From positions 224,001-288,000 of the forward strand of contig JBEKOM010000001.1 in the NCBI GenBank assembly GCA_049521795.1: a stretch of 64,000 bases of DNA, given 5' to 3'. The notes beneath the pieces are model-generated. The model made no database searches and was not told the DNA's origin. It saw only the letters and a program-made list of their open reading frames with translations. This DNA is from Candidatus Bathyarchaeia archaeon (lineage in GTDB: Archaea; Thermoproteota; Bathyarchaeia; Bathyarchaeales; Bathycorpusculaceae). Numbering within the stretch: the first letter of the stretch is position 1; each line of letters starts with the position of its first letter. Below, piece by piece: positions 1 to 64,000 of this stretch. The translations under genes were made by a program, and so were the position numbers.

Positions 1-358
1 TAATGTCAGGATCGACGCCTGATGCTGAACCTTGAATGCCCACGAGCATTACCAGTTTTCTTTTTCCAGGCTGGTGCCCTCGTACGGCGATGTGAAAGCG
101 AAGGGTTTGCGACTGGTCTCTCGTATGGAAGAAAATGGGCAAGGTGAAGTTTTGGGCTATAAGATTTGATCCGATAGCTTGTCCGTGGAGTTGCACGATT
201 TCGCCGTTCGCTTGGTAGGGAAAGAGAACTTGGCTTATGCCCGTGATTAATAGTGGGAAAAGTATTCCGCAGATTAAGAGCGAAACCAGTGCTAATCCTA
301 TAATAGGTTTGAGGTTCTTTAGGTTCCATTTTTCTTTTTGTTCTGTTGTCATAGTCAT
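1..358 (-). CDS. kdpC: K+-transporting ATPase subunit C (3'-truncated by window edge; carries a 25-aa in-frame insertion)
   Basis: Not in the ORF track because there is no stop in the window. Manual translation from ATG 358: MTMTTEQKEKWNLKNLKPIIGLALVSLLICGILFPLLITGISQVLFPYQANGEIVQLHGQAIGSNLIAQNFTLPIFFHTR...SASGVDPDI. Has KdpC hallmarks (FPYQANG, SASGxDPDI) and lies directly after kdpB. Confidence 0.93.
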   Translation of the reverse strand, partial: MTMTTEQKEKWNLKNLKPIIGLALVSLLICGILFPLLITGISQVLFPYQANGEIVQLHGQAIGSNLIAQNFTLPIFFHTRDQSQTLRFHIAVRGHQPGKRKLVMLVGIQGSASGVDPDI

Positions 359-364
359 TCTTTC

Positions 365-2584
365 CTAAACGTGAAAGACTCCCACAAGGAGCAAATCTAT
401 CAGTTTGATTCCTATGAATGGCACGATGACGCCGCCTACACCGTAAATTAAGGTGTTTTTAAGAAAAAGCGTCATGGTGCTGGTAGGTTTAAAAGCGATT
501 CCCCGCATTGCCAGAGGAATCAAGAGCGGTATGATAATAGCATTGAATAGTAAAGCTGACAAGACTGCACTTTTCAAGCCAAGCTGCAGAACGTTCAAAG
601 CTTGCAGTTGCGGTATGGCAGTGCCGAACAGTACAGGCATGATAGTGAAGTATTTGGCGACATCATTTGCTATACTGAAAGCAGTAACCGCGCCTCGAGT
701 CATGAGCAACTGTTTGCCAAGCATGACGACATCGATTATTTTTGCGGGATTTGATTCAAGGTCAACCATGTTCGCCGCTTCCTTAGCAGCCTCGGTGCCT
801 GAATTCATCGCCAGACCGACGTCAGCAACAGAGAGTGCCGGGGCATCATTTGTTCCATCGCCTATCATTGCGACAATTCTACTTTCAGCCTGCTCCTTCT
901 TGGCGATGTTGAACTTGTCCTCCGGCTTGGCCTGCGCTACATATTCTTCGATTCCAACCTCAGATGCAATACTTTTTGCAGTGAGTGGTTGATCTCCAGT
1001 TATCATGACTGGGCGTATTCCCATGACCTTAAGAGCCTGAATTTTTTCTTTTATGCCTTGTTTGAGGACGTCTTTTAATCTGACTATTCCGATGGCTTCA
1101 CGGTTTCTTGCGATAGCTATAGGCGTTTCACCCTCTGCAGATATTCCCTCAACAATGAGGTCATAGTTTGGAGGGACGAAAGTTACAGTTTTCTTGATGG
1201 CTTCTGGAGCCCCTTTGACGATTTCAATTTCAGGTTCGATTCTTGCGGCAAATTCTTGTTCGGATACTGTTGAGGATTTTCTTCGGATTCTCAGTCGGCC
1301 TCGTCCTGATTTGTCACCTTTAGGAAGCCTTAGGCCCATGTGGGTTATTTTCACTCCGCTCGTGCGGGTGCTGGCTGAGAACGGGTAAGTTTCAGAAAGT
1401 GCAAGAGAGTTCAGTTCTTTTGGCACGAAACCTTTCTCATATGCTAGGCCTAGTATGCTGCGCCCTTCAGGGGTATCGTCGTTCCATGAGGATAGAAACG
1501 CTGCTTCCCCTACGTCTTCTTCTGATCTACCCTCAAACGGCAAAAACTCTATTGCCTGTCTGTTGCCAACAGTGATGGTGCCTGTCTTGTCCAGAAGAAC
1601 AACATCTGCGTCACCTGCGGTTTCTATGGCTTTGCCTGACTTGGCAATTATCAAGTGTTTGTACAATCGGGACATTCCTGAAAGCCCAATTGCAGGCAAT
1701 AGGGCCCCTATGGTTGTGGGAAGAAGGCAAACGTAGAGCGCGATAAGCACGGAGAGGTCAGCGCCCAGACCCAGCGTGACCGACATGCCTAGCAAAGCAA
1801 CTGTAATGATAGTGAAAATGGCCGTTAACCCAATCAACACGATAGTTATTGCAATTTCGTTGGGCGTCTTTGGTCTCTTAGAAGATTCAACCAGCTTTAT
1901 CATTTGGTCAATGAAGGTCTCTCCAGGGTTCGTCGTAACCTTCGCCGTTAAACTATCGCTTACCACTCGCGATCCACCGATTAGCGAGTCCCCAGGCGCT
2001 TTCCGAACTGGGGCTGATTCACCCGTGAAAAGCGACTCGTCAACCATGGCAATTCCCTCAAGTACATCTGCGTCTAAGGGAACAATGTCACCTTTTTCAA
2101 TCAGGATACGGTCGTCTTTTCTGAGCTCAGTTGATTTTACTGCTACTATCTTCCTTGTCCATTCTTCCGTTACAATTTTCTTGCTGGACACCTCGATTTC
2201 CAACTTCCGTAAGGCGCCAGCTGTACTTTTTGCCTGTTGCTCGGCAAGAGCGTCGGAGAGTGTGCTGAACCAAACTGTAATGAGGAGAATTGCGGCAACT
2301 TCAACGTAAAAGGTTTGCAGGTCGGAACTGGCTATCGGCCCGAAAGCCTGTGGAACAATTGCCATTGCCACAACAATGAAGAACGTGATTTCAACGATCA
2401 GCATCACTGGATTTTTGACCAGTGATTTGGGGTTCAAACGAACTACTGAATCGACTAGCACTTTTCTAGAGAAAGCTGACCTCAATCCTCCACGGGCTGA
2501 TTCGTTGCTTTTTGTTGGTGCCAAAGTTTTCTTGTCATCAGAAGCCATTCTGTAACCTCCTGAAGAATGATGAAATTGGTCCAA
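365..2584 (-). CDS. kdpB: K+-transporting P-type ATPase subunit B
   Basis: DKTGTIT, TGESAP, MIGDGTNDAPAL, LLPTTIG and TRGAVTAFSIANDVAKYF motifs; true start is probably ATG 2548. Confidence 0.97.
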   Translation of the reverse strand: MDQFHHSSGGYRMASDDKKTLAPTKSNESARGGLRSAFSRKVLVDSVVRLNPKSLVKNPVMLIVEITFFIVVAMAIVPQAFGPIASSDLQTFYVEVAAILLITVWFSTLSDALAEQQAKSTAGALRKLEIEVSSKKIVTEEWTRKIVAVKSTELRKDDRILIEKGDIVPLDADVLEGIAMVDESLFTGESAPVRKAPGDSLIGGSRVVSDSLTAKVTTNPGETFIDQMIKLVESSKRPKTPNEIAITIVLIGLTAIFTIITVALLGMSVTLGLGADLSVLIALYVCLLPTTIGALLPAIGLSGMSRLYKHLIIAKSGKAIETAGDADVVLLDKTGTITVGNRQAIEFLPFEGRSEEDVGEAAFLSSWNDDTPEGRSILGLAYEKGFVPKELNSLALSETYPFSASTRTSGVKITHMGLRLPKGDKSGRGRLRIRRKSSTVSEQEFAARIEPEIEIVKGAPEAIKKTVTFVPPNYDLIVEGISAEGETPIAIARNREAIGIVRLKDVLKQGIKEKIQALKVMGIRPVMITGDQPLTAKSIASEVGIEEYVAQAKPEDKFNIAKKEQAESRIVAMIGDGTNDAPALSVADVGLAMNSGTEAAKEAANMVDLESNPAKIIDVVMLGKQLLMTRGAVTAFSIANDVAKYFTIMPVLFGTAIPQLQALNVLQLGLKSAVLSALLFNAIIIPLLIPLAMRGIAFKPTSTMTLFLKNTLIYGVGGVIVPFIGIKLIDLLLVGVFHV

Positions 2585-4193
2585 GCGCCAAGAACGGGAA
2601 GAACGTCAATACTACGAGTATGATGATGCTGCCGACAAGAACTATTGTGAATATTGCGCTATCGGTTTTGAGACCTGTGGTGCCGCCTCGTCTTCGCCCG
2701 ATCATGGAGCCTGACAGTGCAAGCAGGATTGCGATTGGAGCGTATCGTCCTATGAGCATGACGATACCAGTGGCTATGTTAAAGAAAGGGGTGTTTGCTG
2801 AGGCGCCTAGGAAATCGGAACCGTTGTTCGCCGCCGCTGATGTGAATTCGTACAGGATTTGCGTGTAACCCACAGAGTTTCCACCTACCCCAATGGCTGC
2901 CGCTGCGCCCGAAGCATACGCCATTACCGTGGGAATTAGGATTATGATGGGGTGGATTAGGAAAGTCACCATGACAAGCTTTACGTCACGGCCAGTGATC
3001 TTGATTCCTAAGTACTCTGGGGTTCTTCCAGACATTAGCCCGACGATGAATACGGTGATTATGATGTACATCACCATGTACATCAGTCCCACGCCTTTTC
3101 CGCCTGGAATCGACTGAATGAACATTCCCATTAAGCCAGAAGTTATAACCAGAGGATGCATGCCTGCGAGCGCAGAGTTAACGGATCCAGTTGTGGCAGC
3201 GGTCGTAATCACAGTGTAGAAATTTGACATGAAGCCTCCGAACCTCGTTTCTATGCCAGGAGCGACCAGAGGGATATTTGGGGCAAAAGCTATGACGAGG
3301 TTAATTCCGACAAGAATGTACGCACCCCACAAAAGGGGTCGAGCCTCTCTCTTTTTACCCAGTAATTCTCCGAATACGAAGATGAGTGCTGTGGGAAGAA
3401 GAAGCATCAAGGCTATCATAAATATGTTCGAGTAGGGCGACGGGTTCATGAGCGGGTAAGCGGCGTTGGCGCCGTAGAATCCTCCGCCGTTCGTACCCAA
3501 TTGCATTATTGAATCAAGAGAAGCAACGGGTCCGACGAGGATTGATTGTGTTGTACCTTGCAACGTTGTTACTGCTGTGGAAGCGTTAAGAGTCTGTGGG
3601 ACACCCATGACCACGAAGACAACCGAGGCTATGAGGCACAGCGGCAACAGTATTCTGGTTATGGTTCTGACGAAGTCTACGTGGAAGTTTCCCACGTTTT
3701 TAGAGCCGACAATGAATCCCCGTATGAATGCTACACCCATGCATATTCCGGTTGCTGCTGAGATCCATTGTAGAAATTGGATGGCGGTCATCTGGCTAAA
3801 TATGGAAAGTGTTGCCTCTCCGCTGTAGTGCTGAAGGTTAGTGTTTGTTGCAAACGATATTACGGTGTGGAAGGCTAGGTCCCAACTTAGACCTGGGAAG
3901 CCCAGAGGGTTAAGAGGCAACTTATCTTGAAAGACCAGTATTAGAAAAGCGATAACCATCTGTGCAACGTTAAGCAGTAAGCCGGCAAGAAAGTACTGTT
4001 TCCAACCCATCGGATGCTCTGGATCTATGCTGCATATTTTGTAAATAAAATTCTCAACAGGATTTAGGACTATGTCCAGACGGCTTGGCGCCCGCTTATA
4101 GACCCTAACAAGGTAAGGTGCTATGAGTTTCGCTATAAGTATGGTTGTCCCAAGTATGAGGACGACTGATATAGCTTGAATTGCATCGATCAA
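2538..4193 (-). CDS. kdpA: K+-transporting ATPase subunit A
   Basis: SFATNTNLQHYSGE, LGTNGGGF, GRTPEYLG and SAAANNGS motifs. Confidence 0.97.
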   Translation of the reverse strand: MIDAIQAISVVLILGTTILIAKLIAPYLVRVYKRAPSRLDIVLNPVENFIYKICSIDPEHPMGWKQYFLAGLLLNVAQMVIAFLILVFQDKLPLNPLGFPGLSWDLAFHTVISFATNTNLQHYSGEATLSIFSQMTAIQFLQWISAATGICMGVAFIRGFIVGSKNVGNFHVDFVRTITRILLPLCLIASVVFVVMGVPQTLNASTAVTTLQGTTQSILVGPVASLDSIMQLGTNGGGFYGANAAYPLMNPSPYSNIFMIALMLLLPTALIFVFGELLGKKREARPLLWGAYILVGINLVIAFAPNIPLVAPGIETRFGGFMSNFYTVITTAATTGSVNSALAGMHPLVITSGLMGMFIQSIPGGKGVGLMYMVMYIIITVFIVGLMSGRTPEYLGIKITGRDVKLVMVTFLIHPIIILIPTVMAYASGAAAAIGVGGNSVGYTQILYEFTSAAANNGSDFLGASANTPFFNIATGIVMLIGRYAPIAILLALSGSMIGRRRGGTTGLKTDSAIFTIVLVGSIIILVVLTFFPFLALGPISSFFRRLQNGF

Positions 4194-4744
4194 CTATTCC
4201 CAGACTCCAAAAAACAGCAAGCTGACTCACTATGGCTCCTTTCCGCTCCTTCCTATTTTAAAGGTGAAACTCACGTTCTTCTGTTAGCATTTAGGTCCCT
4301 TGTGAAACTCCAAGATTATAGCGGCTATTGTGCTTTTATGCCTTTAAACTTTATTTTCTTCCGTAGAACATCTCTGAACTCTTCGAGGCAAGATGCAGAA
4401 ATAATAGTGCGGAACTCCGCCCGCTATTCCGTGTCCAAGAAACCAATGTAAAGGCTTCAGGGGCATTCTGAGAACCAATCGGAAATTTAGGAGTCCTAGT
4501 CCTCAAGAATTCAAAACAGCTCACAAATAACAGGTAGTAATAGAGCGAGTTTTCAGCAGACTCAAAAACCTGTCAAGTCTTACGCAGCATCTCAGAGGAT
4601 TAGCCAAGGTAACGTTTCATTCTCAGCTCTGCGTCATTACGATGCTTCTGACAGCTCAAGCAGCTGTCAACACGAACAAATCAAGCAAATCCAGAAGCAT
4701 CAGATTTTTCGCGAACTAATTCTGGAATAGCTTGTCCGCCGATC

Positions 4745-5224
4745 TCATCGGTTGGCGTCGGTCAAGGGATATCGAGTCATGGCATCGATTATTTCTTCAC
4801 TGAAGGTTTTCTTGCTAAGGTGCCTAGCAAAATCGGAAGTGGCTATAATACCGACCAACACGCCTTTCTTCATAACGGGAAGCCGCCTTATTTTGTACTT
4901 GACCATTTTCCTCGCAGCATCTCTGATCGAGGCTTCCTCCTCGATCGTTATAAGCGGATCAGACATTACCTCAGAGACTTTAGTATCAAGCGGTTTTTTC
5001 TGAACGATCACCCTTCTAACTAGGTCTCTTTCAGTAACTATGCCCTTTGCGACATTGCCCTCCATCACTACGAGATCACCTACATCCTGTTGGTGCATTA
5101 GCTTTGCAGCCTCAAGCACGGTCCAATGGACATCAATTGTGATAACGTTCGTGGTCATAAAATCTCTTACAGTTGGCATCATTTTACAAGGACTATAAAC
5201 CATCGTATAAAAGCTTTGGGACAT
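4745..5224 (-). CDS. CBS-domain pair protein
   Basis: VRDFMT...GIVTERD and VSEVMS...IRRLPV...GII tandem CBS pattern; start is probably at the internal MMPTV. Confidence 0.9.
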   Translation of the reverse strand: MSQSFYTMVYSPCKMMPTVRDFMTTNVITIDVHWTVLEAAKLMHQQDVGDLVVMEGNVAKGIVTERDLVRRVIVQKKPLDTKVSEVMSDPLITIEEEASIRDAARKMVKYKIRRLPVMKKGVLVGIIATSDFARHLSKKTFSEEIIDAMTRYPLTDANR

Positions 5225-5527
5225 CGCAATTCTGGATCGCAGTTCAAGAATGTTAGCGCCTGCCAGCTGTGCTAAATCGATTTCTCTCCGTCAATTTTCG
5301 TTATCTTGCGAGCATGGTGATGCATCTAGCCTTTTCCAGCCTGTTCAAGCAAACCAGAGCAAGGGAAAGGCGAAGCTGCCGCGCGTTGACAAGTACCTAA
5401 GGACTCATGGCCCCGTTGTCGAGAAACAAATCCACAAACAAAGACGTGAATGGCATCGATCAACTTTTGCAAAACCTCTTCCAGCTATGGCTTGGTCCCC
5501 CGCCAAAATACTTTAGCCCGGTCCTGC

Positions 5528-5797
5528 CTACTGACGTGAGCGGGGCCGAGGTCCTTTGTGTGTCTTAAGAATGATTGAGCTTACAGTGCTCTTGACACCT
5601 TTAATCTTCATCACCTTGTTCTTGAGAATGTCCCTGAACTCCTCAATGTCAGACGCTGAAAACAGAGTCACAATGTCAAACTCGCCCGTAACTTCGAAAA
5701 GTTCTTCGAGATTATCAAGCTTGGAAAGAGCTGCCACTACCCTGTCCATTTCTGCCGATTCTACGAAGATGTCTATGAAGGCGAGAAGTCTTGGCAA
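5528..5797 (-). CDS. Stand-alone Lrp/AsnC ligand-binding (RAM) domain protein
   Basis: EVTGEFDIV...KIKGVKSTVS pattern with no HTH. Confidence 0.85.
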   Translation of the reverse strand: MPRLLAFIDIFVESAEMDRVVAALSKLDNLEELFEVTGEFDIVTLFSASDIEEFRDILKNKVMKIKGVKSTVSSIILKTHKGPRPRSRQ

Positions 5798-6042
5798 ACT
5801 TGATCATCTTCCCAACCGAACGAGCGCCCGTTGATTTATACCTTTGGGTACTCGGCCTGCCCTTCAAGAGACACTAGGACAAACGAGCGCTGGCTTATCC
5901 TAGACTAATCAATGCGTATTCTAGTACGTGGAGTCTCATATTTGTGGCCTCCGTCCAAGCCTAGGAGGTGGGTTCGTTTGGCGCCAAGCTACTGCAACCC
6001 AACGCATATTAGCTGATGTTGAAAATTAAATTCGATTGAAAC

Positions 6043-6744
6043 ATGAAGCGCTTGTCGGCGAAAGCTGTAGCGTTCACTGGGGTTTTTGCGGCTTTTCATG
6101 CCACGTTGTATCTAATTTCGCCGCCAGTTTTATGGCGAAATTGGGCTATCTATTTATCGCCTATCGAGGGCATAGTTCTGGGTCCCTGGGCAGGGTTCAT
6201 AGCCGCCTTAATTGGCAGCACGATAGGCAGAGTGCTGCTTCCCAGTCCTTTCTGGATGTTCGCGATAACTGCAGAACCGTTGAGTGTGATGTCCGCAGGC
6301 TTCTTGACAAGAGCCAAGTGGCAGCCGGTCATAGCTCTTTACGCCGTCATGCTCGCCGCATACTTCATCAGTCCCTTTGGCCAGTCGCTTCCGCTTTGGC
6401 CTATGCTGGACACCATTGCTGCGGTCTGTCTAGTGTACCCTGCAGGCAAGTTGAGTAAAAACTTGTTCAGTGAAAAGGTGAAACTTCTCCCCATGTCCAT
6501 GGTTATCGTGTCGTTCGTAACTGTGGCCGCGGACGGTCTGACCAGAGTTTTCCTGTTTATACCAGCCGGGCTGTACAGCAGTTTTCTGGGCTTATCCTCT
6601 GCGGATGCCGCAGCTCTGTTTGTAGCCGGCGGGGTTGACTCTTTCGTCGAAGATGCCTTTGTCGTGCTAATCGCTCTCGTTGTGGGTGTTCCAATTCTTT
6701 TGGCCTTACGGAAGGTTTTGGACCTAAGAAAACCGTTGAGTTAA
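6043..6744 (+). CDS. Membrane protein, ECF transporter S-component-like
   Basis: About 6 hydrophobic helices and GIVLGPWAGFIAALIG motif. Confidence 0.6.
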   Translation: MKRLSAKAVAFTGVFAAFHATLYLISPPVLWRNWAIYLSPIEGIVLGPWAGFIAALIGSTIGRVLLPSPFWMFAITAEPLSVMSAGFLTRAKWQPVIALYAVMLAAYFISPFGQSLPLWPMLDTIAAVCLVYPAGKLSKNLFSEKVKLLPMSMVIVSFVTVAADGLTRVFLFIPAGLYSSFLGLSSADAAALFVAGGVDSFVEDAFVVLIALVVGVPILLALRKVLDLRKPLS

Positions 6745-6892
6745 GGCCTCAAGACCTTGCCTTCTGCAATTTAGGGACAAAGCAGCGTGCCAAGCAGTCA
6801 AACAAGCAGTGTGGTCAAAAGGACGCCTTAGAGCTGCATAGAATGTGGCCAAAACAGGTCAAAATTTGGAAAAAAGGAGTGCGATGGGCCCG

Positions 6893-8341
6893 TTAGAGTT
6901 TCAGGCCCTTTGCCACACGTTTGCCAAGCTCGGGATCAGCTTTCGTGAGATTGTTAACCATGTGTTGCTGAATCGGCTTGTCTGCTTTGTCCAGCGAATC
7001 AGTGATGTTATCAACTAAATGGTTCTGATCCTGTTTGCTGAGCGATTGATAGCGTTGGCCTGCTTGCTTGAAGTCGTTGGTCAAACTGATTTTCTGGCGT
7101 CCGATGGTGCCTTTGAGATTGTCACGAGTCGCGGCGGTGGCTGGTGCTTCATTTGGCATTCCAGCCGCCAGCGTGTTAGGTTCATAGTTGACAGTTCCTC
7201 CACCGTAAGGCGCGTACTGCATCGCTCCGTCGCGTTGGTTGTTGTTGACAGGTACCTGCGGCCGATTTATCGGAAGTTCCAGATAGTTTGCACCCAACCG
7301 ATGTCTCTGTGTGTCTGCGTAAGAGAAGATTCTGCCCTGCAAGAGCTTGTCAGCAGAGAAATCGATTCCCGGAACGATAGAGGCCGGACAGAAAGCAGCT
7401 TGCTCCGTTTCAGCGAAGAAGTTTTCAGGATTGCGGTTCAGCACCATTTTGCCAACAGGCATAAGGGGGAACTTGTCTTCCGGCCAGGTTTTTGTGGCAT
7501 CAAGCGGGTCGAAATCCTGCTTCAACTCATCGGCAATCTCCATGATTTGGACACACAATTCATACTCTGCTGTCTTTCCTGAGACAATGGTTTGGTGCAA
7601 GTCGCGAGTGGCAATGTCAGGATCCTCGCCTGCCAAGCGATTTGCCTCATGTCGGTCAATAGTCTCTATTCCTGCTTTTGGCTTCCAATGATACTTAACG
7701 TAGACTGCCTTACCTTTGGCATTCACCCACTTGTACGTATTGACGCCAAATCCTTCCATCTTCCTGTAACTCTTCACTGTTCCCCTGTCGGAAAAGAGCC
7801 AAGTGATCATGTGAGTTGATTCAGGAGTCAGCGAGATGAAATCCCAGAACCGACTGTTTGCTGACGAGCTTGTGGGGTAACCAGTGTCAGGCGCAGGTTT
7901 GAAGGCGTGCACCATATCGGGGAATTTGATGGCGTCTCGTATGAAGAAGACCGGCAAGTTGTTGCCTACCAAGTCATAGTTGCCATCTTCAGTGTAAAAC
8001 TTCACTGCGAAGCCTCTGGGATCGCGCGCTGTGTCTGCGGACCCTCGTGAACCGACAACTGTGGAGAAACGGACGAAGACAGGCGTCTTCTTCTTCGGAT
8101 CTTGGAGGAATTTTGCGCAGGTGTATTTTGCCATGCTCTTGTAGACTTGGAAATATCCGTGGGCACCAGCACCCTTGGCGTGGACCACACGTTCGGGTAT
8201 GCGCTCACGGTCGAAGTGTGCGAGTTTCTCGATCAAGTGCACGTCCTGCAGCAGCACGGGCCCGCGTTCGCCGGCCGTGAGTGAATTCTGGTTGTCGGAG
8301 ACGGGAACACCCTGATTCGTTGTAAGATGTTTATCTTTCAT
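6893..8341 (-). CDS. katA: Monofunctional heme catalase
   Basis: FDRERIPERVVHAKG active-site signature and RIFSYADTQ heme-ligand signature. Confidence 0.97.
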   Translation of the reverse strand: MKDKHLTTNQGVPVSDNQNSLTAGERGPVLLQDVHLIEKLAHFDRERIPERVVHAKGAGAHGYFQVYKSMAKYTCAKFLQDPKKKTPVFVRFSTVVGSRGSADTARDPRGFAVKFYTEDGNYDLVGNNLPVFFIRDAIKFPDMVHAFKPAPDTGYPTSSSANSRFWDFISLTPESTHMITWLFSDRGTVKSYRKMEGFGVNTYKWVNAKGKAVYVKYHWKPKAGIETIDRHEANRLAGEDPDIATRDLHQTIVSGKTAEYELCVQIMEIADELKQDFDPLDATKTWPEDKFPLMPVGKMVLNRNPENFFAETEQAAFCPASIVPGIDFSADKLLQGRIFSYADTQRHRLGANYLELPINRPQVPVNNNQRDGAMQYAPYGGGTVNYEPNTLAAGMPNEAPATAATRDNLKGTIGRQKISLTNDFKQAGQRYQSLSKQDQNHLVDNITDSLDKADKPIQQHMVNNLTKADPELGKRVAKGLKL

Positions 8342-8412
8342 AACGCGTACACCCCCTTTCTGTTATTGCATAACGTCACTGGTTCTGAAGGGCTTAAAGG
8401 TTTATTTAAGAC

Positions 8413-8429
8413 TTATTATTATCTAATAA
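8413..8429. promoter_or_regulatory. Candidate Fur/PerR operator (TTATTA-N5-TAATAA)
   Basis: AT-rich inverted repeat between the divergent catalase and Fur/PerR genes. Confidence 0.4.
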
Positions 8430-8434
8430 AAAAT

Positions 8435-8875
8435 ATGAGTTACTCCAAGAAATCAGAGGCATCGATAATCGAAGCTCTGCGCAAACGAGGATTCAAGGCG
8501 ACTCCACAGCGAATAGCCATTTGCCGATTGATACTCAACAATCGAAATCACCCAACTGCGCAGAGAATCTATGATGAGGTCAAGGAATTTCACCCCACGG
8601 TCAGTCTTTCGACGGTTTATAAGACACTTCAGATGCTGACGAAACTCGGCCTGATACAGGAACTAGGTTTTCCAGAAGGACAGGCAAGGTTTGATTCCTA
8701 TGTTGAGCCTCACATAAATCTGGTCTGCTTGAGATGCGGCAGCATTAGTGACATCGACGATCCTGCTGCGCGGGATATGTTAGCAAGAATCACTGCTACG
8801 GCCGAATTCACGCTGAGGGGGCAACGCTTGGACATCTACGGCATCTGCAAAACATGTCGCCGCAGAAACAAATAG
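8435..8875 (+). CDS. Fur/PerR family regulator
   Basis: TPQRIAI, HPTA, SLSTVYKTL, HINLVCLRCG and CKTC motifs; start set at MSYSKK. Confidence 0.92.
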   Translation: MSYSKKSEASIIEALRKRGFKATPQRIAICRLILNNRNHPTAQRIYDEVKEFHPTVSLSTVYKTLQMLTKLGLIQELGFPEGQARFDSYVEPHINLVCLRCGSISDIDDPAARDMLARITATAEFTLRGQRLDIYGICKTCRRRNK

Positions 8876-8898
8876 ACGTACAAGAGCGATGACTGAGC

Positions 8899-9177
8899 AT
8901 GTTGGACCTTTTCGATTTTTTGATCGGGTTCTGCGTAGTTTTTGGTTGTCTATTTTTTGTTGGCATTACTCGGGGAAAATGGGTTTCACAGAAAATGTGG
9001 GTTTCCTTATGGTCAACTGTCTCCTTGCTGTTCGCCATTTTCATATGCGTATCTTTTGTTCTGGAAACAGTGTTCTTGAGCTTCGCGTTAGGAGGCTCAT
9101 TAGGTTTTGTAATTGCAGTCGCGGCACACACAATACAGCATGCGATAAATGAAATTAGAAAATCAGACGCGCGATGA
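8899..9177 (+). CDS. Small membrane protein
   Basis: 92 aa with three hydrophobic segments, directly after the regulator. Confidence 0.55.
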   Translation: MLDLFDFLIGFCVVFGCLFFVGITRGKWVSQKMWVSLWSTVSLLFAIFICVSFVLETVFLSFALGGSLGFVIAVAAHTIQHAINEIRKSDAR

Positions 9178-9197
9178 TTTATACACTTGATATGGTG

Positions 9198-10073
9198 TCA
9201 GTTCGAAACAACCGCGTATTCATCTTCGTTTTTTACTCCAAGCCCGAGGGCAGTTGCGCGGCGGATCTGAGTGTAGCTCCAAGGGTTGGCTTTCAGTTTG
9301 GAACCTTCGAAACTTTCAATAGCTTTGATGGATTCAACGTCTGTAGCTACTCGGTCTCCGGAAGCAAGAATGACGTTTGGGTTCCGTATCTCACCACTGA
9401 ATGGCCCTCCAGTTATGAAGCATTTTCTTCCGTCCATGATTACCAGGTTCGGATGCACGACTAGATTTAGATCGATAAGCTTCTCTTTCAGATGCCTGAT
9501 GTGAAATCTGTTTCTTTCGCTCTTCTTTGTGAACCCGAAGGCCAATTTCAAGCTTAAGGAGAAGTCAGCGCGGAAATGTGTCTTCATGCAGCAGGAATAA
9601 ACTATCTTGTCAACCTGCATCGCCCTCTCCGATAAGCTGACGCTTTTCAGGTATTCGCCGCCGACGTTGACTTTGACGTATTTTTCTTCATCGAAAAACG
9701 CTATCTCTGCACCTGAATCCTTGAGCGTGGCAAGTGTCCCAGTTCGTTCCAGCGCCTTTCTAGTGGACAGCGCTTGCCAAGAAGATTCTCCAACGATAAC
9801 TCTTCCAGCGTCATGCTCGAAGAGCAACTCAACTATCGCTTTGAGAAATTGCGGGTCGCTTGAAGCGGGAGGAGAATCCGCGCTGTTAAAATTGGGTTTC
9901 AGCAAGACTTGGTCGCCCTTGTCTAGGGCCTTGTTGAAACCGCCAATCAAATCAACAGCTTTAAGGATGTCCGCTTTAAGGTTTCCAGTCGTCGCAACTT
10001 TGCTTAGAAGGACTTTTCCATCTTTCGTAAACGGGTTGCTCGCAACTTTCCCTATTCCTTCACTGGATCCCAT
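9198..10073 (-). CDS. DUF362-family protein
   Basis: VLLKPNF, MKTH, SLSLK and DRVATD motifs. Confidence 0.85.
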   Translation of the reverse strand: MGSSEGIGKVASNPFTKDGKVLLSKVATTGNLKADILKAVDLIGGFNKALDKGDQVLLKPNFNSADSPPASSDPQFLKAIVELLFEHDAGRVIVGESSWQALSTRKALERTGTLATLKDSGAEIAFFDEEKYVKVNVGGEYLKSVSLSERAMQVDKIVYSCCMKTHFRADFSLSLKLAFGFTKKSERNRFHIRHLKEKLIDLNLVVHPNLVIMDGRKCFITGGPFSGEIRNPNVILASGDRVATDVESIKAIESFEGSKLKANPWSYTQIRRATALGLGVKNEDEYAVVSN

Positions 10074-10175
10074 AACAGAACACTAATGATAGCGCGATGC
10101 GCCCGAGTTTTAAAACGTTGTGACTGCAACCCGATAGGAACACACTTCCCAAGAGCGGGTTAAAGTGGAAGCGGC

Positions 10176-10697
10176 CTATTCGTTCTTTTCCTTCATTTGT
10201 AGCAGGTGCTTGGCGAGGGTTGAAAAGGTCAAGTAGCGGTAGTGGACTTTGTCATCAAGATCTATGATGAAATGATGAAGGCCGTACTTGCTCAAAGAAC
10301 CGAACTGCTGCAGCCAATGTTGAAACTCCACAAAGTCCGAATAGGTCTGATGAAGAGAGATCACTACTCCGTTAGATCCTTCACCTATGCCTCTCTCAAT
10401 CATCACGGCTTGAGGAATTTCCGACAATCTTTTTCCCTGTTCTTCAATAAGCTTCCTCATGGCTTGCATCTCCTTCGGCGTCTCAAAATTTGCGAAAGTC
10501 AAGGCACAAATGTGGTATCCGATCTTGTTGAAGTCAGGAATAATGGTGTATTCTCTAATGAAGCCACCTTTCATCAGTTTGCCGATCAGTCTACTGACTG
10601 TAGGTTGAGAAACTCCGATCGCTTTTGCCAATTCCCTGTCACTCCTGCGACTGTCCTTCAGAAGCTCAGCAACAAGCCTCACCTCAACGTCCTTCAA
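10176..10697 (-). CDS. Lrp/AsnC-family winged-HTH regulator
   Basis: DSRRSDRELAKAIGVSQPTVSR...YTIIPDF. Confidence 0.88.
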   Translation of the reverse strand: MKDVEVRLVAELLKDSRRSDRELAKAIGVSQPTVSRLIGKLMKGGFIREYTIIPDFNKIGYHICALTFANFETPKEMQAMRKLIEEQGKRLSEIPQAVMIERGIGEGSNGVVISLHQTYSDFVEFQHWLQQFGSLSKYGLHHFIIDLDDKVHYRYLTFSTLAKHLLQMKEKNE

Positions 10698-11141
10698 GAA
10701 TCATTATCCTGCCTTGGCCATACTTCTTTCTGCTTTGCTATAGAGATGAAGAAGGACTATATGTTTCTTTTCCATGATTATGTAGCTACTGAAAGTTGCT
10801 CTGTCTTTCATCTGCCACCACGCCCGCAACGTCTTCCAAGAACGCGAGCGAACTCATAAACGAAGCATAAGACCAGTGAGGCTCTTCTGCGTTAGAGGGT
10901 GGGATTTGAATCTGCAACCAGGCGGTGAAAACTGGCAACTCCTACTTTTTCTATTTTACTTTAGCGTATTTCAAACTATCAGACCTTAATCACGATGAGC
11001 AAAGCTGGGGAAAACGAAGGTCTGCGAAGCATGGCGGTTTCAAAAATATAGGGTCTTCAGAAGGGGTGTGCTTGCAAAGAGACTTCAAAGTTTCGGAAAA
11101 AAGAGCTTATTTGGGAATGCTGTCCTTAGTTCTTCAGTGAG

Positions 11142-11606
11142 ATGCTGAGATTGACGTTCAGAATAGTGAGATATAGAACTGAATATCGGGATGTCGTCGT
11201 GGGGCTGTGGCGAACATGTAACCTAGTCGTTCCCCAGAATGACCCGGTGGAAGACATAGAGAAGAAGATGCATTTCCAACCGAATCTTTTCCTTATAGGC
11301 CTGTTGGATGGGAAGGTGATAGGTTCAATCATGGTTGGTTACGATGGTCACAGAGGTTGGATAAACTATCTTGCTATCACTCCTGAAGATCAGAGATACG
11401 GCTACGGCAGAAAACTGGTTCAAAAAGCCATAGATGAGCTAAAGAAGATGGGTTGCCAGAAGGTAAACCTGCAGATTCGCAGAAGCAATGACAAGGTGAT
11501 CGACTTCTACAAACATATTGGTTTCAAAGAAGATGATGTAGTCAGTCTAGGCATGAGACTCGCTGCAAGGCAACGTACACTTCGTGGCGGGCGGGGTGGG
11601 ATTTGA
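11142..11606 (+). CDS. GNAT acetyltransferase (YpeA-like)
   Basis: MVGYDGHRGWINYLA, QRYGYG and FYKHIGF motifs; the last 22 nt overlap the tRNA 3' end on the other strand. Confidence 0.9.
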   Translation: MLRLTFRIVRYRTEYRDVVVGLWRTCNLVVPQNDPVEDIEKKMHFQPNLFLIGLLDGKVIGSIMVGYDGHRGWINYLAITPEDQRYGYGRKLVQKAIDELKKMGCQKVNLQIRRSNDKVIDFYKHIGFKEDDVVSLGMRLAARQRTLRGGRGGI

Positions 11607-11630
11607 ACCCACGACCACCAACTTAGGAGG

Positions 11631-11644
11631 CTGGTGCTCTATCC
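11631..11644 (+). repeat. Left att core CTGGTGCTCTATCC
   Basis: Identical to 18129-18142. A second 26-bp identity block links 11694-11719 with 18137-18162. Confidence 0.88.
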
Positions 11645-11697
11645 AGACCAAGCCACAATTCAGGGAGCACCCCCCACAAGAATAATGACCCAGCTAT
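11643..11697 (-). other. tRNA intron with bulge-helix-bulge motif (about position 19/20)
   Basis: Central helix GGAC/GUCU with two GGA bulges. Cutting GG^A in each bulge regenerates exactly the intronless D-arm found at 18129-18160. Confidence 0.8.
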
Positions 11698-12640
11698 CCG
11701 TCCTGAGCTACCCGCCCAATACATACAGCAACTACCAAGTATAGAAAAGCTTCTAAGACACCTCGAAGGAAAAGGCCGAAGCCCAAACACAGTAACAGCC
11801 TACACTAAAAACCTCAAAGCCTTAGCACTACGAGCAAACCTACAAGACCCCGAAGCAGTAGAAATAGAAATAGCACGCTACAAAAAGAAAAACGAAAGAC
11901 CCGCAACCAACAACTACAAATCCAAACTATGCGACTGCTACAATACCTACTGCAAATTCTACAAAATCCAATGGGAAAAAGCAATCTACACACCCGAACC
12001 CACAACCATACAACCACCATCCAACGAAAAGATACTAATGTTCGTCGCATCCGCCAAAGGCACACTAAGCCTAAAAATTGACATCAGCAACCAAACAGGA
12101 CTCAGACCCATAGAGGTTCAGGGCGAAAAAGGACTACACGCAAAGGACATTCACCCAGACCAAAAAACAATAACAGCCCGAATAACCAAAGGATGCAACG
12201 CAAGACCACCACTTCCAATATCGCCCGAACTTACCGCAAGACTCCAAACATACATAACAAAAAACAACTTACAACCCGACGACCTACTGTTCAAAGGAAG
12301 CGAACGACGGTACGGCGAACACTTCAGAACCTTCAGAAACAGACTAGCCAAAAAACTAAACGACCCAACAATCAAAACAATCCGACTCTACGACCTAAGA
12401 CACGCCTACGCCACAAGACAACTCCGAAGAACACAAAACGCCGAAACCGTCAGAATAATAATGGGCCACAAAAGACTAGATACAACACAAAAATACCTGC
12501 ACCTACTCGGACTAGACAACGGCGAATGGATAGTTGAAGGAACAACAGACAAAAAACGAGCACAAGAACTACTAACCGCAGACTTCACTTACCAACTGAC
12601 AACACCAGACGGAACAATGCTCTTCAAAAAACCGAAATAA
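11645..12640 (+). CDS. int: Tyrosine integrase, C-terminal part Int(C) of a split gene
   Basis: Frame is open from 11627 with no ATG until 12038. Includes a SAM-like segment (GRSPNTVTAYTKNL) and catalytic TGLRPIE, K, YDLRH and MGH...TTQKY. Confidence 0.9.
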   Translation, partial: RPSHNSGSTPHKNNDPAIRPELPAQYIQQLPSIEKLLRHLEGKGRSPNTVTAYTKNLKALALRANLQDPEAVEIEIARYKKKNERPATNNYKSKLCDCYNTYCKFYKIQWEKAIYTPEPTTIQPPSNEKILMFVASAKGTLSLKIDISNQTGLRPIEVQGEKGLHAKDIHPDQKTITARITKGCNARPPLPISPELTARLQTYITKNNLQPDDLLFKGSERRYGEHFRTFRNRLAKKLNDPTIKTIRLYDLRHAYATRQLRRTQNAETVRIIMGHKRLDTTQKYLHLLGLDNGEWIVEGTTDKKRAQELLTADFTYQLTTPDGTMLFKKPK

Positions 12641-12791
12641 AAACAACCTTCTTTTTCTCCTTTCAGTATCATGCTTAACCATTATGTCGCGCTCGCATCA
12701 CGCTCGCGCTCCAACTTACAAGAACTCAAAACAACAATAAGCAGAAAAGGCAGAGCAGTTAAGCGCGTGCGAACTAATCATTAAATACTGA

Positions 12792-13223
12792 ATGCAACAT
12801 ACTGCTCTTGGTGATTCCACGGAAGAACTGAAGAAGAAGTTTATAGTTGAAGAGAAACTGGATGAAAAACGGGTTACCAATTACGTCGAAAGAATTCTTC
12901 CCTTCTGCAAGATATCGAAAGATGGTATGGTAATAGCTGAAGCCAAAGATTTGAAATCACTGCAGAAAGTCAAGCTGGCTTTGGTAGCGAGATATCTAGC
13001 AAACTATCTCGACAAAAACATACCTGCTGAAGTCACTAACGAGGAATTAAGCACTTCTCTAATTATCCCAGAAGACCAGATTGCGGCAAGAATAGCCGAA
13101 CTAAGAGAAGACAAATTCGCAATTCCTGTGAAAAGAGGTTCGCATCAAGCAAACCCTCTGCAAATTGAAGAATTCATAGCAGAGTTAGAGAACACACACC
13201 AAAAGAAAGCGGAGAAACCTTAG
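12792..13223 (+). CDS. Hypothetical protein, possible winged-helix C-terminus
   Basis: 143-aa ORF whose stop overlaps the next start (TAGTG); EELSTSL...QIAARIAELRE resembles a wHTH. Confidence 0.7.
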   Translation: MQHTALGDSTEELKKKFIVEEKLDEKRVTNYVERILPFCKISKDGMVIAEAKDLKSLQKVKLALVARYLANYLDKNIPAEVTNEELSTSLIIPEDQIAARIAELREDKFAIPVKRGSHQANPLQIEEFIAELENTHQKKAEKP

Positions 13224-14014
13224 TGAATCTGAACGACTACTTTCCTAAAGATGAAGTCGAAGATGCCAAATACATAATTCATGAATTTCATGATAAACTG
13301 CTTCTTGATGACAAACCGAGCGACAAAACTGCATTGCTACTGTCACTCTACATGTGCTCTAACAAGAACAAGCAATCCGAGATTACGTACGGCGAAGTTA
13401 GGAAGCTATTCGTTACGCTTGGCAGAAAGGAAGACAATTTCGCAGTGAATCTGTTCAATGCAAAGAGAGAGGAGCTTGTGGATGAAAGACAAGAAGGGCG
13501 AGCAAAATTACTCAGCTTGAAAGTCAAGGGATTAAAAGAAGTAAAGGACACGTTAGGAGAAACGATTGGAGTCAAAACATGGCTGATTGAATCTGGTAAG
13601 GTTTATAGTGGAAAGAAACTTTTCCAAGAGATAGTAATGTCGAAGATTGGTTCTGCAGCCAAAATCTGTGACCCATATTGCGGAACTAGAATTCTCGAGT
13701 TGATAAGTGGAATTGAACACAAGTGCGCAATCTTTCTTTTGACACAAGCAATCGAACAAAAGGAATCCTTCAAAAGGGAGTTGATAGATTTCTCAAAGGA
13801 ATTTCAGCACTTGAAAATTGAGGTTAGAATTTTCAATGGAAAGACGTTGCATGACAGATACATAATATCGGATGGCAATTGCTGGTCTGTTGGTTCAAGT
13901 CTGAAGGATTTTGGGAATAAAGACACCACATTAACGAAACTGGAAGACGAAGTAAGATATGCCGTAGAAGAAATGTTCGACAAGAGATGGCAAGAAGCCA
14001 CTCCGTTTCCATAA
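13223..14014 (+). CDS. wHTH-like N-terminus plus PLD-like nuclease domain
   Basis: ICDPY strand and HDRYIISD-x6-GSS, an HxR variant of the HxKxxxxD-x6-GS motif. Confidence 0.72.
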   Translation: MNLNDYFPKDEVEDAKYIIHEFHDKLLLDDKPSDKTALLLSLYMCSNKNKQSEITYGEVRKLFVTLGRKEDNFAVNLFNAKREELVDERQEGRAKLLSLKVKGLKEVKDTLGETIGVKTWLIESGKVYSGKKLFQEIVMSKIGSAAKICDPYCGTRILELISGIEHKCAIFLLTQAIEQKESFKRELIDFSKEFQHLKIEVRIFNGKTLHDRYIISDGNCWSVGSSLKDFGNKDTTLTKLEDEVRYAVEEMFDKRWQEATPFP

Positions 14015-14184
14015 ATCGCGCGCGCATAGCAGGAACATAATAGGCATTCGTTACACTTCTATCGTCTTTTCTGTTTTGTGCATTCTGTAAATAGAAAGGC
14101 GCGCTAGGCACAATTCAATGTTAACTATTAGAGAAGCAATCTGGCAGTGCAGTCTTTTTAACCAAGCTGGCTTTATTCTTTGTT

Positions 14185-15120
14185 ATGCTGTCAACGACTC
14201 ATTGTCTGCTCACTGGTGGAAGATGTGCTCATTTACCTATCTCTGTTGAATTGAACAGTTTCTTCGTATCCGAGCCTTACGATGAAGAAAGGCAACAAAG
14301 GGAACTCGCAATCAAGAAAGCACTAGAAGGTTTTAACTACATAATATCGGACCACAAAATCATGAATATTGCTCTCACATGCAAGATATGCCGTCAAATT
14401 CAATCATCAGAATTTGGAATCGTAGACATATCTGGATGTAATCCGAACGTCCTGATTGAATTAGGTATGCTGTACGGTTTCAGCAAACCGACAATTATAT
14501 TACTTAAGAAAAGCGAGCACCCTGAGTTTGACGTTCCATCGAACATTAAGGGAATCGAGCAAATTCGATACGAGGATTTTGACGAAATCACTGGAAAAAT
14601 AAAGAAAACCGTGAGCGTGTTTTTTGAGCTTCGGGCCAAAATGGATGAATACATAATTGACATGAGACCCATGCTTCAGCATCTCATACGGAGGCTTGAA
14701 ATTGAAATTGAAACGAGAAAATTGGTCGAAACTGGACTCAAATCTCAGATTATTGATTTCAAGACTCTTGGAAATGTTGGGGTTGTTATACTTGACAAAG
14801 GAACAAGAAATGGTGTCAAAACAGGCATGATTTTTGAGGTCTACCGCTCTGATAGAATCTCTATGGGAGACTATCTAGAAGAGAATGTTGGTCTAATCAT
14901 AGTGACATTTGCTCAAGAAAGAATTGCACAGTGTCAACCATTACAGATTGACCCAGACCTGCAGTTCTGGAAAGATGTTTCTTCAAACACTTTTGCCAAA
15001 AATGTCGTTAAGCCATACCCGAGTAAGACGTACAAAGATATTTCGATAGAGCAAGCAAAGACTATCCTAAGCAAAGCAGAAATATTGCACGAATACATGT
15101 ACTCTGGTAGGGTATGTTGA
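14185..15120 (+). CDS. Nucleoside 2-deoxyribosyltransferase/TIR-like domain fused to a FlgT_C-like beta domain
   Basis: FVSEPY...IVDISGCNPNVLIELG...KPTIIL at the N-terminus; VILDKGTRNGVKTGMIFEVY at the C-terminus. Confidence 0.7.
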   Translation: MLSTTHCLLTGGRCAHLPISVELNSFFVSEPYDEERQQRELAIKKALEGFNYIISDHKIMNIALTCKICRQIQSSEFGIVDISGCNPNVLIELGMLYGFSKPTIILLKKSEHPEFDVPSNIKGIEQIRYEDFDEITGKIKKTVSVFFELRAKMDEYIIDMRPMLQHLIRRLEIEIETRKLVETGLKSQIIDFKTLGNVGVVILDKGTRNGVKTGMIFEVYRSDRISMGDYLEENVGLIIVTFAQERIAQCQPLQIDPDLQFWKDVSSNTFAKNVVKPYPSKTYKDISIEQAKTILSKAEILHEYMYSGRVC

Positions 15121-15509
15121 TGTCAGCTATGCTGAAGGGCAAAATTCTGAAAATCTTGAGTAGTTACAGCGTTGTCATCAGTCTTGGCAAGGAGCAAGGC
15201 GTTACAAAGGATATGAAATTCATTATTTATGAGGAAGGGGATATGATAAAGGATCCCGAAACTGGAGCAGATATTGAGAAATTGGAAATTCTGAAAGGAG
15301 AAGTGACTGTCACTCAGGTCCAAGAAAAAATCAGCGTTGCAGAAAGCTTTGCGATCGAAAAGAGAGTATACAATCCTCTTGATGTGGTGTACGCATACAC
15401 ATCTAGAACTGTCATAACAAAAGAGAAGAAACCGCTAACTGACGAAGCCATTGAAGCTCCTGCTCCTTCTAAAGTGAAAATCGGAGACCTTGTCAGGCAA
15501 ATTTCGTGA
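15114..15509 (+). CDS. Stand-alone FlgT_C-like beta-barrel protein
   Basis: VVISLGKEQGVTKDMKFIIY...DPETG...VTQVQEKISVA...KIGDLV; overlaps the upstream stop. Confidence 0.68.
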   Translation: MLMSAMLKGKILKILSSYSVVISLGKEQGVTKDMKFIIYEEGDMIKDPETGADIEKLEILKGEVTVTQVQEKISVAESFAIEKRVYNPLDVVYAYTSRTVITKEKKPLTDEAIEAPAPSKVKIGDLVRQIS

Positions 15510-15746
15510 TATCCTCACAACACGATGTTGAACAGGGTGCTCGAGCCAAGTCGTGCGCAACACCAATAACCATACTCTAAAAAGCCTCCAAAATCAGCCA
15601 GCCATCAACAAAAGACCAACGTCTCTTACGATAACCAGACAACTTAACCAAACGCTTCAAGGGAACAGACTCAATACGGCAACCCTGAGCACGAACAGAA
15701 ACAAACAGACGCACCTTGCCCAAAAGCACAGCCTTCATAGCTACCG

Positions 15747-16724
15747 CTATTCGACTCGACGGATTACAGCGTCAGGATAGTTAGGTTGACCGAGCTCATC
15801 AAACTCATAGTCAACAAACCAAGGAACATAGTCAGGGTGACCGACATCCTTAACGATGTGACGCTTACCAACGTAAGCGCACGTACCCATTTCTTCACCG
15901 CAAGCAGGACAGACATCTTCGGACTCCAACCGCACACCCTTAAACTTACGATAACTCATCGAACCAAACCACGTGACAACGTGAAAACGCCCGACACCGA
16001 CCCGAATCGTCGCATGGTTCAACTGATACCAAGCCGTACCGAGAAGGGTCTTGCGTTTATCGTGAACCTTAACGAGAATGCCATCCTTTTCACCGCATCT
16101 ATAATTACGGTCAACAAAGCCACCGCAACCCTTGAAACAAGCCCTCTTGCAAGCACGGCACTTCTCTCGGCCAGCGACAGAAGCGAGAGTGTGATAGTGA
16201 GGACTCCAAACCAAACGCTGAAGGATTCTGTTAATGCGGAATCCGTGAAAAATCATGCAACCGCCGACAACGCCCCTGTCCAGCAAAGCCTTTCTAGCCT
16301 TCACTCGCAACGCGACCTCAGGCAAATGCCTATCAGCCTCAGGAAAAGACACCGTGACGTGCTCGGCAACACCTAGACCACGCCTCTCAGCCTCAATCAA
16401 ACGGCCCTCAATACTACGAGCCTCACGGAGAGCCCAACCGCGAATAAAGCAGACAGGACAGCTACTCTTATGACACCACAGATGCTTATGACGAACAACT
16501 ACCTTATCCGTACAATCTACCCCGCCAACGAAAACGCCTTTATGCCCTTCGACGTTCTTACAAACCTTGTAAGCAACCCAACGACCGCAAAAATCGCAAG
16601 TTTTAGCACCCCTGCCAACAGGCTGATAATTCTCATGCCCAACGTTGTCAACGGGCAGACACCAATACTTATTCTTCAAAATAGCCCTATTCAAACGCAG
16701 ACGCTCAGAAAAGGAACGGTTCAC
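15747..16724 (-). CDS. rep: Rolling-circle replication initiator (HUH endonuclease) with Zn-binding motifs
   Basis: Motif I EHVTVS, motif II SPHYHTL, motif III WYQLNH; several CxxC pairs including C-terminal CPACG. Confidence 0.82.
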   Translation of the reverse strand: MNRSFSERLRLNRAILKNKYWCLPVDNVGHENYQPVGRGAKTCDFCGRWVAYKVCKNVEGHKGVFVGGVDCTDKVVVRHKHLWCHKSSCPVCFIRGWALREARSIEGRLIEAERRGLGVAEHVTVSFPEADRHLPEVALRVKARKALLDRGVVGGCMIFHGFRINRILQRLVWSPHYHTLASVAGREKCRACKRACFKGCGGFVDRNYRCGEKDGILVKVHDKRKTLLGTAWYQLNHATIRVGVGRFHVVTWFGSMSYRKFKGVRLESEDVCPACGEEMGTCAYVGKRHIVKDVGHPDYVPWFVDYEFDELGQPNYPDAVIRRVE

Positions 16725-16748
16725 AGCCTCAACCGATACCAGCCAAAA

Positions 16749-16967
16749 TCACCTCAACTCTCCATTCAAATAACGATCAGGATGCTTCTCTACCCACTCC
16801 ACAAATCTCGCATCCTCTTCATCCTCCTCATCCATCTCACGCTCAAATCTCCTATAATGAGGACATTTGAAACACCTAGCCATGATTCCAAACTTTGCGT
16901 CTTTACGATACGAACAGAGAACGTCAGGCAAAAACGCGCAGGATAACAACGTTTCAGATGAAGCCAT
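16749..16967 (-). CDS. Small Cys-rich protein with acidic tail
   Basis: 72 aa, C-x7-C and CFKC motifs; immediately upstream of rep and co-oriented. Confidence 0.65.
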   Translation of the reverse strand: MASSETLLSCAFLPDVLCSYRKDAKFGIMARCFKCPHYRRFEREMDEEDEEDARFVEWVEKHPDRYLNGELR

Positions 16968-17050
16968 TCCTTACATCCCTCTCTAAATCATTCCCTAATC
17001 AACGAATGAGATATATAGATATTCAAGGGTATACTCATAATTGAGGGACA

Positions 17051-17788
17051 ATGGTGAATCCTAACAATTCCAGCTACAAACAGTACAACCAACAACTGAT
17101 TCTAATGGCTCTTTTAGACGGTCAATGGCACCGAAACATGGAACTCAAAGAGAAAACCAAATTGACCGCTCGCACATTATCCAAGCATTTAGATGAATTG
17201 GAAGAAGAACTTCACTGGATAGAAAAGAAAAAAGATACTGAAAGCGGAAAATACCCATATCCCGTTCTCTACAAAGCCAACCCGACAACCATAAAACACA
17301 CAAAATTCGTCATGTCAATCCACGAATATGCGGACAACATAGAAACAACGTTAAAGGAAACAAAAGACCCCTTCCTAATGTTAGATAATTTTCACATGCT
17401 CAACCAACTAACCTTCACACTAATCTTGATGGCAGTTCAAAGTAACAAATACATGACTTGGAAACAAATAGATTATGCGACAAGCTTCTTTCTTTTTTCA
17501 CCTTACGAAATCTATACTCAAAACCTAGTTACAGCAATCACCAAAGCCATACAATCAGGCGCACGATTTGACGTCAAACAACTATTAGTATCTCAAGCGA
17601 AACGACGAAGAGTAATTCCCGAAGAGATTATCAAACCCTACGACGAACTGGGAATACTAACGCCGTATCCGACAAAGCACGTTACGGCAAAGCGTGACCT
17701 AATAACGCAAGACAAAAATCAAACTTACACACGCACTGGGAAGTCTCCTCGAAGGCATAAGCCTTTCCCTCATTTAAAAAAGAGGTAA
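17051..17788 (+). CDS. Winged-HTH transcriptional regulator (element repressor candidate)
   Basis: ILMALLDG...ELKEKTKLTARTLSKHLDELE...VLY; divergent from the rep operon. Confidence 0.75.
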   Translation: MVNPNNSSYKQYNQQLILMALLDGQWHRNMELKEKTKLTARTLSKHLDELEEELHWIEKKKDTESGKYPYPVLYKANPTTIKHTKFVMSIHEYADNIETTLKETKDPFLMLDNFHMLNQLTFTLILMAVQSNKYMTWKQIDYATSFFLFSPYEIYTQNLVTAITKAIQSGARFDVKQLLVSQAKRRRVIPEEIIKPYDELGILTPYPTKHVTAKRDLITQDKNQTYTRTGKSPRRHKPFPHLKKR

Positions 17789-17870
17789 AGTTAGAAATCA
17801 TCCCGTCATGGAAGCCACACAACTTGAAAACAAAAGTGACTCGCTAGGCTTCCAATGACTAGAATCTTTT

Positions 17871-18041
17871 ATGAAAGGCATATTGCCTTCTCGTCGCGTC
17901 AACGAAAAAACAATGAAGGTCTGTGAAATGAGAATCGGAGATGTGAAAATGAGAACCCTTAATAGAACCCCAGAAGAAGTACGAGTCGCCCAGCTATGGG
18001 CAGAAATGGAACTATCAAAACTTTTGAAGGTGAAAGAATGA
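17871..18041 (+). CDS. Small ORF (up to 56 aa) coupled to Int(N)
   Basis: Manual translation ends ...MRTLNRTPEEVRVAQLWAEMELSKLLKVKE*; its TGA overlaps the Int(N) ATG (ATGA). May start at 17949. Confidence 0.45.
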   Translation: MKGILPSRRVNEKTMKVCEMRIGDVKMRTLNRTPEEVRVAQLWAEMELSKLLKVKE

Positions 18042-18178
18042 CTACAGAAGAGACTGAAACACAGGGTAAAGCCACAAATCCAATGGACAATCAAGCAGAA
18101 AACAAAGAAGCTTTACTAAGGATAAAGTCTGGTGCTCTATCCGTCCTGAGCTACCCGCCCAACATTTCATTAGGCTGA
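18038..18178 (+). CDS. int: Integrase N-terminal fragment Int(N)
   Basis: AGGTGA RBS then MTTEETETQGKATNPMDNQAENKEALLRIKSGALS; reads the att core in the same frame (GGT GCT CTA TCC) as Int(C). Confidence 0.78.
   Translation: MTTEETETQGKATNPMDNQAENKEALLRIKSGALSVLSYPPNISLG
18129..18160 (-). repeat. Right att site: intronless 5' fragment of tRNA-Arg(CCT)
   Basis: Reverse complement GGGCGGGTAGCTCAGGACGGATAGAGCACCAG is the tRNA 5' end up to the anticodon stem, without the intron. Confidence 0.9.
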
Positions 18179-18264
18179 GACTAGTTTGATGCGGTGTAGA
18201 TTTTAACCTAGTGCCAGCCTCTGCAAAAAAGTTTAACTGCACACAAATATCAACCTTTATCGCT

Positions 18265-18375
18265 GCGGGGGTACCCGAGCCAGGTCTAAATAGGCGGGCC
18301 AGAAGCCTAAGACAAGGGGGAGGACTTAAGATCCTCTGGCGAAGGCCTCCGTGGGTTCGAATCCCACCCCCCGCA
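18265..18375 (+). tRNA. tRNA-Leu(TAA) with a 26-nt D-loop intron (18290-18315)
   Basis: GCGGGGG/CCCCCGC acceptor stem, GAGGA-CTTAAGA-TCCTC anticodon arm, long variable arm, GTGGGTTCGAATCCCAC T-arm. Intron helix GTCT/AGAC with AAA and AAG bulges and a TAGGC/GCCTA stem. Confidence 0.92.
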
Positions 18376-18425
18376 CCTTTTCATTACGCGCTGGAAGAAC
18401 CCACTTGTCACTTCGGAACAATCGG

Positions 18426-19994
18426 TTATGGGTAGTGTTGTAGGAAGTGGTTTGCGAGAATTATTGCGTCTAAGACGTTTACTATGTTGTCGCTGTTCAG
18501 GTCTGCGTTCGGGTTCCAAGCTGGATTGCGCGATGTTAGAAGGAAGGAGTCAGCTAATGTTGCGGCATCCAATTGGTTCACTGTTCCGTCGCCGTTGATG
18601 TCGCCTAGAATGCTTCTAAGATCGAAGGTCAAGGATGCTGAGACATTTTGTCCAAGATAGTTTGAGTTTACGTGCACAGTGTAGTTGCCTAATTCTGTTA
18701 GATCTGTGAGAACAAATGTGGAGTTGTATGTGCCCTGTGTGTCTGTGAAAGGAGCTGCAGTGACGACAGTGTCATTCTTGAGATTTTGAACTTCCATCGT
18801 CACTGACACTTGTGGCACGGGGGATCCGTAGTACGTCAGGTTTCCCTGTACGAGTATCTGCTCGCCTACGTGATAGATCGTCCTGTCCGTTCCTACTGTT
18901 ATTTGGAGCACTGTGATTTTGTAGAAGCCGTCGACCGAAGCAGTCTGGTTGACGGCATTGCCAAGCGTGTCCTCAATCCTTGTGTCGTAGAGGTGCAGTG
19001 GACAAGTCAAAGCGTTCGGAAACAATGCTTGCATCGTCGCGTTGAACTGGATTATTGCCACTGCTCCAGAGCCTTGTGGCCACGGGGGATGCAATGTTCC
19101 GTTTACATCGGGATTCACAACAATGCGAAGCTGAATGTAAGTGAGGTTAACGAGTTGCGTAAGCGATGTTCCCTGGTTTGGCGCAGCTCCGTATGAAGGC
19201 AACCACGGTCCCTCCCAAACGTTCAATACTTGCAGTATCGTACTGTTGTAGCCCAGCTTGAATTCGAAGCCTACGGCTTCCCAGCCAGGGTCTAGGCTGT
19301 TGACTTTGACGCTTATGTTGAAGACTTCACCGACGTTTGATGCAGTGTACGTTGGTGGGTCAACCGAGAAGAACGGGGTCATGACGGGCGGAGACCAGTT
19401 CAGCGTGTAGGTTCCGTTCAGGGTTGTAAGCGGAATTGATTTTGCGCTTATGTTACCCGCAATCGCTTCGCTGAGGCCCAAAGCGGATGACACACTGCCG
19501 CGAAAGGGGGGTGTCTTTCCAACTCTCATGGTCAACGTTGCCAGCGTAAGTTTTCCTTCAGGCGGAAAATTCGCTGTGGTTACATTAACTGGTGCGTATC
19601 CGTCACCAACTGACGCGAGGTTGTCCCTCCAAGTCTGCGCGTAGTCAGCGTAACCGCCAGTGTTGTTGAGTGCCAACTTTACGTTCCACAGGTTGCTCCA
19701 TTTAAAGACGGGCGTTACCGTGTGGAACAAGACTTCTTGTATGTCCTGGCAACTCAGCAATGTTGGATCCCATGTTAGGCGAAATTGGACACCGACGAAC
19801 CCTGTGATGTTGGCGATCGTAACATTGACCGTGAACGTGCTGCCAGAAACCATAGGCGGCGACAGCAACACGATGTCCGAGGGGTCCACAAACACCTTTG
19901 CCCCTTCCGCCGCACGAATTTGAAGCACGTTTGCGAAACTGAGAAGCGCGACCGCAACCATTAGCACTGAGAGAACTCTTACCATACTCTTCAT
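18426..19994 (-). CDS. Secreted protein with two cohesin-like domains, an Ig-like domain and a C-terminal dockerin
   Basis: Signal peptide; FTVNVTI...QFRLTWDPTLL and FNISVKV...EFKLGYNSTIL repeats; GDINGDGTVNQLD and ADLNSDNIVNVLD Ca-binding loops. Confidence 0.82.
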   Translation of the reverse strand: MKSMVRVLSVLMVAVALLSFANVLQIRAAEGAKVFVDPSDIVLLSPPMVSGSTFTVNVTIANITGFVGVQFRLTWDPTLLSCQDIQEVLFHTVTPVFKWSNLWNVKLALNNTGGYADYAQTWRDNLASVGDGYAPVNVTTANFPPEGKLTLATLTMRVGKTPPFRGSVSSALGLSEAIAGNISAKSIPLTTLNGTYTLNWSPPVMTPFFSVDPPTYTASNVGEVFNISVKVNSLDPGWEAVGFEFKLGYNSTILQVLNVWEGPWLPSYGAAPNQGTSLTQLVNLTYIQLRIVVNPDVNGTLHPPWPQGSGAVAIIQFNATMQALFPNALTCPLHLYDTRIEDTLGNAVNQTASVDGFYKITVLQITVGTDRTIYHVGEQILVQGNLTYYGSPVPQVSVTMEVQNLKNDTVVTAAPFTDTQGTYNSTFVLTDLTELGNYTVHVNSNYLGQNVSASLTFDLRSILGDINGDGTVNQLDAATLADSFLLTSRNPAWNPNADLNSDNIVNVLDAIILANHFLQHYP

Positions 19995-20213
19995 TCTGGC
20001 TCATCATATTCTTCTGTGCAACATAGCAAATATTGCTTTTGGATAAATCCTTCAAAGCTTTTCTTATCAGAGAAGAGATAAATTGCGGCAGAGATCACTC
20101 AGCCGAGTGGAATCCGGGTCCCATCGCCTTCACGCTGAAGAAATCAGCGGAAAGAAGCTTAAGAACGACCTCACTCGATAGTTAGGAAAAGCAAGAGAAG
20201 CACGGGTGTCACG

Positions 20214-21179
20214 ATGGCCATAAACGACCTGACGTGTTCAACGATTCTGAGGCTTAGACCGGTTCCGCCGTACGACTTTGTCCTTTCGGTCCACAAGCCC
20301 GCAGGATGGGCCTTGTTGACACCGTTTGAAATATTCGAGAAAGGCGTGCTGTGGACTGCCGTGCGAACGCCTTCAGGAAACGTGCTCGGGTTGAAACTGA
20401 AGTCCTTCGGCACCGTTGAAAGGCCGGAGATATCTTGCGAGACGTACTCTCGAAGAAAGCTTGGATCGAGCGAAACAAAAGAGCTGTCGGAAACCGCAGC
20501 GTGGACGCTGAACCTCAGCGAAGACATCAGTCAGTTCTACATGCTTGCCGAGCATGACCCGTTGGTCAAAGCGTTGGTGAAAGACCTGTACGGAATGAGG
20601 AACACGAGACAGCCTGACATTTTCCCGCGGCTCATCTTGGCCGTGACTCTGCAGATGGCTCCGATATCCAGGAGCAACCAGATGATGGACTTGCTGATCA
20701 AGGAGCACGGCGAAAGAGTAAGGTTCGATGGAAAAGACGTTCTTTACTGGCCCTCTCCAGAGAGGATTGCTAGCACCACGGTTAGAGAACTTGAGAAAAG
20801 ATGCAAGCTCGGTTACCGGGCGAAATCTCTCCGAGGCATAGCCGATGCTATACGCAGGGGTTTCCCATTGCCTCAAGAACTTGAGAAGATGACGGAACAA
20901 GAGGCAAAAGCCAAGCTTATGGAACTCAAAGGCATAGGCGAATACTCCGCGGACATTGTTTCTCCTCACCCTGGATTCGCGCTGGACGTTTGGAGCGCAA
21001 AAATATTCAGCCTGCTCATCCTCGGCGAAGAAGCGGAGTCGCCGCGCAGCGTGATTCCGAAGCTCAAGAAGATCGCTGAGGACAGGTGGGGCCAGTGGAG
21101 AGGCTACGTCTTCATGTACGTGCTTCACGACCTGACCAACTTGTCAAACAGATTCAACCTAGATCTTAAGCGATTCTAA
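20214..21179 (+). CDS. HhH-GPD DNA glycosylase (AlkA/OGG-like)
   Basis: LGYRAK, LMELKGIGEYSA helix-hairpin-helix, LDVW and WGQWRGY. Confidence 0.85.
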   Translation: MAINDLTCSTILRLRPVPPYDFVLSVHKPAGWALLTPFEIFEKGVLWTAVRTPSGNVLGLKLKSFGTVERPEISCETYSRRKLGSSETKELSETAAWTLNLSEDISQFYMLAEHDPLVKALVKDLYGMRNTRQPDIFPRLILAVTLQMAPISRSNQMMDLLIKEHGERVRFDGKDVLYWPSPERIASTTVRELEKRCKLGYRAKSLRGIADAIRRGFPLPQELEKMTEQEAKAKLMELKGIGEYSADIVSPHPGFALDVWSAKIFSLLILGEEAESPRSVIPKLKKIAEDRWGQWRGYVFMYVLHDLTNLSNRFNLDLKRF

Positions 21180-21361
21180 ACACGACAGACGTGACGGCTT
21201 CAGTGCTCCGCTAGTCTTCATCGGAGAGAGGAGCAACGCACACGTTACAGTTACTTTGCGTGATGAGTGCCACTACAAGTGGACCGAGAACTGTTCTTAG
21301 CTAAGAGCAGAAGCTTTACGTTGGGGACAACCAATTCCACAAGCGGATAACAAACAGGCTC

Positions 21362-21703
21362 ATGGGGCAAGAAAGCAGATTGAACACAGAAACAAGGCAA
21401 ATAGCAAGACAGCGCATCCAGACGCTCTTCAACCTAGCAAGGGAAATCGTTCACGAAGACCCTGCCCTAGCCCAACATTACGTGGACACGGCGAGAAAGA
21501 TAGCCATGGCCGCAAAGATTCGCCTAGCGAACGGGTACAGACGCCAAGTCTGCAAGCATTGTAAAGGCTTTATGCTGCCGGGTGTAAGCTGCCGTGTGCG
21601 ACTGAAACAGAGACGGGAACCCCACGTGGTGATCACTTGCCTGAGATGCGGCGGACAGACAAGAATACCGCTAGTGAAGAGAAAGGAGAAGCTGAAAACG
21701 TGA
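21362..21703 (+). CDS. rnp4: RNase P protein Rpp21
   Basis: IARQRI...CKHC...PG...CLRCG Zn ribbon. Confidence 0.93.
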   Translation: MGQESRLNTETRQIARQRIQTLFNLAREIVHEDPALAQHYVDTARKIAMAAKIRLANGYRRQVCKHCKGFMLPGVSCRVRLKQRREPHVVITCLRCGGQTRIPLVKRKEKLKT

Positions 21704-21988
21704 GCAAGCCGACGGCTGCAAAGAAACGATTGATTAGAAGGAAGCTCCGAGGAAAAACCCACGGTGTGGGTTGGCAAAGGAGGAGCCTCAGCAGAGTTGC
21801 TTAAGGAAATCGATAAACAACTGGCGAAAAAGGAGATTGTAAAAGCAAGAATCTTGAAGAGCGCCCTGTCTGAACGCGAAGCTAGGCAGGTTGCTTCAAG
21901 AATCGCTGACCAGACTGAAGCATCGTTGGTAGAATCTAGGGGCCACACGTTTGCACTTTACAGACCGAGCGACCAGGAAAAGCTCTAG
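21700..21988 (+). pseudogene. yhbY: YhbY/CRM RNA-binding protein with an apparent frameshift near 21748
   Basis: GTG 21700 gives MSKPTAAKKRLIRRKL; the conserved EKPTVWVGKGG...EIVKARIL...RGHTFALYR continues in the +1 frame. Confidence 0.7.
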
Positions 21989-21995
21989 TGCTTGG

Positions 21996-22484
21996 TCATT
22001 TCGGCTCCTGTGAACTGCCTTCACCGGAGAGCTTCTTCTCGAATTCAGCTTTCAAGCATGTGAGGTTCTCAGTAACCTTCTCCTTTTTTACCTGCTTAGG
22101 AAACGTTTGAAACGCCACTGAAAGAAGGTCTTGCCTCTTCCATCGTTCGTAACGCCTGTGGAACGATTTTACAAAAGTCCCAAGAACCTGCTGGTCTAAA
22201 TCTCTCGTCTTATCCTCGCTCATAGTCTCGTTCGCCTTCTCCTTCTCCTTGATGTCGATAACGCTAGTCTGAATAAAAGGCGTTCTTCCCAAACTCGCAA
22301 TATTTTTTTCCAGAAACAGCGCTGGCTTTTGATCACAAGTTGCGTTCACCCCTCCCTTCTCACACGAGCCTTCATCGTCAACGAAGGCAAACTGAGGTCC
22401 ATCAATAACGTCTATCATCAAAAAACGAATGTAAAAAGAGGAGTTGTGAAGATAGCCAAGCGACGTGAGTCGTGGGCCAGACAA
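21996..22484 (-). CDS. Hypothetical protein (real start possibly MSEDKTR, ~75 aa)
   Basis: ORF opposite to the surrounding operon; no recognised motif. Confidence 0.35.
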   Translation of the reverse strand: MSGPRLTSLGYLHNSSFYIRFLMIDVIDGPQFAFVDDEGSCEKGGVNATCDQKPALFLEKNIASLGRTPFIQTSVIDIKEKEKANETMSEDKTRDLDQQVLGTFVKSFHRRYERWKRQDLLSVAFQTFPKQVKKEKVTENLTCLKAEFEKKLSGEGSSQEPK

Positions 22485-22540
22485 TATTTATATTCGGCGT
22501 CATGATTTTACTGAAGGAAACCTCAAGAGGACAAGAAGCA

Positions 22541-23008
22541 TTGGTCACCCCAAACGACGTCCCAGCATCTAAACTAATCGAAAGAGTAGCGAAGTACCTG
22601 AAGGAAAACGTGGACGCGGTAACGCCGCCACCATGGGCGGCCATCGTGAAGACGGGTGTTCACGTGCAGCAGCAGCCTCAGAACCCAGACTGGTGGTACG
22701 TCAGGTGCGCCTCGATACTGCGAAAGCTCTACGTTCACGGCCCGGTGGGCATCCAAGAACTGAGGGCTAATTATGGTGGGAGAAAGAGCAGAGGCGTCAA
22801 ACCTCGGCGTGCAGCAAAGGCAGGCGGTTCGATAATAAGAAAGGCGCTGCAGCAGCTTGAAGTTGCAGGCTACGTTGAAACAGTGAAGCCGCGCGGCAGA
22901 AAGGTGACGCCTGCCGGATTGAAACTTTTGAAGGAATTGACTGAAGAAATAGGCGGAGAAATGGTCAAGGAGCTTCCGGAACTCCAGAAGTACCTGAAAG
23001 GTGAGTGA
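22541..23008 (+). CDS. rps19e: 30S ribosomal protein S19e
   Basis: PPWAAIVKTG...DWWYVRCASILRK...IIRKALQQLE; TTG start at 22541. Confidence 0.96.
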   Translation: MVTPNDVPASKLIERVAKYLKENVDAVTPPPWAAIVKTGVHVQQQPQNPDWWYVRCASILRKLYVHGPVGIQELRANYGGRKSRGVKPRRAAKAGGSIIRKALQQLEVAGYVETVKPRGRKVTPAGLKLLKELTEEIGGEMVKELPELQKYLKGE

Positions 23009-23339
23009 TTTGTCAGAGGAAGAGCTGGAGGAGCTTCGCAGAAGAAGACTTTCAGCTCTGCAGAGGCAGATGGGTGATGAACAGCGGGGCGTGCAGGCTG
23101 AGCAGCAGCTGGAACAGCAGAAGCAGGCGCTGCTGAGAAGCATACTGACGCCGGAAGCCAGACAGAGACTGGCGAACCTTAAGATGGTTAGGCCGGATTT
23201 CACTGCACAGCTGGAGCTTCAACTGATCCAGTTGGCGCAGCAGAGAAAAGTGCCTGTACCCCTAACGGACGAGCAGCTGAAGAAGATACTCATTCAACTC
23301 CAAGCTCGCAAGCGTGAGACTACGATAACGAGAAGATGA
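23001..23339 (+). CDS. PDCD5-like dsDNA-binding protein
   Basis: ILTPEARQRLANLKMVRP motif; conserved position after rps19e. Confidence 0.93.
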   Translation: MSDLSEEELEELRRRRLSALQRQMGDEQRGVQAEQQLEQQKQALLRSILTPEARQRLANLKMVRPDFTAQLELQLIQLAQQRKVPVPLTDEQLKKILIQLQARKRETTITRR

Positions 23340-23341
23340 AG

Positions 23342-23497
23342 ATGACTCGAAACAAACCGACAGCAAAAAAACGCAGGCTTGCCAAAGCGGGAAAGCAGAA
23401 GAAACCCGTTCCCTCATGGGCTATAGCCAGAACAGCCGGAAAATTCAGAGTCCACCCCAAGAGGAGACAGTGGCGAACAAGGAAAATAAGGGCGTAG
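23342..23497 (+). CDS. rpl39e: 50S ribosomal protein L39e
   Basis: Below the ORF cutoff; translates as MTRNKPTAKKRRLAKAGKQKKPVPSWAIARTAGKFRVHPKRRQWRTRKIRA. Confidence 0.95.
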   Translation: MTRNKPTAKKRRLAKAGKQKKPVPSWAIARTAGKFRVHPKRRQWRTRKIRA

Positions 23498-23508
23498 GAG
23501 AACGCTTC

Positions 23509-24051
23509 ATGGAGAAAGAGAACGAAAAACAAACTTTGAAGGCCGAGGAGAAGCAGAAAGAACCTGCCGAAACCATGGAGGAGCAGGAGCTGGAGGAAGA
23601 GGCGGAAGAAGAAGCGGAGGAAGCGCCTGAAGAAGAAGTGCAGCCGGTTCCACCGGAAGAAGCAGGCGCCGAAGCGAAAGAAGAAGAGGTACCTGCACCT
23701 GTCGAAGAAGAGGAAGCAAAACCGCCCGCTGAAAAAGAGAAGCCTGAAGAAGAGATAGTTGAGGAGCGAATCTACACGGTTCCGCTGGGCAAAGCTCGGA
23801 TCGTGCCCGCTAACAAGAGAAGCTCGAGGGCAGTGCGGATGCTCAGGAGCTTCATAATCAAGCACATGAAGCTGGAGGCACGCAAGGAAGGAGAGGCAGA
23901 AGAGGAAGAGCCCAAGCGGCTTATCATAAGCAATGAAGTTAACGAGAAGATGTGGAAGAGAGGGATAGAGAAACCTCCGAGAAAAATCCGTGTTCGAGCC
24001 GCAAAGGACAAAGAAGGAAATGTGACGGTTTACTTGGCTGAAGGAGACTAG
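23509..24051 (+). CDS. rpl31e: 50S ribosomal protein L31e with long acidic N-terminal extension
   Basis: ERIYTVPL...RAVR...EVNEKMWKRGIEKPPRKIRV. Confidence 0.95.
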   Translation: MEKENEKQTLKAEEKQKEPAETMEEQELEEEAEEEAEEAPEEEVQPVPPEEAGAEAKEEEVPAPVEEEEAKPPAEKEKPEEEIVEERIYTVPLGKARIVPANKRSSRAVRMLRSFIIKHMKLEARKEGEAEEEEPKRLIISNEVNEKMWKRGIEKPPRKIRVRAAKDKEGNVTVYLAEGD

Positions 24052-24054
24052 TCC

Positions 24055-24762
24055 TTGGCCATTTACCTGTCAAGCCTTTTGGGAAGCGCAAGCATAGGTG
24101 TTTACTCCCTCGTCACCGACAGAATCTTCATAGCTCCATGCTCAGTGCCCATTACGAAAGCCGAAAGGCTCAGTCAATGGATGAAAACAAAGCTGGCCCG
24201 CACGTCAATCGGAGGAACAATCCTCGCCGGAGCACTCGCGTGCGCAAACTCCAACGGCATCCTGCTACCAAAACTCATAAGAGAAGAAGAACTCACGGTC
24301 CTACGACGATGTTTTGAAGGAAACATAACCGTGATGGACACCAAAAAAACCGCCTACGGAAACCTTGTCCTCGCCAACGACCACGGCGCCATAGTGGACC
24401 CCCGGTTCAAAAGCCCAGAAATACAGGAGATTTCCGAAACTCTGGGCGTCGAAGTTGCACGAGGCGAAATCGCAGGCCTGCCATACGTAGGTTCGCTGGC
24501 CGTTGCAACGAACAAAGGAGTTCTAGCACATCCGCTGTTGAAAGACTCGGAGCGCAAACTTCTTGAAGACCTGCTGAAAGTCCCAGTCGACGTCGGCACC
24601 ATCAACTGCGGCATCCCATACGTAGGCACAGGCTTGATCTGCAACGGACACGCGGCCATCGCAGGGTTACTCACAACCGGACCCGAGATATTTATAATAG
24701 GCAATGCACTGGATGTTGTAAAAGAGGATGACCAAGTTGAAAGTCTACAGAGTAACCGGTGA
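24055..24762 (+). CDS. eif6: Translation initiation factor aIF6
   Basis: ANSNG, GNLVLAND, GTINCG and TTGPE motifs. Confidence 0.95.
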   Translation: MAIYLSSLLGSASIGVYSLVTDRIFIAPCSVPITKAERLSQWMKTKLARTSIGGTILAGALACANSNGILLPKLIREEELTVLRRCFEGNITVMDTKKTAYGNLVLANDHGAIVDPRFKSPEIQEISETLGVEVARGEIAGLPYVGSLAVATNKGVLAHPLLKDSERKLLEDLLKVPVDVGTINCGIPYVGTGLICNGHAAIAGLLTTGPEIFIIGNALDVVKEDDQVESLQSNR

Positions 24763-24985
24763 AGTTCTGAAGCCTAACCTAAAAAGCTCGTTCAGAAAAG
24801 AGATACTGGCTGAAAAGCCCGAGCACGCCAAGGAAAAAGTCTACGCAGAATTGGGCAGCAGACACCGAGTGAAGCGTTTTCACATCAAGATAACAAGCAT
24901 CGAAGAGGTTTCGCCAGAGAACATTGAGAACCCGCTGTTGAAGAAGTTCGTCACAGGAGAAGAAGAAGTTGGCAAGCAAGAGTGA
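24728..24985 (+). CDS. rpl18a: 50S ribosomal protein L18Ae/LX
   Basis: KVYRVTG...EKVYAELGSRHRVKR. Confidence 0.93.
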   Translation: MTKLKVYRVTGEVLKPNLKSSFRKEILAEKPEHAKEKVYAELGSRHRVKRFHIKITSIEEVSPENIENPLLKKFVTGEEEVGKQE

Positions 24986-25406
24986 AGAAGAGCTTAGAAG
25001 ACTGACAGTGGAAATGCGACTTCTTGAACAGACGGCCGAAGCATTACAGTCAAGAGCAAACATGATAAACGCCGTCACGACCGACCTGTCCTACGCCCGC
25101 ATGACGCTGGAAGGACTTGAAAAAGAGACTGAAAAATCAGAGCTTCTCGTGCCGATAGGCGGCACGTCCTACGTCAGGGCAAGACTCGAAAACCCGGACA
25201 AGATAATCGTGGGGATGGGCGCAGGAGTCTCGGTTGAAAAAACAAGGGAAGAAGCAAAAGAAATCATCAAGAAGCGCCTAGAAGACCTAGAAAAAACCAG
25301 AGCCTCAATACAGCAGCAGTTCGCTCAAGTCGCAGAAAAGATCAACCTAGACAGAGAAAGAGCCGATGCACTCGTTGCAACGATGAGAGAAGGGAAACTG
25401 CAGTAA
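24969..25406 (+). CDS. pfdA: Prefoldin alpha subunit
   Basis: LLVPIGG...IVGMGAGVSVEK flanked by coiled coils. Confidence 0.94.
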   Translation: MASKSEEELRRLTVEMRLLEQTAEALQSRANMINAVTTDLSYARMTLEGLEKETEKSELLVPIGGTSYVRARLENPDKIIVGMGAGVSVEKTREEAKEIIKKRLEDLEKTRASIQQQFAQVAEKINLDRERADALVATMREGKLQ

Positions 25407-25407
25407 A

Positions 25408-26313
25408 ATGTTTGAAAAACTCAAGTCCGGGCTGAAAGGACTTGTAACCAAAGTAACCACAACCGAGCTGAAACCCGAAAACGTGCGCCCGATACTTTCT
25501 GATTTCAAAATGAACCTCGTGGAGAACGACGTGGCTTATCCCGTGGCCGAACGAATCTGCAGCGAGATGGAGCAACGACTGAACAACGTTCAAGTCAAAA
25601 GGATAGAAGACCGAAAGAAGATCGTGGAGAAGAACCTCCGAGAAGTGCTCCTGGAGACCATGCAGACAAACAACAAGATCGACTTGCTGAAAGCCATAGA
25701 GGATAAACGCAAGAAAGCAGAACCATTCGTCATAGCTTTCGTCGGAATAAACGGCACCGGAAAAACCACAACCATCGCCAAAGTCTGTCACTTCCTCAAC
25801 AAGAACAAGTATTCAGTCGTCATAGCCTGCAGCGACACGTACCGAGCTGGCTCGATCGAACAGCTGGAAGAACACGCAAAGAGGCTCGGCACAAGGATGA
25901 TAAAACACGCGTACGGCGCAGACCCCGCAGCCGTGGCCTACGACACGATCAACCACGCCAAGGCCTACGGAATAAACGTCGTCCTAATCGACACAGCTGG
26001 AAGAATGCAGACAAATCAGAACCTAATGAACGAACTTGCAAAGATCAAACGCGTCGTGAAGCCAGACCTAACAATACTAACCGTGGATTCGCTCATCGGA
26101 AACGACGCCGTCACACAGGCAGAAGAGTTTCAGAAATGCGTCGGAATAGACGCCACCATACTGACCAAAGTGGACGCCGACGTTAAAGGCGGCTCAGCCT
26201 TAAGCGTCACGTACGTCACTCAAAAGCCAATACTGTTCATCGGAACTGGACAAAAATACGACGACCTGGAAGAGTTTAAACCGGAAACCTTCGTGCAGAT
26301 GATTCTGAGATAA
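25408..26313 (+). CDS. ftsY: SRP receptor FtsY
   Basis: GINGTGKTTT, DTYRAG, DTAGR and TKVDADVKGG. Confidence 0.97.
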   Translation: MFEKLKSGLKGLVTKVTTTELKPENVRPILSDFKMNLVENDVAYPVAERICSEMEQRLNNVQVKRIEDRKKIVEKNLREVLLETMQTNNKIDLLKAIEDKRKKAEPFVIAFVGINGTGKTTTIAKVCHFLNKNKYSVVIACSDTYRAGSIEQLEEHAKRLGTRMIKHAYGADPAAVAYDTINHAKAYGINVVLIDTAGRMQTNQNLMNELAKIKRVVKPDLTILTVDSLIGNDAVTQAEEFQKCVGIDATILTKVDADVKGGSALSVTYVTQKPILFIGTGQKYDDLEEFKPETFVQMILR

Positions 26314-26352
26314 TAGAGAAGACAGGTTCGCCACGTGCGAATCATCGAAAAA

Positions 26353-27372
26353 CTAGTATTTCCCCAACAGTTTCAACAGAATGGTTTTCGCAGAGTACAG
26401 CCTGTTCTCGCTCTGCTGGTATATCACCGACTTTGAGTTTTCAACGGCATCCCCGGTTATTTCGTATCCTCTGTGAATAGGCATGTCATGCATCACGTAG
26501 GCACTGCTATCCTTCAGCAACTCCTTGTTGATCTGATAAGGCATCATCAGTTTGACGCGTTTCTCCTTCGCTGCCGCAAACTTGGGATCCGTGAAGAATT
26601 CCATATCAACCCACGTGTCAGTGTAAACGAAGTCCGCGTCTCGGACAGCTTCTTTCACGTCCGTTGAGACTTCCCAGAGCCCTGTCTTCCTAGCGTTCTC
26701 CAGAAGCTCATCGTCTCTGCTTGGCTCATTGAACAAGGGCGTCACAGTGGTTATCTTGACACCGGCCTTCGTGCACCCTTCGATGAGTGAATTGCAAACG
26801 TTGTTGTGGATCCCCACGTAAACAAGCCTAACCCCCTTGAACGTTCCCTTCTTTTCCTTCACGGTGATCAAGTCGGCTATCGCTTGGCTTGGATGGTACT
26901 TCTCGTCACAACCATTAATCACCGGAACCCGAGAAGCCTTGGCCATGGTCTGCAGATCCGCGTTTCTCATCAGCCTAGCCATGATGCAGTTAACGTTTCG
27001 GGACAGATATTGAGTCTCATCACCCAGGTCCGCCAGAGCGAAGTTCGTCGTCCTCCAATCAATGAAGAGTGCGTGACCGCCAAGCTGAGTCATGGCCACT
27101 TCGAAAGAAACTCGAGTTCTGGTTGAGGTTTTCTGAAAGATCAAGGCTGACGACTTGCCTTCCAAAGCCTTTCGATAATCTTCTGAGGCGCGTTTAACCT
27201 CAATACCCTTGTCTATCATCTCTGCCAGCTGGTGACCAGTCAATTCTTTGAAATTAAGCAAATGCACGTTTCCACCCGTTTCCAAACTTTCAAGCGTTGA
27301 ACCACCTTCAACGATTATAAGCTTTATGGAAACCATATCTCTAGAAACTCGCAAAGTATTCCGGAAGCGCAA
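26353..27372 (-). CDS. argF: Ornithine carbamoyltransferase
   Basis: KTSTRT, HPSQ, YTDTWVDM and HDMP motifs; real start is likely ~35 codons downstream. Confidence 0.9.
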   Translation of the reverse strand: MRFRNTLRVSRDMVSIKLIIVEGGSTLESLETGGNVHLLNFKELTGHQLAEMIDKGIEVKRASEDYRKALEGKSSALIFQKTSTRTRVSFEVAMTQLGGHALFIDWRTTNFALADLGDETQYLSRNVNCIMARLMRNADLQTMAKASRVPVINGCDEKYHPSQAIADLITVKEKKGTFKGVRLVYVGIHNNVCNSLIEGCTKAGVKITTVTPLFNEPSRDDELLENARKTGLWEVSTDVKEAVRDADFVYTDTWVDMEFFTDPKFAAAKEKRVKLMMPYQINKELLKDSSAYVMHDMPIHRGYEITGDAVENSKSVIYQQSENRLYSAKTILLKLLGKY

Positions 27373-27375
27373 CGT

Positions 27376-28200
27376 ATGATTCTGGTCGTCGCCTCAAACA
27401 AGGACGTCGCAGGTCTAAACATCCAAAAACAGATCTTGACTCATTACGATTTTAGAGAAACAACTCGAAGATTTCAGGCAAACCCAACGTACGAGGCTAC
27501 GATTGACGACAAGAACGTGGAACTCATAACGTTGAACGAGGAATCGGTCCGCGCACAGAGCCTGCCAGACGCCTTCAACAGACTGGAACTCATTATCTTT
27601 GCCTCAAGACACAGCAGCGTCAGCGGAACGCCCACACTGTCGGTGCACACGCCGGGCAACCTAGCTGAGGCAGAGCTGGGCGGAATCCCGAGAAAAGTGT
27701 CCGTCTCCCCTGCGAACCCGATGAGAGAAACCTTGAAGACCATGATGAAACTTAAGGAAGAGATGCAGCTTGATTATGAAGTATCCTACGAGTGCACGCA
27801 TCACGGGCCTTCATTAGACGTTCCTACGATGTTTGCCGAGCTTGGCAGCTCACCTAAACAGTGGAGTGACATGAAAGCCGCTGAAGCTGTCGCACACGCA
27901 ACGATGGAAACGGTTCAAAGGTTCGGTCAACATCCAGTCAAAGCAGTCGTGGGCATAGGCGGACCCCACTACAATAGCAGGTTCACTCGAATGGCGCTGG
28001 AGAAAGAATTGGCTTTCGGACACATGATTCCAAAGTATGCGGTTTCAAAGGTCGATACAAACATCCTGAGACAATGTGTCGAAAGAACGATGGAAAACGT
28101 CGAAACTGTGATTCTCGACTGGAAGGGAATAAGAGGAGGAGACAAACCGCCATTGATAAAGATCCTCAACGAAACGGGCACACCGTTCGTGAAGGCATAG
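27376..28200 (+). CDS. dtdA: D-aminoacyl-tRNA deacylase (archaeal DTD2)
   Basis: SRHSS, VHTPGN, ECTHHGP, GGPHY and GHMIPKY. Confidence 0.94.
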   Translation: MILVVASNKDVAGLNIQKQILTHYDFRETTRRFQANPTYEATIDDKNVELITLNEESVRAQSLPDAFNRLELIIFASRHSSVSGTPTLSVHTPGNLAEAELGGIPRKVSVSPANPMRETLKTMMKLKEEMQLDYEVSYECTHHGPSLDVPTMFAELGSSPKQWSDMKAAEAVAHATMETVQRFGQHPVKAVVGIGGPHYNSRFTRMALEKELAFGHMIPKYAVSKVDTNILRQCVERTMENVETVILDWKGIRGGDKPPLIKILNETGTPFVKA

Positions 28201-28321
28201 CACCTTACGTTCTTAAGCAAGGGTCATCTCAAGGCAAAGGTTAATAGAAATGTGCGTCTTTATCTACCAGAGCCTACAGTAACCCTTATATCAAATTGAA
28301 ATATTGAGAGTGCGATGAAAC

Positions 28322-28504
28322 ATGGGCTTGAGAGATTTCCTAGCTCAATGCGGAAGAACGCTGAAGCTGGCTATTAAGCCTGGAAGAAGCGAGCTTTGGC
28401 TATCCATAAAAATATGCTTCTTGGGCATCATGGCGATAGGCTTAATCGGTTTTGTCATCAAACTGCTGTCCTCAGTCATCCAGCCAGGAGTCCCCACGTC
28501 TTAG
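28322..28504 (+). CDS. secE: Protein translocase SecE/Sec61-gamma
   Basis: KP...E...GLIGF transmembrane helix; upstream of spt5. Confidence 0.9.
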   Translation: MGLRDFLAQCGRTLKLAIKPGRSELWLSIKICFLGIMAIGLIGFVIKLLSSVIQPGVPTS

Positions 28505-28518
28505 AAAGGGGAAACTCG

Positions 28519-29007
28519 ATGGAAAAACCCGAAGAGTACACCACAAAGATCTTTGCTGTGAAAACAACCACGGGTCAAGAAAGAAACGTTGCCAGACTCA
28601 TCGCAGCCAAGGTTGCCATGAACAAGATACCTATAAAGGCCATTCTCGCGCCCGAAACACTGAAGGGATACGTCTTCTTAGAGGCTGAGGGCCCGCACCT
28701 AGTCGAGGAAGCCATAGGAGGCATAAAACACGTGCGCTCAAGGGTTCCAGGCATCGTCAGTTTCGCTGAAGTTGAGAGATACATAGTCAAGAAACCGATC
28801 ATAGAAGAGTTGAACGAAAGCGACATAGTCGAAGTAACCGGCGGACCATTCAAAGGCATGCGCGCAAAGATAACCAGGATTGACAAGACGAAGGAAGAAG
28901 TCACGCTTGAGCTGCTGGAAGCAACCTTCACCCTGCCCATAACAGTGAGCTCGGAGTACGTTAAACTGGTGGAGAGAGCAAAAACCGCTACTCGCGGTGA
29001 AACATAA
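28519..29007 (+). CDS. spt5: Transcription elongation factor Spt5
   Basis: TTTGQE, KGYVFLE and KOW motif GGPFKG. Confidence 0.96.
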   Translation: MEKPEEYTTKIFAVKTTTGQERNVARLIAAKVAMNKIPIKAILAPETLKGYVFLEAEGPHLVEEAIGGIKHVRSRVPGIVSFAEVERYIVKKPIIEELNESDIVEVTGGPFKGMRAKITRIDKTKEEVTLELLEATFTLPITVSSEYVKLVERAKTATRGET

Positions 29008-29501
29008 TGGCCGACAAGAAAGTCACAGAACTACTCGTGAGCGGAGGACAGGCAAACGCAGGACCCCCGCTGGGACCAGCGCTCGGACCGCTCGGCGTAA
29101 ACGTCATGGAAATCGTGAACAAGATAAACGAGCTTACAAAAGACTACTCTGGAATGAAGGTTCCTGTCAAAGTCATCGTCGACCCTGACACCAAACAGTT
29201 TGAAGTAACCATTGGAACACCCACAGCGTCCGCCTTGATCGTCAGCGAACTCAAGGTCGAGAAAGGCTCAGGCACACCGAGCACGCTGAAGGTTGGAAAC
29301 CTCACCATAGACCAGGTGATTCGAATAGCCAAGATGAAGCGCCCAGAACTGCTGTCAAAAACCCTGAAAGGAGCAGCCAAGGAGATCCTAGGAGTTTGCG
29401 TCAGCATGGGAGTGACGGCTGAGGGCAAAGACCCTCGCGAAGTCCAACGAGACATCGACGAAGGCAAGTACGACGAAATGCTGAGCAAAAGCCAAGCATA
29501 A
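29007..29501 (+). CDS. rpl11: 50S ribosomal protein L11
   Basis: GPPLGPALGPLG. Confidence 0.98.
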   Translation: MADKKVTELLVSGGQANAGPPLGPALGPLGVNVMEIVNKINELTKDYSGMKVPVKVIVDPDTKQFEVTIGTPTASALIVSELKVEKGSGTPSTLKVGNLTIDQVIRIAKMKRPELLSKTLKGAAKEILGVCVSMGVTAEGKDPREVQRDIDEGKYDEMLSKSQA

Positions 29502-29553
29502 GAGAATACTTTTATAACCGCGTATCATTCCCTCAATGGCACGAGGCCTCTAG

Positions 29554-30204
29554 ATGCCTTTAGACCAAAAAACGATCCTCGCTGCAGTAAAAGAGGCAAA
29601 AGAAAAGTCTCAGAAGAGAAAATTCAACCAATCAGTAGAGCTCATCCTGAAGCTGCAAGACATCGACATGAAAGCACCTGAAAGCAAGATCCAAGAGGTC
29701 GTAGAGCTCCCGTACGGATTCGAAAAACCCAACTCGATCTGCGTCATCGCCTCCGGCGAACTGGCGATGAAGGCGAGAAAGGCAAAGGCAGACCGCGTCG
29801 TCGAAAAGAGCGACCTTGAAAGCATGGCCGGCAAAAAACAAGAGATGCGAAAGATAGCTAACGCGTACGATGTTTTCATCGCCGAAGCACCGCTGATGCC
29901 GCTGGTAGGCAGAACATTAGGCTCCGTACTAGGTCCAAGAGGCAAGATGCCCATACCCGTCCCGCCGACAGCAGACATTGAAGGCTTGTTGACCAAAAAC
30001 CGCAAGACGATCATCGTTAGAATGCGCAACCAGCCCATACTGCAAAACCGCGTCGGAATGGAAAACATGAAGGAAGAGGAAATATCCGAGAACATCCAAG
30101 CGGTTCTAAGGGTGCTAGAAGGAAAACTCAAGAAAGGAATGAAGAACATCAAGTTCGCCTACATAAAAACAGCTATGGGCGCGCCCGTGAAGATCAAACC
30201 ATAA
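29554..30204 (+). CDS. rpl1: 50S ribosomal protein L1
   Basis: RKFNQSVEL and LGPRGKMP. Confidence 0.98.
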   Translation: MPLDQKTILAAVKEAKEKSQKRKFNQSVELILKLQDIDMKAPESKIQEVVELPYGFEKPNSICVIASGELAMKARKAKADRVVEKSDLESMAGKKQEMRKIANAYDVFIAEAPLMPLVGRTLGSVLGPRGKMPIPVPPTADIEGLLTKNRKTIIVRMRNQPILQNRVGMENMKEEEISENIQAVLRVLEGKLKKGMKNIKFAYIKTAMGAPVKIKP

Positions 30205-30216
30205 AGAGGAAAACCG

Positions 30217-31068
30217 ATGCCGTCCAAACAAGCTCTGCAACAGAAGACCAAGGAAGTCGAAGAGATAACCAACCTCATCAAAGGTTACAGCATCATCGGA
30301 ATCGCAAGCCTGCAGAAAGTCAGAGCGGCTCAACTGCAGGAGTTCAAGAGAAACCTGGCGGACAAGGTGTACATGCGAGTTTTGAAGAACACATTGATAA
30401 AGCTCGCCATCGAGAACTGTAAGGAAAGACCCGACCTGAAGAAACTCGAAGAACACGTAAAAGGGTCAAACGTTTTCATGTTCACAAACCTGAACCCGTT
30501 CAAACTGTCACTGATCCTTCAAAGAGGAAAAGTCAAAACGACCGCCAAGTCAGGCGACGTAGCAGCCTTCGACGTTATTGTCCCAGCGGGAAACACTGGA
30601 CAACCTCCAGGCCCCATAATCAGCCAACTAAACGCAGTAGGCCTGCCAACACGAATCGAGTCGGGAAGCGTCTGGATAAACAAGGACACGCTGGTAGTCA
30701 GGAAAGGAGAACAGATCAACGAAAGGCTAGCCAGCATGCTGTCAAAGCTCGGAATAAAACCCGTTGAAGCAGGACTCGCGCTGACCGTGGCCTTCGACGA
30801 CGGTCTAATCGTGACAGAGGAACAGCTCAGGCTTGACATTGACGCAACGAAACACGATGTCGAAAGTGCCTACGCCGAATCATTTGCCCTGTCATTAAGC
30901 ATCAGCTATCCCACCAAGGAAAACATGGCCACACTGATACAACTCGCTCACAGAGAAGCATACGCTCTCTCACTTGGCGCGGCAATACCTACGAAGGAAA
31001 CAATAGAAGACCTGCTCAGAAAAGCAAACGCTCAAATGCAGAGCCTAAACAGCAAGGTAACTCACTAG
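30217..31068 (+). CDS. rpl10: 50S ribosomal protein L10/P0
   Basis: VLKNTL, PAGNTGQPPGP and LSKLGIKP. Confidence 0.97.
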   Translation: MPSKQALQQKTKEVEEITNLIKGYSIIGIASLQKVRAAQLQEFKRNLADKVYMRVLKNTLIKLAIENCKERPDLKKLEEHVKGSNVFMFTNLNPFKLSLILQRGKVKTTAKSGDVAAFDVIVPAGNTGQPPGPIISQLNAVGLPTRIESGSVWINKDTLVVRKGEQINERLASMLSKLGIKPVEAGLALTVAFDDGLIVTEEQLRLDIDATKHDVESAYAESFALSLSISYPTKENMATLIQLAHREAYALSLGAAIPTKETIEDLLRKANAQMQSLNSKVTH

Positions 31069-31652
31069 TTAAGACCTAGCTCATTTGCTTTTCAATCGAC
31101 GATTCTGTAGCGCGCACGTTTTCAACATTGATTTGCGGTTGTAGATATCTATCCAAAATGGCAATCTTTATTTTATTGGCAATTATCAACAACGATCACG
31201 GCAGTTCAGATTCAAAGCAAGCTGGAAAGATAGATGAGCAAAAAGAAAAAGAAGCAGAGAAAAGGAACACAGGGCGACGCAGAGAAGATCATAGAGGAAG
31301 ACAAGGCATACAGCACGATGGAACGAGAAGAAGACTTTTAGGCCAATCATGTTAGAACAAAAGTTACCAAACATTATTCTCTTTCGAGTCCTCAGTGTTT
31401 GTGCCTTCGAGAACAGAAAATGCGCGATCATCCAGGCACGCTTTCCTCAAAATACCACCTTCCACAGTTTTCTATGCACAGAAAGCTTAAATCATGGGAT
31501 TTTGTATGTGAAGGAATACTGCTAAAGTTAGGCAGTGGGTAGCACAGTGCCCAACTAATGGGATTGAACAAGGTATTAGGGTCCCAATAGTAAGGGAAAG
31601 GGCCGCGCCAACTGAAAAAACTTAAAATAGTCGATGTGAGAGGTGAAAGGGT

Positions 31653-31976
31653 ATGGAATATATTTACGCTGCAATGCTTCTCCACAAGGCAGGAAAGGAG
31701 ATAAACGAGGCAAACCTGACACAGGTTTTGACAGCCGCCGGAATAAACGCCGACACAGTTCGCGTCAAAGCCTTAGTGGCTTCTCTGGCTGAAGTGAAAA
31801 TAGATGAAGCGATCAAGACTGCTCCAACGATGATGGCAGCGCCAGCCGCAGCAACGGCAGCCGCAGCAGCACCAGCAGCAGAAGCGAAGCCGAAGGAAGA
31901 CGAGAAGAAGAAGAAAGAAGAAGAAAAGCAGAAGGAAGAAGCAGCGCTCGAAGGCCTAGGCGCCCTCTTCGGTTAA
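31653..31976 (+). CDS. rpl12: 50S ribosomal stalk protein P1/L12
   Basis: [11 protein letters not shown]...GLGALFG. Confidence 0.98.
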
Positions 31977-32018
31977 ACGCATCTCAATTTTCCCACATTG
32001 TTATCTGAAATTCCAGTT

Positions 32019-32987
32019 CTAACCACTGGTCATTTGTCCCACAGCTGGAGCTTCCAATTCTGACACAGTTGCTTTTCTTACAGTCAACTGTTTCCAAATC
32101 ACTAGAGGCGCCCATCCACAGATGATCATCAACGTACCCGCAAACGGGATTCGCCAAAAGTTCAGCAAGAGTGTTTCGAAAATAAAGAAAGAAACAGTCA
32201 TCGCTGCCGCACACACAATTGCGAACTGTTTGCCGTATTTCTTGAAGGTCTGCACGCCCAATAACCCGGCGAAGAAGAAGTCGCCTAAACCCAGACTCAT
32301 CATCGAAACGCCCAACCCGGCAGCCGGTGGAATCAAGGGAAGCGAGACCATCACAGGAAGTCTAAGACCCACAGCAACCTTGGCAGCTTCCACCATAGTT
32401 CGAGTGACCAGGACCAGAATTATGTCCATAACGGTTATCAACACCCCGAAAATTGCCGTGGTTTTCCACGTGAACAGACCTACCAGGTAAAGGGTAATAA
32501 GCACTGCAAAGACTAGGCCAAAAACGTTGGCTAAATAAAGAGTCCACAGTGGATCGTCTCGAAGAACACCCAAGAAAACGTATAACAAGATGAAGACTGC
32601 CGGAGGCAAAATGCCCAAGTACCAACGATTCTTTGAAAACAGGTACGTGAAAGTGAAAAGAAGCATAGAATAAGCGAACATGTACAAGACCATCAGGGCG
32701 TAACTTATCTCTCTGACGAAGACAACCAGAAATATCATAACGGACATCACACCGACTAGCAGAGCGGCGTCCCAAACACCCATCTGCCTATCCTGCAGCA
32801 GATTCTCTTTCAGTTTACCCTCAGTCTTCTGATTCGCAAACAACGCCACAAGGGTAACCGCGAAGAGAGTCAACGGCATCGTGATGTCGAAATACATGCA
32901 CCCAACATTAGAAGAACGAACATTTATTCCTTTGTCAGAGCAACCCGCTTTTTCTCCCTCAGCCAGTTGGAGCTGTTTTGAAGTCAC
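32019..32987 (-). CDS. GxGD intramembrane aspartyl protease (presenilin/SPP-like)
   Basis: Multi-TM protein with the VMD first aspartate and LGLGDF second aspartate. Confidence 0.75.
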   Translation of the reverse strand: MTSKQLQLAEGEKAGCSDKGINVRSSNVGCMYFDITMPLTLFAVTLVALFANQKTEGKLKENLLQDRQMGVWDAALLVGVMSVMIFLVVFVREISYALMVLYMFAYSMLLFTFTYLFSKNRWYLGILPPAVFILLYVFLGVLRDDPLWTLYLANVFGLVFAVLITLYLVGLFTWKTTAIFGVLITVMDIILVLVTRTMVEAAKVAVGLRLPVMVSLPLIPPAAGLGVSMMSLGLGDFFFAGLLGVQTFKKYGKQFAIVCAAAMTVSFFIFETLLLNFWRIPFAGTLMIICGWAPLVIWKQLTVRKATVSELEAPAVGQMTSG

Positions 32988-33838
32988 ATCCTAGCTGCTA
33001 AGGTGATGTTGAAAACTGCCAAAGAAGCAATGAGCGCTTCCTCGGTCCTAACGGTTTCAGTTCCCTGCGATGGAATAGTGTTAACCACAAAATCGACGAT
33101 GTCCTCTAAACGAAGCCCTTCACGCGCAACTATCTCATTCAACCCAAGGGCTGGGGCACCGAAAGCCAAGAGAGCGCTGCTCGCTCGGACCCATTCTTCA
33201 ACGATCTGCCCTGTAACCTGAGCAAAGGGCAAACCGTACTTCGACGTAGCTATCGTCAAGTCGAAACTTCGGCTCTTGATCATTTCCCCAAAGCGATGCT
33301 TTTCCACAGTGACCAAGTAGCCCCAATAAGTGGGCACCTCATCACGGTTCACCAGTTCAGCCTTCACAGGTTTGCCAGTCCTTACAATTCTCACCGTGAC
33401 GCGTCTACCAGCAGTCAACTGCGATTTCATCACAAGTGCAGGCGACTCAACACCGATGTCTACGAGGGTGCCTTCTTCTGTTTTTGACAGGGCTACTCCT
33501 TCCCGGTATTCGCCGACCTTCAGATCCTTGCTTCTTCGGTTAAGCGGATGATGCTGTGTGCGCAACGGTGGAAGTATTCCCGCGTACTGGAGAATTGGAT
33601 TCAGCTTGAACAGCGTTTTCCGAAGATACTGCGGCGTCTCCATGTAAGCGAGCAAAGTCGCAACTAGGTCCACGTCGTTCCTCTGGCTGACGCCCGGACA
33701 ATCTGGATAGATTATGATCTCATTCACTCTGAAAATGGCAGCTGCTCTTCCAATGAGACCTATCTTAGATGTCTTCTCACGCAGATGCGGAGTGTCCGAG
33801 ACAACCGAAGCGGGAATAGCTATGTACAGCTTCTTCAT
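32984..33838 (-). CDS. SPOUT RNA methyltransferase (DUF171/C9orf114 family)
   Basis: YMETPQYLRK, LPPLRT and NTIPSQGTETVRTEEA. Confidence 0.92.
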   Translation of the reverse strand: MKKLYIAIPASVVSDTPHLREKTSKIGLIGRAAAIFRVNEIIIYPDCPGVSQRNDVDLVATLLAYMETPQYLRKTLFKLNPILQYAGILPPLRTQHHPLNRRSKDLKVGEYREGVALSKTEEGTLVDIGVESPALVMKSQLTAGRRVTVRIVRTGKPVKAELVNRDEVPTYWGYLVTVEKHRFGEMIKSRSFDLTIATSKYGLPFAQVTGQIVEEWVRASSALLAFGAPALGLNEIVAREGLRLEDIVDFVVNTIPSQGTETVRTEEALIASLAVFNITLAARM

Positions 33839-33916
33839 GTTAAGCCATGCTCTCTTCTGGCCATGCTCACTGAACGGGTGTTATGGCGCATTTGGTTTAA
33901 AAGCTGAACGCGTAAT

Positions 33917-35065
33917 ATGGTCTTGACTACGTATCAAAGCGGTAGTGAGCAGTTGCCAAAGCTAACGATTCTGGATAGTTTGGATGAAATCAAGAAAATT
34001 GACAAGAGCAACATGCTCTCTTTCTGCGTCGAAGCGCCCAAGCACTATGGAAACGCTGCTAAGCTAGTTAGTCAATTCAAAATTGGCTATCCGAAGCCTG
34101 AAGTCATAATCGTGGCCGGCATGGGCGGATCAGCCATCGGCGGAGAGCTTCTGAAAGACTGGGCTCGAGACAGATTGGCCATACCGGTCGACGTGTGCAG
34201 AGAGTACCATCTGCCTGCTTATGCCAACAAGAACACGCTGGTGCTTGCCACGAGCTACTCAGGAGAAACTGAAGAGACCTTAAACGTGTTTCTGGAAGCT
34301 CTCAAGAGGAATTGCATGATAATCTGCATAAGCTCAGGCGGAGCACTGACAGAGTTCGCGGGAAAACTCAGCATCCCTCATCTGCTTGTACCCAGCGGAA
34401 TGGCTCCACGCGCAACTCTGCCGTACCTGTTCATGCCTCTACTCGGGATCTTGGAGAAAATGGGGCTGGCAGCTGGCGTGGACACCGAGTTCTCTGAGAC
34501 TGTGAGAGTGCTGAAGCGGATCAGCTCAGAGAATTCTCCTGAACGACCGCTGAACGACAATTTCTCTAAGAAGCTGGCGGCAAACGTCGATGGAACGGTT
34601 CCGGCAGTTTACGGTTTCGGATTCTACCGAGCTGTTGCCCAGCGCCTCAAGACACAGTTCAATGAGAACAGCAAAAACCTGGCGAAGTGGGAATCTCTTC
34701 CAGAACTCAACCACAACGAGATCGTAGGCTGGGAAGCAGCGAAGGAATTCGCAAAACTCTTCTCTGTGGTCTTCATCCGCGACGCTGAGGAGCCGAAGGA
34801 GATAAGACAGAGAATTGAGTTCACCAAGGAAACGGTCGGCAAAGGAGCAGTTAAACTGTTCGAAGTGTGGAGCAGCGGCAAGAGCAGCCTAGCCAGAATG
34901 TCATCTGTCATATGTGTCGGAGACTTCACAAGCGTGTACCTCGCTGTGCTGCGCGGCATAGACCCGACGCCTGTCAGAACGATAGTGCTGCTCAAAGAAA
35001 GGCTCAAACAAACCGGAGTGAAGGAAAAGACGGTTCGTGAATTGCAGAAGCTTGCGAAAAAGTGA
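33917..35065 (+). CDS. Bifunctional phosphoglucose/phosphomannose isomerase
   Basis: GMGGSAIGG, SYSGETEET, QFNENSK and PELNHNE. Confidence 0.93.
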   Translation: MVLTTYQSGSEQLPKLTILDSLDEIKKIDKSNMLSFCVEAPKHYGNAAKLVSQFKIGYPKPEVIIVAGMGGSAIGGELLKDWARDRLAIPVDVCREYHLPAYANKNTLVLATSYSGETEETLNVFLEALKRNCMIICISSGGALTEFAGKLSIPHLLVPSGMAPRATLPYLFMPLLGILEKMGLAAGVDTEFSETVRVLKRISSENSPERPLNDNFSKKLAANVDGTVPAVYGFGFYRAVAQRLKTQFNENSKNLAKWESLPELNHNEIVGWEAAKEFAKLFSVVFIRDAEEPKEIRQRIEFTKETVGKGAVKLFEVWSSGKSSLARMSSVICVGDFTSVYLAVLRGIDPTPVRTIVLLKERLKQTGVKEKTVRELQKLAKK

Positions 35066-35075
35066 CGGTTTCGCC

Positions 35076-36137
35076 TCATGCCTCGCTCGCAATGAAGTCG
35101 GCAAACAGCTTCTCTGCAGCTTCAAGGGACAAGAGTTGAGGCGGATGTTTGAAAGCGTACGCACAGATTGGCAGTATTGAGCCTTTCAGTTTTCTGTCCT
35201 CGGCCACCTTGACAGCTCTTATCACGTCCAGCAGGACAGACCCGGCGTTCGGCGCGTCGACCGTCGAGAGCTTCAAATCCATCTGCATTGGCACGTTGCA
35301 GAAGTACAGCCCCTTGATCCAGAAGTAGCTGTCTCGCTTGTTCTGCAGAAAGTCAACGTAGTCTGTGGACCCGGCTACAACCGCCGCGGAGTAAGGCAAC
35401 GCAGCCTCAACAGACTTTGTCTTGACAACGCGTTTAACATCTTTTGTCCGCTCCAACGTGTCCAAAGACTCCGTGCCTCCGCCGACGTCAAGCTGGTACG
35501 TTTGTGTGACTCGGACGCCGTTCAGTGAAAGAAGGTTGAGTAAAGTCTTGTGCAGGGTGGTCGCGCCCACCTGGTCCACCAGATCATCACCAACCAGTGG
35601 AAGCCCAGCCGTTTCAAACCTCTCAGCCCATGCAGCATCGCTAGCGATGAAATTGGGCGTCACGTTAACCAACGCGCAACCCGATAACAGTGATTGCTCA
35701 GCATACCACTGAGAAGCCTTCACGCCGCCAGACGGAAGCAAGTTCAGCACGATCTCTGCGTCACTTTCTTTTAGAACCAATGCAACGTTCGCATCATCGT
35801 GGCAACTCACGTGAACAACACGCCTCGTGTACTCCCCCAAACCGTCCAGAACGGGCCCTTTGTTGACGATGACGTTAGAAGGTGGCACATCAGCCAGCTT
35901 CGGAACATTGTTAGGTTGAGCAAGAACAGCCTCAGAGAGGTCTTTCCCGACTTTTCGGTCGTCAATGTCGAAAGCGGCAACGATTTCAACATCATTCGGG
36001 CGAAAACCGCCCAGAACAGCGTTTCGCAAGCCAATGCATTCTGCTTCTTTGGTGCAGTTGCCGTAGTATTGCAACCCTTGTAACAAGGCTGACGCGCAGT
36101 TGCCGACGCCGACTACGGCCACTCTTATCTTTGACAA
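35076..36137 (-). CDS. ino1: myo-Inositol-1-phosphate synthase
   Basis: GVGNCAS, GDD..QVGAT, YQLDVGG and DAPNAG. Confidence 0.92.
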   Translation of the reverse strand: MSKIRVAVVGVGNCASALLQGLQYYGNCTKEAECIGLRNAVLGGFRPNDVEIVAAFDIDDRKVGKDLSEAVLAQPNNVPKLADVPPSNVIVNKGPVLDGLGEYTRRVVHVSCHDDANVALVLKESDAEIVLNLLPSGGVKASQWYAEQSLLSGCALVNVTPNFIASDAAWAERFETAGLPLVGDDLVDQVGATTLHKTLLNLLSLNGVRVTQTYQLDVGGGTESLDTLERTKDVKRVVKTKSVEAALPYSAAVVAGSTDYVDFLQNKRDSYFWIKGLYFCNVPMQMDLKLSTVDAPNAGSVLLDVIRAVKVAEDRKLKGSILPICAYAFKHPPQLLSLEAAEKLFADFIASEA

Positions 36138-36241
36138 ACCCTGACACCTTACTGGAAAGCTTTTACATGGACTTTCTTAAAAAAGCCTGCGCTCTCTCTT
36201 CAGCATATTTCAGATGTTCTATCCAGAAACTCGACACCGGC

Positions 36242-37294
36242 TTATTTTACGGATATAGTTTTCACAAATTCTGTTACCAGTCTTATGGTGTTCCGCAGAT
36301 CGTCAGCGTGGATGATTGACGCCGGTCCATGAATGTACCTACAGGGCACGGCTACGGTTCCGCTTGGCACTCCTGCCCGCGTGAGATGGATCGCGCCCGC
36401 ATCTGTTCCGCCCACCGGCACCTTCTTGAACTGAAAGGGTATTGACTTCTGCTTTGCGGCCTTGATCAACGCCTTGAGAACATGAGGATGCGTGAAGACT
36501 GTTCTGTCCATTATTGTCAGCACGGGGCCGCCCTTGATTTTAGATGAAACTCTGTCTGGTCTCGTGCCGGGAACGTCTGCGACGAAGGTTCCCTCCAAGG
36601 CGAGCCCATAGTCGGGGTCAACCTGCCAAGCTGCAGTTCTTGCCCCTCTTATCCCCAGTTCTTCCTGGACCGATCCGACGGCGACAACGTTGAAAGGGGA
36701 GTCTTTCAGAGTCTTGAACACTTCTGCAAGGACGGTGCACCCAGCTCTGTCGTCAAGCGCCTTGCCTCTGAAGTATCCATCTCCCAAGTCTGTGAACTCT
36801 ACGTCGAAGACGCCTAAGGTTCCTATTTCTGCGCCCTTTCCCTGCGCCTGAGAAAGACTCTCAGCACCTATGTCGATGAAAAGATCTTCCTTAGGTATTA
36901 TCCGGTTCTGTTCTTCAGGCGTCATGATGTGAGGAGGCTTAGTTCCGATGATTCCCTTAAGGTAGCCTTTGTCTCCCCTGAAGAGTAGCCTCTGCCCAGG
37001 CATGATGTTGTTGGTTATGCCTCCGAGTATGTCAAAGCGTAGAAAGCCGTTTTCCTCAATGAATGTGATTATGAAGCCGACCTCGTCCATGTGAGCTGAA
37101 AGCATGATCTTAGGATAGCCCTTTTTCCCGTGGTGGTAGAAAAGTGCGTTTCCAAGCTTATCGACATGCGTTTCATCAGCGTATCCCTTGAGCTCTTTCT
37201 TCAGAATCTCAGCCACATCTTCCTCGTTTCCAGAAGGCCCAAAGGCATTTGAAAGTTTTTCGAGAAGCTTAACGTCTGCAGGCATGCGATTCAC
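36242..37294 (-). CDS. M42 family aminopeptidase
   Basis: AHMDEVG, ALDDRAG, QEELG, GGTDAG and RYIH. Confidence 0.94.
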   Translation of the reverse strand: MNRMPADVKLLEKLSNAFGPSGNEEDVAEILKKELKGYADETHVDKLGNALFYHHGKKGYPKIMLSAHMDEVGFIITFIEENGFLRFDILGGITNNIMPGQRLLFRGDKGYLKGIIGTKPPHIMTPEEQNRIIPKEDLFIDIGAESLSQAQGKGAEIGTLGVFDVEFTDLGDGYFRGKALDDRAGCTVLAEVFKTLKDSPFNVVAVGSVQEELGIRGARTAAWQVDPDYGLALEGTFVADVPGTRPDRVSSKIKGGPVLTIMDRTVFTHPHVLKALIKAAKQKSIPFQFKKVPVGGTDAGAIHLTRAGVPSGTVAVPCRYIHGPASIIHADDLRNTIRLVTEFVKTISVK

Positions 37295-37500
37295 CGATCG
37301 TATTTTTCACGTCACCAATGAAGTTAAGTTTTGCCCTCACAATTCAAAACGACATCGCAAATTCGGGAACAAGCTTATTCTTGCATTCAGAAACACCATT
37401 TTGCATAGGGTTCTCATTCTTGTTGACGGCGCATTTATTTAGGCGAATCATCCAGAAGTTTCAGGCGATTTTGCATGTTTGTCACAGAAGGAGAATAGAA

Positions 37501-37995
37501 ATGAAACCAGCTTTACTCGTTATAGACGTACAGAACGAGTTCTTTAACCTCAATCAGAGTTGCTCAGATTCCCTGAAGTCTGCTATCGAGTACATAAATG
37601 CGGCCATAGACCTTTTCAGAAAAAAGAATTTTCCCATTGTCGCGGTGCAGCACAAGGATGAGGAACAGGGCCTTGTACCAGGTAACACAGGTTTTGATAT
37701 GCCTCAGAATGTGAAACTTGAGCCTCAAGACATACACATAGTGAAGACCTACGGTAACTCCTTCACGAAGACAGGACTCGCGGAAAAACTAAAGGAACTT
37801 GGGGTTGACACCGTCATTGTGTCAGGTTTCTGTGCAGAGTTTTGCGTCTTGTCCACCTATAGAGGTGCTGAAGATTTCGACTTCAAACCAATAATATTGA
37901 AAGGTTCTCTTGCATCTACGAGTGCAGAGCACATCAGATTCGTGGAAGAGATTTCAGAAACGATCTCTTTTGGCGCTTTGAAGACATTGCTCTGA
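37501..37995 (+). CDS. Isochorismatase-family cysteine hydrolase
   Basis: ALLVIDVQNEF...K..GNSF...AEFCV; start at MKPALL. Confidence 0.9.
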   Translation: MKPALLVIDVQNEFFNLNQSCSDSLKSAIEYINAAIDLFRKKNFPIVAVQHKDEEQGLVPGNTGFDMPQNVKLEPQDIHIVKTYGNSFTKTGLAEKLKELGVDTVIVSGFCAEFCVLSTYRGAEDFDFKPIILKGSLASTSAEHIRFVEEISETISFGALKTLL

Positions 37996-38146
37996 TTCTG
38001 TTCAAGTGTCTTATGATTGTTTTCCGAAAGTGAGTGAATGCCGATTAGTATCTTTGTGTGACTTCAGTTTTGGGTTTGGAGCTCAAGTCTTATCTTTGCA
38101 ATTCTGTTTTCCAGACATGTAGGTTAGTAAGGTTAAAGTTTCTGAG

Positions 38147-39928
38147 ATGTTTAGTTTAAGGGAGGCTGATGAAATGACGGGTGAAAAGGCCCAGGATAAG
38201 TTCACGATCATCAACGAACTTGCACGGCGACGCGGCTTCTTCTGGCAATCGTACGAGATCTACGGCGGTGTAAGCGGCTTCGTAACATACGGTCCGTTGG
38301 GTGCAAGGCTGAAACAGAACATCGAGAAGAAACTGCGAGATCTTTTCGTGAACAAACTCGGAGTCTTGGAGATCGAATCACCTGTGATCACTCCAGCAGA
38401 GGTTTTCGAAGCCTCAGGTCACATCACTCACTTCAAAGAACCCCTCGTTGAATGCACTAAGTGTGGTAAGAGATTCCGAGCAGACCACTTGCTTGAGGAA
38501 TTTGTGAAGATGAGTGAGGCAGACGCTGAAAAGCTGAGTTTAACCGAGATCGACGAAGCGATCAGGAAGAACAAGATTAAGTGCCCAGACTGCGGGGGCA
38601 CGTTTGGCAAAGCAGAGACTTTCCTGACGATGTTCAAGACCACTATAGGTCCGTATTCAAAGGCTGTTGGTTACGGAAGACCCGAAGCGGCGCAGGGCAT
38701 ATTCGTAGAGTTCAATCGCCTGTACGGAATTGCGCGAGAAAAGCTTCCCTTCGGCGTCCTTCAGATAGGGCATGTCTTGAGAAACGAAATCTCACCTAGA
38801 CAGGGCATGATAAGAGTGAGAGAATTCACAATTGCAGACTTGGAATTTTTCTTCGACCCTGAAGAACCCGACTGCTATCTCTTGAAGGACGTTGAAGATG
38901 AAAAGCTTCGGATTCTTCTGGCAGAAACAAGACAGAACGGTTCAGAAGACATCACAGAAACCACGGTGGGAGACGCGTTGAAAAGAGGAATTATCAAGTC
39001 GGAGTGGCATGCAACCTTCATGGCATATGCCGAGAGACTCTTGGTCGAGCTTGGCGTTCCAGCGGAGAAACAAAGGTTCATCGAAAAGCTGCCGTATGAA
39101 AAGGCCCATTATGCGCGCCAAACCTTCGACCAGCAGGTTCTGGTGGAACGGTGGGGCTGGCTTGAAGTCTCTGGGCATGCTGACAGAACGGACTACGACC
39201 TCAGAAGTCACATGGAGCACAGCGGTCAGGACATGCAAGTTTTCAAGGAATACGAAAAGCCAGTTGAGACCGAACGCCTTGCAATAAAACCGATCATGGC
39301 TAAACTTGGGCCAAGCTTCAAAGGAGAAGCCGCAAGAGTTGCCGAAGAACTGAAAAAAGCCGATCCTCAAGAACTCGAAGCATCCCTGAAGACGAACGGC
39401 CACTACGTGCTTGGAAAATACAAGATCCTTCCTGAACACGTCGACGTTCAACGCGAAAAAATCGTAGAGCGCGGAAAACATTTCATCCCTCATGTCGTTG
39501 AACCCAGTTTTGGCTCAGACAGGCTCCTGTACGTGGCTCTTGAGTACGCCTATCAGGAGAAGGACGGCAGAGCGATGCTGAATTTCCCGCGCGACATTGC
39601 ACCTATTCAGGTCGGCGTCTACCCTCTCCTAAGCAAAGACAAACTGCCCCAGAAGGCTTTGGAAGTGCACAAGATGCTGATTGATGAAGGCTTCATAGCG
39701 GAGTATGATGAGGCAGGCTCTATTGGCAGACGATATGCCCGCGCAGACGAAGTTGGAGCACAGCTGGGCATAACGGTGGATTACGACACGCTGAATGATG
39801 ACACTGTTACGATCCGCGACCGTGACTCGTGGAAACAGGTTAGGACAAGTATTTCGGACCTGAAAACGCTTCTGCATGGATATTTCAGGGGAACGATCGA
39901 ATTTGACCAGTTAGGCAAACCCGTTTGA
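38147..39928 (+). CDS. glyS: Glycine--tRNA ligase (alpha2 type)
   Basis: RPEAAQGIF, RNEISPRQG, AHYA, EPSFG and IGRRYARADE. Confidence 0.97.
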   Translation: MFSLREADEMTGEKAQDKFTIINELARRRGFFWQSYEIYGGVSGFVTYGPLGARLKQNIEKKLRDLFVNKLGVLEIESPVITPAEVFEASGHITHFKEPLVECTKCGKRFRADHLLEEFVKMSEADAEKLSLTEIDEAIRKNKIKCPDCGGTFGKAETFLTMFKTTIGPYSKAVGYGRPEAAQGIFVEFNRLYGIAREKLPFGVLQIGHVLRNEISPRQGMIRVREFTIADLEFFFDPEEPDCYLLKDVEDEKLRILLAETRQNGSEDITETTVGDALKRGIIKSEWHATFMAYAERLLVELGVPAEKQRFIEKLPYEKAHYARQTFDQQVLVERWGWLEVSGHADRTDYDLRSHMEHSGQDMQVFKEYEKPVETERLAIKPIMAKLGPSFKGEAARVAEELKKADPQELEASLKTNGHYVLGKYKILPEHVDVQREKIVERGKHFIPHVVEPSFGSDRLLYVALEYAYQEKDGRAMLNFPRDIAPIQVGVYPLLSKDKLPQKALEVHKMLIDEGFIAEYDEAGSIGRRYARADEVGAQLGITVDYDTLNDDTVTIRDRDSWKQVRTSISDLKTLLHGYFRGTIEFDQLGKPV

Positions 39929-39994
39929 AAACTATTGTTTCGCTATCTTTTTTAAGACTTCAGCACATCTAAGGTTAGAATAAAGTGCCCTATT

Positions 39995-40672
39995 TTGCGG
40001 GCGGGAAAAAACTTGGTCCTTCCAGCAGAAACTGAAGAAAGAGTGAAACGCAGAGCGCTCAACGTCTGTCAAGACCATCTGCGCAAAGTCGTAGACGTTA
40101 CCAGAAAGGTTCCTCAGATGATAGACTGTTTCAATAAGAACGACAAGGAAGGAGCAAAACAGCTCTTCAGCGAAATCAGAAGCGGCGAAGACGAAGTCGA
40201 TACGGCTAGAAGACTAGTCTCACAGGAGCTGGCCGAAATAGGGGCAATCCTGTTCAGCAGAGAAGATTTCTTAAGGTTCACGAATTTAACGAGCGAAATC
40301 GCGGACTTCTCCGAGGGCATAGCCTTCCGACTGACCGAAATCACGAACCACAACTGGAAGGTCCCCATGGACATAAAGAAGGAACTGCTGACGCTCTCAG
40401 AAGCCGTTCTTGAAGCAGTTGTGAAGCTCAAAGAAACAGTGATGGTTCTAAACTACGGTGCAAGCAAAACGATGGAAAAAGCCAAAGACGTCGAGATCGC
40501 CGAACGCAAGGTCGATGAGATCTACCGCGAACTCGAGATAAAACTGCTCAGCAGCAAAATCGACTTCCCAGCCTTGATTCTGTTAAGAGACGTCCTGCAG
40601 CTTCTTGAAGATTCTGCAGACAAAGCAGAAGACGCGGCTGACGCTGTGCGAATCCTCTCCCTCATGATGTAA
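39995..40672 (+). CDS. DUF47/PhoU-like phosphate transport regulator
   Basis: Helical repeats E..VD...R and EDSADKAEDAAD. Confidence 0.85.
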   Translation: MRAGKNLVLPAETEERVKRRALNVCQDHLRKVVDVTRKVPQMIDCFNKNDKEGAKQLFSEIRSGEDEVDTARRLVSQELAEIGAILFSREDFLRFTNLTSEIADFSEGIAFRLTEITNHNWKVPMDIKKELLTLSEAVLEAVVKLKETVMVLNYGASKTMEKAKDVEIAERKVDEIYRELEIKLLSSKIDFPALILLRDVLQLLEDSADKAEDAADAVRILSLMM

Positions 40673-40686
40673 AGGCGAACAAACTG

Positions 40687-41244
40687 ATGCCTAAAAAAAT
40701 AGGGGTAGAACTGATTGAAAACTTCCTAGTAGTTTGGAACCCCACAGACGGCTCAGAACTCTACAGAAAAGGGTTCTACGGCAAACCCCTCGGAATCGCC
40801 AAACCCAAAATCCCAGAATTCAACGTTCCACTTATTCTGGATCTGATGGAAGGCTTGTACCTGGTTGAAGAAGACATCATCACCGTTTACGAAGGCCCCA
40901 AAAAAATCAAAGTAGGCCCAAGGAAGCTCCGCCAAGTGGCCAAGCGACTGTACGAAGAGTTTGACGACAAGTACACTGTATACCGCGACCTAAGAGACAG
41001 CCAGTTGATCGTCACACCCGGCATAAAGTTCGGCTGCGACTTCGCCGTTTACAAACACGGCCCAGGAGTCGAACACGCCCCCTACATGGTCTCAGTCAAA
41101 AAAGCCAAATCCGAGATGACAGCCACCGAAATAGTCAAGGCCGGAAGACTCGCGACAACCGTCAGAAAAAGGTTCATAATAGCCGTTCCCAACTCGGAGA
41201 AAGCAAAGACAAGATACTTAATATTCAAATGGTTCAAAGCGTAA
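40687..41244 (+). CDS. endA: tRNA-splicing endonuclease, catalytic subunit
   Basis: VYRDLR...GIKFGCDFAVY...H...GRLATTVRK with the Tyr/His/Lys triad. Confidence 0.93.
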   Translation: MPKKIGVELIENFLVVWNPTDGSELYRKGFYGKPLGIAKPKIPEFNVPLILDLMEGLYLVEEDIITVYEGPKKIKVGPRKLRQVAKRLYEEFDDKYTVYRDLRDSQLIVTPGIKFGCDFAVYKHGPGVEHAPYMVSVKKAKSEMTATEIVKAGRLATTVRKRFIIAVPNSEKAKTRYLIFKWFKA

Positions 41245-41336
41245 GAACCGATTTTTCTAGATAGACTGCACCCGCTAAAGGTTTGCACTTATGGTCAAAT
41301 GGAGACTTCTATGCGCCTTCTTCTGAGGCGCCGAAT

Positions 41337-41606
41337 CTAGAACAATTTTGAAAAATCGTCATAGACCTTCTTCCTATGGCCAATAGACAGCACTACAACT
41401 TGTCCTTTGGTTCTGTTAATCTCGTAGATTGCACGGTAATCTCCTACTCTAAGGCTCCAGAAGTTGGTGTGCGTCAGAATTTTCCCGATTCTTTCGGGAT
41501 TATCCTTCAAATCCCTTAATTTTTCTACTATTCTGGTTTTTGTCGCGTCCTCAATTCTTTCCAGTTCTTTGGCCGCCTTCGGGTGCAAGAGTACAGTGAA
41601 CACCAC
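41337..41606 (-). CDS. RelE/ParE-family toxin
   Basis: AAKEL...LRVGDYRAIY...IGHRKKVY. Confidence 0.9.
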   Translation of the reverse strand: MVFTVLLHPKAAKELERIEDATKTRIVEKLRDLKDNPERIGKILTHTNFWSLRVGDYRAIYEINRTKGQVVVLSIGHRKKVYDDFSKLF

Positions 41607-41824
41607 TACAATTCCTCAAGTGGAATGAGGGACTTAGGATGTTTCTTTGCTTCCTCGCTGCGTTTTGTTAGCATTTTAAAGAATTCGCGCGTCTTTTCGC
41701 GTTCCTCATAGAAGTTCAGTATCGTTCTTATGGCGTCACTTCGGCTCTTGAACTTACCCTCTGCTACCCACCTGTCTATTTCCTCAAGCATTTTTTCAGA
41801 TAATCTAAGCTGAACTTGAGTCAA
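41606..41824 (-). CDS. Ribbon-helix-helix antitoxin
   Basis: VQLRL...ID..V..GKFKSRSDAIR...IPLEEL; overlaps the toxin start; TTG start at 41824. Confidence 0.85.
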   Translation of the reverse strand: MTQVQLRLSEKMLEEIDRWVAEGKFKSRSDAIRTILNFYEEREKTREFFKMLTKRSEEAKKHPKSLIPLEEL

Positions 41825-41974
41825 AAGAACGCCGTAAACAATACTGTTTACAAGACACTTAAGCATTTCTCCTTAAAAGCTGACCACCGAAACCAGCATA
41901 GAAAAAAGCTTAACTGGTAAAATGGCGCCTGGGAAGGGATTTACGCATAAGTTTGCCAGTAAAAAGTTGGTTGA

Positions 41975-42670
41975 TTATTGCACTTCGCTTAGTCTCTCTA
42001 TAATTTCATCTGCGGATAGGACCATCGCGAACCCTTTTCTCAGAGTCTTCAACTCTGCTTCGTGGAGAGCTGGGTCGTCAGTGGAAGTTACGTCGCTTCC
42101 CATCACAACCTTGAATCCTCTCTCGTAGGCTTGTCTGGCGGTTGTGCCGCAACAGAAATTCGTCAGTGTGCCACAAATGATGACGGTGTCCTTCTCCAGG
42201 TTCCTAAGGATAGTCTCCAACGGAGTGTCATAAAAGGCACCGTATGACGGCTTTTGGATAACTATCTCCCGCTCAAAAGGGGCGATTTCATGCCATATAT
42301 TCCCGTTTCTGAACCAAGACGGGTCCTTGGACCCTAACTCTCCGTAGTGGTTAGGCATAAACTTCCCAGTTAATGGGCGATCAAAATAATTGTGGGTCTT
42401 TGCAAAGGCAGTGAAAATGATTGAAATCCCCTTGTTTCTACAGAACTCCAATAAATGCTTTATAAGTGGCACTTGGCGAGTTGCCTCAGGAACCCAGAAA
42501 GGTGTCCAATGAGGTTTCACGAATTCATCCTGCATGTCAATAACCAGCAAAGCGCATTTCTCTGGTTTGATCTCAAAGACAGGGTTCTTCTCATAGGCCT
42601 GTTTCGCCAGTTTCAGTACTTCTCGTTCTGTGAACTCATGACTATCTGATTGAAATCTTCTCTTCGACAT
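41975..42670 (-). CDS. Isochorismatase-family cysteine hydrolase
   Basis: ALLVIDMQ, K.SYGAF and TNFCCGTTARQA. Confidence 0.9.
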   Translation of the reverse strand: MSKRRFQSDSHEFTEREVLKLAKQAYEKNPVFEIKPEKCALLVIDMQDEFVKPHWTPFWVPEATRQVPLIKHLLEFCRNKGISIIFTAFAKTHNYFDRPLTGKFMPNHYGELGSKDPSWFRNGNIWHEIAPFEREIVIQKPSYGAFYDTPLETILRNLEKDTVIICGTLTNFCCGTTARQAYERGFKVVMGSDVTSTDDPALHEAELKTLRKGFAMVLSADEIIERLSEVQ

Positions 42671-42843
42671 ATGACTTAACGGCGCATAATTTTCGCTTAT
42701 TTGTCTTTTGGCCAGGAATCATTGTGATTATTGTTCGGTAGGAAAGTCATTATCCTAGCTTTGTTCTCCTCAAAGTACTTTTCATAATACGTCAGTTTCA
42801 ATATCTCGCGCGAGCATCGTGCGTGAGTTGCAGGAAGCGGAGG

Positions 42844-43341
42844 TTAGTGAGATTTGATGATTTCGTAAAGCTCCTGTTCTAGAGTGGGCCATCTCTTAGG
42901 AGACTCAATTATTCTGCCTATTTCTTTGCCGTAAAGGTCAACTATTATTATCAGTGGAATCTTGTCAACTTCAAACGTTATGACTTCAGGCGGAGAAGGT
43001 GGAATCCTCCATTTGCAAACGTGACTGAGCGGGTCTTTCATTAGTCCTCCGAACACTCTGACTTCTAACCCCGCGGCTTCGAATAGCAAGGATAGGACGG
43101 GGATGTATTCCGCGCAGTCCTTGCACCATGTGACTGAAAAGACGATAGCTACGTACTTTTCCGCGAATCTTCTCAACTCGTCAATTGTTTGCGGCTGCAG
43201 CTTGTACTCTTGTTTTCTGTTTAAGAACTTCTCCTTAAGCGGCTGTTCCAAGCTATCGATATACTGATCTACGGAAACCGTTTTCTTTCTGATCTCTGAT
43301 AGGTCAAAGTTCATCCTTCGGTCCAACAATTCATGAGGCAA
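42844..43341 (-). CDS. Thioredoxin-like protein
   Basis: WCKDC active site and cis-Pro KIP. Confidence 0.85.
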   Translation of the reverse strand: MPHELLDRRMNFDLSEIRKKTVSVDQYIDSLEQPLKEKFLNRKQEYKLQPQTIDELRRFAEKYVAIVFSVTWCKDCAEYIPVLSLLFEAAGLEVRVFGGLMKDPLSHVCKWRIPPSPPEVITFEVDKIPLIIIVDLYGKEIGRIIESPKRWPTLEQELYEIIKSH

Positions 43342-43426
43342 CTTCCAATAAATAGAGCTACCGTTGCCTTTTACCAGTATTAAACCGTCATTTCGCAGAA
43401 TGTTGAGGAAGCACTGTTTTCAGCCT

Positions 43427-44734
43427 TCAGCCTGTCATCAAGGTCTGGTTTTCGAATTGCCCTCTGACGTATTGGTGCGGGTAGATCTTCGTTGCGGTCA
43501 GTGTGCAACCTTGGTCAACTATTACGTCGTCGGCTATGACCGAGACGGATTGTATCTTTGTCGGTTTTCGAGGGCTTGAAGAAACTGTCACGTGCCGCCC
43601 CACGATGCTGTCCTTTATGGTCGTGTTGTCCCCGATTATGACTCGGTCCATGACTGCAGAGTCCACTATCTCAACGTCTTTGCCTATCTGTGTGTAGTTG
43701 TCTATGCACGAATTCACTATTCTGACGCCGTCGCTGATCTTGCAGTGTCTGCCTATGAGGACAGAGCCTTCAACCTCGATCTTGCCCATCTTGATCCTCC
43801 GGATTATCTCCTTCCTTCTTCTCATCGATTCGACGCTTTCCCCCTGAACCCAGATCCTCTTCTCGTCGTTCAGTCTTCCGCCGAAATCGGTTAATGAAGC
43901 AAACTTTCCGTCAAGCATGTCCTTCATCGCTTCAAGGTAGCGTCTGGGAGTGCCAACGTCGTACCAGCTTCCTTCCAATGTGTAACCGTACACCGGTCGC
44001 CCGGTGCTGATCAGGTAGGGAATAAAGTCGTAGCCAAAGTCGAGGCGATGCGTCTCCTTGATCAGCTGCTTGACTCCTTTCTCCTTGAATATTTTCCTTA
44101 TCTCGGGAGAAACCATGTACAAGCCCGTGTTGGCGAGGTCTGACGGAGCGTCCTTGGGCGCCGGTTTCTCGACGAACCTGGAGATTCTCATGTCCTTGTT
44201 TATGTCAGCTATGCCGTATCCTTCAACGTTCTCAACCTTCCTCAACGCTATGGTCATCACCGCGCCCTTCTTCTCATGAAAATCCACGAGTTCCTTCACG
44301 TTCACGTCAAAAATGTTGTCGCCCTGCACCGCAAACACTGGGTCTTTGACGCTGTAGTACTCCATGTTTATACTTGCAGAGTCCGCGCTTCCAAGGTCTT
44401 CAACGTTCGGCTGATACTTTATGTGAACACGCGGCTCTATACCGTACCTCGCAGAAAAACCGTAACCCGACTCAAAATAATCGTGCAGGTCCCTGTAATT
44501 CGTGTAGCCCTTAACGCCGAAAATGAAGTTTCTGATACCCTGACGGGCAAGGGGCAGCAGCGAAAAATCTATCAGAGGCCTGTTCAACAAACGAATGCAC
44601 GCTTTACTCGTCTCAGCCGTGAGGGGCAACAAACGCGTGGCCTTTCCCCCAACCGGTATTATCACCCTTAACCTTTCCAAAGCGTAGTTGCCGCCCAAGG
44701 ATCTACACCAGCAAGCTTTTGAATGAGTTATCAA
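43427..44734 (-). CDS. NDP-sugar pyrophosphorylase with left-handed beta-helix
   Basis: GGKATRLLPLT, GDN, FVEKP, WYDVG and hexapeptide repeats. Confidence 0.9.
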   Translation of the reverse strand: MITHSKACWCRSLGGNYALERLRVIIPVGGKATRLLPLTAETSKACIRLLNRPLIDFSLLPLARQGIRNFIFGVKGYTNYRDLHDYFESGYGFSARYGIEPRVHIKYQPNVEDLGSADSASINMEYYSVKDPVFAVQGDNIFDVNVKELVDFHEKKGAVMTIALRKVENVEGYGIADINKDMRISRFVEKPAPKDAPSDLANTGLYMVSPEIRKIFKEKGVKQLIKETHRLDFGYDFIPYLISTGRPVYGYTLEGSWYDVGTPRRYLEAMKDMLDGKFASLTDFGGRLNDEKRIWVQGESVESMRRRKEIIRRIKMGKIEVEGSVLIGRHCKISDGVRIVNSCIDNYTQIGKDVEIVDSAVMDRVIIGDNTTIKDSIVGRHVTVSSSPRKPTKIQSVSVIADDVIVDQGCTLTATKIYPHQYVRGQFENQTLMTG

Positions 44735-44822
44735 CGCTAAGCGTATTAAACTTTTGAGGCCAGACGCGAGTTTTATAACTCACCTAAGAAGAAAACCCTA
44801 ATGTTGCTCCGAGGTTCGATGA

Positions 44823-45686
44823 TTGATGAGAAGACTCAGCGGCTTTCTGCGTTTGACGCGGCCCATAAACTGCTTCATGATGGGCCTCGCCGTAATAGTC
44901 GGTGCAAGCCTCGTCGGCCCGAGCAGCATGAGCCCAGCTTGGCCGCGCCTAGTCTACGGTTTCATCACCGGCTTCACCCTTACCGCTGCCTCGATGGCAA
45001 TAAACGATTACTACGACAGGAAGATAGACGCCGTAAACGAACCGAGACGGCCTATCCCAAGCGGTCTGGTCAAGCCCGGAGAAGCTTTTGTCTTCGCACT
45101 TATCCTTGCCATCGTAGGCCTCGTCGCAGCGTATCTGACGAACACCGCGTATCCGCTTTGTCTTCCAACGGCCATAATCGCCTGGATCATTTCCGTAGCG
45201 TACACGACTGTCGGAAAACGAAGCGGACTGCCCGGCAACTTCCTCGTCAGCCTGTGCGTGTCAATACCGTTCGTCTACGGAAGCGTTGCCGTAGCTAACG
45301 AAGTCAAGTTAAACGTGCTCCTCTTCGCCTCGATAGTCTTTCTTTCAATCACTGGAAGGGAGATAACCAAGGGCATAGTGGACGTGCAGGGAGACAGGAC
45401 GCAGAACGTGAAGACCCTCGCCGTGCGGTACGGAGAAAAAAACGCAGCCGTTGCCGCAGCGCTGTTCTATCTCTCCGCCGTAGGGTTAAGCCCGACGCCG
45501 TGGCTTCTCGGCATCGTCTCTTTCTGGTACATCCCGCTCGTTGCGGTCACAGACATCGGACTTACAGCGTCGTCTCTCATGCTTCTCAAAAACTATTCTA
45601 GAGAAAACAGCAGAAAAATCAAGAACACCGTACTCCTATGGTTCATCTTCGGCTTGCTGGCATTCATCATCGGCGCCGCAACGTGA
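44823..45686 (+). CDS. UbiA-family prenyltransferase (DGGGP synthase-like)
   Basis: NDYYDRKIDAVNEPRRPIPSG and REITKGIVDVQGD. Confidence 0.9.
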   Translation: MMRRLSGFLRLTRPINCFMMGLAVIVGASLVGPSSMSPAWPRLVYGFITGFTLTAASMAINDYYDRKIDAVNEPRRPIPSGLVKPGEAFVFALILAIVGLVAAYLTNTAYPLCLPTAIIAWIISVAYTTVGKRSGLPGNFLVSLCVSIPFVYGSVAVANEVKLNVLLFASIVFLSITGREITKGIVDVQGDRTQNVKTLAVRYGEKNAAVAAALFYLSAVGLSPTPWLLGIVSFWYIPLVAVTDIGLTASSLMLLKNYSRENSRKIKNTVLLWFIFGLLAFIIGAAT

Positions 45687-46202
45687 CCGAAAACTGAACA
45701 ACGGAGATTCTCACAAACCTCACGAACACTTTCATGATGTTCCTCCGCGACACTTACGCTCATCATATGGAAAAGACGGCACAACAAGCAACGAAACCTG
45801 ATAGACCTAAGCTTAAGCCCGCCTCAGCAGCCCTTGTCGGAAAGAAGGACTCGCAGTGAAGTGCACCCTAGGAGGAAGGAAGGACAAACGTGCCAACATT
45901 GCTCAGGAACTACCTTGCCTTAGCCCTGTTTCAAGCCCTCGGCACGTGCTCGGCCTAAAGCGCGTACAAATCCACTAGGGCCTTCAGGAGCGCCTTTGTG
46001 CAGTACTAGTACCCTAGGGGGGAGGGGGGGTGGATTAGAAGGGGAGAAACGCGAATACAGGGATGTAGCGTATGCTATCCTCGCGAGACAGCAACGAACA
46101 GCCTTGGTAATTCCGTCATGCTGGGCGGTAGTGATGATTGTTCTAGAAATTGGAATTATAAGCACCGTTTAACTAGTATTATGCTGCGAAGCGTGGCGAG
46201 CC

Positions 46203-46649
46203 TTGAACGCTGAGGGCGAAACCGAGTTTGAGTACGCACTTCGAGGCAAGGATTGGAAAGTCTACTGGCTACTGTTGAAGAACGGCAGGCCGATGAGCGT
46301 TCGCGAAGTTCAGAGAACCCTGCACTTCAGCAGTCCAAGCGTGGCGCAGCATCATCTTGAACAGCTACGCGAGCTCGGATTGGTCACAAAACAGGAAGTC
46401 GGCGGCAGCTACTCTCTCGTCAGCGAGGTCAAGATCGGCGTGCTCCGACACTTCGTCAAACTCGGAAAACTGCTGTTTCCGAGATACTTCTTCTACGCCG
46501 TGTTCTCCACCACGTTCTACGCGGCCTACATTCTGGTGCTGATGCAAGGACTCACAAGAGAAAACCTGTTCATACTCTCCTTCGGAGCCATCGTCACGGC
46601 GATCTTCTGGTACGAAGCCGCCCGCGTATGGTCAACGCGACCGTTCTAA
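46203..46649 (+). CDS. Membrane-anchored wHTH regulator
   Basis: SVREVQRTLHFSSPSVAQHHLEQL plus two C-terminal TM helices. Confidence 0.82.
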   Translation: MNAEGETEFEYALRGKDWKVYWLLLKNGRPMSVREVQRTLHFSSPSVAQHHLEQLRELGLVTKQEVGGSYSLVSEVKIGVLRHFVKLGKLLFPRYFFYAVFSTTFYAAYILVLMQGLTRENLFILSFGAIVTAIFWYEAARVWSTRPF

Positions 46650-46723
46650 CTTCTGGAACACCGTGTCCTAAGGCTTAGCATAAAATCCAACGTGACCCAA
46701 TAGGCTATAACGGTGAACGACGA

Positions 46724-48700
46724 ATGCAGAAACAAATAAGCAAGCGTATGAAGCTCTATGGCATCGCAGCCATCCTTCTAGCCACACTACTGGTCTCACT
46801 CATCTACCAATTTGGTTATGTGTCACGAACCTCACCAAACCAGCCCTCTTCAGCCATGTCAGCCTTCTCTTCCTACGAAGAACTCACAGGATTCCTGCAG
46901 AACAACACTCAACCCCAATCGACATATCCCTATGCATTGTCTGCAATGCCGGTAATCGTACCGTTTGCCTTCGCAGCCAACGTTGCCATCTCCAAACAAG
47001 GAGAAGTAACCGAAACCCCACAATACTCTGCAACAAACGTGCAGGTCGCCGGAGTTGACGAAGCAGACACTGTGAAGACCGACGGTGAATACATCTACCT
47101 AGTCACAGGCAGCAACGTTTCAATTCTAAAGGCTTACCCCGCAGACCAAGCACAGCTTGTTTCTACGATAGCGATAAGCGACATGACGCCAGTGGGAATC
47201 TTTGTCAACGGCGACAGACTAGCCGTGCTGGGAACACTATCTATCATGTCTCAGCAGCTCATCAATGGCACAGAAATAGACTTCACAAACACAACAACCA
47301 GTTCGCAGATATACGACATATCGAACAGAACGAACCCTAAACTGTTGGCAACCTTCACAGCGAGCGGCAGCTATTTCAGTTCAAGAATGATAGGCGACTT
47401 CGTCTATCTCATCGCAAGCGAGCCGGCCCTCTACACCGATGAAGCCGCATCGAACATTGCAATTGACACGGTCAACGTACCCAAGCTCGGAATGAACGGA
47501 AACATAGCAGAGGTAGCTCCCTCCGACATTTACTACTCCAACACCACCGACAACTATTTCGTGTTCACAACGATCGTAGCGTTCAACATTCAAAACACGG
47601 CGGAAACGCCGAGCTACAAAACCATTACACTCGGAGGAACCAGCACTATCTACGTCTCGCCGAACAACATCTACATAACCTTTCCAGAACAAGACCACAC
47701 ATTGATCTACAGAGTGCACATAGAGAACAGCACTATCAATCCTGATGTAAAAGGGGAAGTACCAGGCAGCGTGCTCAACCAGTATTCAATGGACGAATAC
47801 AACGGCTACTTCAGAATAGCCACCACAAACACAACATGGATAACAAGCACGATAAACGTGATTGGAACACCAATCGTCCCGAGCCAATTCATGAACGCCA
47901 GTGGAAGTTTTGCCCGCGTCATAATACTACCACCTACTGCATTAGCAGGCGAGCACAACGTGTACGCTCTTGACCAAAACTTGACCATCGTTGGCAGACT
48001 TGAAAACATAGCTCCGAACGAGAACCTGCACTCAGCAAGGTTCGTGGGCGACAGATGCTACCTCGTTACCTTTCAGAAGACGGACCCGCTTTTCGTGATC
48101 AACCTAACCGACCCGACTGAACCAGCCGTACTTGGTAACCTCTCGATCTCAGGATTCTCAGATTACTTGTACCCGTACGACGAGAACCATTTGATAGGAG
48201 TGGGCAAAGAAACCGTGGAAGCAGATCAAGGATACTTCGCGTGGTATCAAGGAATAAAAGTGGCACTCTTCGACGTCAGCAACGTCAGCAACCCGATTCA
48301 AGTGGCTAACTACACGATCGGAGACAGAGGCTCAGACTCCCCTGTGCTGAGTGACCCCAAAGCATTCCTGTTCGATAGGTCAAAGAACCTCCTCGTTATA
48401 CCAGTCCTCAACGCGACAATCGACCAGAGTCAATATCCCAACTCAAGCGCGGTTCCCCCAGGTGCTTACGGGCAACCTGTTTGGCAAGGCGCCTGCGTGT
48501 TCAACTTGACGCTGAACGGAGGCTTCGTCTTCAGAGGCGGAATAACACACATCGAGGACGGCACAAGCATATGGGACAGCAACTACTACGTAGAACGGTC
48601 GCTTTACATCGACAACGTGCTCTACACAGTGTCCAACGCGGAGGTAAAGCTGAACAGCCTAGACGACCTAGCTTTCATAAAAGAGATCGAGATCGGCTAA
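46724..48700 (+). CDS. Secreted beta-propeller domain protein
   Basis: TNVQVAGVDEADTVKTDG, NQYSMDEY and TFQKTDPLFV motifs; N-terminal TM. Confidence 0.88.
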   Translation: MQKQISKRMKLYGIAAILLATLLVSLIYQFGYVSRTSPNQPSSAMSAFSSYEELTGFLQNNTQPQSTYPYALSAMPVIVPFAFAANVAISKQGEVTETPQYSATNVQVAGVDEADTVKTDGEYIYLVTGSNVSILKAYPADQAQLVSTIAISDMTPVGIFVNGDRLAVLGTLSIMSQQLINGTEIDFTNTTTSSQIYDISNRTNPKLLATFTASGSYFSSRMIGDFVYLIASEPALYTDEAASNIAIDTVNVPKLGMNGNIAEVAPSDIYYSNTTDNYFVFTTIVAFNIQNTAETPSYKTITLGGTSTIYVSPNNIYITFPEQDHTLIYRVHIENSTINPDVKGEVPGSVLNQYSMDEYNGYFRIATTNTTWITSTINVIGTPIVPSQFMNASGSFARVIILPPTALAGEHNVYALDQNLTIVGRLENIAPNENLHSARFVGDRCYLVTFQKTDPLFVINLTDPTEPAVLGNLSISGFSDYLYPYDENHLIGVGKETVEADQGYFAWYQGIKVALFDVSNVSNPIQVANYTIGDRGSDSPVLSDPKAFLFDRSKNLLVIPVLNATIDQSQYPNSSAVPPGAYGQPVWQGACVFNLTLNGGFVFRGGITHIEDGTSIWDSNYYVERSLYIDNVLYTVSNAEVKLNSLDDLAFIKEIEIG

Positions 48701-48759
48701 TCCCTTCTCCTCCCATTTTTTTTCACTCTTAAAGACAGAACGCCAACCGAGGAAGACGC

Positions 48760-50127
48760 TCAACTTGGCTCAACGTGAACCGTAACCGTCGTCTCCGCAA
48801 AGTGCTCTCTGACCTGCTCTTCAATCTGCGAAGCGATCCCATGTGCTTCTTCAATCGAAATCTGCTTTGTGAAACTGCAATCAATGTTTATGTAACGCTT
48901 CCTGCCGGCAACGTAGGTGACTATCCCCTTGACACGAAACGCCTGCTTACAACTAGCAGCTACTGCATGAACAATTCTCCTGATCTCACCGTCGTCCACT
49001 GCTGCCCCTCGTCTCTCCTCGAGACTCAAAGGCTCGATATGCACTGCCACGTCCTCAACGCTCTTTAATCCCTCCTCTATTCTCACCTCAATTCTCTCAG
49101 CTATTTCGTGAGCCTCCTCAACCGACAGCTTCGGATCCACGTACGCGTGCAACGTGATGTACAGCCTACTCTTCACGTATGCTACGTTGACCTCATGCAC
49201 CTCCTTTACACCTGCAACTTCTGTCGCCAATTTCTCCACAAGCTTCTCGGTCCGCATTTCTGTCACACAAGGCTCGGTGTGTATCGCAACTTCCGCGTTG
49301 CCCAGCATGTTCTTTATCTTTGCTTCAACGTTTGAGGCCAGATCGTGAGCCTCTTCAAGGCCCATGTAATCTGGGACCTGCAAAGTAGCTCTGACAAAGG
49401 TCTTCTCGCCTGCCTTTCTGATCTTCAGGTCCTCGAACCTGCAGACACCATCAGTGCCTAGAATCTCTCTCCTGACCTTGTTTGCTAAGCCCTTGGACAC
49501 GGTGTCGGTGAGTTCCATTCCGCTGCTCCAAACAAGTTTGACGCTAAGATAGGTTAACAAGGCGCCCAGAACCATCGATGCCAGCGAATCCCCGTAGTTC
49601 AATCCCAGCGCCGCCAGCCCAAACCCCACGAATGCTATCACAGTCGAACTCAGGTCCGCCAAGGCATGGTAGAACCCTGCCCTCATCGTGGAGCTTTCAC
49701 TCCTCCGCGCCCTCAAGAGCGTTCCCACCCTGAAGAAATCTATGCAGAACGTGTAACCGATTGCTATGAAACCTACGTATTCTATTCCTATGTTGACAGT
49801 CTGATGGGCCACTGTTTTCAAAACGGCCTCGTACAGTATCAGCAACGCCACGGCTATGAGCGCAAAACCACCGATAAAACCGCCTACTGACTCAAACTTC
49901 TCGTGCCCGTACATGTGCTCCTCGTCGGGAGGCTTAACAGACATGCGGGTCGCAACAAAGAGCATGAACGTCGTCAAAGCGTCAAGAAGGGCATGCAAAC
50001 CGTCACTCATTATTGCCAGACTGTTCACCATCAGGCCGAAAATGACTTCCACGAGAACGACGCTCGAAATGGCAATCGTCGAACGCATAAGCACTCTGAG
50101 CTTGTAACCGCTTTCCAAGGTTTCCAA
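48760..50127 (-). CDS. Cation diffusion facilitator with three C-terminal domains
   Basis: DGLHALLD, HMYGHEK and HALAD motifs; three EEAH...H.EP repeats. Confidence 0.92.
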   Translation of the reverse strand: METLESGYKLRVLMRSTIAISSVVLVEVIFGLMVNSLAIMSDGLHALLDALTTFMLFVATRMSVKPPDEEHMYGHEKFESVGGFIGGFALIAVALLILYEAVLKTVAHQTVNIGIEYVGFIAIGYTFCIDFFRVGTLLRARRSESSTMRAGFYHALADLSSTVIAFVGFGLAALGLNYGDSLASMVLGALLTYLSVKLVWSSGMELTDTVSKGLANKVRREILGTDGVCRFEDLKIRKAGEKTFVRATLQVPDYMGLEEAHDLASNVEAKIKNMLGNAEVAIHTEPCVTEMRTEKLVEKLATEVAGVKEVHEVNVAYVKSRLYITLHAYVDPKLSVEEAHEIAERIEVRIEEGLKSVEDVAVHIEPLSLEERRGAAVDDGEIRRIVHAVAASCKQAFRVKGIVTYVAGRKRYINIDCSFTKQISIEEAHGIASQIEEQVREHFAETTVTVHVEPS

Positions 50128-50233
50128 AACAGTCTCGCTATAATGCTCAAGAGCCGGAGATTTAAGAATTATGATGCATCAACATGCTTCGCATCTTACA
50201 GCTTATATGCGTGTTTTCCGTGGCACTTGAACG

Positions 50234-51478
50234 ATGAAGCAGATTTCACGTCGCGCTAACCGCTACTCGTTCCTCAGAGGAAATTTTCTGATTCTGATGA
50301 TAAGCTGGATACTCATGAACTTCGCGGGTCCGATTCCTCAAACGTACCAAAGCTTATACTTCAAAGGCTTAGGAGCTACCGACTTTCTCCTCGGAGTCAT
50401 AGGGTTCGCTGGGTCAATCGCACTCGCACTCGTGCAGTTTCCAGGCGGCTATCTGGCGGACAAGCATGGCAGAAGATTGCTAGTCGTAACGATGACCTAT
50501 GGACTTGCGTTGTCCTACGTTTTTTTCGTCCTCGCGCCTTCCTGGCAATTCATTGTCCTAGCCTTGATAGTGCAGAACTTCTGCCTTCTCTACCAGCCTG
50601 CGATGTTTGCAATGATGCTGGACTCAGTGCCCCCTGAGGAACGCGGAAAAGGGTACACCTTGCAAGCAGTCGTGAGCAACCTTGTATCTTTACCCGCTGC
50701 AATAATAGCAGGCTACTTGATTCTCATCTTCAATCTGGACCTTGGCATGCGAATAGCCTACTTGATAGCCTTGCTGGCATACCTTGCCGCAGCAACGTTC
50801 AGGATAAACCTCAAAGAAACCTTGCCGCAGAACAAAGACAAAAATTCCCTCAACTTCTTGGCCGCTATCCGCGAGTACCCAACGTCCGTTAAAGAAGGTC
50901 TACAAGTTTGGAGCAGGATACCGAAAGCCGTGCTCTATCTCTTTGTCGCAACCATAGGAATCACCAGCTTGGTTGCGGCTTGCCAAATGTTCTTCGTCGT
51001 CTATGCAACGAGTGTTCTCCGCATCGACAATTTTCAATGGGCTGTTGTGATGGCGTTCATGTCAGTTAGCGTAGCGATACCCGCAATTCTTGCCGGTTTC
51101 AGAATGGATGTCGTCGGCCGCAAACGCTACTTCATATTGAGTTTTCTTCTGTACATCCCAGCGATGCTCATCTTCTTGAACGCAAACTTCATCATGCTTC
51201 TTGCTTCTTTCTTTCTGTTCGGCTTGGCTCAAATGCTTCTAGGAACCAGTTTCAACTCTCTTCTAGGAGATTTGACGCCCAGAGAACTCAGAGGAACAGT
51301 CATCGGATGCGGCCAATTCTTCATGTACGTAGGTCAAGCGTTTGCCCAGCTTCTCGCCGGCGCACTCTACACGTATGTCTCGCCACAGCTACCCTTCATT
51401 CTGCTTGCGGCTAGCGCTTTTCCCCTGTCAATCATCGCCTTCCTCAAAATCTCCGACCCTAGCGCCAAGGAAGTGTGA
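50234..51478 (+). CDS. MFS transporter
   Basis: GGYLADKHGRR motif A; 12 TM. Confidence 0.92.
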   Translation: MKQISRRANRYSFLRGNFLILMISWILMNFAGPIPQTYQSLYFKGLGATDFLLGVIGFAGSIALALVQFPGGYLADKHGRRLLVVTMTYGLALSYVFFVLAPSWQFIVLALIVQNFCLLYQPAMFAMMLDSVPPEERGKGYTLQAVVSNLVSLPAAIIAGYLILIFNLDLGMRIAYLIALLAYLAAATFRINLKETLPQNKDKNSLNFLAAIREYPTSVKEGLQVWSRIPKAVLYLFVATIGITSLVAACQMFFVVYATSVLRIDNFQWAVVMAFMSVSVAIPAILAGFRMDVVGRKRYFILSFLLYIPAMLIFLNANFIMLLASFFLFGLAQMLLGTSFNSLLGDLTPRELRGTVIGCGQFFMYVGQAFAQLLAGALYTYVSPQLPFILLAASAFPLSIIAFLKISDPSAKEV

Positions 51479-51526
51479 ATTTCAGGATAGGTATTTAGGT
51501 TTGGAAACAGTATTGAAAGGGAAAGG

Positions 51527-52858
51527 TTGACCTGCATGCGCATCGTTCCCATACAGAAAGTCTTGAAAGGCCATTTTGAAGGCAAGACAGTGGCGGTTCG
51601 AGGCTGGGTCTACCGCAAGAGGGGAGAGAAGCAGACGATTTTCCTGCTTGTGCGCGATTCGACAGGAATCATTCAGTGTCCAGTGAAGAAAGCAAGCAAG
51701 GCTTGGCCTGAAGCTGAAAAGGCCACGATCGAGTCCTCAGTAACGCTTGAGGGCACAGTCAGAATGGATGCACGAGCTCCTGGCGGGTATGAAGTGTCAG
51801 CTGAGAAACTCTCAATCATCGGGTTGGCAGATCCCTTCCCAATAACCAAAGGCACAAGGGTGACCGTTGGAGAAGAACAGGAGGAAGAAGCGGACACCGA
51901 GGATTTTCTGCGAAATGTTCGGCATCTGTGGCTCCGAAGTCGAGACATGACCCTCATAATGAAAGTGCGCAATGATTTGCTGAGGTTCACGCATGAGTTC
52001 TTCAGAAAACAGGAGTTCGTGGAAGTTTCTCCTCCGATGTTCGTCACGAGCGCTGTTGAAGGCGGGTCAACGCTCTTCGGCCTGAAGTACTTCAACGAGA
52101 ACATGTACTTGACCCAGAGTGCGCAGCTCTATCTTGAAATTCTGATTTACTCACTGGAGAAGGTCTACTGTATCGCTCCGTCTTTCAGAGCTGAAAAAAG
52201 CCGGACAATACGACACCTAAGCGAATACTGGCACATCGAAGCAGAACAGGCATTTGCCGACATGAACGATCTGATGCGGCTTGAGGAAGAACTCCTGGCC
52301 TATGTCTGCAAGAGAACCATGCAGAGTTGCAGACCTCAGTTTGAAGAGCTGGGTTCCGACATGAAGAAACTCCAATCGGTCAAGACGCCGTTCCCAAAAA
52401 TAACCTACACGGAGGCCATTGAGAAGCTGCACGCCAAAGGTCTAAAAACAAAATGGGGCGACGACCTGGGCTACGAGGATGAAAAAGCCCTGGCAGACGA
52501 CTTTGGCAAACCCTTCTTCGTGTACGACTACCCAAAACAGATCAAAGCCTTCTACTGCAAAACATACAGGGACAAGCCGGAAATCGCCATGTCAACAGAC
52601 ATGCTCGTCCCAAGAATAGGCGAGATCTCAACAGGCGGAGCAAGAGAGGACAACAAGGAAGAATTGATCAGAAGAATCAAAGAACAAGGCTTGAAAGCCG
52701 AAGATTACGATTGGTACATCGACCTACGACGATACGGCACCGTTCCACACATGGGTTTCGGAATGGGCGTAGAAAGGGTTCTGATATGGATGCTCGACTT
52801 AAAGAACATAATAGACGCCATACCCTTCCCGAGGACAACCAGACGATTCTACCCATAA
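51527..52858 (+). CDS. asnS: Asparagine--tRNA ligase
   Basis: YLTQSAQLY, FRAEKSRTIRHLSEY and RRYGTVPHMGFGMGVER. Confidence 0.92.
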   Translation: MTCMRIVPIQKVLKGHFEGKTVAVRGWVYRKRGEKQTIFLLVRDSTGIIQCPVKKASKAWPEAEKATIESSVTLEGTVRMDARAPGGYEVSAEKLSIIGLADPFPITKGTRVTVGEEQEEEADTEDFLRNVRHLWLRSRDMTLIMKVRNDLLRFTHEFFRKQEFVEVSPPMFVTSAVEGGSTLFGLKYFNENMYLTQSAQLYLEILIYSLEKVYCIAPSFRAEKSRTIRHLSEYWHIEAEQAFADMNDLMRLEEELLAYVCKRTMQSCRPQFEELGSDMKKLQSVKTPFPKITYTEAIEKLHAKGLKTKWGDDLGYEDEKALADDFGKPFFVYDYPKQIKAFYCKTYRDKPEIAMSTDMLVPRIGEISTGGAREDNKEELIRRIKEQGLKAEDYDWYIDLRRYGTVPHMGFGMGVERVLIWMLDLKNIIDAIPFPRTTRRFYP

Positions 52859-52894
52859 AGCAACCCTTACAGCCTCGAAAAGACTTTGCCTATG

Positions 52895-52942
52895 TTACTG
52901 CTAGCATTACTGCCAACATTACTTTTAGCATTACTGTTGGCA
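52895..52942. repeat. Four degenerate 12-bp tandem repeats
   Basis: TTACTGCTAGCA TTACTGCCAACA TTACTTTTAGCA TTACTGTTGGCA. Confidence 0.75.
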
Positions 52943-52971
52943 CAGTTGAAACGAATTGAGAAAAACGGGAG

Positions 52972-54912
52972 CTACTTCTTCTCCAGCTGTTTCCTCATCT
53001 CTTCGTAGGTCGCCTTGACCTCGTCAACAGAAGCTTCGTCCTCCAACGTCGACACGTCGCCTAAGGGTGCTCCGACTAGTACGGCTTTTAACAGTCTGCG
53101 CATGATTTTTCCACTGCGCGTCTTCGGCAGCTTGTTAACGATCACTATCGCGTCCGGAGTTGCGATCGGACCTATCGTCTCCCTTATGTGCTTCACCAAG
53201 TCCGCGCGCAGCTGGTCTGACGGTTGGAAACCGCTTCTCAGCGTGACAAAAGCCACGGGGACCTCGCCTTTCAACGCGTCTTCCTTGCCCATGACGGCAG
53301 CTTCCGAAACCGCCGGGTGCGAAACAAGCGCGCTCTCAAGCTCCACAGTGCCTATTCTGTGTCCAGCAACCTTCAAGACTTCATCAGCTCTTCCGAGTAG
53401 CCAGAAGTAACCGTCAGGATCTCTCACCGCGTAGTCTCCACTGTAATAGATGTTGGGCCATCTTCCGAAGTACGTCTGCTTGTACCTGTCTGGATCCTTC
53501 CATATCGTTTCAAGCATCCCTGGCCACGGCGTCTTGATCACCAAGAACCCTTTGACACCCGTAGGCGTCTGCTGCCCTTTTTCATCGTAGACCTCTGGGT
53601 AGACGCTTGGCAGAGGATTCGTCGCAGAACCCGGTTTCAGCGGCACAAGCTCTATGCCCGGAACAGGAGATATCATGAAACCGCCCGTTTCAGTCTGCCA
53701 CCAAGTGTCTATAACCGCAAGTTTCTCTTTCCCTATAATACGGTAGTACCACCTCCAAGCCTCGGGGTTTATAGGTTCGCCAACAGTTCCCAAGAGCCTC
53801 AGCGTGCTCAGATCATGCTTCGTCGCCCACTGTTCACCGAACTTCATGAACATCCTGATCGCCGTCGGCGTCGTGTAGAGTATAGTCACCCCGTGCCTCT
53901 CAATCATGCTCCACCATCGATCTTGTGCCGGATAGTCCGGCGTCCCCTCAAAAATGAACGATGTTATTCCCAAGGCCAGAGGAGCGTAAACGTTGTACGT
54001 GTGACCCGTGATCCAGCCTATGTCGGCCGTGCACCACCAAATGTCCTTTTCATTCGGGTTGAAACCCCACTTCAGCGTCCAATATCCCCAGACCAGGTAG
54101 CCGCCGATTCCGTGCAGAACCCCCTTAGGCTTGCCCGTAGTTCCAGACGTGTAAAGTATAAACAGAGGCTCAGTGGCTTCCATCGGCTCAGGCGCAACGT
54201 AAGCATTCGGCTCCACCTTGCTCATCGCTTCATTGTACCAGACGTCGCGGCCTTCCTTCATCGCAACGTTCTGTCCAGTCCTCTTGACCACAATGACTTT
54301 TTGGACGCCGGGCGTGCTCTGCACCGCGCGATCAGTAGTGTCTTTTAGTGCCACCGTTTTTCCACGTCGGTAGGCACCGTCAGCCGTCACCAGAATCTTT
54401 GCCTCACAGTCGTTTATCCTGTCTGCAAGGGCTTCCGCGCTGAAACCTGAAAAAACCACCGTGTGCACGGCACCCAGGCGAGCACACGCTAACAACGTGA
54501 TCGGAAGTTCAGGGATCATGGGCAGGTAGACGGCCACTCTGTCGCCTCTTTTAAGGCCTAGGTCTTTGAAGACTTTGGCGAGCTTGTTCACTTCCCGATA
54601 AAGTTGATAGTACGTGAAGGTCCGGACCTCTCCGTCCTCGCCTTCCCAAATGTAAGCCAGCATGTTCTTTCTGGACGTTTCCAGGTGCCTGTCAAGCGCG
54701 TTGTAACATATGTTCAGAATGCCGCCTGAAAACCACTTGTAGAACGGCTTGTTCGAATCATCCAAAACTTTGTCCCATGTTTTGAACCAGTCTATGGCCT
54801 TTGCCTTTTCCGCCCAAAACTCCTGTGGGTTCTTTATTGACTTTTCCCATTCCGCCTTGAGGATTTTCCCAGGATAGACCTTCTCATTAAACGGTAAGCT
54901 TGCTTCTGACAT
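52972..54912 (-). CDS. acs: Acetate--CoA ligase (AMP-forming)
   Basis: YTSGTTGKPKG, DTWWQTETG and PKTRSGKIMRR. Confidence 0.97.
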   Translation of the reverse strand: MSEASLPFNEKVYPGKILKAEWEKSIKNPQEFWAEKAKAIDWFKTWDKVLDDSNKPFYKWFSGGILNICYNALDRHLETSRKNMLAYIWEGEDGEVRTFTYYQLYREVNKLAKVFKDLGLKRGDRVAVYLPMIPELPITLLACARLGAVHTVVFSGFSAEALADRINDCEAKILVTADGAYRRGKTVALKDTTDRAVQSTPGVQKVIVVKRTGQNVAMKEGRDVWYNEAMSKVEPNAYVAPEPMEATEPLFILYTSGTTGKPKGVLHGIGGYLVWGYWTLKWGFNPNEKDIWWCTADIGWITGHTYNVYAPLALGITSFIFEGTPDYPAQDRWWSMIERHGVTILYTTPTAIRMFMKFGEQWATKHDLSTLRLLGTVGEPINPEAWRWYYRIIGKEKLAVIDTWWQTETGGFMISPVPGIELVPLKPGSATNPLPSVYPEVYDEKGQQTPTGVKGFLVIKTPWPGMLETIWKDPDRYKQTYFGRWPNIYYSGDYAVRDPDGYFWLLGRADEVLKVAGHRIGTVELESALVSHPAVSEAAVMGKEDALKGEVPVAFVTLRSGFQPSDQLRADLVKHIRETIGPIATPDAIVIVNKLPKTRSGKIMRRLLKAVLVGAPLGDVSTLEDEASVDEVKATYEEMRKQLEKK

Positions 54913-54996
54913 CTTCCAACCTTCGGCGAGTTCGTGGAAAGACCTTCTTTCGAAAATATAAACGTTTTTGGTTGAAAACAGAAAGGGGAAAGGCTT

Positions 54997-55578
54997 CTAC
55001 TTGTTCATAGGACCTATTGGCAAGAAAGCTTTTCCATGGGCCTCGTTAAGTACTTCAGCCAAGCCCAAGTAAACCGCGCTGAGTCCACAAACGACTCCTT
55101 CGTAACCTGTTATATTCAGAAGTGTCGCATTCCCCGTAATCTGACTGGCAGTTAGCATGAAGAAGAGTATAGCTAGGCTCATGAAGACAAATTGTATTGC
55201 TCTGTTTGCTTTCAATGTTCCAAAGAACATTACAAATGTGAATAAGCCCCACATGAAGAAGTATGCCGCCATAGCTTGCGAATCATCAAAGGAGTTTGGC
55301 AATCCCGGAACTAGTTTTGGCAGCAAGATCAGGAAAACAATTGACCACCAGAAGAAACCATAAGAGGAAAATGCGACCGTACCAAACGTGTTACCTTTCT
55401 TAAACTCCATTGCACCTGCTATTATTTGAGCCAGCCCTCCGTAAGCCAACCCCATCGCCAAGATCATGCTTAAAGAGGTTGACAATAACAATCCGGCGTT
55501 GAAGAGATTCAACAGAACAGTCGTTAGACCGAATGCCAAAAGTCCAAGTGGTGCTGGATTTGCCAATTTTTCGCTCAT
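54997..55578 (-). CDS. satP: Acetate uptake transporter (GPR1/FUN34/YaaH family)
   Basis: [14 protein letters not shown] and SYGFFW. Confidence 0.93.
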
Positions 55579-55633
55579 TTCTCTTCAGCCCATCAATCCT
55601 ATTGTTAGACGCACTTCTCACATTGCTCCGAAT

Positions 55634-58399
55634 TTAAGTCTTTCTAGACATGCCTCTGCTGCTTGTTATCCACTTTGCAGTCTCCAGTGAACCGAACGTT
55701 ATCGCCGTGAACAGTGCTGCAAACGCCCAATCGAGTGGTTCAGGTGCCGACACGCTGAAGACAGCGTTTAGACCTGGTGTGTAGAGCACAATAAGCTGGA
55801 GGAAGAACGACGAGAGCACAGCGTACCACAGAAATTTGTTTTTGAAAACACCCACTTTCCACACGGGATATTTCAGCGACCGGGCAGAAATAGCGTTGGC
55901 CAGCTCCATTAAAATCATGGCGGTCAGCAGCTGAGTTCGAGCCTCTACTAGCTGCGCTGAGCCTTCCCACGGTCGATAGAAAAAGTATCCAAACAGAAGC
56001 AGAACAGCCATCAGTATCGGAATCAGCGACAGGTAGAGTTTGACATCGAGTGTGAAGACACTTTCGTTTGGGTCACGCGGTTTCCTCTCCATTATATCAG
56101 GGTCACCCGGATCAATGCCCAGCGCGATCGCCGGTAAACCATCTGTGGTAAGGTTCACCCAGAGCAATTGTGTCGCAGTCAAAGCTATCGTTGCGACACC
56201 GATGTCGGCGGCGCTGGCGTTCGGCGAATAGATCCTTGCAAGACCTGGAACAGAGACCACCGCTATGAAGATGACCAAGATTTCCATTATGTTGCAACGC
56301 ATAAGGTACGTGAGGTACTTCTTGATATTGTCATATATTTCACGTCCTTCTTTTGCAGCCTTGACTATCGAGGCAAAGTTGTCGTCCGTTAAGACTATGT
56401 CCGACGCCTCTTTGGTCACATCAGTTCCCGTTATGCCCATAGAAACGCCTACGTCTGACATCTTGAGAGCCGGCGCGTCATTAACACCATCACCAGTCAT
56501 GGCCACGATGCGGCCCTTCGCTTTCCAAGCCTTAACTATCCGCACCTTATGCTCGGGCGAAACGCGCGCATAGATCACAACTCGCTCAACCATGTCAGCC
56601 AACTGTTCATCGCTCAACTCTTCCAGCTCAGCGCCTGTCAACACCTTTTTTTCCTCTTCGCCATCACCAAGCAGATTGAGCTCCTTAGCCACTGCCACTG
56701 CCGTAAGCCTATGATCACCCGTTACCATCACAACGTCTATCCCGGCTTTCTTGCACGTACATATCGCATCCTTCACCTCTTCGCGCGGCGGGTCAATCAT
56801 GCTCATAATGCCGACAAAAACAAAGCCCCTCTCAATCTCCTCATCGAATACAGGCACTGTTTCAGGCAGTTCTTTGAAGGCAAACCCTAAGTTCCTCAAG
56901 GCTTGTCTCGCCATGGCCTCATTCACTTCAAGGATTCGCGCCCGACCATTCTCAGTGAGATCAGAAACTTTGCCACCTGCCAAAACCTTTGTGCATTTGT
57001 CCAATACTGCTTCAGGCGCTCCTTTCAAGTAGGCGATTTTCTTGCCAGACACCACGTGCATGGTCGTCATGCGTTTTGTCTCTGAAGAGAACGGGATCTC
57101 CCCGACACGGGGCTGCTGCTTTTCCAAGTCCTCCTTCCACAACCCGGCTTTGGCCGCTCCGACGATCAACGCTCCCTCTGTGGGGTCTCCCCTGATGACC
57201 CATCTTTCCGTGGCAGTGTCTCTTTGCAGTTTCGCGTCATTACACAGTGCGGCAACAGTCAGAATTGTGCGCAATCCCTCACTTTCCGGGTCGAATTTGC
57301 GGTTTTCCAAGAGAAATTCACCTTTTGGCTCATAGCCGATCCCTGAAACTTTCAAGACCTGATCATCCACGTAGATTCTCTGCACTGTCATTTCGCCTTT
57401 CGTCATCGTTCCCGTCTTATCAGAGCATATGACACTGACGCAGCCCAGCGTTTCAACGGCTGGCAATTTCCTGACTATCGTGTTCACCTTGGCCATGCGG
57501 TACATGCCCACTGCAAGTGCTCCCGCCACGATGGCTGGCAATGCTTCAGGAACCGCAGCAACTGCCAAGCTTACTCCCCACAACATCATGTCAATGATGT
57601 TACTGCCTTCAACGATGCCTAGACCGGCCACTCCTAGACAGATCGCCACGCACAGTATTCCGATCCATTTGCCGACCGATCGAGTTCTCTTCTCAAGCGG
57701 AGTTTCCTCTTCCTCAGCCATCTGCACCATCCTAGCGATCTTTCCAAACTCTGTGTTCATTCCTGTCGATGTAGCAACTGCTTCACCTCGACCGTAAACG
57801 ACAACCGTTCCCGCGAAAACCATGTTTCGACGTTCGCCAAGCGAAGTTTTTTCAACGCACACGTCAACATTCTTCTTCACAGGAGAAGATTCGCCTGTCA
57901 ACGGAGCTTCATTCACCTTAAGATTAATGGATTCTATCAATCGTGCATCAGCTGGAACCCTATCCCCAGTGTACAAAAGCACGATATCTCCAGGAACAAT
58001 TTCGCTCGCCGGAACCTTGACTTCTTTGCCATCGCGCAACAATGCTGCAATTGGCGCTGTCATCTTCTTCAAAGCTTCAACAGCCTTTTCGGAACGAAAC
58101 TCCTCCGCAAAACCCAAGATCGCTGTGGCCAACACTATGGCAATTATGACTACTACGTCTATCCATTCGCCAATGGCTATTGAGAGAGCTGTAGCGATCA
58201 GCAATATGACCACAAGTATGTCCTTGAACTGCTCAGCAAACATCTTTGCCGGAGAGGCATGCTTTTCCTTTCGCAGCTCATTCAGACCGTATTCGCTCAA
58301 GCGTTTTTGCGCTTCTCCCTGACTCAAGCCGGCCTCAGAAGAGTTCAACGCTTTGAGCGTTTCTTCCAGATTCATCGTATACCAAGATTCTGAGGTCAA
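55634..58399 (-). CDS. P2-type cation-transporting ATPase (Ca2+-like)
   Basis: TGES, AAVPEAL, DKTGT, KGAPE, GDGVNDAPAL and LWVNLTTD. Confidence 0.94.
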   Translation of the reverse strand: MTSESWYTMNLEETLKALNSSEAGLSQGEAQKRLSEYGLNELRKEKHASPAKMFAEQFKDILVVILLIATALSIAIGEWIDVVVIIAIVLATAILGFAEEFRSEKAVEALKKMTAPIAALLRDGKEVKVPASEIVPGDIVLLYTGDRVPADARLIESINLKVNEAPLTGESSPVKKNVDVCVEKTSLGERRNMVFAGTVVVYGRGEAVATSTGMNTEFGKIARMVQMAEEEETPLEKRTRSVGKWIGILCVAICLGVAGLGIVEGSNIIDMMLWGVSLAVAAVPEALPAIVAGALAVGMYRMAKVNTIVRKLPAVETLGCVSVICSDKTGTMTKGEMTVQRIYVDDQVLKVSGIGYEPKGEFLLENRKFDPESEGLRTILTVAALCNDAKLQRDTATERWVIRGDPTEGALIVGAAKAGLWKEDLEKQQPRVGEIPFSSETKRMTTMHVVSGKKIAYLKGAPEAVLDKCTKVLAGGKVSDLTENGRARILEVNEAMARQALRNLGFAFKELPETVPVFDEEIERGFVFVGIMSMIDPPREEVKDAICTCKKAGIDVVMVTGDHRLTAVAVAKELNLLGDGEEEKKVLTGAELEELSDEQLADMVERVVIYARVSPEHKVRIVKAWKAKGRIVAMTGDGVNDAPALKMSDVGVSMGITGTDVTKEASDIVLTDDNFASIVKAAKEGREIYDNIKKYLTYLMRCNIMEILVIFIAVVSVPGLARIYSPNASAADIGVATIALTATQLLWVNLTTDGLPAIALGIDPGDPDIMERKPRDPNESVFTLDVKLYLSLIPILMAVLLLFGYFFYRPWEGSAQLVEARTQLLTAMILMELANAISARSLKYPVWKVGVFKNKFLWYAVLSSFFLQLIVLYTPGLNAVFSVSAPEPLDWAFAALFTAITFGSLETAKWITSSRGMSRKT

Positions 58400-58588
58400 C
58401 TAAACGCTTCCCTAGTCTCTGCAGACCCAATGACTTTGGCCAGAAAATATATTCCTTTCTAAGAAACCAGCTAGGAGCAACACTGAACCTTCACTTGAGA
58501 ACGTGATCCCATTGACGACCCTCCTCGCTTCGCTGCTCGCGGCAATGATCATCAAATGCGACCTGTTGGAGAGGGGGTCAACCACCCG

Positions 58589-59224
58589 CTAGCCCAACTG
58601 TTTTCCATTTGCCAACTTTGCCTTCAGAAGGACTATTGTCTCAAAAAGCGGCAGGTCTCTTTTCGCAACAATCTTTACCGTCAAACCTCTCTCCTTGAAC
58701 CTGCGGAAGGTCTCTTCAACGTTTGACAGCGTTGACTGCATCAGCAAGATTTCACCGTTTTGTTTCAGGTATTTCGGAGCCTCGCGGATGAAACTGTCAA
58801 TTACGTCACGTCCAGAGGCGCCTCCTGCCCAAGCTCGGGCAAGCCAGGAGCTCTCTCCAACCTCTTCGGACGGGAGATATGGAGCGTTGAAAAGGATCAG
58901 GCCGAACCTCCCCCCGACTCTTATTGGTCCAAACAAGTCTCCCTGCGTGAGAGAGATCTTGTCAGAGGCGTGATTCAGCTTGGCGTTTTCTTTCGCGCAA
59001 GAGACAGCATAAGGGTTTATGTCTACCGCTAGTACTTCGTCCGCCTTCGCTGCCGCCAGGATACCCAATATTCCGCAGCCGGTTCCCATGTCAATAACTC
59101 TTTCTTTCTCTCTAACCTGCAGATTCTCAGCGAAGAGGAACGAATCTTCGGCGGGTTCGTAGACGTTCTCTCCAACTTGGAAAACGCAGTTCGCAAAGAA
59201 GATTCGCCTATTCGACGAGGACAT
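58589..59224 (-). CDS. HemK2/MTQ2-family methyltransferase
   Basis: VYEPAEDS, DMGTGCG and FNAPYLP. Confidence 0.92.
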   Translation of the reverse strand: MSSSNRRIFFANCVFQVGENVYEPAEDSFLFAENLQVREKERVIDMGTGCGILGILAAAKADEVLAVDINPYAVSCAKENAKLNHASDKISLTQGDLFGPIRVGGRFGLILFNAPYLPSEEVGESSWLARAWAGGASGRDVIDSFIREAPKYLKQNGEILLMQSTLSNVEETFRRFKERGLTVKIVAKRDLPLFETIVLLKAKLANGKQLG

Positions 59225-60035
59225 CCGCTAACGCTCCGAAATCCTCAGGCGCCAGTTCCCTAACCCGCATGTCACGAAAAGGAAGTGTTTCAACAACCTT
59301 ACATGCTTCTTCTTTGGATAGAAGCCGTACATGTTTCAGGTACGGCAACACCGCGTTCCTGACCTTCTTATTTCGTTGCGTAAAGAGCATTTGCGCAATT
59401 CTCTTGAAAGCGGCTTCATTTTCCAGCTTATGCAGCCTCGATCTTCTCGGAGTCAAGCGAGTGACGACAGAATCTACTTTTGGCGGCGGATAGAACATGG
59501 ATTTGGGAACATCGTCTAGAAGCTCAACCTCAGCCCGAAAGTATGTCAAGACCGTAAGCCACCCGTAGTCTCGATTTCCCACTGAAGCTGCAAGACGATT
59601 TGCAAACTCTTTTTGGAAGACCAACACTGCACGGTCAAACTCTTGGTTCAAGATCCATAGGAGCAGACGTGAAGAGATGTTGTAGGGTGGAGTCGAAACA
59701 ATCTTGTTGAACTGAGGAATACTAACTCTGAGTATGTTACCCTCAATGATTTTCACGTTGAAGAAGTGAGAAAGTTGTCGACGCAAAACAGTTGCGAGTT
59801 CTGGGTCAGCCTCAACAGCTACGACGTTTCTGCACTTGTCCGCCAGGAAACGCGTCAAGAAGCCTAAGCCCGCGCCAATATCCAGCACCGTGTCGTTCCG
59901 GTCCAGTGAAGCGTAATTGACCATGAGTTGATAGATTGAAGGTTCGATCAAGAAGTTTTGTCCAAAAGCCTTTTTCGGCTGGCTTCGATGGCTTCGAAGT
60001 AGTGACTTCGTCCTTTCTAAGAGACTCATATCCAC
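59208..60035 (-). CDS. rsmA: 16S rRNA dimethyladenosine transferase
   Basis: GQNFL, IGAGLG, PYNIS, QKEFA and FYPPPKVDS. Confidence 0.95.
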   Translation of the reverse strand: MDMSLLERTKSLLRSHRSQPKKAFGQNFLIEPSIYQLMVNYASLDRNDTVLDIGAGLGFLTRFLADKCRNVVAVEADPELATVLRRQLSHFFNVKIIEGNILRVSIPQFNKIVSTPPYNISSRLLLWILNQEFDRAVLVFQKEFANRLAASVGNRDYGWLTVLTYFRAEVELLDDVPKSMFYPPPKVDSVVTRLTPRRSRLHKLENEAAFKRIAQMLFTQRNKKVRNAVLPYLKHVRLLSKEEACKVVETLPFRDMRVRELAPEDFGALADVLVE

Positions 60036-60056
60036 CAGTTAGTTGATTTGACCGCG

Positions 60057-60632
60057 CTACTGGGCCCTCGTAAACAACCGATACTTGCCGTCGCTGCTCA
60101 GTTCTTCCATAACCCGCTTCGTGATCAGCTTAACGGGATTCGGCAGCTCCGTGCGTTTCTGCAGGTCTTCAAAGTTTTCGAAGGGTTTTCTCTCGCGCTG
60201 GTTAATGACTTGCCACATGTATTTCTTGCCAATACCGGGAACCAACTCCAGCGCGTGCATTCTTGGCGTCACAGCCCGTGCCGTGTTGAAGAATTGAACG
60301 AACCATTCTTCACGGTTCAACACTATTCGGCCGATCACAGTTGAAAGCTCTGTTCGCGCAGCAGCCGTCAGTTCCTCGTAACCTATCCGCCCGATTATGT
60401 AGGTGATTTCCTCACGCGCCTCCTTTCCAACGAAAACACGGTCGTTAGGCTTAAGCATCACACCCTCTTTGACCAAGGCTTCCAAGAGGGTGAAGAACTC
60501 CTCCCCCACCAGTTGCACCAAGGCTCCCGCTCGATAACCAGCCCGGCCTGAAACGTGCACGCCCGGACGCCCATGGGGCAGAAAGTCCAGTATGTAAGCG
60601 TACTCTTCGTACCGCTTCTCCATCATAGTCAT
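60057..60632 (-). CDS. DUF655 RNA-binding protein
   Basis: EEYAYILDF and RMHALELVPGIGKK; conserved next to rpoF. Confidence 0.92.
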   Translation of the reverse strand: MTMMEKRYEEYAYILDFLPHGRPGVHVSGRAGYRAGALVQLVGEEFFTLLEALVKEGVMLKPNDRVFVGKEAREEITYIIGRIGYEELTAAARTELSTVIGRIVLNREEWFVQFFNTARAVTPRMHALELVPGIGKKYMWQVINQRERKPFENFEDLQKRTELPNPVKLITKRVMEELSSDGKYRLFTRAQ

Positions 60633-60694
60633 AATCGCCTATAGATAGTCTCTTACTGTTTAAAAATCTAGTTGAAGTTAGGATTAACAACTCA

Positions 60695-61033
60695 CTATTT
60701 CAGTTTTCGATGTTCATTCAGCAGGTTGACTATTGCCTCTAACTTTGCGGTTTCAATGATTTTGCGACCTCCAGCCAGAAAAACCCTCAATTCCTCAATG
60801 CTCTTCGGCATGCAGTTGACTATTTCGATGGCCTCCACCTCTTCCAAACCGAAATCCGTCATAAGCTTTTCCACGAGTTTTTCGCCTGCCTCGGCGTCAA
60901 CCTTCGCAAATTTGGACACGTAATCGAACGTGCGGCGCTGGAGCTGGTCAAGGTTTTCTTCGCCGATAGTCTCCATTATCTTCTTGACCTGTGGCAGCGT
61001 GAGCTTCTTTTCTGTTATTTCTCTTTTAGACAT
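60695..61033 (-). CDS. rpoF: RNA polymerase subunit Rpo4 (F)
   Basis: YVSKFAK...IVNCMP...ELR; synteny. Confidence 0.92.
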   Translation of the reverse strand: MSKREITEKKLTLPQVKKIMETIGEENLDQLQRRTFDYVSKFAKVDAEAGEKLVEKLMTDFGLEEVEAIEIVNCMPKSIEELRVFLAGGRKIIETAKLEAIVNLLNEHRKLK

Positions 61034-61034
61034 A

Positions 61035-61331
61035 TTAATCGCTCTTATACGGTTCTAAATGTTCAGGCCTAACGATGATCTCTCTGATAGCGTCTCCCTG
61101 TGAAACGCTTACCACGTAGCTTCTTCCCCGTTTATTGAGTATAGTGCCAACTCTACCATGATAGCGCCTGTGAGGCATTCCCTTCTGAACGCTTGAGTCG
61201 ATCTTGACAACCACTTGAGTCCCAGGCTGATACTCGTAGAGCAGCTTGCTGAGCTTCATCTTGCCATGCTCCCTAGGTTCCTTCTTGAAAAGGCGACGCG
61301 TACCAGAACGATAACCTTTTGATTTTCTCAC
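61035..61331 (-). CDS. rpl21e: 50S ribosomal protein L21e
   Basis: SKGYRSGTR and KGMPHRRYHG. Confidence 0.97.
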   Translation of the reverse strand: MRKSKGYRSGTRRLFKKEPREHGKMKLSKLLYEYQPGTQVVVKIDSSVQKGMPHRRYHGRVGTILNKRGRSYVVSVSQGDAIREIIVRPEHLEPYKSD

Positions 61332-61345
61332 TTTTTCGCCAACTC

Positions 61346-62680
61346 CTAGGCTTCCATGATTACGCTCAGAACGTCAAGCTTCATAGGTTTCGCTTTGTTG
61401 TTGAGAATTTCTGAAACGCTGGGGACTGTTCTTCCTTCATCTCCGGTCACCAATTCTTTAACGTAGAGTCCTCCTTGACAGCGTATTTTCATTTCAGCCT
61501 TTTTAAGTGACAATTTCTTAACATTCACGTCGTATATGTACTTTTCCCGAGTCATGTCCGCACGTCGATGCAAGACACGAATCGGCGTTTGCTGCTTGAT
61601 CATTGCGTTTCTCAATGTCTCTTCCAATAGCTGCAGATCTTTGGCCGAGACCTTACTATCAAATTCTATTAGGAGACGGTATTCTTTCTGAGTGGATTCG
61701 CCCCTCTTCAGTCTCCTTACGACATTCTTGTCCCCAAACTTTAGGTCCGAAACCTCAACTTTGCCCCTTCCCACAATGTTTACCTCTTCTTCGAGCCTCC
61801 CAAGGTCCAAGAAACGCTTTCTCGGCATTGTGACTTCGATCACAAAAGGTCTACCGTTGCCCAGCATGCGCGCGTCAATATCCTCTCTCCCAGAAGCGTG
61901 AAAAGAAGCTTTCAGGCCGGCTGTCGCTTTCAAGAAGGGCCCTTCGACGATTTCTTGCACCGATTCTGCATACATTTTTCCTGTCCAGTTGCATTTTTCG
62001 CAGCCTTTCCCACGGCAGCTTGAGCAGAACCACTTCGACTGCGGTATGCCTCGGACAAGCTTTCGGTATCTTCCCGCCACGAAAAGCGGGTTCACCTGAA
62101 GCCCGACCTGTCCACTGAAGGGGTTGACGAGCACGACTATTTCGGGCCTTCCAAACTCCACTGTCTTTCCAGTGCGCCGAGCAATCTCTTTTCCTATGAC
62201 CCTTCCGAACTCGTTGCGCATGTTTTCGCCGTGGCCTACTTCAAACTCGGCCTTAAACTCGTCTTCACGTTCCGCAACTGGCACGGGTAGCTCTGTACCG
62301 ACTAGGAAGGTGTTGTACTCAAAATCCTGAAGAAGCTGGAGGGCCATTTTGACCAAATCGTCCTCGGCGGCGAATTTATCAGCGCACAAGTAACATTCTG
62401 TCGGTCGACCATCCGCGGCGTTGGGTTTTCCCATTTCTTGAAGAAGTTCCTTAGCAGTCTCACAGAAGCCGTTCGTCGCCAGTACTCTCAGAGTGCTCAC
62501 GCCCCTTTTCTTATCTGAAAGTGACGACGCGTGGCTCTCCAGGGTTAACACCAGCTTAATCGAGTCTCCTCGCTGGTCATTCTCGATCCCATGGCCAAGA
62601 AGGGCAAACTGTCTTCCCAGACAGTGGTCGCACAGGGGATGTTTTTCGAGCATCTTCAGGGCTGTTTGCAGAATGTCCAT
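61346..62680 (-). CDS. pus10: tRNA pseudouridine 54/55 synthase Pus10
   Basis: CDHCLGR, GREDIDARMLG, QQTPIRV and GGLYVKEL. Confidence 0.96.
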   Translation of the reverse strand: MDILQTALKMLEKHPLCDHCLGRQFALLGHGIENDQRGDSIKLVLTLESHASSLSDKKRGVSTLRVLATNGFCETAKELLQEMGKPNAADGRPTECYLCADKFAAEDDLVKMALQLLQDFEYNTFLVGTELPVPVAEREDEFKAEFEVGHGENMRNEFGRVIGKEIARRTGKTVEFGRPEIVVLVNPFSGQVGLQVNPLFVAGRYRKLVRGIPQSKWFCSSCRGKGCEKCNWTGKMYAESVQEIVEGPFLKATAGLKASFHASGREDIDARMLGNGRPFVIEVTMPRKRFLDLGRLEEEVNIVGRGKVEVSDLKFGDKNVVRRLKRGESTQKEYRLLIEFDSKVSAKDLQLLEETLRNAMIKQQTPIRVLHRRADMTREKYIYDVNVKKLSLKKAEMKIRCQGGLYVKELVTGDEGRTVPSVSEILNNKAKPMKLDVLSVIMEA

Positions 62681-62704
62681 AGTGCAACCTTCGTTCCGAC
62701 AGGC

Positions 62705-64000
62705 CTACTTCATGTCAATGGGCAGGTTCTTTCCAAAGAATGGAAACTTCTTTCTGCGCCGCATCGTCTTAAGCATTCGGCGCATCATCACATACTGCTT
62801 CAGAAGCTCTTTTACCTCTTTTTCGTTGGTGCCTGAACCCTTTGCCACACGCTTCGTTCTCGAAGCATTAAAAATCTTTGGGTTATCCCTCTCCTCAGGC
62901 CTCATCGACTGAATCATGACGCGCCACTTTTCCAAACGCCCTTCAGCCATGTTAACCATGTCGTCAGGAATATTGTAAGACATTCCCGGAATCATCTTCA
63001 AAAGTTTCTTGAAGGTGCCCATGCCCTTCAAAGCTTCGAATTGTTCATACATGTCAGTCAACGTGAATTTGCCGCTCAGGATGGCCTTGGCCTTCTTATC
63101 TGGAACAGATATCTCCGCTTCACGCACTTTGTCCAGAAGGGTCTCTAAGTCGCCCATTCCCAAGAGTCTACCAACAAAACGGGAAGGCACAAAAGCCTCT
63201 ATGTCCTCGGTTTTTTCGCCGGTTCCGACGAATTTTATAGGGGCCCCTGTTGCAGCAACGGCGGAGAGAGCTCCTCCGCCCCTAGCAGACCCGTCCAGTT
63301 TAGTGACCATGATAGAGCCGATGGGCGTTGCCTCGTTGAAAGCCTTTGCCTGAGCTAATGCCTGCTGACCTATCGTTCCGTCGATCACAAGCATGACTTC
63401 ATCTGGCTTGATGCTCTTTTCAAGCATCTTCATCTCTTTGATCAGTTCTTGTTCCTCCTTGTGACGACCGGATGTGTCAACGATGATCACGTCCTTCTCG
63501 CCGAACAGCTTTAGGCCCTCATTCACCACTTTGATGGAATCCTTCGCCTTCACATCGCCGTACGAGGGCACGTTTATCCTGTTTGCGAGCTGTTGGAGCT
63601 GTGCAAAGGCCCCAGGCCGAAAAGTGTCCCCGCAGACAAGAGCTGGCTTCAGCCCCCTCTTCTGAAAATATCTCGCAAGCTTGGCCGCCGCGGTTGTTTT
63701 CCCTGAACCTTGAATGCCCACGAGCATCACTAATTTTCTTTTTCCAGGCTCAACCTTCAGCGGCACCGGCTTATCGCCTAGGAAGCGCGTCAACTCTTCA
63801 TAGACAACTTTTATGACGTGTTCGCGTCTAGAAATGCCTGGAGGAACCTTTTCCTTCAAAGCCCTTTCTTCTATTCGTTTAGAGATGCCAAGTACAAGCT
63901 GAACGTTCACGTCAGCCTGAAGCAGTGCTCTCTGGATGTCTCGAACAAGCTCTTTAACGGTAGCTTCATCCACGACCGAAGCTCTGAACACTTTCTTGAG
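62705..64000 (-). CDS. srp54: Signal recognition particle protein SRP54 (5' end outside window)
   Basis: GIQGSGKTT, DTSGRH, TKLDGSARGGG and M domain. Confidence 0.97.
   Translation of the reverse strand, partial: LKKVFRASVVDEATVKELVRDIQRALLQADVNVQLVLGISKRIEERALKEKVPPGISRREHVIKVVYEELTRFLGDKPVPLKVEPGKRKLVMLVGIQGSGKTTAAAKLARYFQKRGLKPALVCGDTFRPGAFAQLQQLANRINVPSYGDVKAKDSIKVVNEGLKLFGEKDVIIVDTSGRHKEEQELIKEMKMLEKSIKPDEVMLVIDGTIGQQALAQAKAFNEATPIGSIMVTKLDGSARGGGALSAVAATGAPIKFVGTGEKTEDIEAFVPSRFVGRLLGMGDLETLLDKVREAEISVPDKKAKAILSGKFTLTDMYEQFEALKGMGTFKKLLKMIPGMSYNIPDDMVNMAEGRLEKWRVMIQSMRPEERDNPKIFNASRTKRVAKGSGTNEKEVKELLKQYVMMRRMLKTMRRRKKFPFFGKNLPIDMK

Follow-up and report, generated by a model that had tools for sequence, protein, structure and literature searches.

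An in-frame insertion in a Bathyarchaeia kdpC gene composed of two copied pieces of srp54, one of them inverted

How did part of srp54 come to lie inside kdpC, when the two genes are some 64 kb apart on one chromosome, is it genuinely present there, and why has it been kept? This question is raised by the window (the whole stretch of DNA that was analysed, 64,000 nucleotides), which is G000:C1:224001-288000 and lies in the interior of the 790-kb contig C1; the insert is not located at a contig end. The source genome, G000, is a metagenome-type assembly of 2.44 Mb in 69 contigs with a completeness of 98.75% and a contamination of 4.37%. The named genomes with the closest relatives of its KdpC are metagenome-assembled Bathyarchaeia or Bathyarchaeota from peat and soil habitats. 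The main contigs of G000 have a GC content of 0.48, in contrast to small contigs of 2.5-7 kb (C21, C22, C30, C32, C33, C41, C44, C61 and others) with a GC content of 0.60-0.65, and these small contigs are probably binning contamination.

The acceptor gene is kdpC, which encodes the KdpC subunit of the KdpFABC K+ pump. The gene continues past the start of the window to G000:C1:223807 and encodes 183 aa in total. Its product scored 132.9 bits against the KdpC profile (cut-off 24.1) in two matched stretches, one on each side of the insert, and matched the E. coli KdpC of solved KdpFABC structures (E 1.5e-18). The kdpA-kdpB-kdpC operon is intact, with kdpC as its last gene and kdpB directly upstream of it (Table 1). 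Two further features of the operon were noted. The longest kdpB ORF, of 739 aa from a TTG start, has an N-terminal extension and shares 47 nt with the end of kdpA (window 2538-2584); the real start is probably further in. The operon is also flanked by a pair of 128-nt stretches with 83.6% identity (G000:C1:223501-223628 and window 5646-5773), one in the gene just downstream of kdpC, which encodes an 87-aa protein with an Lrp/AsnC ligand-binding domain, and the other in a small ORF beyond kdpA; these probably represent paralogous small regulators.

Table 1. Positions of the kdp genes, the insertion, its donor segments, the end-joining genes and the contigs that span the insertion (window positions unless another reference is named).
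Feature	Location	Strand	Size	Evidence or remarks
kdpC, N-terminal 119 codons	1..358	-		ORF list; Pfam KdpC PF02669, E 1.5e-38
In-frame insertion	29..106 (or 27-104, equally valid)	-	78 nt	DNA alignment with G001, G010 and G002
Piece 1, copy of srp54 63703-63750, same orientation	25..72			45/48; srp54 frame (PGKRKLVMLVGIQG)
Single base g between the pieces	73..73			direct sequence reading
Piece 2, reverse-complement copy of srp54 63541-63571	74..104			30/31
kdpB, P-type ATPase subunit, intact	365..2584	-		E1-E2_ATPase and Hydrolase domains
kdpA, intact	2538..4193	-		Pfam KdpA 610.6 bits, profile positions 2-546 of 548
srp54, ORF leaves the window at its end	62705..64000	-		Pfam SRP54_N, SRP54 (GTPase), SRP_SPB
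Donor segment 1	63703..63750	-		resident srp54 codons around EPGKRKLVMLVGIQGS; gene intact there
Donor segment 2	63541..63571	-		resident srp54 codons VPSYGDVKAK
LigD-type primase-polymerase (Prim-Pol)	C5 operon		288 aa	286.6 bits
Ku	C5 operon		281 aa	139.2 bits
ATP-dependent ligase fused to LigD 3'-phosphoesterase	C5 operon		464 aa	
Run X1 contig	L001 2608-3308		701 nt	0 differences; depth 25.3
Run X2 contig	L001 2881-3224		344 nt	0 differences; depth 9.2
Run X4 contig	L001 2684-3140		457 nt	12 differences, no gaps; depth 6.9

The srp54 matches are based on a blastn search of the 1 kb at the site (C1:223501-224500) against the entire 2.44-Mb genome. This search returned both of the matches that the sequence-only reading of this DNA had described, piece 1 on the same strand as srp54 (E 5.6e-13) and piece 2 on the opposite strand (E 1.3e-7), and no further match of the insert in the genome except 16-nt chance hits. 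Measured against KdpC orthologues of the same genus, the insertion is 78 nt or 26 codons long (TLRFHIAVRGHQPGKRKLVMLVGIQG), one codon more than the 25 counted in that reading; the reading frame is kept, as had been claimed, and there are no stop codons. On the plus strand the order is native kdpC, piece 1 (srp54 63703/63707-63750), g73, piece 2 (srp54 63571 to 63541) and native kdpC again. The srp54 frame is preserved in piece 1, whose translation covers the initial half of the P-loop region of SRP54, and piece 2 is read antisense in kdpC as (T)LRFHIAVRGH. At position 73 both srp54 templates predict a c, and the g changes an srp54 Glu codon to Gln; it is either an untemplated base or a later substitution. 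All four mismatches between the insert and the resident srp54 proved synonymous when compared codon by codon, again as claimed: they fall in V88 (GTG/GTA), L87 (TTA/CTG, two changes) and K148 (AAG/AAA). The resident srp54 is full-length, with the N, GTPase and M domains all present. Because the gene is intact, the insert arose by copying and not by cut-and-paste. The two donor segments are separated by 131 nt and both lie inside 210 nt of srp54.

The outer junctions of the insertion are ambiguous by 2 nt, because some relatives have TCA (Ser) and others ACA (Thr) as the flanking codon. If this codon read TCA before the insertion, the latter occupies 29-106, with a 4-nt microhomology (ctga, window 25-28, common to piece 1 and the native kdpC flank) and two unexplained bases (gt). 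If it was ACA, which is found at this codon in L105 (DNA) and in P0003 (Thr, at the protein level), the insertion occupies 27-104 with a 2-nt microhomology and zero unexplained outer bases, and all 78 nt are accounted for by the two srp54 pieces plus one internal base. The microhomologies that had been reported at the ends of the insert are thus present as 2-4 nt at the piece-1 junction, and are reduced to 0-2 nt at the outer junction of piece 2. The internal joint has no microhomology and one stray base. In alignment with orthologues, kdpC lost zero bases at the insertion, nothing was duplicated and the flanks are contiguous. The native site in G001 is a (CAGTCA)x2 mini-repeat encoding QSQS. 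An insert with a genomic template, an intact donor, two pieces in opposite orientations from within 210 nt of one locus, short microhomology at its junctions (2-4 and 0-2 nt) and a stray base carries the signature of a templated insertion made in error-prone repair of a break.

To establish the insert as genuine DNA, contigs from independent assembly of public runs were compared over L001:2400-3800, where the L001 coordinate is the window position plus 3000 and the insert is at 3029-3106. Contigs from runs X1, X2 and X4, which represent three study codes, all cross the full insert with kdpC on both sides (Table 1), that from X4 reaching just 34 nt past the far junction. The depths of these contigs equal those of neighbouring kdpB contigs. 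The sole same-strain contig of run X3 ends at L001:2993, short of the insert, and no insert-skipping contig at same-species identity was found among the contigs of the four runs. Since G000 may itself derive from the X1 or X2 sample, strictly independent support comes mainly from X4, a soil metagenome with a different study code and year. The 12 differences in 457 nt of the X4 contig indicate that a strain diverged by ~2.6% carries the same scar. The X4 run also has an insert-less kdpC that matches the G001 type, which indicates a second species in that run. Contig ends in G000 overlap by up to 119 nt, longer than either piece, and this points to k-mer graph assembly of short reads. The longest exact stretch between the insert and the resident srp54 is 25 nt, with no common 31-mer, so that a k-mer graph could not have misjoined kdpC and srp54. 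The sequence-only reading had regarded a chimera as a serious alternative; with contigs of three runs crossing the insert, one of them from a diverged strain, the insertion is real and not a chimera of assembly or amplification.

We then considered how widely the insertion is distributed. KdpC was present in 4 of the 41 genomes of the order that were sampled, G000 included. A comparison of KdpC orthologues had been proposed in the sequence-only reading, and in it the insert stretch was exactly missing from the same genus: for G001, G010 and both copies of G002 the KdpC match splits at query residues 85/111 with adjacent coordinates, and the DNA alignment of the orthologues (G001, G010, G002) has a clean 78-nt gap. 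A collection of 5.8 billion proteins gave 2806 KdpC matches at E <= 1e-20. Among the best 120 of these 2806, only the protein of G000 itself (in a 181 aa form) carries the insert, and the others are 150-172 aa long. We also gathered 160 related loci from genome and metagenome collections, of which 142 had both anchor motifs and 18 were unmeasurable. The linker was equivalent to 30-36 aa in 141 of the 142 measurable loci, the exception being L107. These comparisons indicate that the insertion is specific to the lineage of G000.

The allele from which the insert was copied was studied by comparing its 79 bases with the srp54 genes of nine genomes of the genus. The insert and the resident srp54 share an A (in CCTTGAATG) and a C (in CCTTCGC) that are absent from G001 and G002. 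At window 55 the insert has G, as do G001 and G002, and the resident srp54 has A, the resident gene having changed after the copying. The C of the insert at window 53 is found in none of the nine srp54 genes compared, and the two remaining sites at which insert and resident differ are ambiguous in polarity. The insert, the resident srp54 and the G001 srp54 are mutually four differences apart over 79 nt; over a 401-nt stretch, srp54 of G000 and G001 is 95% identical. Since the insert shares derived states with the resident gene, it was copied from an allele of this lineage, either an older one or a sister. An ancestral or close-relative srp54 allele had been proposed earlier, and the two shared states and the synonymous-only differences bear this out. 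The pattern of alleles fits an event after the split from G001 and before the X4 strain diverged, with the lineage's own ancestral allele as the donor, and a separate sister lineage could also have supplied it.

These features are best explained, in a reading that we consider probable, by a break whose repair through end joining included brief copying from srp54, primed by microhomology. A chromosomal break would have occurred within kdpC, at the (CAGTCA)x2 repeat, and would have been repaired by end joining in place of faithful recombination. Prior to sealing, stretches of srp54, ~64 kb distant on the same chromosome, would have been copied from priming sites of 2-4 nt of microhomology. One copied stretch, of 44-48 nt, would have retained its original orientation, and the other, of 31 nt and from 131 nt further along srp54, would have been inverted. 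Each broken end may have primed once on the same srp54 strand, with the extended ends then joined, or a single growing end may have changed strands, which would give the same product. The stray base would be the mark of the internal joint, and the copy would have been taken from a sister allele or from srp54 as it once was in this lineage. The enzymes most likely to have carried this out are those of the Ku / LigD-polymerase / ligase-phosphoesterase operon of G000 itself. The earlier suggestion of templated or illegitimate repair agrees with the srp54-derived anatomy of the insert; as for the repair itself, we infer the break, the mode of copying and the enzymes from the anatomy of the junctions together with the end-joining operon.

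Compact end-joining operons are uncommon in archaea. That of G000 is located at G000:C5:41155-44209 (L196:5155-8209), adjoins alaS and encodes the three proteins given in Table 1. Contig C5 is 104 kb in length with a GC content of 0.485, close to that of C1 (0.483). Ku was found in 8 of the 11 genomes of the genus, G000 and the single-contig G001 among them, and in only 2 of 30 other sampled genomes of the order.

A random 78-nt insert is stop-free in ~29% of cases, (61/64)^26. The length of the loop at the insert site varies among relatives by 0, 2, 4 or 6 residues, and E. coli KdpC has ~50 extra residues between the aligned blocks at the insert point. The insert would have persisted because it is in frame, stop-free and in a KdpC loop of naturally variable length. 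The gene remains under purifying selection, as dN/dS between G000 and G001 is 0.175 for kdpC vs 0.139 for kdpB. Compared with the outgroup G002 copy of KdpC, the proteins of G000, G001 and G010 have 50, 42 and 45 differences, respectively, and the small excess on the G000 lineage gives no clear sign of relaxed constraint. In the same pair of genomes (G000 vs G001) we noted that dS of kdpC is 0.485, ~2x that of the adjacent C-terminal part of kdpB (0.225), and that rates or histories are uneven across kdpC, kdpB and srp54. An AlphaFold2 model of the 183-aa KdpC, made with 37 sequences, had a mean pLDDT of 56.9 and ~32 over residues 78-116. Since the insert holds half a P-loop without the Walker A Lys-Thr, nucleotide binding is not expected of it, as predicted from its sequence. 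The insert most likely forms a tolerated, passive, unstructured surface loop.

Two other close KdpC homologues were found to have insertions near this site. In a related species (L107/P0017), kdpC has a different in-frame insertion of 39 nt (13 aa) at L107:2746-2784, 6 nt upstream of the site. No donor for it was found in G000 or G001, by short blastn in the fetched loci or G000, or in the 11 genomes of the genus, where all matches had E >= 0.04, which is chance level. In the protein P0094 (164 aa), 9 extra residues separate NFTL from PIFF at ~10 codons upstream of the G000 insert, and this peptide is encoded by none of the fetched loci. The alignment of P0094 took in 36 of the 119 other homologues among the matches listed, including all four of at least 164 aa; two of those four have their extra length solely at the C-terminus. 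Thus, three unrelated insertions (26, 13 and 9 aa) fall within ~12 of 157 codons. This cluster may be a fragile site or merely a permissive loop. The stronger suggestion, that the KdpC loop in Ku-bearing Bathyarchaeia is a recurrent break-and-patch site around the hexamer repeat, is one that we consider doubtful.

Several properties of the locus can be held against end joining as the origin of the insert. The donor is 64 kb distant, beyond most templates reported for templated end joining; the outer microhomology of piece 2 is 0-2 nt and there is none at the internal joint; the insert and the srp54 genes of G000 and G001 are equidistant; and replication-based template switching yields the same product. 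In FoSTeS/MMBIR the nascent strand makes jumps guided by microhomology, and a switch to the opposite strand gives inverted segments; the process has been described chiefly for large rearrangements. Serial template switching of this type at a stalled or collapsed fork in kdpC would make a two-ended break and Ku-dependent joining unnecessary. The nascent 3' end would anneal at srp54 by microhomology, copy ~45 nt, switch to the opposite strand ~140-180 nt back, copy 31 nt and return to kdpC. Opposite orientations of two pieces from within 210 nt of one locus are the classic outcome of a strand switch at a fork or D-loop, and both the microhomology at the outer junctions and the retention of every kdpC base agree with it. 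The internal stray base and the weak microhomology at two of the three joints suit end joining better, and the distance of 64 kb to the donor and the presence of an NHEJ operon in G000 also speak against a fork, none of these points being decisive; we regard a replication fork as an unlikely origin, if one to be taken seriously. A different source of the DNA is imaginable as well, namely that srp54 fragments of a close strain or species, taken from the environment or a co-resident cell, were end-joined into a break in kdpC. Capture of heterologous DNA by NHEJ has been described in Sinorhizobium meliloti (PMC6379672), the insert is as far from the resident srp54 (4 of 79 positions) as the G001 srp54 is, and its C at window 53 occurs in 0 of the 9 srp54 genes compared. 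Set against this are the two states common to the insert and the resident gene and absent in the nearest relatives, G001 and G002, and the difference at window 55, which reads as a post-copy change in the resident srp54. An older insertion accounts for all four differences by itself, and in X2 one contig covering piece 1, among those listed, differs at 3 letters, like the resident allele. These points make a foreign donor quite unlikely.

Two readings that concern the nature of the insert rather than its template can be weighed with the same evidence. A chimera of assembly, amplification or library, absent from the DNA of the organism, might be suspected in a metagenome-type assembly of 69 contigs with 4.4% contamination, especially as inverted junctions are typical of amplification chimeras. 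The occurrence of the full insert with both flanks in contigs from three runs and study codes, one of a diverged strain, the want of a common 31-mer with the resident srp54, and an insert that is in frame at the same depth as its flanks leave this idea with almost nothing in its favour. According to a second reading, selection favoured the insert because the SRP54-derived peptide equipped KdpC with something new, for instance a surface for binding or a loop for regulation. Retention of the insert in strains ~2.6% apart, the purifying selection that still acts on kdpC and the insertions of two other lineages in the same loop are what such selection might produce, and retention is predicted equally by a neutral loop insertion. 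One half of the peptide derives from antisense sequence and the other is a truncated P-loop without Lys-Thr, and the three loop insertions are unrelated in sequence. The structure model has no confident fold there (pLDDT ~32, residues 78-116), which is weak evidence as the whole model averages 57. An adaptive origin is therefore very improbable, and we retain end-joining repair of a break, with the insert carried passively, as the preferred explanation.

Other candidates were tried and rejected. In quasi-palindrome switching the template lies no more than tens of bases from the mutation, and this class does not fit a kdpC template 64 kb away (63.6 kb by position); the region also folded no better than random (z +1.02), which bears on any local template switch. 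The same RNA fold (z +1.02), which 172 of 200 shuffles equalled or bettered, led us to reject a bulge-helix-bulge intron. At 26 aa the insert is far under intein size, and its sequence is srp54-derived. Repair from RNA by a reverse transcriptase was rejected as RVT_1 was not found in G000 (98.75% complete), and control genomes had hits. Finally, there is no target-site duplication and there are no terminal repeats of a mobile element, and the only other matches of the insert are the two srp54 segments.

A self-BLAST of G000 was used to look for other events of this kind. It gave 1207 non-self matches, among them 77 short pairs (<=120 nt, >=92% identity); ten of these were at contig ends, which left 67. 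Both copies were within ORFs of >180 aa in only two of the 67, kdpC/srp54 and C2:112985/C3:45254, and by eye the rest gave the impression of promoter-like or intergenic repeat families or of short-ORF sequence. No second ectopic patch of the kdpC/srp54 type was found among the pairs of >=92% identity in this self-BLAST, and so there is no sign of the process being frequent in G000. The C2/C3 pair is a 53-nt near-identical stretch (C2:112985-113035 and C3:45202-45254) in ORF spans of 509 and 460 aa. It resembles a ribosome-binding site and gene start on the other strand, and therefore probably represents paralogous 5' ends and not a patch. We also observed sharp-edged repeat families of 45-75 nt with at least 5 copies, mainly outside long ORFs, with members at G000:C1:375530-375574, C1:491260-491304, C3:119388, C6:35169 and C10:11278, and at C1:644272-644346 and its partners. 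Several other short pairs resemble common promoter boxes (AAAGTTTTAT).

Filler DNA at repaired breaks, either templated or captured, is well documented experimentally in eukaryotes and in a few bacteria, and to our knowledge clean natural examples that have spread in wild populations are rare. Composite insertions made by polymerase theta may contain stray bases as well as pieces in reverse complement. This family-A polymerase of eukaryotes usually finds its templates near the break, and it is not known in archaea. End joining by this polymerase is described as producing templated insertions, with microhomology priming repeated copying in cis or trans ahead of the joining step (PMC4912351). 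The candidate enzymes in the kdpC case are different, being the archaeal LigD-type primase-polymerase or the replicative primase. Strand-displacement synthesis has been described for archaeal NHEJ polymerases (PMC4797286), and the Saccharolobus primase PriSL mediates microhomology end joining (PMC12019639). The microhomology annealing, end extension and terminal base addition described for these enzymes make up a plausible toolkit for the kdpC event, whereas the outcomes described in those studies are small indels and not a copy of tens of bases from a distant gene (PMC4797286, PMC12019639).

The bacterial precedents come closer in product. In Streptomyces ambofaciens, pieces of 30, 42 and 83 bp from the bacterium's own genome were described at I-SceI breaks after Ku-dependent NHEJ (PMC5869714). 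The likeness to kdpC, as far as that account goes, extends to own-genome pieces at a repair scar, microhomologies, fill-in or untemplated bases and the presence of Ku and LigD-type genes (PMC5869714). The breaks described there were induced by a nuclease, in a marker cassette of a laboratory bacterium (PMC5869714). The kdpC scar, in contrast, is natural and shared by diverged archaeal strains, and consists of two pieces of one gene, one inverted, in frame in a conserved gene. In S. meliloti, Ku/LigD NHEJ is described as capturing heterologous DNA at a chromosomal break in either orientation, and the DNA was a supplied cassette of kilobase scale that was ligated (PMC6379672). In kdpC the DNA is two own-lineage pieces of 31-48 nt, and their microhomology suggests copying rather than the simple ligation of such a capture. 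A limited literature search found no natural archaeal case of a templated insertion, the experimental precedents being bacterial and eukaryotic. Overall, the kdpC insert belongs to a mutational class that is already known, of which it is a natural example in an archaeon, and it is not a new system.

The value of this scar lies in its being readable: both genes are conserved, diverged strains share it, and the donor allele is roughly datable by its synonymous differences. It provides a concrete substrate for tests of archaeal end joining. It also shows that a coding sequence can take up and tolerate short fragments of another, essential gene, and that the KdpC loop accepts at least 26 foreign residues. 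If the two other insertions in this loop were also copied from distant genes, end joining that copies from ectopic templates would have supplied archaeal proteins with new loop sequence in nature more than once, and would not be a one-off scar.

Follow-up and report, generated by a model that had tools for sequence, protein, structure and literature searches.

The window (the whole 64,000-nucleotide stretch of DNA analysed) comes from a peat Bathyarchaeon and holds an integrated element of 6,498 bp, measured core to core (11645–18142). On the left, host DNA carries a GNAT acetyltransferase gene (11142–11606, plus strand; PF00583, E 4.7e-18), part of which is also present in G002, a genome of the same genus, and which overlaps the 3′ end of a tRNA-Arg gene. 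On the right is a divergent host tRNA-Leu gene (18264–18376, plus strand, anticodon UAA assigned by eye), which marks the host side in the three same-genus genomes G001, G002 and G010. This neighbouring tRNA-Leu likewise has a non-standard insert. The cargo ORFs of the element are at 12792–13223, 13223–14014 (PLD-like), 14185–15120 (TIR-like), 15114–15509, 15747–16724 (minus strand), 16470–16946 and 17051–17788 (winged helix). A scan of viral contigs gave only 15 distant partial matches of 26–49% identity and nothing usable.

The integrase gene of the element is split between its two borders. Int(C), at 11645–12640 on the plus strand, encodes in 331 codons the C-terminal part of a XerA-like tyrosine recombinase and has no start codon until 12038; approximately its first 24 codons are antisense to the insert and 5′ exon of the tRNA-Arg gene described below. 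Int(N), at 18038–18142 on the same strand, has 35 codons and ends with GALS at the right border, though in the integrated state its ORF continues to 18178. The catalytic domain is PF00589 (E 7.6e-13, Int(C) residues 145–293), and with a domain that profiles recognise the protein qualifies for the tyrosine recombinase superfamily. Its best PDB profile match is the XerC-like recombinase 4a8e (E 2.5e-14), and no SSV integrase is named among the 7 PDB sequences that matched at E ≤ 0.01. The catalytic set of tyrosine recombinases is R..K..H-x-x-R..H/W..Y, and in alignment A1 residues R160, K188, R258, H259 and Y290 are among those that are invariant (they have not been placed on a solved active site).

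The complete tRNA-Arg(CCT) gene at the left junction, attL, is read on the minus strand and occupies 133 nt (11585–11717). It consists of a 5′ exon (11698–11717), an insert of 55 nt in the D-loop (11643–11697) and a 3′ exon (11585–11642), with the exon junctions set by comparison with the intronless half at the right junction and with intronless genes in relatives. Excision of nts 21–75 of the pre-tRNA gives a D-arm exactly as in that intronless half, and, except for D-loop nt 16, as in the genes of G001 and G002, and restores a standard cloverleaf. A prior reading of this DNA, made from the sequence alone, had proposed both the 55-nt D-loop insert and its removal to give the mature D-arm, and both proposals hold. 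This interrupted gene is the only full-length copy of tRNA-Arg(CCT) in the genome to which the window belongs, G000. Neither of the tRNA finders used calls it whole: ARAGORN without its intron option called no tRNA genes in the window, and though tRNA was the sole Rfam family, among 4227, to reach gathering score, its match is confined to the 3′ part of the gene (11595–11656, 40.7 bits, model positions 7–64 of 71). The 5′ flank of the gene (11720–11750, minus strand) is supplied by the element, is antisense to integrase codons, and shows, at about −31 to −23, a T/A-rich sequence resembling a TATA box, identified from the consensus of 62 distinct flanks without adjustment for gaps. That it serves as a promoter is an inference only.

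Two blocks of sequence are shared by the junctions. A 26-bp repeat, comprising nts 1–24 of the tRNA with 2 upstream nts, is in its left copy (11694–11719) the element-borne 5′ exon and is 100% identical to its right copy (18137–18162). The other block, 11628–11644 against 18126–18142, is identical at 16 of 17 positions, 14 of them an exact run (11631–11644 and 18129–18142). This 14-bp core spans the 3′ part of the D-loop, the D-stem and the start of the anticodon stem, and is the inferred site of crossover. The right junction, attR, has an intronless 5′ half of tRNA-Arg (18129–18162, minus strand) that holds the right copy of the repeat and runs into host flanking DNA, as had also been noted from the sequence alone. 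Since crossover in either block yields identical junction sequences, the window by itself cannot separate an element that brought the 55 nts from one that inserted, through the 26-bp block, into a host gene already possessing them. In the latter case attP would have been an intronless 5′ half, and the intron would merely shorten the usable target.

The reading frames bear on this. Only a join across the core that keeps the insert brings Int(N) and Int(C) into one frame, which is then open for 390 codons. Joining through the 26-bp block ends in SYPPNTYSNYQV and a stop after 12 codons, and the remaining frame has a stop near 18066 with no ATG, GTG or TTG downstream of it, so that an attP formed in the latter way would have no functional integrase. 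These features of the frames had been claimed before and are borne out. The arrangement meets what defines integration of the SSV type: an attP inside the integrase ORF, a tRNA target rebuilt at one border and a tRNA-derived direct repeat at the other.

The empty sites also bear on it. G001 and G002 have an intronless tRNA-Arg(CCT) gene in the same host context with no element. Each is collinear with both window flanks, with overlap of the two at the core only, which is not expected if the host gene had carried the 55 nts before integration. The prior prediction that relatives lacking the element would be intronless is thus true of these two, but it does not extend to other element-free relatives, since two contigs of G010 and 7 of 30 loci in other genomes have inserts of the same family though different from the 55-nt sequence; such genes show that intron-bearing targets without an element do exist. 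Sequencing runs X1–X4 were searched for junctions at the level of contigs, not of reads. One attB-like contig (X2, depth 2.4) joins 11634 to 18133 with exactly 6,498 nts skipped. It is weak evidence: its short side is 31 nts, and exon identity within the genus is 100%, so that a relative could be its source. Neither an attP back-joint nor an excised circle was seen in the contigs of X1–X4, and no free circular contig was found. Parts of the element are without cover in X4. Two further joints, 11616 to 18350 and 11644 to 18265, were rejected as junctions; they are of very high depth and look like tRNAs of other organisms.

A survey of homologous integrases for antisense tRNA halves with inserts, suggested with the prior reading, covered 109 related loci, and 79 of them have the left-junction architecture (antisense tRNA 3′ part, insert, 5′ exon, Int(C)). 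The sequences compared are kin, and counts across them overstate independence. An insert is present in 81 of the 85 junctions that have the core; its length is 39–99 nts in 80 of these, the exception being an outlier of 365 nts (locus L051) with no core beside the insert, and the remaining 4 have none. In 51 of 60 distinct copies no stop interrupts the Int(C) frame in either the insert or the core, which counts in favour of delivery by the element. At many of these relatives the integrase start may be inside the insert, and the gene would then not be split by integration. Right junctions are intronless in seven loci (L043, L046, L060, L062, L058, L051 and L054). In L051 and L054 a complete intronless tRNA and 150–270 nts of duplicated host flank are beside the element. 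At L049, L053 and L063, by contrast, the right junction has an insert that no Int(C) follows, so some targets already had an intron.

The locus L148 is a tandem array. It has two Int(C) genes and two different inserts, one per Int(C), and its middle junction is an intact ORF running through Int(N), core, insert, 5′ exon and Int(C), with an N-terminus very similar to Int(N) of the window. (One-ORF junctions of this composition were found in the array, represented by L148 and L151, and in protein P0054.) A distinct insert beside each Int(C) can arise only if crossover is at the core and the insert belongs to the element, and is impossible by crossover in the 5′ exon. With this, the empty sites and the reading frames, a pre-existing 55-nt intron in the host gene of the window becomes very improbable, and the deduction made from the window alone, that attB was intronless, that the intron was element-borne and that integration converted the gene, is supported.

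Whether the insert is an intron at all is a separate matter. Integration could instead break tRNA-Arg(CCT), with another tRNA-Arg reading AGG; the 55 nts would then be no more than an integrase linker and the 5′ exon a relic. The CCU isoacceptor could be dispensable if the UCU tRNA reads AGG. There are no RNA data for the locus, none of the 10 sequencing runs listed for it being of RNA, and the failure of either tRNA finder to call the gene whole is in keeping with such a relic. In the window the bulge-helix-bulge (BHB) motif described from the sequence alone is present, with a central helix of 4 out of 4 pairs (C18:G70, A17:U71, G16:C72 and G15.U73), GGA in both bulges, an inner helix of 3 bp and an outer helix of 1 bp followed by the D-stem. 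A second geometry, shifted by 2 nts and giving the same spliced product, has AUA in both bulges, 3 of 4 central pairs and an inner helix of 10 bp. It is the latter that is conserved in relatives. The predicted cuts fall after nts 20 and 75 in the first geometry, and after nts 22 and 77 in the second. The description of the motif as near-ideal is accordingly apt for the window and fails for the family, in which the motif is relaxed and displaced by 2 nts; as a family-wide motif the first geometry was discarded, since just 2 of 59 relatives have all 4 central pairs.

Among the 59 copies, the central helix of the relaxed motif has 4 pairs in two, 3 pairs in 31 and 2 pairs in 26, and the inner helix is of at least 4 bp in 49. 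The conserved central helix is weak, being 2–3 Watson-Crick or G.U pairs plus A.G in 57 of the 59; in most copies it is ACGG opposite (A/C/U)(C/U)GG with terminal G.A pairs, and the 3′ cut site is within a 3x3 or 4x4 internal loop rather than a clean 3-nt bulge. This imperfection also favours the broken-gene alternative. The second geometry was derived from minimum free energy folds, as strict BHB enumeration misses the common class on account of the two G.A pairs in the central helix of that class. Folding energy of the whole pre-tRNA was not significant in comparison with shuffles (z = −1.43; 19 of 200 shuffles fold as well or better).

The helix formed between the insert ends is 7–10 bp, and is at a fixed distance from both junctions. 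In 84 distinct pre-tRNAs its first seven positions are paired in 100, 98, 95, 93, 85, 80 and 76%, with 4–6 pair types at each helix position. Mean pairing is 0.86, against 0.35–0.47 when the register is slid by 1–3 nts, and five or more contiguous pairs are present in 62 of the 84 sequences against 67 of 4,200 shuffles. Among 672 helix cells 463 are Watson-Crick and 117 are G.U on the tRNA strand, with only 13 A.C, an asymmetry that, with covariation at a fixed distance from the junctions, is hard to reconcile with protein coding or DNA binding sites. The covariation supports the structure of the insert being under selection, and on this comparative ground the insert would behave as an RNA intron, though splicing itself has not been shown. 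Also at odds with a broken gene are the intact exons, which match those of intronless relatives (with the D-arm difference from G001 and G002 at nt 16 only), the persistence of the interrupted gene after decay or loss of the integrase and its standing as the one full-length copy in G000. G000 has two EndA paralogs, one near 40960–41202 of the window and the other on contig 5, which fits a splicing endonuclease of two subunits, and the tRNA-Leu neighbour with its own insert is a further point against. Loss of the tRNA by interruption is thus considered quite unlikely. Nevertheless, that the insert is spliced rests on structure alone, and cleavage by EndA and ligation are inferred.

The account that is judged probable, with good though not complete confidence, is that the 6,498-bp element, by means of an SSV-type partitioning integrase, delivers a D-loop intron: crossover, at the core, with a host gene lacking an intron, splicing of the spacer, and retention of the intron after the element is lost. 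The enzyme would be a XerA-like tyrosine integrase whose attachment site is within its own ORF. Read antisense, attP would present the 14-bp core as nts 21–34 of tRNA-Arg(CCT), then the 55-nt spacer that serves as the integrase linker, and then the first 20 nts of the tRNA with a promoter-like flank. Recombination at the core with an intronless host gene, for which the evidence is comparative, would generate two junctions. At the left one, the element's spacer and 5′ exon, joined to the 3′ part of the host gene, would make a complete gene with a D-loop intron; at the right one, Int(N) would be fused to the intronless 5′ half that belonged to the host gene. The spacer is predicted to fold in a BHB-like manner on the tRNA strand and would most likely be removed by the host two-subunit splicing endonuclease. 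Decay of the element, or its loss through the 26-bp 5′-exon repeat, may then leave the intron in the host gene, an inference from the series of decayed loci that follows.

Thirty intron-bearing genes were sampled in other genomes. Six have a full Int(C) beside them, 17 have an integrase stub (17–149 aa) and 7 have neither. Stubs were sought by tblastn with homologs of at least 290 aa from 120 fetched, as use of the window Int(C) alone undercounts them. Because the divergent tRNA-Leu, as a marker of host synteny, was present at none of the 30 loci in other genera, 'element-free' is judged there by integrase homology alone and means only that none was found within about 1.5 kb. The series looks like fixation of the intron after element loss. 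In the two contigs of the same-genus G010 an insert of 43 nts has host DNA on either side. Compared with all other inserts it best matches element-borne 43-nt inserts, at a score per position of 0.21–0.26; the G010 inserts are of the same class, but not a demonstrable footprint of a known element.

Direction of transfer is harder to settle. The element may deliver the intron at this locus and yet the intron family may have begun in host genes and been captured by elements, through integration at the core and excision via the 5′ exon; genes with an intron and no element would then be ancestral rather than footprints. The two homology blocks would in principle permit transfer either way. Since element-free intron-bearing alleles are common, with a strict intron pattern in 43 of 247 genomes of the family, about the number with a strict intronless one (46 of 251), the intron could be an old host trait copied by elements. 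Clean intron-bearing genes of several species (L168–L170 and L172) have a similar upstream flank, which suggests vertical inheritance, and both the targets already possessing an insert and the 4 of 85 intronless left junctions fit a host origin. On the other hand, the truncated integrase stub beside the 5′ exon in 17 of the 30 genes points from element to host. The intron pattern is present in 0 of 154 genomes from other families of the order. Intron pattern and elements are both found in one group only, though no test of association was done. A host origin is regarded as unlikely, while deserving to be kept in mind, and with same-family inserts in element-free relatives the first origin, in host or in element, is undecided.

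A broader joint reading can be offered tentatively, as something possible that falls short of being favoured. Elements of one Bathyarchaeia family, whose dual-coding DNA would hold a tRNA intron and, on the opposite strand, an integrase linker or start region, would repeatedly install and fix D-loop introns in tRNA-Arg(CCT), the intron having been born at the attachment site as a partial duplicate of the tRNA (about nts 21–56, then nts 7–20). Duplication of the D-arm could by itself generate a two-fold symmetric bulge-helix-bulge. Elements would integrate at the core just 3′ of the dual-coding piece, and later decay or exit via the 5′-exon repeat. If true, this would be a worked example of the birth, spread and fixation of an archaeal tRNA intron.

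With SSV1, it is the 3′ end of a tRNA-Arg gene, over 44 bp, that is duplicated. The present element differs in replacing the 5′ part of the tRNA and its promoter, and in having an interrupted copy of the tRNA. For SSV1-type 'suicidal' integrases, found in archaeal plasmids and viruses, PMC3293823 describes an attP in the integrase's own gene and integration into tRNA genes that leaves Int(N) and Int(C) at the borders. The element shares with them a tyrosine recombinase with embedded attP, split at the borders, and flanking tRNA-derived direct repeats, though by sequence its enzyme is nearest to XerA/XerC-like recombinases (4a8e, as above).

The concept of an element-delivered tRNA intron is not new. 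A paper of 2012 put it forward for one locus, the tRNA-Thr(GGU) gene of Caldiarchaeum subterraneum, where intron gain was proposed to be by recombination of an intron-bearing attP with an intronless attB, with the suggestion that the added intron may exclude other elements (Sugahara et al. 2012, PMC3293823). Three features of that model are present here: a gene with an intron at one border, a fragment without one at the opposite border, and an intronless allele at the empty site. Both loci have a complete intron-bearing tRNA at one border and an intronless 5′ fragment at the other with a recombinase gene between. As presented there, the Caldiarchaeum case is one locus with a 1.87-kb insertion, a pNOB8-like recombinase beside the tRNA but not overlapping it, an intron at 24/25 and an inferred attP. 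In the present family attP is inside the integrase ORF, the strand opposite the intron encodes a part of the enzyme, and the intron position is in the D-loop (about 20/21); there are approximately 80 copies and a decay series, and a tandem array that argues against protection from same-family elements. What is new is the dual-coding intron, the scale, and the resemblance of the insert, with matches of up to 21 nt in its tRNA-like core, to a decayed copy of the tRNA itself. That single inferred locus of 2012 is the only explicit precedent found. Literature searches found no paper that brings together Bathyarchaeota, integrases, integration and tRNA introns, and none that reports an attP embedded in an integrase gene and containing an intron (supplements not included).

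Archaeal BHB introns at non-canonical tRNA positions, cut by EndA of broad specificity, are described in PMC3239211 and PMC3488258. The insert resembles them in being short, in the pairing of its ends, in having its junctions in unpaired nts on opposite strands of a short helix, and in the presence of two EndA paralogs; it differs in the terminal G.A pairs of the central helix in most copies and in being protein-coding on the other strand. The hypothesis of Randau and Soll, as cited in PMC4390854, is that tRNA introns protect genes against integrating elements. It likewise ties tRNA introns to elements integrating at the same sites, but here the element brings the intron, the target core is intact at both junctions and a tandem array has formed. 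As the core survives and is reused, a simple protective role is disfavoured, and the suggestion from the sequence-only reading that the intron guards against competitors finds no support where same-family elements are concerned.

Intron transposition between tRNA genes, in Thermoproteales, is a proposed recent route of intron gain in TACK archaea. There introns are copied among the tRNA genes of one genome, unlike the present single tRNA species and site-specific recombination. That transposition is named as a positive control in a 2026 Asgard survey (bioRxiv 10.64898/2026.10.13.758758), which reports no mobile-element signal for intron gains and calls the route of arrival open. How archaeal tRNA introns arrive is the matter on which the present locus bears. 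Comparison of loci supports what would be a recurring and traceable route of intron gain in archaeal tRNA genes. One family shows empty sites without an intron, sites occupied by an element, a tandem array, stubs of the integrase and clean genes with an intron, and with several states of the process available there the hypothesis is testable both by phylogeny, over roughly 250 metagenome and 400 genome loci, and at the bench. At the center of it are 40–100 nts of DNA with an inferred RNA splicing motif on one strand and a protein reading frame on the other.

The tRNA-Arg(CCT) gene at 11585-11717 (minus strand) is 133 nt long with its D-loop broken by 55 nt, and is the only full-length tRNA-Arg(CCT) in the genome. 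Rfam aligns its 3′ part only (11595-11656, 40.7 bits), and ARAGORN, with no intron option, calls no tRNA gene in the whole window. An element of 6,498 bp separates it from an intronless copy of about the first 34 nt of the tRNA (18129-18162, minus strand). Repeat comparison gives two exact repeats common to both sites, the 14-nt core (11631-11644 and 18129-18142) and a 26-nt block (11694-11719 and 18137-18162). On the left, the C-terminal part of the split integrase, Int(C), is a tyrosine-recombinase frame (PF00589, E 7.6e-13) that stays open from the tRNA onward and has its first start codon at 12038. At the right end the N-terminal part, Int(N), is a 35-codon ORF (18038-18142) which terminates in GALS exactly at the core. 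If the two parts are fused at the core and the 55 nt retained, 390 codons are open, whereas fusion via the 26-nt block runs into a stop after 12 codons; the third frame lacks a start. The sequence-only reading was correct in all it had observed of the tRNA, repeats, insert and frames, including that the integrase parts join in frame only via the core. By sequence the integrase is XerA/XerC-like, and the label ‘SSV-type’ applies to its architecture only. Other genes of the element specify a PLD-like protein (13223-14014, plus strand; PADLOC PDC-S05, E 6.8e-19, with weak DrmC and MIT_C matches), a protein that has a short TIR-like segment (14185-15120, plus strand; Pfam PF10137, E 2.4e-5; PADLOC TIR effector, E 3.5e-7) and a winged-helix protein (17051-17788); the first two are candidate element-borne defence genes. 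The organism is a Bathyarchaeon of peat or soil, and the window sequence is present in peat metagenome runs.

Since crossover at the core and crossover in the 26-nt block yield the same junction sequences, evidence from outside the window is needed to decide which partner carried the insert. The earlier inference was that integration converted an intronless attB, with the prediction that element-free relatives would be intronless. Two same-genus genomes, G001 and G002, meet that prediction: their intronless tRNA-Arg(CCT) is beside the same divergent tRNA-Leu as in the window, and they match 11583-11644 and 18126-18377 contiguously, the overlap of the two matches being the core only. Another related genome, G009, has a related element at the same tRNA with a different insert of 57 nt. 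Scans with an integrase alignment yielded 109 related loci, 29 from genomes and 80 from metagenomes. The proposed survey of homologous integrases for antisense tRNA halves with inserts found the left-junction layout (antisense tRNA 3′ part, core, insert, 5′ exon, Int(C)) in 79 of them; the remainder are 3 attP-like loci, 3 at a contig edge, 4 without the core and 20 without the 5′ exon. An insert is present at 81 of 85 core-bearing junctions and absent at 4. Eighty inserts are of 39-99 nt, with modes of 52 and 55, and the outlier, of 365 nt, is at L051, in an Int(C)-side piece without the core. Like that of the window, the right junctions seen in L043, L046, L060, L062, L058, L051 and L054 lack the intron.

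A tandem array, L148, has two Int(C) genes, each with its own different insert, and its middle junction is a single unbroken ORF with an N-terminus closely like the window's Int(N). This arrangement requires core crossover with the insert on the element side. Of 60 distinct copies, 51 keep the integrase frame open across insert and core, and in many database homologs the called start falls within the insert-coded stretch. The conclusion is that the insert belongs to the element's DNA and the host gene at this locus was intronless before integration; the inferred conversion is supported here and generalises to a large family. In the metagenome runs, of which contigs only were compared, the predicted empty site has weak support from one contig (run X2, depth 2.4, short side 31 nt), and no contig shows the excised circle junction. 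Pointing the other way, the right junctions of L049, L053 and L063 have an insert with no Int(C) behind it, which implies that some targets were interrupted beforehand.

The near-ideal bulge-helix-bulge (BHB) proposed for the insert is canonical in the window (4/4 central pairs, both bulges GGA, flanked by a 3-bp and a 1-bp helix), but it is not family-wide, with 4/4 central pairs in only 2 of 59 relatives. The motif kept in relatives is shifted by 2 nt. It consists of the D-stem, a small internal loop containing the 3′ junction, a short helix pairing ACGG with (A/C/U)(C/U)GG, a 3-nt bulge containing the 5′ junction, and a long helix joining the two insert ends. In 84 distinct pre-tRNAs the first seven positions of the long helix are paired at 100, 98, 95, 93, 85, 80 and 76%, with 4-6 pair types at each. 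Mean pairing is 0.86 in register and 0.35-0.47 when slid by 1-3 nt, and runs of 5 or more contiguous pairs are present in 62/84 sequences compared with 67/4,200 shuffles. The 672 helix cells comprise 463 Watson-Crick pairs, 117 G·U on the tRNA strand and 13 A·C among others, and the preponderance of G·U over A·C indicates that pairing acts in tRNA-sense RNA, not in DNA or integrase mRNA. The mature D-arm is identical from both geometries. The genome has two paralogs of EndA, the tRNA splicing endonuclease (PF01974), which fits a two-subunit enzyme [one of them lies within a 200-aa open frame on the plus strand of the window, at about 40960-41202 (G000:C1:264960-265202)]. Two-subunit EndA enzymes accept relaxed motifs. 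The whole-gene fold of the pre-tRNA is unremarkable against shuffles, and splicing of the insert is inferred from structure without RNA data.

A strict interrupted-D-loop pattern, searched for in 401 genomes of the order, is present in 44; the count within the window's family is 43/247, and in the order's other eleven families 0/154. A strict intronless pattern is present in 46/251 genomes of the family. Integrase homology was sought beside 30 interrupted genes with homologs of at least 290 aa, drawn from 120, as queries. A full Int(C) adjoins 6, in 17 a truncated stub of 17-149 aa runs on directly from the 5′ exon, and 7 have no integrase homology beside them. In G010, of the window's genus, a 43-nt insert on two contigs is flanked left and right by host DNA, without a stub; its length class is that of element-borne 43-nt inserts, though similarity is modest. 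This reads as a decay series leaving the intron in the host gene, and element loss via the 26-bp repeat is inferred to reach the same outcome in a single step. Flow in reverse, with elements capturing host introns, is mechanically equally possible and is not excluded.

Both ends of the inserts are a copy of D-loop sequence. Comparison of inserts with nt 21-60 and then nt 7-20 of their own tRNA gives a median z of 3.5 against shuffles, and their tRNA-likeness has z > 3 in 32/59 and z > 2 in 44/59. In 18/59, stretches of 10-21 nt are identical to the resident tRNA (anticodon-arm to T-stem); these stretches track the variant that the resident tRNA has, and few shuffles, or none, match over an equal length. 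A duplicate of nt 21-60 plus 7-20 would be 54 nt, and the observed insert modes are 52 and 55. The insert may, to judge from such resemblance, be a D-arm-type duplicate of the tRNA itself. Duplication of the D-arm would provide two D-stem copies as both flanking helices and a D-loop forming the symmetric central helix, and, if true, could explain the appearance of a splice-competent motif.

In the 5′ flanks of 62 related left junctions a T/A-rich TTTTnTATA-like consensus is present upstream of the tRNA (about −31 to −23; window 11720-11750), within the antisense of conserved integrase codons (invariant Ile, P-x-I-E/Q motif). It may be a tRNA promoter supplied by the element, its function being inferred. 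D-loop nt 16 is G (GGAC) in both 5′ exon copies (11698-11717 and 18141-18160) and U in G001, G002 and G010. As one copy is host-derived and the other element-derived, G16 was either present in both partners or spread by homogenisation of the repeats. Elsewhere in the family, G285, G303, G346 and G451 have intronless GGAC alleles.

The concept of an element-delivered intron has been known since Sugahara et al. 2012 (PMC3293823). That paper deals with one Caldiarchaeum tRNA-Thr locus and proposes recombination of an intron-containing attP with an intronless attB, further invaders possibly being excluded. In contrast to that locus, the window attP is within the integrase ORF, so that the intron doubles as coding sequence, and the element supplies the tRNA 5′ part together with the TATA-like flank. 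The present system also recurs family-wide, with covariation and a decay series, and its core stays a target. The suggestion that the intron alters the target for competitors does not fare well as self-protection, since the tandem array with its reusable core speaks against it. No description of this system was found in the literature searched, and a 2026 preprint has the arrival route of archaeal tRNA introns as still open (bioRxiv 10.64898/2026.10.13.758758). For this locus the interpretation has support, and it extends to a large family, though neither splicing nor the excised circle has been shown.

The host tRNA-Leu at 18264-18376 (plus strand, anticodon UAA by eye) carries an insert of about 20 nt in the D-arm/anticodon-stem interval and is called neither by ARAGORN nor by Rfam at gathering score. 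The start of its insert is also in G001 and G002, and so it looks host-native. At two related loci, L010 (G004:C228, about 395-510) and L026 (G019:C111), the insert in tRNA-Arg(CCT) is a different one, about 26-29 nt long and near position 9/10, and the D-loop is unbroken, a form also on contigs of peat runs X3 and X4 (loose ends at window 11644). No integrase homology was found beyond the tRNA next to the 9/10 insert, where only short flanks are available. L051 (9520-10000, 18438) and L054 (6100-6300, 10000, 14401) have a complete intronless tRNA-Arg, then 150-270 nt of the host flank that is also present after the right junction, and then an Int(C)-side piece (insert and 5′ exon, with the core lacking in L051). 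This looks like local duplication restoring an intronless gene beside the element, and is unexplained. Four database integrases (P0002, P0035, P0052, P0055) start MGFEPTT.., the antisense of the tRNA T-arm, probably an annotation artefact: in integrated copies, gene callers have carried the ORF on across the host tRNA. L060 (CAZNTS010000002.1, 5,881 nt), titled as a Nitrospiraceae bacterium MAG, has an archaeal tRNA-Arg, an insert and a frame-broken integrase of 74% identity; the contig is probably archaeal and mis-binned.

Follow-up and report, generated by a model that had tools for sequence, protein, structure and literature searches.

How does a tRNA gene stay complete once a mobile element has integrated into its 5' half? 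The question is raised by a 64,000-nt stretch of DNA (the window), in which a first-pass annotation made from the sequence alone had proposed an integrated element, bounded by tRNA-derived direct repeats, in a Bathyarchaeia host. It had also noted that the 5' half of the tRNA is targeted; this proved correct but incomplete, as the element's own copy of the 5' half and an intron-like spacer had been overlooked. We consider it rather likely that an integrative, probably rolling-circle, plasmid-like element regenerates tRNA-Arg(CCU) with its own 5' exon and an intron-like insert, and such an element could serve to test how introns are gained by archaeal tRNA genes.

Boundaries of the element and its empty site

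A repeat search detected an exact 14-nt repeat, CTGGTGCTCTATCC, whose copies at 11631-11644 and 18129-18142 are spaced 6,498 bp apart, giving an element of 6,498 bp (11645-18142) inside tRNA-Arg(CCU). This core spans from the 3' strand of the D-stem to the 5' strand of the anticodon stem. Lengthened to 11628/18126, the repeat is identical at 16 of 17 positions, the sole mismatch (11630 versus 18128) lying just beyond the core.

11631-11644, no strand: attL core, 14-nt exact repeat (repeat family D1), proposed crossover region
18129-18142, no strand: attR core, 14-nt exact repeat

There is also a second, perfect repeat of 26 nt (11694-11719 = 18137-18162), which is longer than the core, and a spacer of 49-51 nt parts the two repeat portions at the left end of the element. 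The 26-nt repeat and the spacer had been missed at first, as had a 53-aa gene at 15577-15738 on the minus strand.

An empty, intron-less site was found in two congeners (G001 and G002), where window positions 18377-18126 are joined to 11644-11583 with a 17-nt overlap and a tRNA without intron follows the same upstream DNA as in the window. Because the element is missing there despite flanks that are 88-94% identical, the insertion is therefore recent. This empty site, together with a split integrase gene that rejoins in frame, bears out the proposed integration.

The integrase frame crosses the attachment site

11645-12640, plus strand: int(C), catalytic part of a tyrosine recombinase, 331 codons open from the crossover (PF00589, E 7e-13)
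17996-18142, plus strand: int(N), 49 codons ending at the crossover (open frame; tblastn relatives)

When joined in silico, 17996-18142 and 11645-12640 form one frame of 380 codons only with a crossover within the 14-nt core. Residues R154, K182, Y249, R252, H253, H275 and Y284 are invariant in int alignment A1, and 8 related elements have tblastn matches to int(N) (44-72% identity) at their far end. The spacer frame matches those of int(N) and int(C), its plus strand translating as an Int linker similar to the corresponding peptides of int homologues, two of which (P0058 and P0029) cross the same junction from the N-part through GALS and the spacer peptide into the SAM-like domain. In L100/L104 an unsplit int of 400 aa shares its spacer with L065, an integrated locus. 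The unsplit copies seen lie within tandem arrays, not on proven episomes, and tandem arrays in the element family show repeated integration.

The Int query found 724 proteins, and most of 80 metagenome loci are arranged as tRNA 3' part, core, a spacer of 38-95 nt, 5' exon and then int, while spacer-less elements also exist (L073, L075 and L082). In a class census a full-length frame from spacer into int was kept only in the window, and many copies have therefore decayed.

A proposed regenerated tRNA gene with an intron-like insert

ARAGORN detected zero tRNA on the window as it stands. Rfam placed a tRNA at 11595-11656 on the minus strand (40.7 bits), and joining the flanks in silico gave a 78-nt tRNA-Arg(cct) by ARAGORN, starting at 11585, in agreement with the tRNA origin proposed for the direct repeats.

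11585-11640, minus strand: host-borne tRNA-Arg(CCU) 3' exon, from D-stem 3' strand to encoded CCA (Rfam, ARAGORN)
11641-11695, minus strand: intron-like insert in the D-loop, 55 nt by the splice-site reading (missing in G001/G002; basal helix covaries)
11645-11695, minus and plus strands: element-borne spacer, part of the insert and, on the plus strand, Int linker (open int frame)
11696-11717, minus strand: element-borne tRNA 5' exon, comprising acceptor 5' strand, D-stem 5' strand and D-loop to GGAU (within the 26-nt repeat)
18143-18160, minus strand: displaced native tRNA 5' part (93% identical upstream of the intact tRNA in G001/G002/G010)
About 18161-18250, minus strand: native upstream region past the displaced 5' part (93% identity to G001, G002 and G010)

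The 26-nt repeat shows that the element carries its own tRNA 5' exon, 51 nt from the crossover. The host-borne 3' exon shares 98% identity with the G001/G002 tRNA, and its acceptor 3' strand pairs at 7/7 positions with the element-borne strand. Across 65 sites this pairing is 7/7 in 44, 6/7 in 19 and 5/7 in 2, the complete ones including GGGCGAG/CTCGCCC and GGGCGTG/CACGYCC. At one D-loop base the native and element copies share a G where G001, G002 and G010 have T; the crossover model does not foresee this shared G.

Among 55 distinct spacers, a helix S[1+k]-S[-3-k] (k=0..6) forms standard pairs in 55, 54, 51, 49, 48, 44 and 44, against 6-42 when the partner is slid by 1-3 nt, and several pair types occur at each position. 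G-U occupies 85 of the 385 helix cells versus 5 for A-C, indicating that the structure exists on the tRNA strand only. All 55 hold the helix in a fixed register to the two exon junctions, at 1 nt and 2 nt, and in hosts with GCAA/GCAG instead of GGAU before AGAGC the paired G alone is kept, as expected for intron sequence. The splice motif is a non-canonical bulge-helix-bulge (BHB), with a central helix of 2-3 bp plus an A-G mismatch (50/55), G19 paired in just 30/55, and the 3' splice site within a 3x3 internal loop beside the D-stem. Two-subunit splicing endonucleases tolerate relaxed motifs, and archaeal tRNA introns at 20/21 and 22/23 are on record, in the part of Yoshihisa 2014 (PMC4090602) that treats them; genome G000 holds two PF01974 endonuclease genes. 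The spacer thus has the look of an intron in the D-loop whose splice motif is relaxed.

Inserts without the element

In G010 the native upstream region is followed by the 5' exon, 37 nt and the 3' exon, with the element absent, so that three allelic states were observed: intron-less and empty, element-bearing, and intron-bearing without element. The spacer pattern occurs in 19/401 genomes of the class census, all of one family (control matches, 1), and stands behind non-int upstream DNA in L154-L157 and L169; the L169 insert shares about 90% identity with the spacer carried by the L088 element. Inserts behind native promoters, with no int or Rep nearby, keep the helix at 6-7 of 7 pairs. Judged by sequence, other genomes of the family hold homologous inserts behind a native promoter without int.

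These alleles also bear on the idea that the host tRNA was already intron-bearing and was entered, by crossover in the 26-nt repeat, by an element with a plain, spacer-less attP. The element would then be 6,443 bp and the insert host DNA, as would suit a repeat that is perfect and exceeds the core in length, the intron-bearing alleles behind native promoters (G010, L154-L157, L169), the elements known without spacer (L073, L075, L082), and a native 5'-exon copy equal to the element's down to the D-loop base that differs in congeners. However, int rejoined in this manner would shift frame at the junction and stop after 9 codons, the other frame having no start codon; the two closest relatives have no intron; the spacer peptide resembles those of int homologues; and one spacer is found in both split (L065) and unsplit (L100/L104) int. 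We regard a pre-existing host intron as quite improbable. It is also unlikely that the spacer helix is a hairpin of the replicon's single-stranded DNA, acting as a single- or double-strand origin, or a feature bound by Int, the interrupted tRNA being inactive and dispensable. G-T pairs are possible on the Rep-sense, T+G-rich strand, the composition of which suggests a displaced strand, the motif departs from a canonical BHB, and many spacers finish in a CTTGAT-like word, which we take to be the nick-site word of Rep_1 plasmids. Moreover, tRNA-Arg(CCU) may be dispensable where a UCU isoacceptor reads AGG. Against a hairpin of this kind stand the constant register to both junctions in 55/55 spacers, the persistence of 6-7 of 7 pairs in native-promoter inserts away from int and Rep, the covariation of the element-borne acceptor strand with the host strand, and the retention of the paired G alone in GCAA/GCAG hosts.

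The probable Rep protein and replication

15747-16724, minus strand: Rep, 325 aa, with a Cys cluster at the N-terminus and an HUH-like nuclease domain after it (homologues, structure model)
16749-16967, minus strand: 72-aa Cys protein (CxxC-PHY-RF), zinc-ribbon partner of Rep (frame, homologues)
15577-15738, minus strand: conserved, basic protein of 53 aa, encoded immediately downstream of Rep (tblastn)

Rep homologues fall into 698 representative clusters, and C55, C84, C89, H160, H176, H178, Y233 and H237 are invariant in 61 homologues, with H176-x-H178 and then Y233 as conserved motifs. The structure model (pLDDT 94.2) has an RRM-like fold, and its best PDB structural matches are HUH Reps, SIRV1 ORF119 (Z 4.9) and Vientovirus Rep (4.8), with Helitron (4.3), RepB (4.3) and AAV Rep (4.0) also among the top ones; none reaches Z 5, and comparable scores go to ribosomal protein S6 and to polymerase palm domains. 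BFVD gave 13 matches at E<=1e-3, and the three named entries of the list, which fall just past this cut (E 1.8e-3 to 3.8e-3), are ssDNA-phage/virus replication initiators, including a Microvirus initiator and an ORF2/G2P protein, and among named Atlas clusters those of Rep_1 lie nearest (0.96). Rep had zero family matches in Pfam, PHROG, NCBIfam and PDB sequences, zero tblastn matches to phages and plasmids, and zero match to PF25227 (Rep-Arvir). The earlier label of HUH Rep therefore stands as to the residues, the model and its structural neighbours, but low Z scores and the lack of a Pfam or PHROG family leave the 325-aa protein a probable HUH rolling-circle initiator, supported and not proven.

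Rep and int lie on opposite strands in 37/37 loci holding both, and the int-sense strand is A-/C-rich in both genes (mean AT skew +0.46, +0.21; GC skew -0.22, -0.34), as expected if one strand is at times single-stranded. Rep and integrase occur together within tRNA-bounded elements in 26/38 genome loci and 22/80 int loci. The loci with a Rep relative are titled Bathyarchaeota/Bathyarchaeia in 35/38 cases, in line with the proposed host. In several MAGs Rep is split into pieces (L136, L144, L146-L148, L150, L152). The 72-aa protein shares the Rep frame with one stop codon between them, is fused to Rep in some homologues (P0123, P0131) and lies beside it in 9 loci. The 53-aa protein has tblastn matches in 28 related loci (44-88% identity) and zero families in Pfam.

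The 6,498-bp circle suggested as a check was not seen: among contigs of four runs none leads from 18142 back to 11645, the depth of the element equals that of its flanks (23.9 vs 27 and 25.6 in X1), and terminal overlap was found in 0/80 metagenome and 0/38 genome loci. The single-copy depth and unseen circle make it a tentative possibility that the element has become fixed and immobile, a remnant past excision and replication, its genes being kept for the defence cargo or decaying, and the same is favoured by int frames that are broken in the majority of related copies from the class census, the Rep pieces in several MAGs, and the statement in the portion of a review on split integrases that split int gives no full-length Int (PMC8371274). 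Against a remnant, the window's backbone frames are all open, int rejoins to 380 codons, the 26-nt repeats are identical, the insertion is recent (G001 and G002 are empty, with flanks 88-94% identical), and repeated integration is seen as tandem arrays. As for Rep itself, it might belong with HUH transposases or relaxases, or be another zinc-binding nuclease with an RRM-like fold, considering that Z scores below 5 are common to unrelated RRM-like folds, that 3/61 homologues touch the IS91 zinc-domain family (E 0.04) and that IS200/IS608 transposases are in the Foldseek list (E about 0.14). This is improbable given the motif order, HUH and then Tyr, which is that of the Rep type and not of the relaxase type, the company of an integrase in tRNA-bounded elements in place of IS ends, and named BFVD and Atlas neighbours that are replication initiators. 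Archaeal Reps have earlier been wrongly assigned to HUH, by the account in one section of PMC13107129, which counts on the other side.

A model for regeneration and comparison with known systems

In the model we favour, regeneration by the element, a 'suicidal' (SSV-type) integrase would have its attachment site within the int frame, so that integration divides int, leaving int(N) at the right end and int(C) at the left. Crossover in the 14-nt core would sever the tRNA from its native 5' part and promoter, and the element would compensate with its 5'-exon copy, which lies 51 nt in from the left end on the strand that does not encode int; a candidate promoter is the A/T-rich box that precedes this exon by about 26 nt. 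In the regenerated gene the 55-nt insert would stand between the 5' exon and the 3' exon. Its helix, on the tRNA strand, is predicted to begin 1 nt past the 5' junction and to stop 2 nt short of a 2-3-bp helix with D-loop nucleotides, a relaxed bulge-helix-bulge-like arrangement at about position 20/21 that a two-subunit splicing endonuclease could remove. Excision would yield a whole int gene again, and Rep would copy the excised circle. Recombination between the two 26-nt copies of the 5' exon would lose the element and leave the insert as an ordinary tRNA intron, and introns may thus have passed from element to host.

The closest precedent, as given in the relevant part of Sugahara et al. 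2012 (PLoS One 7:e32504, PMC3293823), is an intron-bearing attP that recombined with an intron-less attB in tRNA-Thr(GGU) of Caldiarchaeum subterraneum. It shares integration in the tRNA 5' half with the native 5' fragment left upstream, regeneration of the gene with an extra intron (24/25 in C. subterraneum), and heterogeneous alleles side by side in close relatives. That case is one locus with a 1.9-kb, pNOB8-type insertion and att outside the recombinase gene, whereas here the intron lies within the int frame of a split integrase, and there are 55 distinct covarying spacers, a replicon that carries Rep, and several alleles with the intron alone that are homologous to element spacers. The results widen that single-case model, and new are the element-supplied tRNA 5' exon and a spacer that codes on one strand and forms a helix on the other.

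SSV-type integrases (SSV1, pTN3, pT26-2), as far as they are described in the same portion of PMC8371274, likewise have attP in int, split it into int(N)/int(C) on tRNA integration and keep the catalytic residues in int(C). The known ones are PF16795 and of hyperthermophile origin, and SSV1 duplicates the tRNA 3' half (relevant parts of PMC8371274 and PMC3293823), whereas the element here targets the 5' half and its Int is PF00589, XerA-like, from peat metagenomes, with an attP interrupted by the spacer. Like Rep_1 (PF01446, pUB110/pC194-type) and ssDNA-phage initiators, Rep has HUH and then a catalytic Tyr on a helix, an RRM-like core and no helicase domain. Unlike Rep_1, it does not reach the family threshold (best 1/61 homologues at E 0.021), has an N-terminal Cys cluster, a C-terminal CxxC and a separate or fused zinc-ribbon partner, and is confined to Bathyarchaeia by the titles seen. 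Rep-Arvir (Wang et al. 2026, NAR, PMC13107129), in the sections describing it, is an archaeal rolling-circle initiator recently recognised by structure, which also belongs to integrative elements whose excision restores an int-containing operon; it has a TBP-like fold with a wHTH domain and is kin of Rep_trans, in contrast to the RRM-like fold with HUH here. The insert resembles non-canonical archaeal tRNA introns (20/21, 22/23; hBH / HBh'), as listed in part of PMC4090602, in its D-loop position, a length within 11-129 nt and a basal helix beside a 3-nt bulge, and differs in a second splice site outside a clean bulge and in being protein-coding on the opposite strand.

Cargo and a conserved non-coding block

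12792-13223, plus strand: cargo 1a, 143 aa, zero family matches (profile searches)
13223-14014, plus strand: cargo 1b, 263 aa, PLD-like, PADLOC candidate system PDC-S05 (PDLC04869, E 6.8e-19)
14185-15120, plus strand: cargo 2a, 311 aa, N-terminal part TIR-like (PF10137, 24.8 bits; cut-off 24.7)
15114-15509, plus strand: cargo 2b, 131 aa, FlgT_C-like, borderline (PF16538, 26.8 bits; cut-off 27)
17051-17788, plus strand: 245-aa protein, weak N-terminal winged-helix match (profile search)
12662-12737, no strand: conserved non-coding block with mirror repeat (comparison of related loci)

The gene list of the first-pass annotation, int(C), two cargo pairs, the Cys/His-rich 325-aa Rep, the 72-aa Cys protein, a wHTH regulator and int(N), was recovered, the wHTH weakly: the 245-aa protein matches eight HTH families at E 0.002-0.08, every one under its cut-off, and is present in just 1 related locus. 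Int, Rep, its zinc-ribbon partner, the 53-aa protein and the wHTH protein make up the backbone. As the annotation had also stated, no capsid, packaging or conjugation family was found in the element (Pfam, PHROGs, NCBIfam, PADLOC), which may be a plasmid or a virus satellite. Cargo 1b has weak PLDc_2/MIT_C matches, cargo 2a matches a PADLOC TIR effector (E 3.5e-7) and cargo 2b phrog_27728 (E 7.7e-8); by these matches the PDC-S05/PLD-like and TIR-like cargo looks like defence genes. Finally, the non-coding block, or its 30- to 60-nt core, is 89-100% identical in 24 related loci, versus 70-80% for the coding parts of the backbone, and occurs in up to 3 copies per locus; a cargo promoter, a recombination site or an origin are its candidate roles.

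Insertion of the element splits an integrase gene at tRNA-Arg(CCU)

The element lies in a minus-strand tRNA gene whose CCA end falls at 11585 (Rfam match at 11595-11656, minus strand, 40.7 bits), and the anticodon loop CU-CCU-AA identifies it as tRNA-Arg(CCU). ARAGORN called zero tRNAs in the whole window because the gene is interrupted, and the tRNA-Pro with an anticodon intron that it returned for the occupied junction under the -i option was disregarded as spurious. A repeat search gave a 17-nt direct repeat (11628-11644 versus 18126-18142, 16 of 17 positions identical) that holds an exact 14-nt core, 11631-11644 being the same as 18129-18142, and the spacing of 6,498 bp between the core copies matches the figure of the first-pass annotation. 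A second, perfect direct repeat of 26 nt joins 11694-11719 to 18137-18162. At the right end the 17-nt and 26-nt repeats are contiguous with a 6-nt overlap and make up the uninterrupted 5' half of the tRNA, while 49 nt separate them at the left end.

Genes of the element backbone (window positions)
11645-12640, plus strand: int(C), open frame of 331 codons
17996-18142, plus strand: int(N), 49-codon frame running into the right core
15747-16724, minus strand: Rep, 325 aa
up to 16967, minus strand: 72-aa Cys protein, upstream of Rep in the same frame and one stop codon apart
15577-15738, minus strand: 53-aa basic protein, directly downstream of Rep

Int(C) is a tyrosine recombinase (PF00589, E 7e-13; a XerA-like match of 78.9 bits falls under that model's cut-off). 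Joining int(N) and int(C) at the 14-nt core results in one continuous frame of 380 codons, while joining them inside the 26-nt repeat instead shifts the frame and leads, on our reading of the frames, to a stop after 9 codons. The Int query recovered 724 homologues, two of which (P0058 and P0029) run uninterrupted across the junction from the N-part through GALS and the spacer peptide into the SAM-like domain. Given that the int frames join at the core and that unsplit homologues cross the junction, the element has an SSV-type, or 'suicidal', layout, with attP within the int ORF and int split between the two ends. In other gene calls the int(C) frame continues backwards through the complement of the tRNA (GFEPTT...GGWCS); such calls therefore mark integrated copies. 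Residues R154, K182, Y249, R252, H253, H275 and Y284 of Int were invariant among 22 sequences, and we take R154, K182, R252, H253, H275 and Y284 to fill the roles of the R-K-H-R-H-Y pattern. The catalytic residues sit in the C-terminal part of Int, as they do in suicidal integrases. PF16795 (Phage_integr_3) gave no match to Int, a Pfam scan at E<=1 gave PF00589 and PF02899 only, and no relative of Int was found in IMG/VR. Judged by its sequence, Int would work like a suicidal integrase, but membership in the clade of the SSV integrases is not supported: where PMC8371274 treats them, the integrases of SSV, pTN3 and pT26-2 belong to PF16795, whereas Int here belongs to PF00589. The layout would extend 'suicidal' integrases beyond hyperthermophiles and beyond PF16795.

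Empty sites in congeners and replacement of the 5' exon

Among 40 relatives compared, two genomes of the same genus (G001 and G002), with flanks 88-94% identical to the window, carry the equivalent of window 18377-18126 directly followed by 11644-11583, sharing the 17 nt. Their tRNA is intron-less, and the DNA upstream of it is that of the window from 18163 on. This allele is the predicted attB, and the comparison across relatives proposed with the first-pass annotation thus found the site empty in both genomes. An in-silico empty site of the window was likewise called by ARAGORN as tRNA-Arg(cct) of 78 nt.

A crossover in the core would shift the native 5' part of the tRNA and its promoter to the far end of the element (18143-18160 and beyond). 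The left junction, read on the tRNA strand, consists of a 5' exon (11717-11696), an insert and the 3' exon (11640-11585), and with a core crossover the 5' exon together with 51 nt of the insert is element DNA. Most of the 80 metagenome loci fetched by Int alignment show this order (tRNA 3' part, core, spacer of 38-95 nt, 5' exon, int); such sites number 72 with 55 distinct spacers, and the spacer is absent in L073, L075 and L082. The element-borne strand pairs with the host acceptor strand at 7 of 7 positions in 44 of 65 sites, at 6 of 7 in 19 and at 5 of 7 in 2, with matched acceptor variants at 5 sites for GGGCGAG/CTCGCCC and at 2 for GGGCGTG/CACGYCC. The codons of an invariant Ile33 hold an A/T-rich box, reading TTTTCTATAC, TTTTGAATAC or TTTTGTATAC in the tRNA sense and situated some 26 nt upstream from the exon that the element supplies; examined through codon choice at this Ile as a possible TATA box, it lies at a distance that is variable in divergent members.

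A conserved structure at the spacer junctions

Removal of the insert in silico left a standard 78-nt tRNA-Arg(cct). With each site written in the tRNA sense as 5' exon, spacer (S) and 3' exon, we scored S[1+k] against S[-3-k] for pairing. Among the 55 distinct spacers, standard pairs were present in 55, 54, 51, 49, 48, 44 and 44 for k=0 to 6, and each helix position showed three to eight pair types; control registers, in which the 3' partner was displaced by 1-3 nt in either direction, gave counts of 6-42. G-U accounted for 85 of 385 cells versus 5 cells for A-C; this excess indicates that the helix exists on the tRNA strand only, which counts against an inverted repeat acting in double-strand DNA. 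Further pairs connect the exons with the spacer. All 55 of 55 spacers have the C of ACGG paired to the initial G of the 3' part and the next G to S[-1] (C in 39, U in 16), and the following G has S[-2] as its partner in 30 of 55; S[-2] is A in 24 cases, and in 19 of these 24 S[0] is U, extending the inner helix instead.

The 5' junction is a 3-nt bulge of AU plus one nucleotide (or GAU), and the 3' junction has a symmetric AUA two nt past a short helix. Cuts after the second bulge nucleotide at both junctions give exactly GGAU|AGAGC. We compared the structure with a canonical BHB, which has two 3-nt bulges and a 4-bp helix. The central helix has 2-3 bp and an A-G mismatch, there is one clean 3-nt bulge only, and the 3' site sits within an internal loop; because this site faces three unpaired D-loop nucleotides, the junction is not a canonical BHB but at best a relaxed hBH-like form. 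A canonical register drawn by eye (G16-C19 with 71-74, 4 bp) was rejected, its inner helix being shifted by 4 nt against the covarying register. The junction structure is nonetheless conserved, with covariation support from the 55 distinct spacers. In hosts with GCAA or GCAG in place of GGAU before AGAGC the paired G alone is retained, as expected if the four nucleotides are intron. Positions 20/21 and 22/23 are among the known non-canonical tRNA intron positions listed in the pages cited from PMC4090602, which also describe two-subunit endonucleases as tolerating relaxed motifs. The source genome has two PF01974 (EndA) genes. One of these two splicing endonuclease genes happens to lie inside the window, at about 40960-41202 on the plus strand (PF01974, 99.4 bits), and the other is at C5:55689-55943 of the same genome.

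Inserts in tRNA-Arg(CCU) without the element

G010, a further genome of the same genus, is free of the element: its native upstream region leads into the 5' exon, and 37 nt inserted at this same position separate that exon from the 3' exon. One tRNA locus is thus found among relatives in three allele states: empty, with element plus insert, and with the insert alone. Recombination between the identical 26-nt copies would remove 6,443 bp and leave such an insert-only allele. In a census of the class, the pattern of core, gap and 5' exon was searched for in 401 genomes and was present in 19 including the source genome, all of one family (18 of its 103 other members versus 0 of 297 genomes elsewhere), while the reversed control pattern gave 1 match. 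A full-length open frame from spacer to int (331 codons) was seen in the window only, out of 20 sites; the frame remaining open was 198 codons at L171, 162 at L159, 138 at L160 and 82 at L161, with 53 or fewer at the rest. L154-L157 share one non-int upstream sequence, the upstream region of L169 resembles the native upstream of the window, and none of these loci gave an int match within 1.5 kb. Their inserts keep 6-7 of the 7 helix pairs and are homologous to element spacers, the 63-nt insert of L169 being about 90% identical to the int-adjacent spacer of L088.

In general, two readings of the direction of flow could apply to such inserts: the element may deliver its spacer to the host tRNA, or it may have captured a host intron. 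Within this genus, delivery by the element is favoured because G001 and G002 are intron-less. Taking the sequence evidence together, we consider the chances about even that, in this family of Bathyarchaeia split-int elements, attP is an intron-bearing half tRNA lying antisense in int, in which 40-95 nt would serve both as Int linker and as spliceable D-loop intron, so that the element would install an intron in an intron-less tRNA-Arg(CCU) and leave it behind when lost.

How non-canonical archaeal tRNA introns are acquired is the open question that this locus addresses. Within the portions of the literature cited, the only mobile-element model of tRNA intron gain concerns one Caldiarchaeum tRNA-Thr locus, for which Sugahara et al. 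2012 proposed an intron-containing attP crossing with an intron-less attB (PMC3293823); that case differs from ours in being of the pNOB8 type with a 1.9-kb insertion (PMC3293823), and the proposal is repeated in a passage of the review PMC8371274. A 2026 preprint on Asgard tRNAs reports in its available portion that mobile elements, copying and reverse transcription were tested, with no general route emerging (10.64898/2026.10.13.758758), and the relevant parts of a paper on Bathyarchaeia viruses (PMC10848311) treat integrases in passing, with no rolling-circle protein. In a non-exhaustive literature search, to which supplements may hold additions, no paper came up that treats either this int or Rep family or an intron within int. 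Beyond the first-pass annotation, the locus adds an attP that lies inside int and comprises a 5' exon and a spacer resembling an intron, features that recur in intron-only alleles across a Bathyarchaeia family. If true, it would offer a concrete and repeatable way for tRNA genes to gain non-canonical introns, and the three allele states combined with dozens of diverse spacers that keep the junction helix make this intron-gain model testable by ordinary experiments.

A putative HUH initiator and its small partners

Rep matched no family in four libraries and no PDB sequence, whether searched as a single sequence or as a profile, while 698 representative clusters of homologues were recovered at E<=1e-3. 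Invariant in 61 homologues were C55, C84, C89, H160, H176, H178, Y233, H237, C272 and C275, with H176-x-H178 lying within SPH(F/Y)H-x-LG and Y233 within A-x-YQL-x-HA. A model built with the alignment reached pLDDT 94.2 and pTM 0.90 (pLDDT 30 for the single-sequence fold) and placed HUH on strand 170-183 and Y233 on helix 227-235, C-terminal to HUH; conservation and modelled position thus suggest Y233 as the putative catalytic Tyr. Foldseek found no PDB match to the model at E<=1e-3. VIA-align placed SIRV1 ORF119 on top (Z 4.9, 107 aligned residues, rmsd 4.3), followed by Vientovirus Rep (4.8), Helitron (4.3), RepB of pMV158 (4.3), AAV5 Rep (4.0) and MVM NS1 (4.0); this comparison concerned the RRM-like fold that solved HUH nucleases have in common, and HUH Reps top these lists, but with all Z below 5 and mixed with S6 and palm domains. 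With E<=1e-3 as the cut, Foldseek against BFVD found 13 matches; the rows that carry names come just past it, at E 1.8e-3 to 3.8e-3, and are a putative Rep, an ORF2/G2P protein and an initiator of Microvirus replication. The neighbours in the protein Atlas were Rep_1 clusters (score 0.96, 193-198 shared features), some of which bear Zn_Tnp_IS91 or REP_ORF2-G2P. The 61 homologues gave only single PHROGs matches, to families of unknown function, and tblastn of Rep against phage and plasmid collections gave no match. Identity with Rep-Arvir, to which the section cited from PMC13107129 ascribes PF25227 and a TBP-like fold, was ruled out.

The claim of an HUH Rep in the first-pass annotation accordingly holds for the invariant HUH and Tyr motifs but not at the level of curated profiles, none of which matched the window Rep (PF01446 was reached by 1 of 61 homologues, E 0.021). 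On sequence and model together, Rep is quite probably an HUH initiator, and it would add an unclassified HUH-like family of 698 clusters.

P0123 and P0131 are fusions of the 72-aa Cys protein with Rep, and at L116-L119 and L129 it is encoded in other frames, a distribution that points to a regular Rep partner. In the window a single stop codon plus 8 codons lie between it and Rep (16724-16967, minus strand), an arrangement that could be a natural two-gene operon, a read-through or a recent break. The 53-aa basic protein was missing from the gene list of the first-pass annotation, which otherwise stands; it is conserved in 28 loci by tblastn, ends ...RWSFEDGWLILEAF in relatives and has no Pfam family.

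A Rep relative lay beside int in 22 of 80 int-selected loci, and an int relative within a few kb in 26 of the 38 Rep-selected genome loci, which were found with a single Rep protein as query, the Rep alignments being too divergent. The two genes were on opposite strands in 37 of 37 loci with both. The host called by the first-pass annotation, Bathyarchaeia, agrees with the titles of the Rep genome loci, 35 of 38 of which name Bathyarchaeota or Bathyarchaeia; 2 belong to a Thermoproteota single-cell genome, and 1 to a Christensenellaceae MAG whose title is probably a binning error. Rep relatives in 2-3 tblastn pieces occur in Bathyarchaeia MAGs (L136, L144, L146-L148, L150, L152), and such split copies indicate that many integrated copies are decaying.

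Possible excision, tandem arrays and strand asymmetry

A DNA search of sequencing runs listed ten runs, three of them containing at least half of the words sampled from the element. The four runs richest in these words were examined; all were peat metagenomes, available as contigs only. In the likely source run the depth of the element was 23.9, on a par with the 27 and 25.6 of the flanks. No contig of the four runs joins 18142 back to 11645, although absence from contigs is uninformative. A joint skipping 6,498 bp in run X2 (1 contig, depth 2.4) was rejected as excision, one side being 31 nt, such as any relative's uninterrupted tRNA would provide. Terminal overlap indicative of circular contigs was found in 0 of 80 metagenome and 0 of 38 genome loci.

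L100/L104 carry an unsplit int of 400 aa with the same spacer as the integrated L065. L100 was considered as an episome, but it has two int genes and is a tandem array; tandem junctions were also present in L050, L084 and L096. In these arrays (L050, L084, L096, L100/L104) a second core, spacer and 5' exon, without the tRNA 3' part, directly follow int(N), an arrangement that results in hybrid, unsplit int genes.

The int-sense strand is A/C-rich in int (mean AT skew +0.46, GC skew -0.22), and the same strand, antisense to Rep, has an AT skew of +0.21 and a GC skew of -0.34 in the Rep region. Across the backbone within window 11500-18300, AT skew rises to +0.57 and GC skew falls to -0.45 whatever the gene direction, with weaker skew in the cargo and values near zero in the host flanks. 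T-rich, C-poor strands are known from single-stranded DNA replicons. A replicon-wide bias independent of gene direction fits a single-strand stage. Since its frames are intact, its repeats identical and its insertion recent, and since tandem arrays occur, we infer that the element may excise and replicate. The element reported by the first-pass annotation is upheld overall.

Variable cargo and a conserved non-coding block

Related elements retain int, Rep and the two small genes but differ in their cargo. The protein at 13223-14014 is, by model match, a candidate PDC-S05 defence protein (PADLOC PDC-S05, PDLC04869, E 6.8e-19) and is weakly PLD-like. A TIR-like part is encoded at 14185-15120 (PF10137 at 24.8 bits versus a cut-off of 24.7; PADLOC TIR effector, E 3.5e-7), and the product of 15114-15509 is borderline FlgT_C-like. 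The element would represent a candidate small replicon with defence-like cargo for Bathyarchaeia; to our knowledge, few plasmids have been described from this group.

At 12662-12737 there is a non-coding block of about 70 nt with a mirror repeat, CGCGCTCGC and CGCTCGCGC separated by 4 nt. The block, or a 30- to 60-nt core of it, is 89-100% identical in 24 related loci, well above coding identity. It usually comes just after the int stop and sometimes again between cargo units, with 3 copies in L050 and 2 each in L100, L072 and L059/L060. The block may serve as an origin, as a promoter for the cargo or as a site of cassette recombination.

Other features around the attachment site

A second tRNA-like gene of the long-arm type lies at 18262-18378 on the plus strand, with the anticodon-loop word CTTAAGA and an apparent D-arm insert, and a different insert occupies the same D-arm place of that gene in the relative G022. 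A lone T-arm-like stretch is present at 10893-10920; ARAGORN called neither feature, and nor did Rfam when run at gathering score. Beside the att site, 18426-19994 on the minus strand encodes a secreted-looking protein of 522 aa with no counterpart in G001, G002 or G010. These three genomes lack about 1.8 kb in the interval from window 20174 to 18377, which makes this a second indel next to the tRNA pair.

G001 and G002 carry DNA that is absent in the window, 2.25 kb (L033 15164-17414) and 1.2 kb (L034) respectively, and that separates the tRNA 3' end from the GNAT gene; a 27-nt copy of the tRNA 3' end adjoins GNAT. No integrase is encoded in this extra DNA, whose ORFs specify a membrane protein, a response-regulator-like protein and a protein of 127 aa; it looks like what is left of an earlier event that involved the 3' half of this tRNA. 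In other genera, tRNA-Arg(CCU) has inserts elsewhere, at L007 (G004), L013 (G017), L016 (G029), L020 (G030) and L023 (G019), and at L019, L024 and L025; one of these is about 29 nt long and follows about position 9, with a partial GGGCGG copy upstream, and others follow the anticodon.
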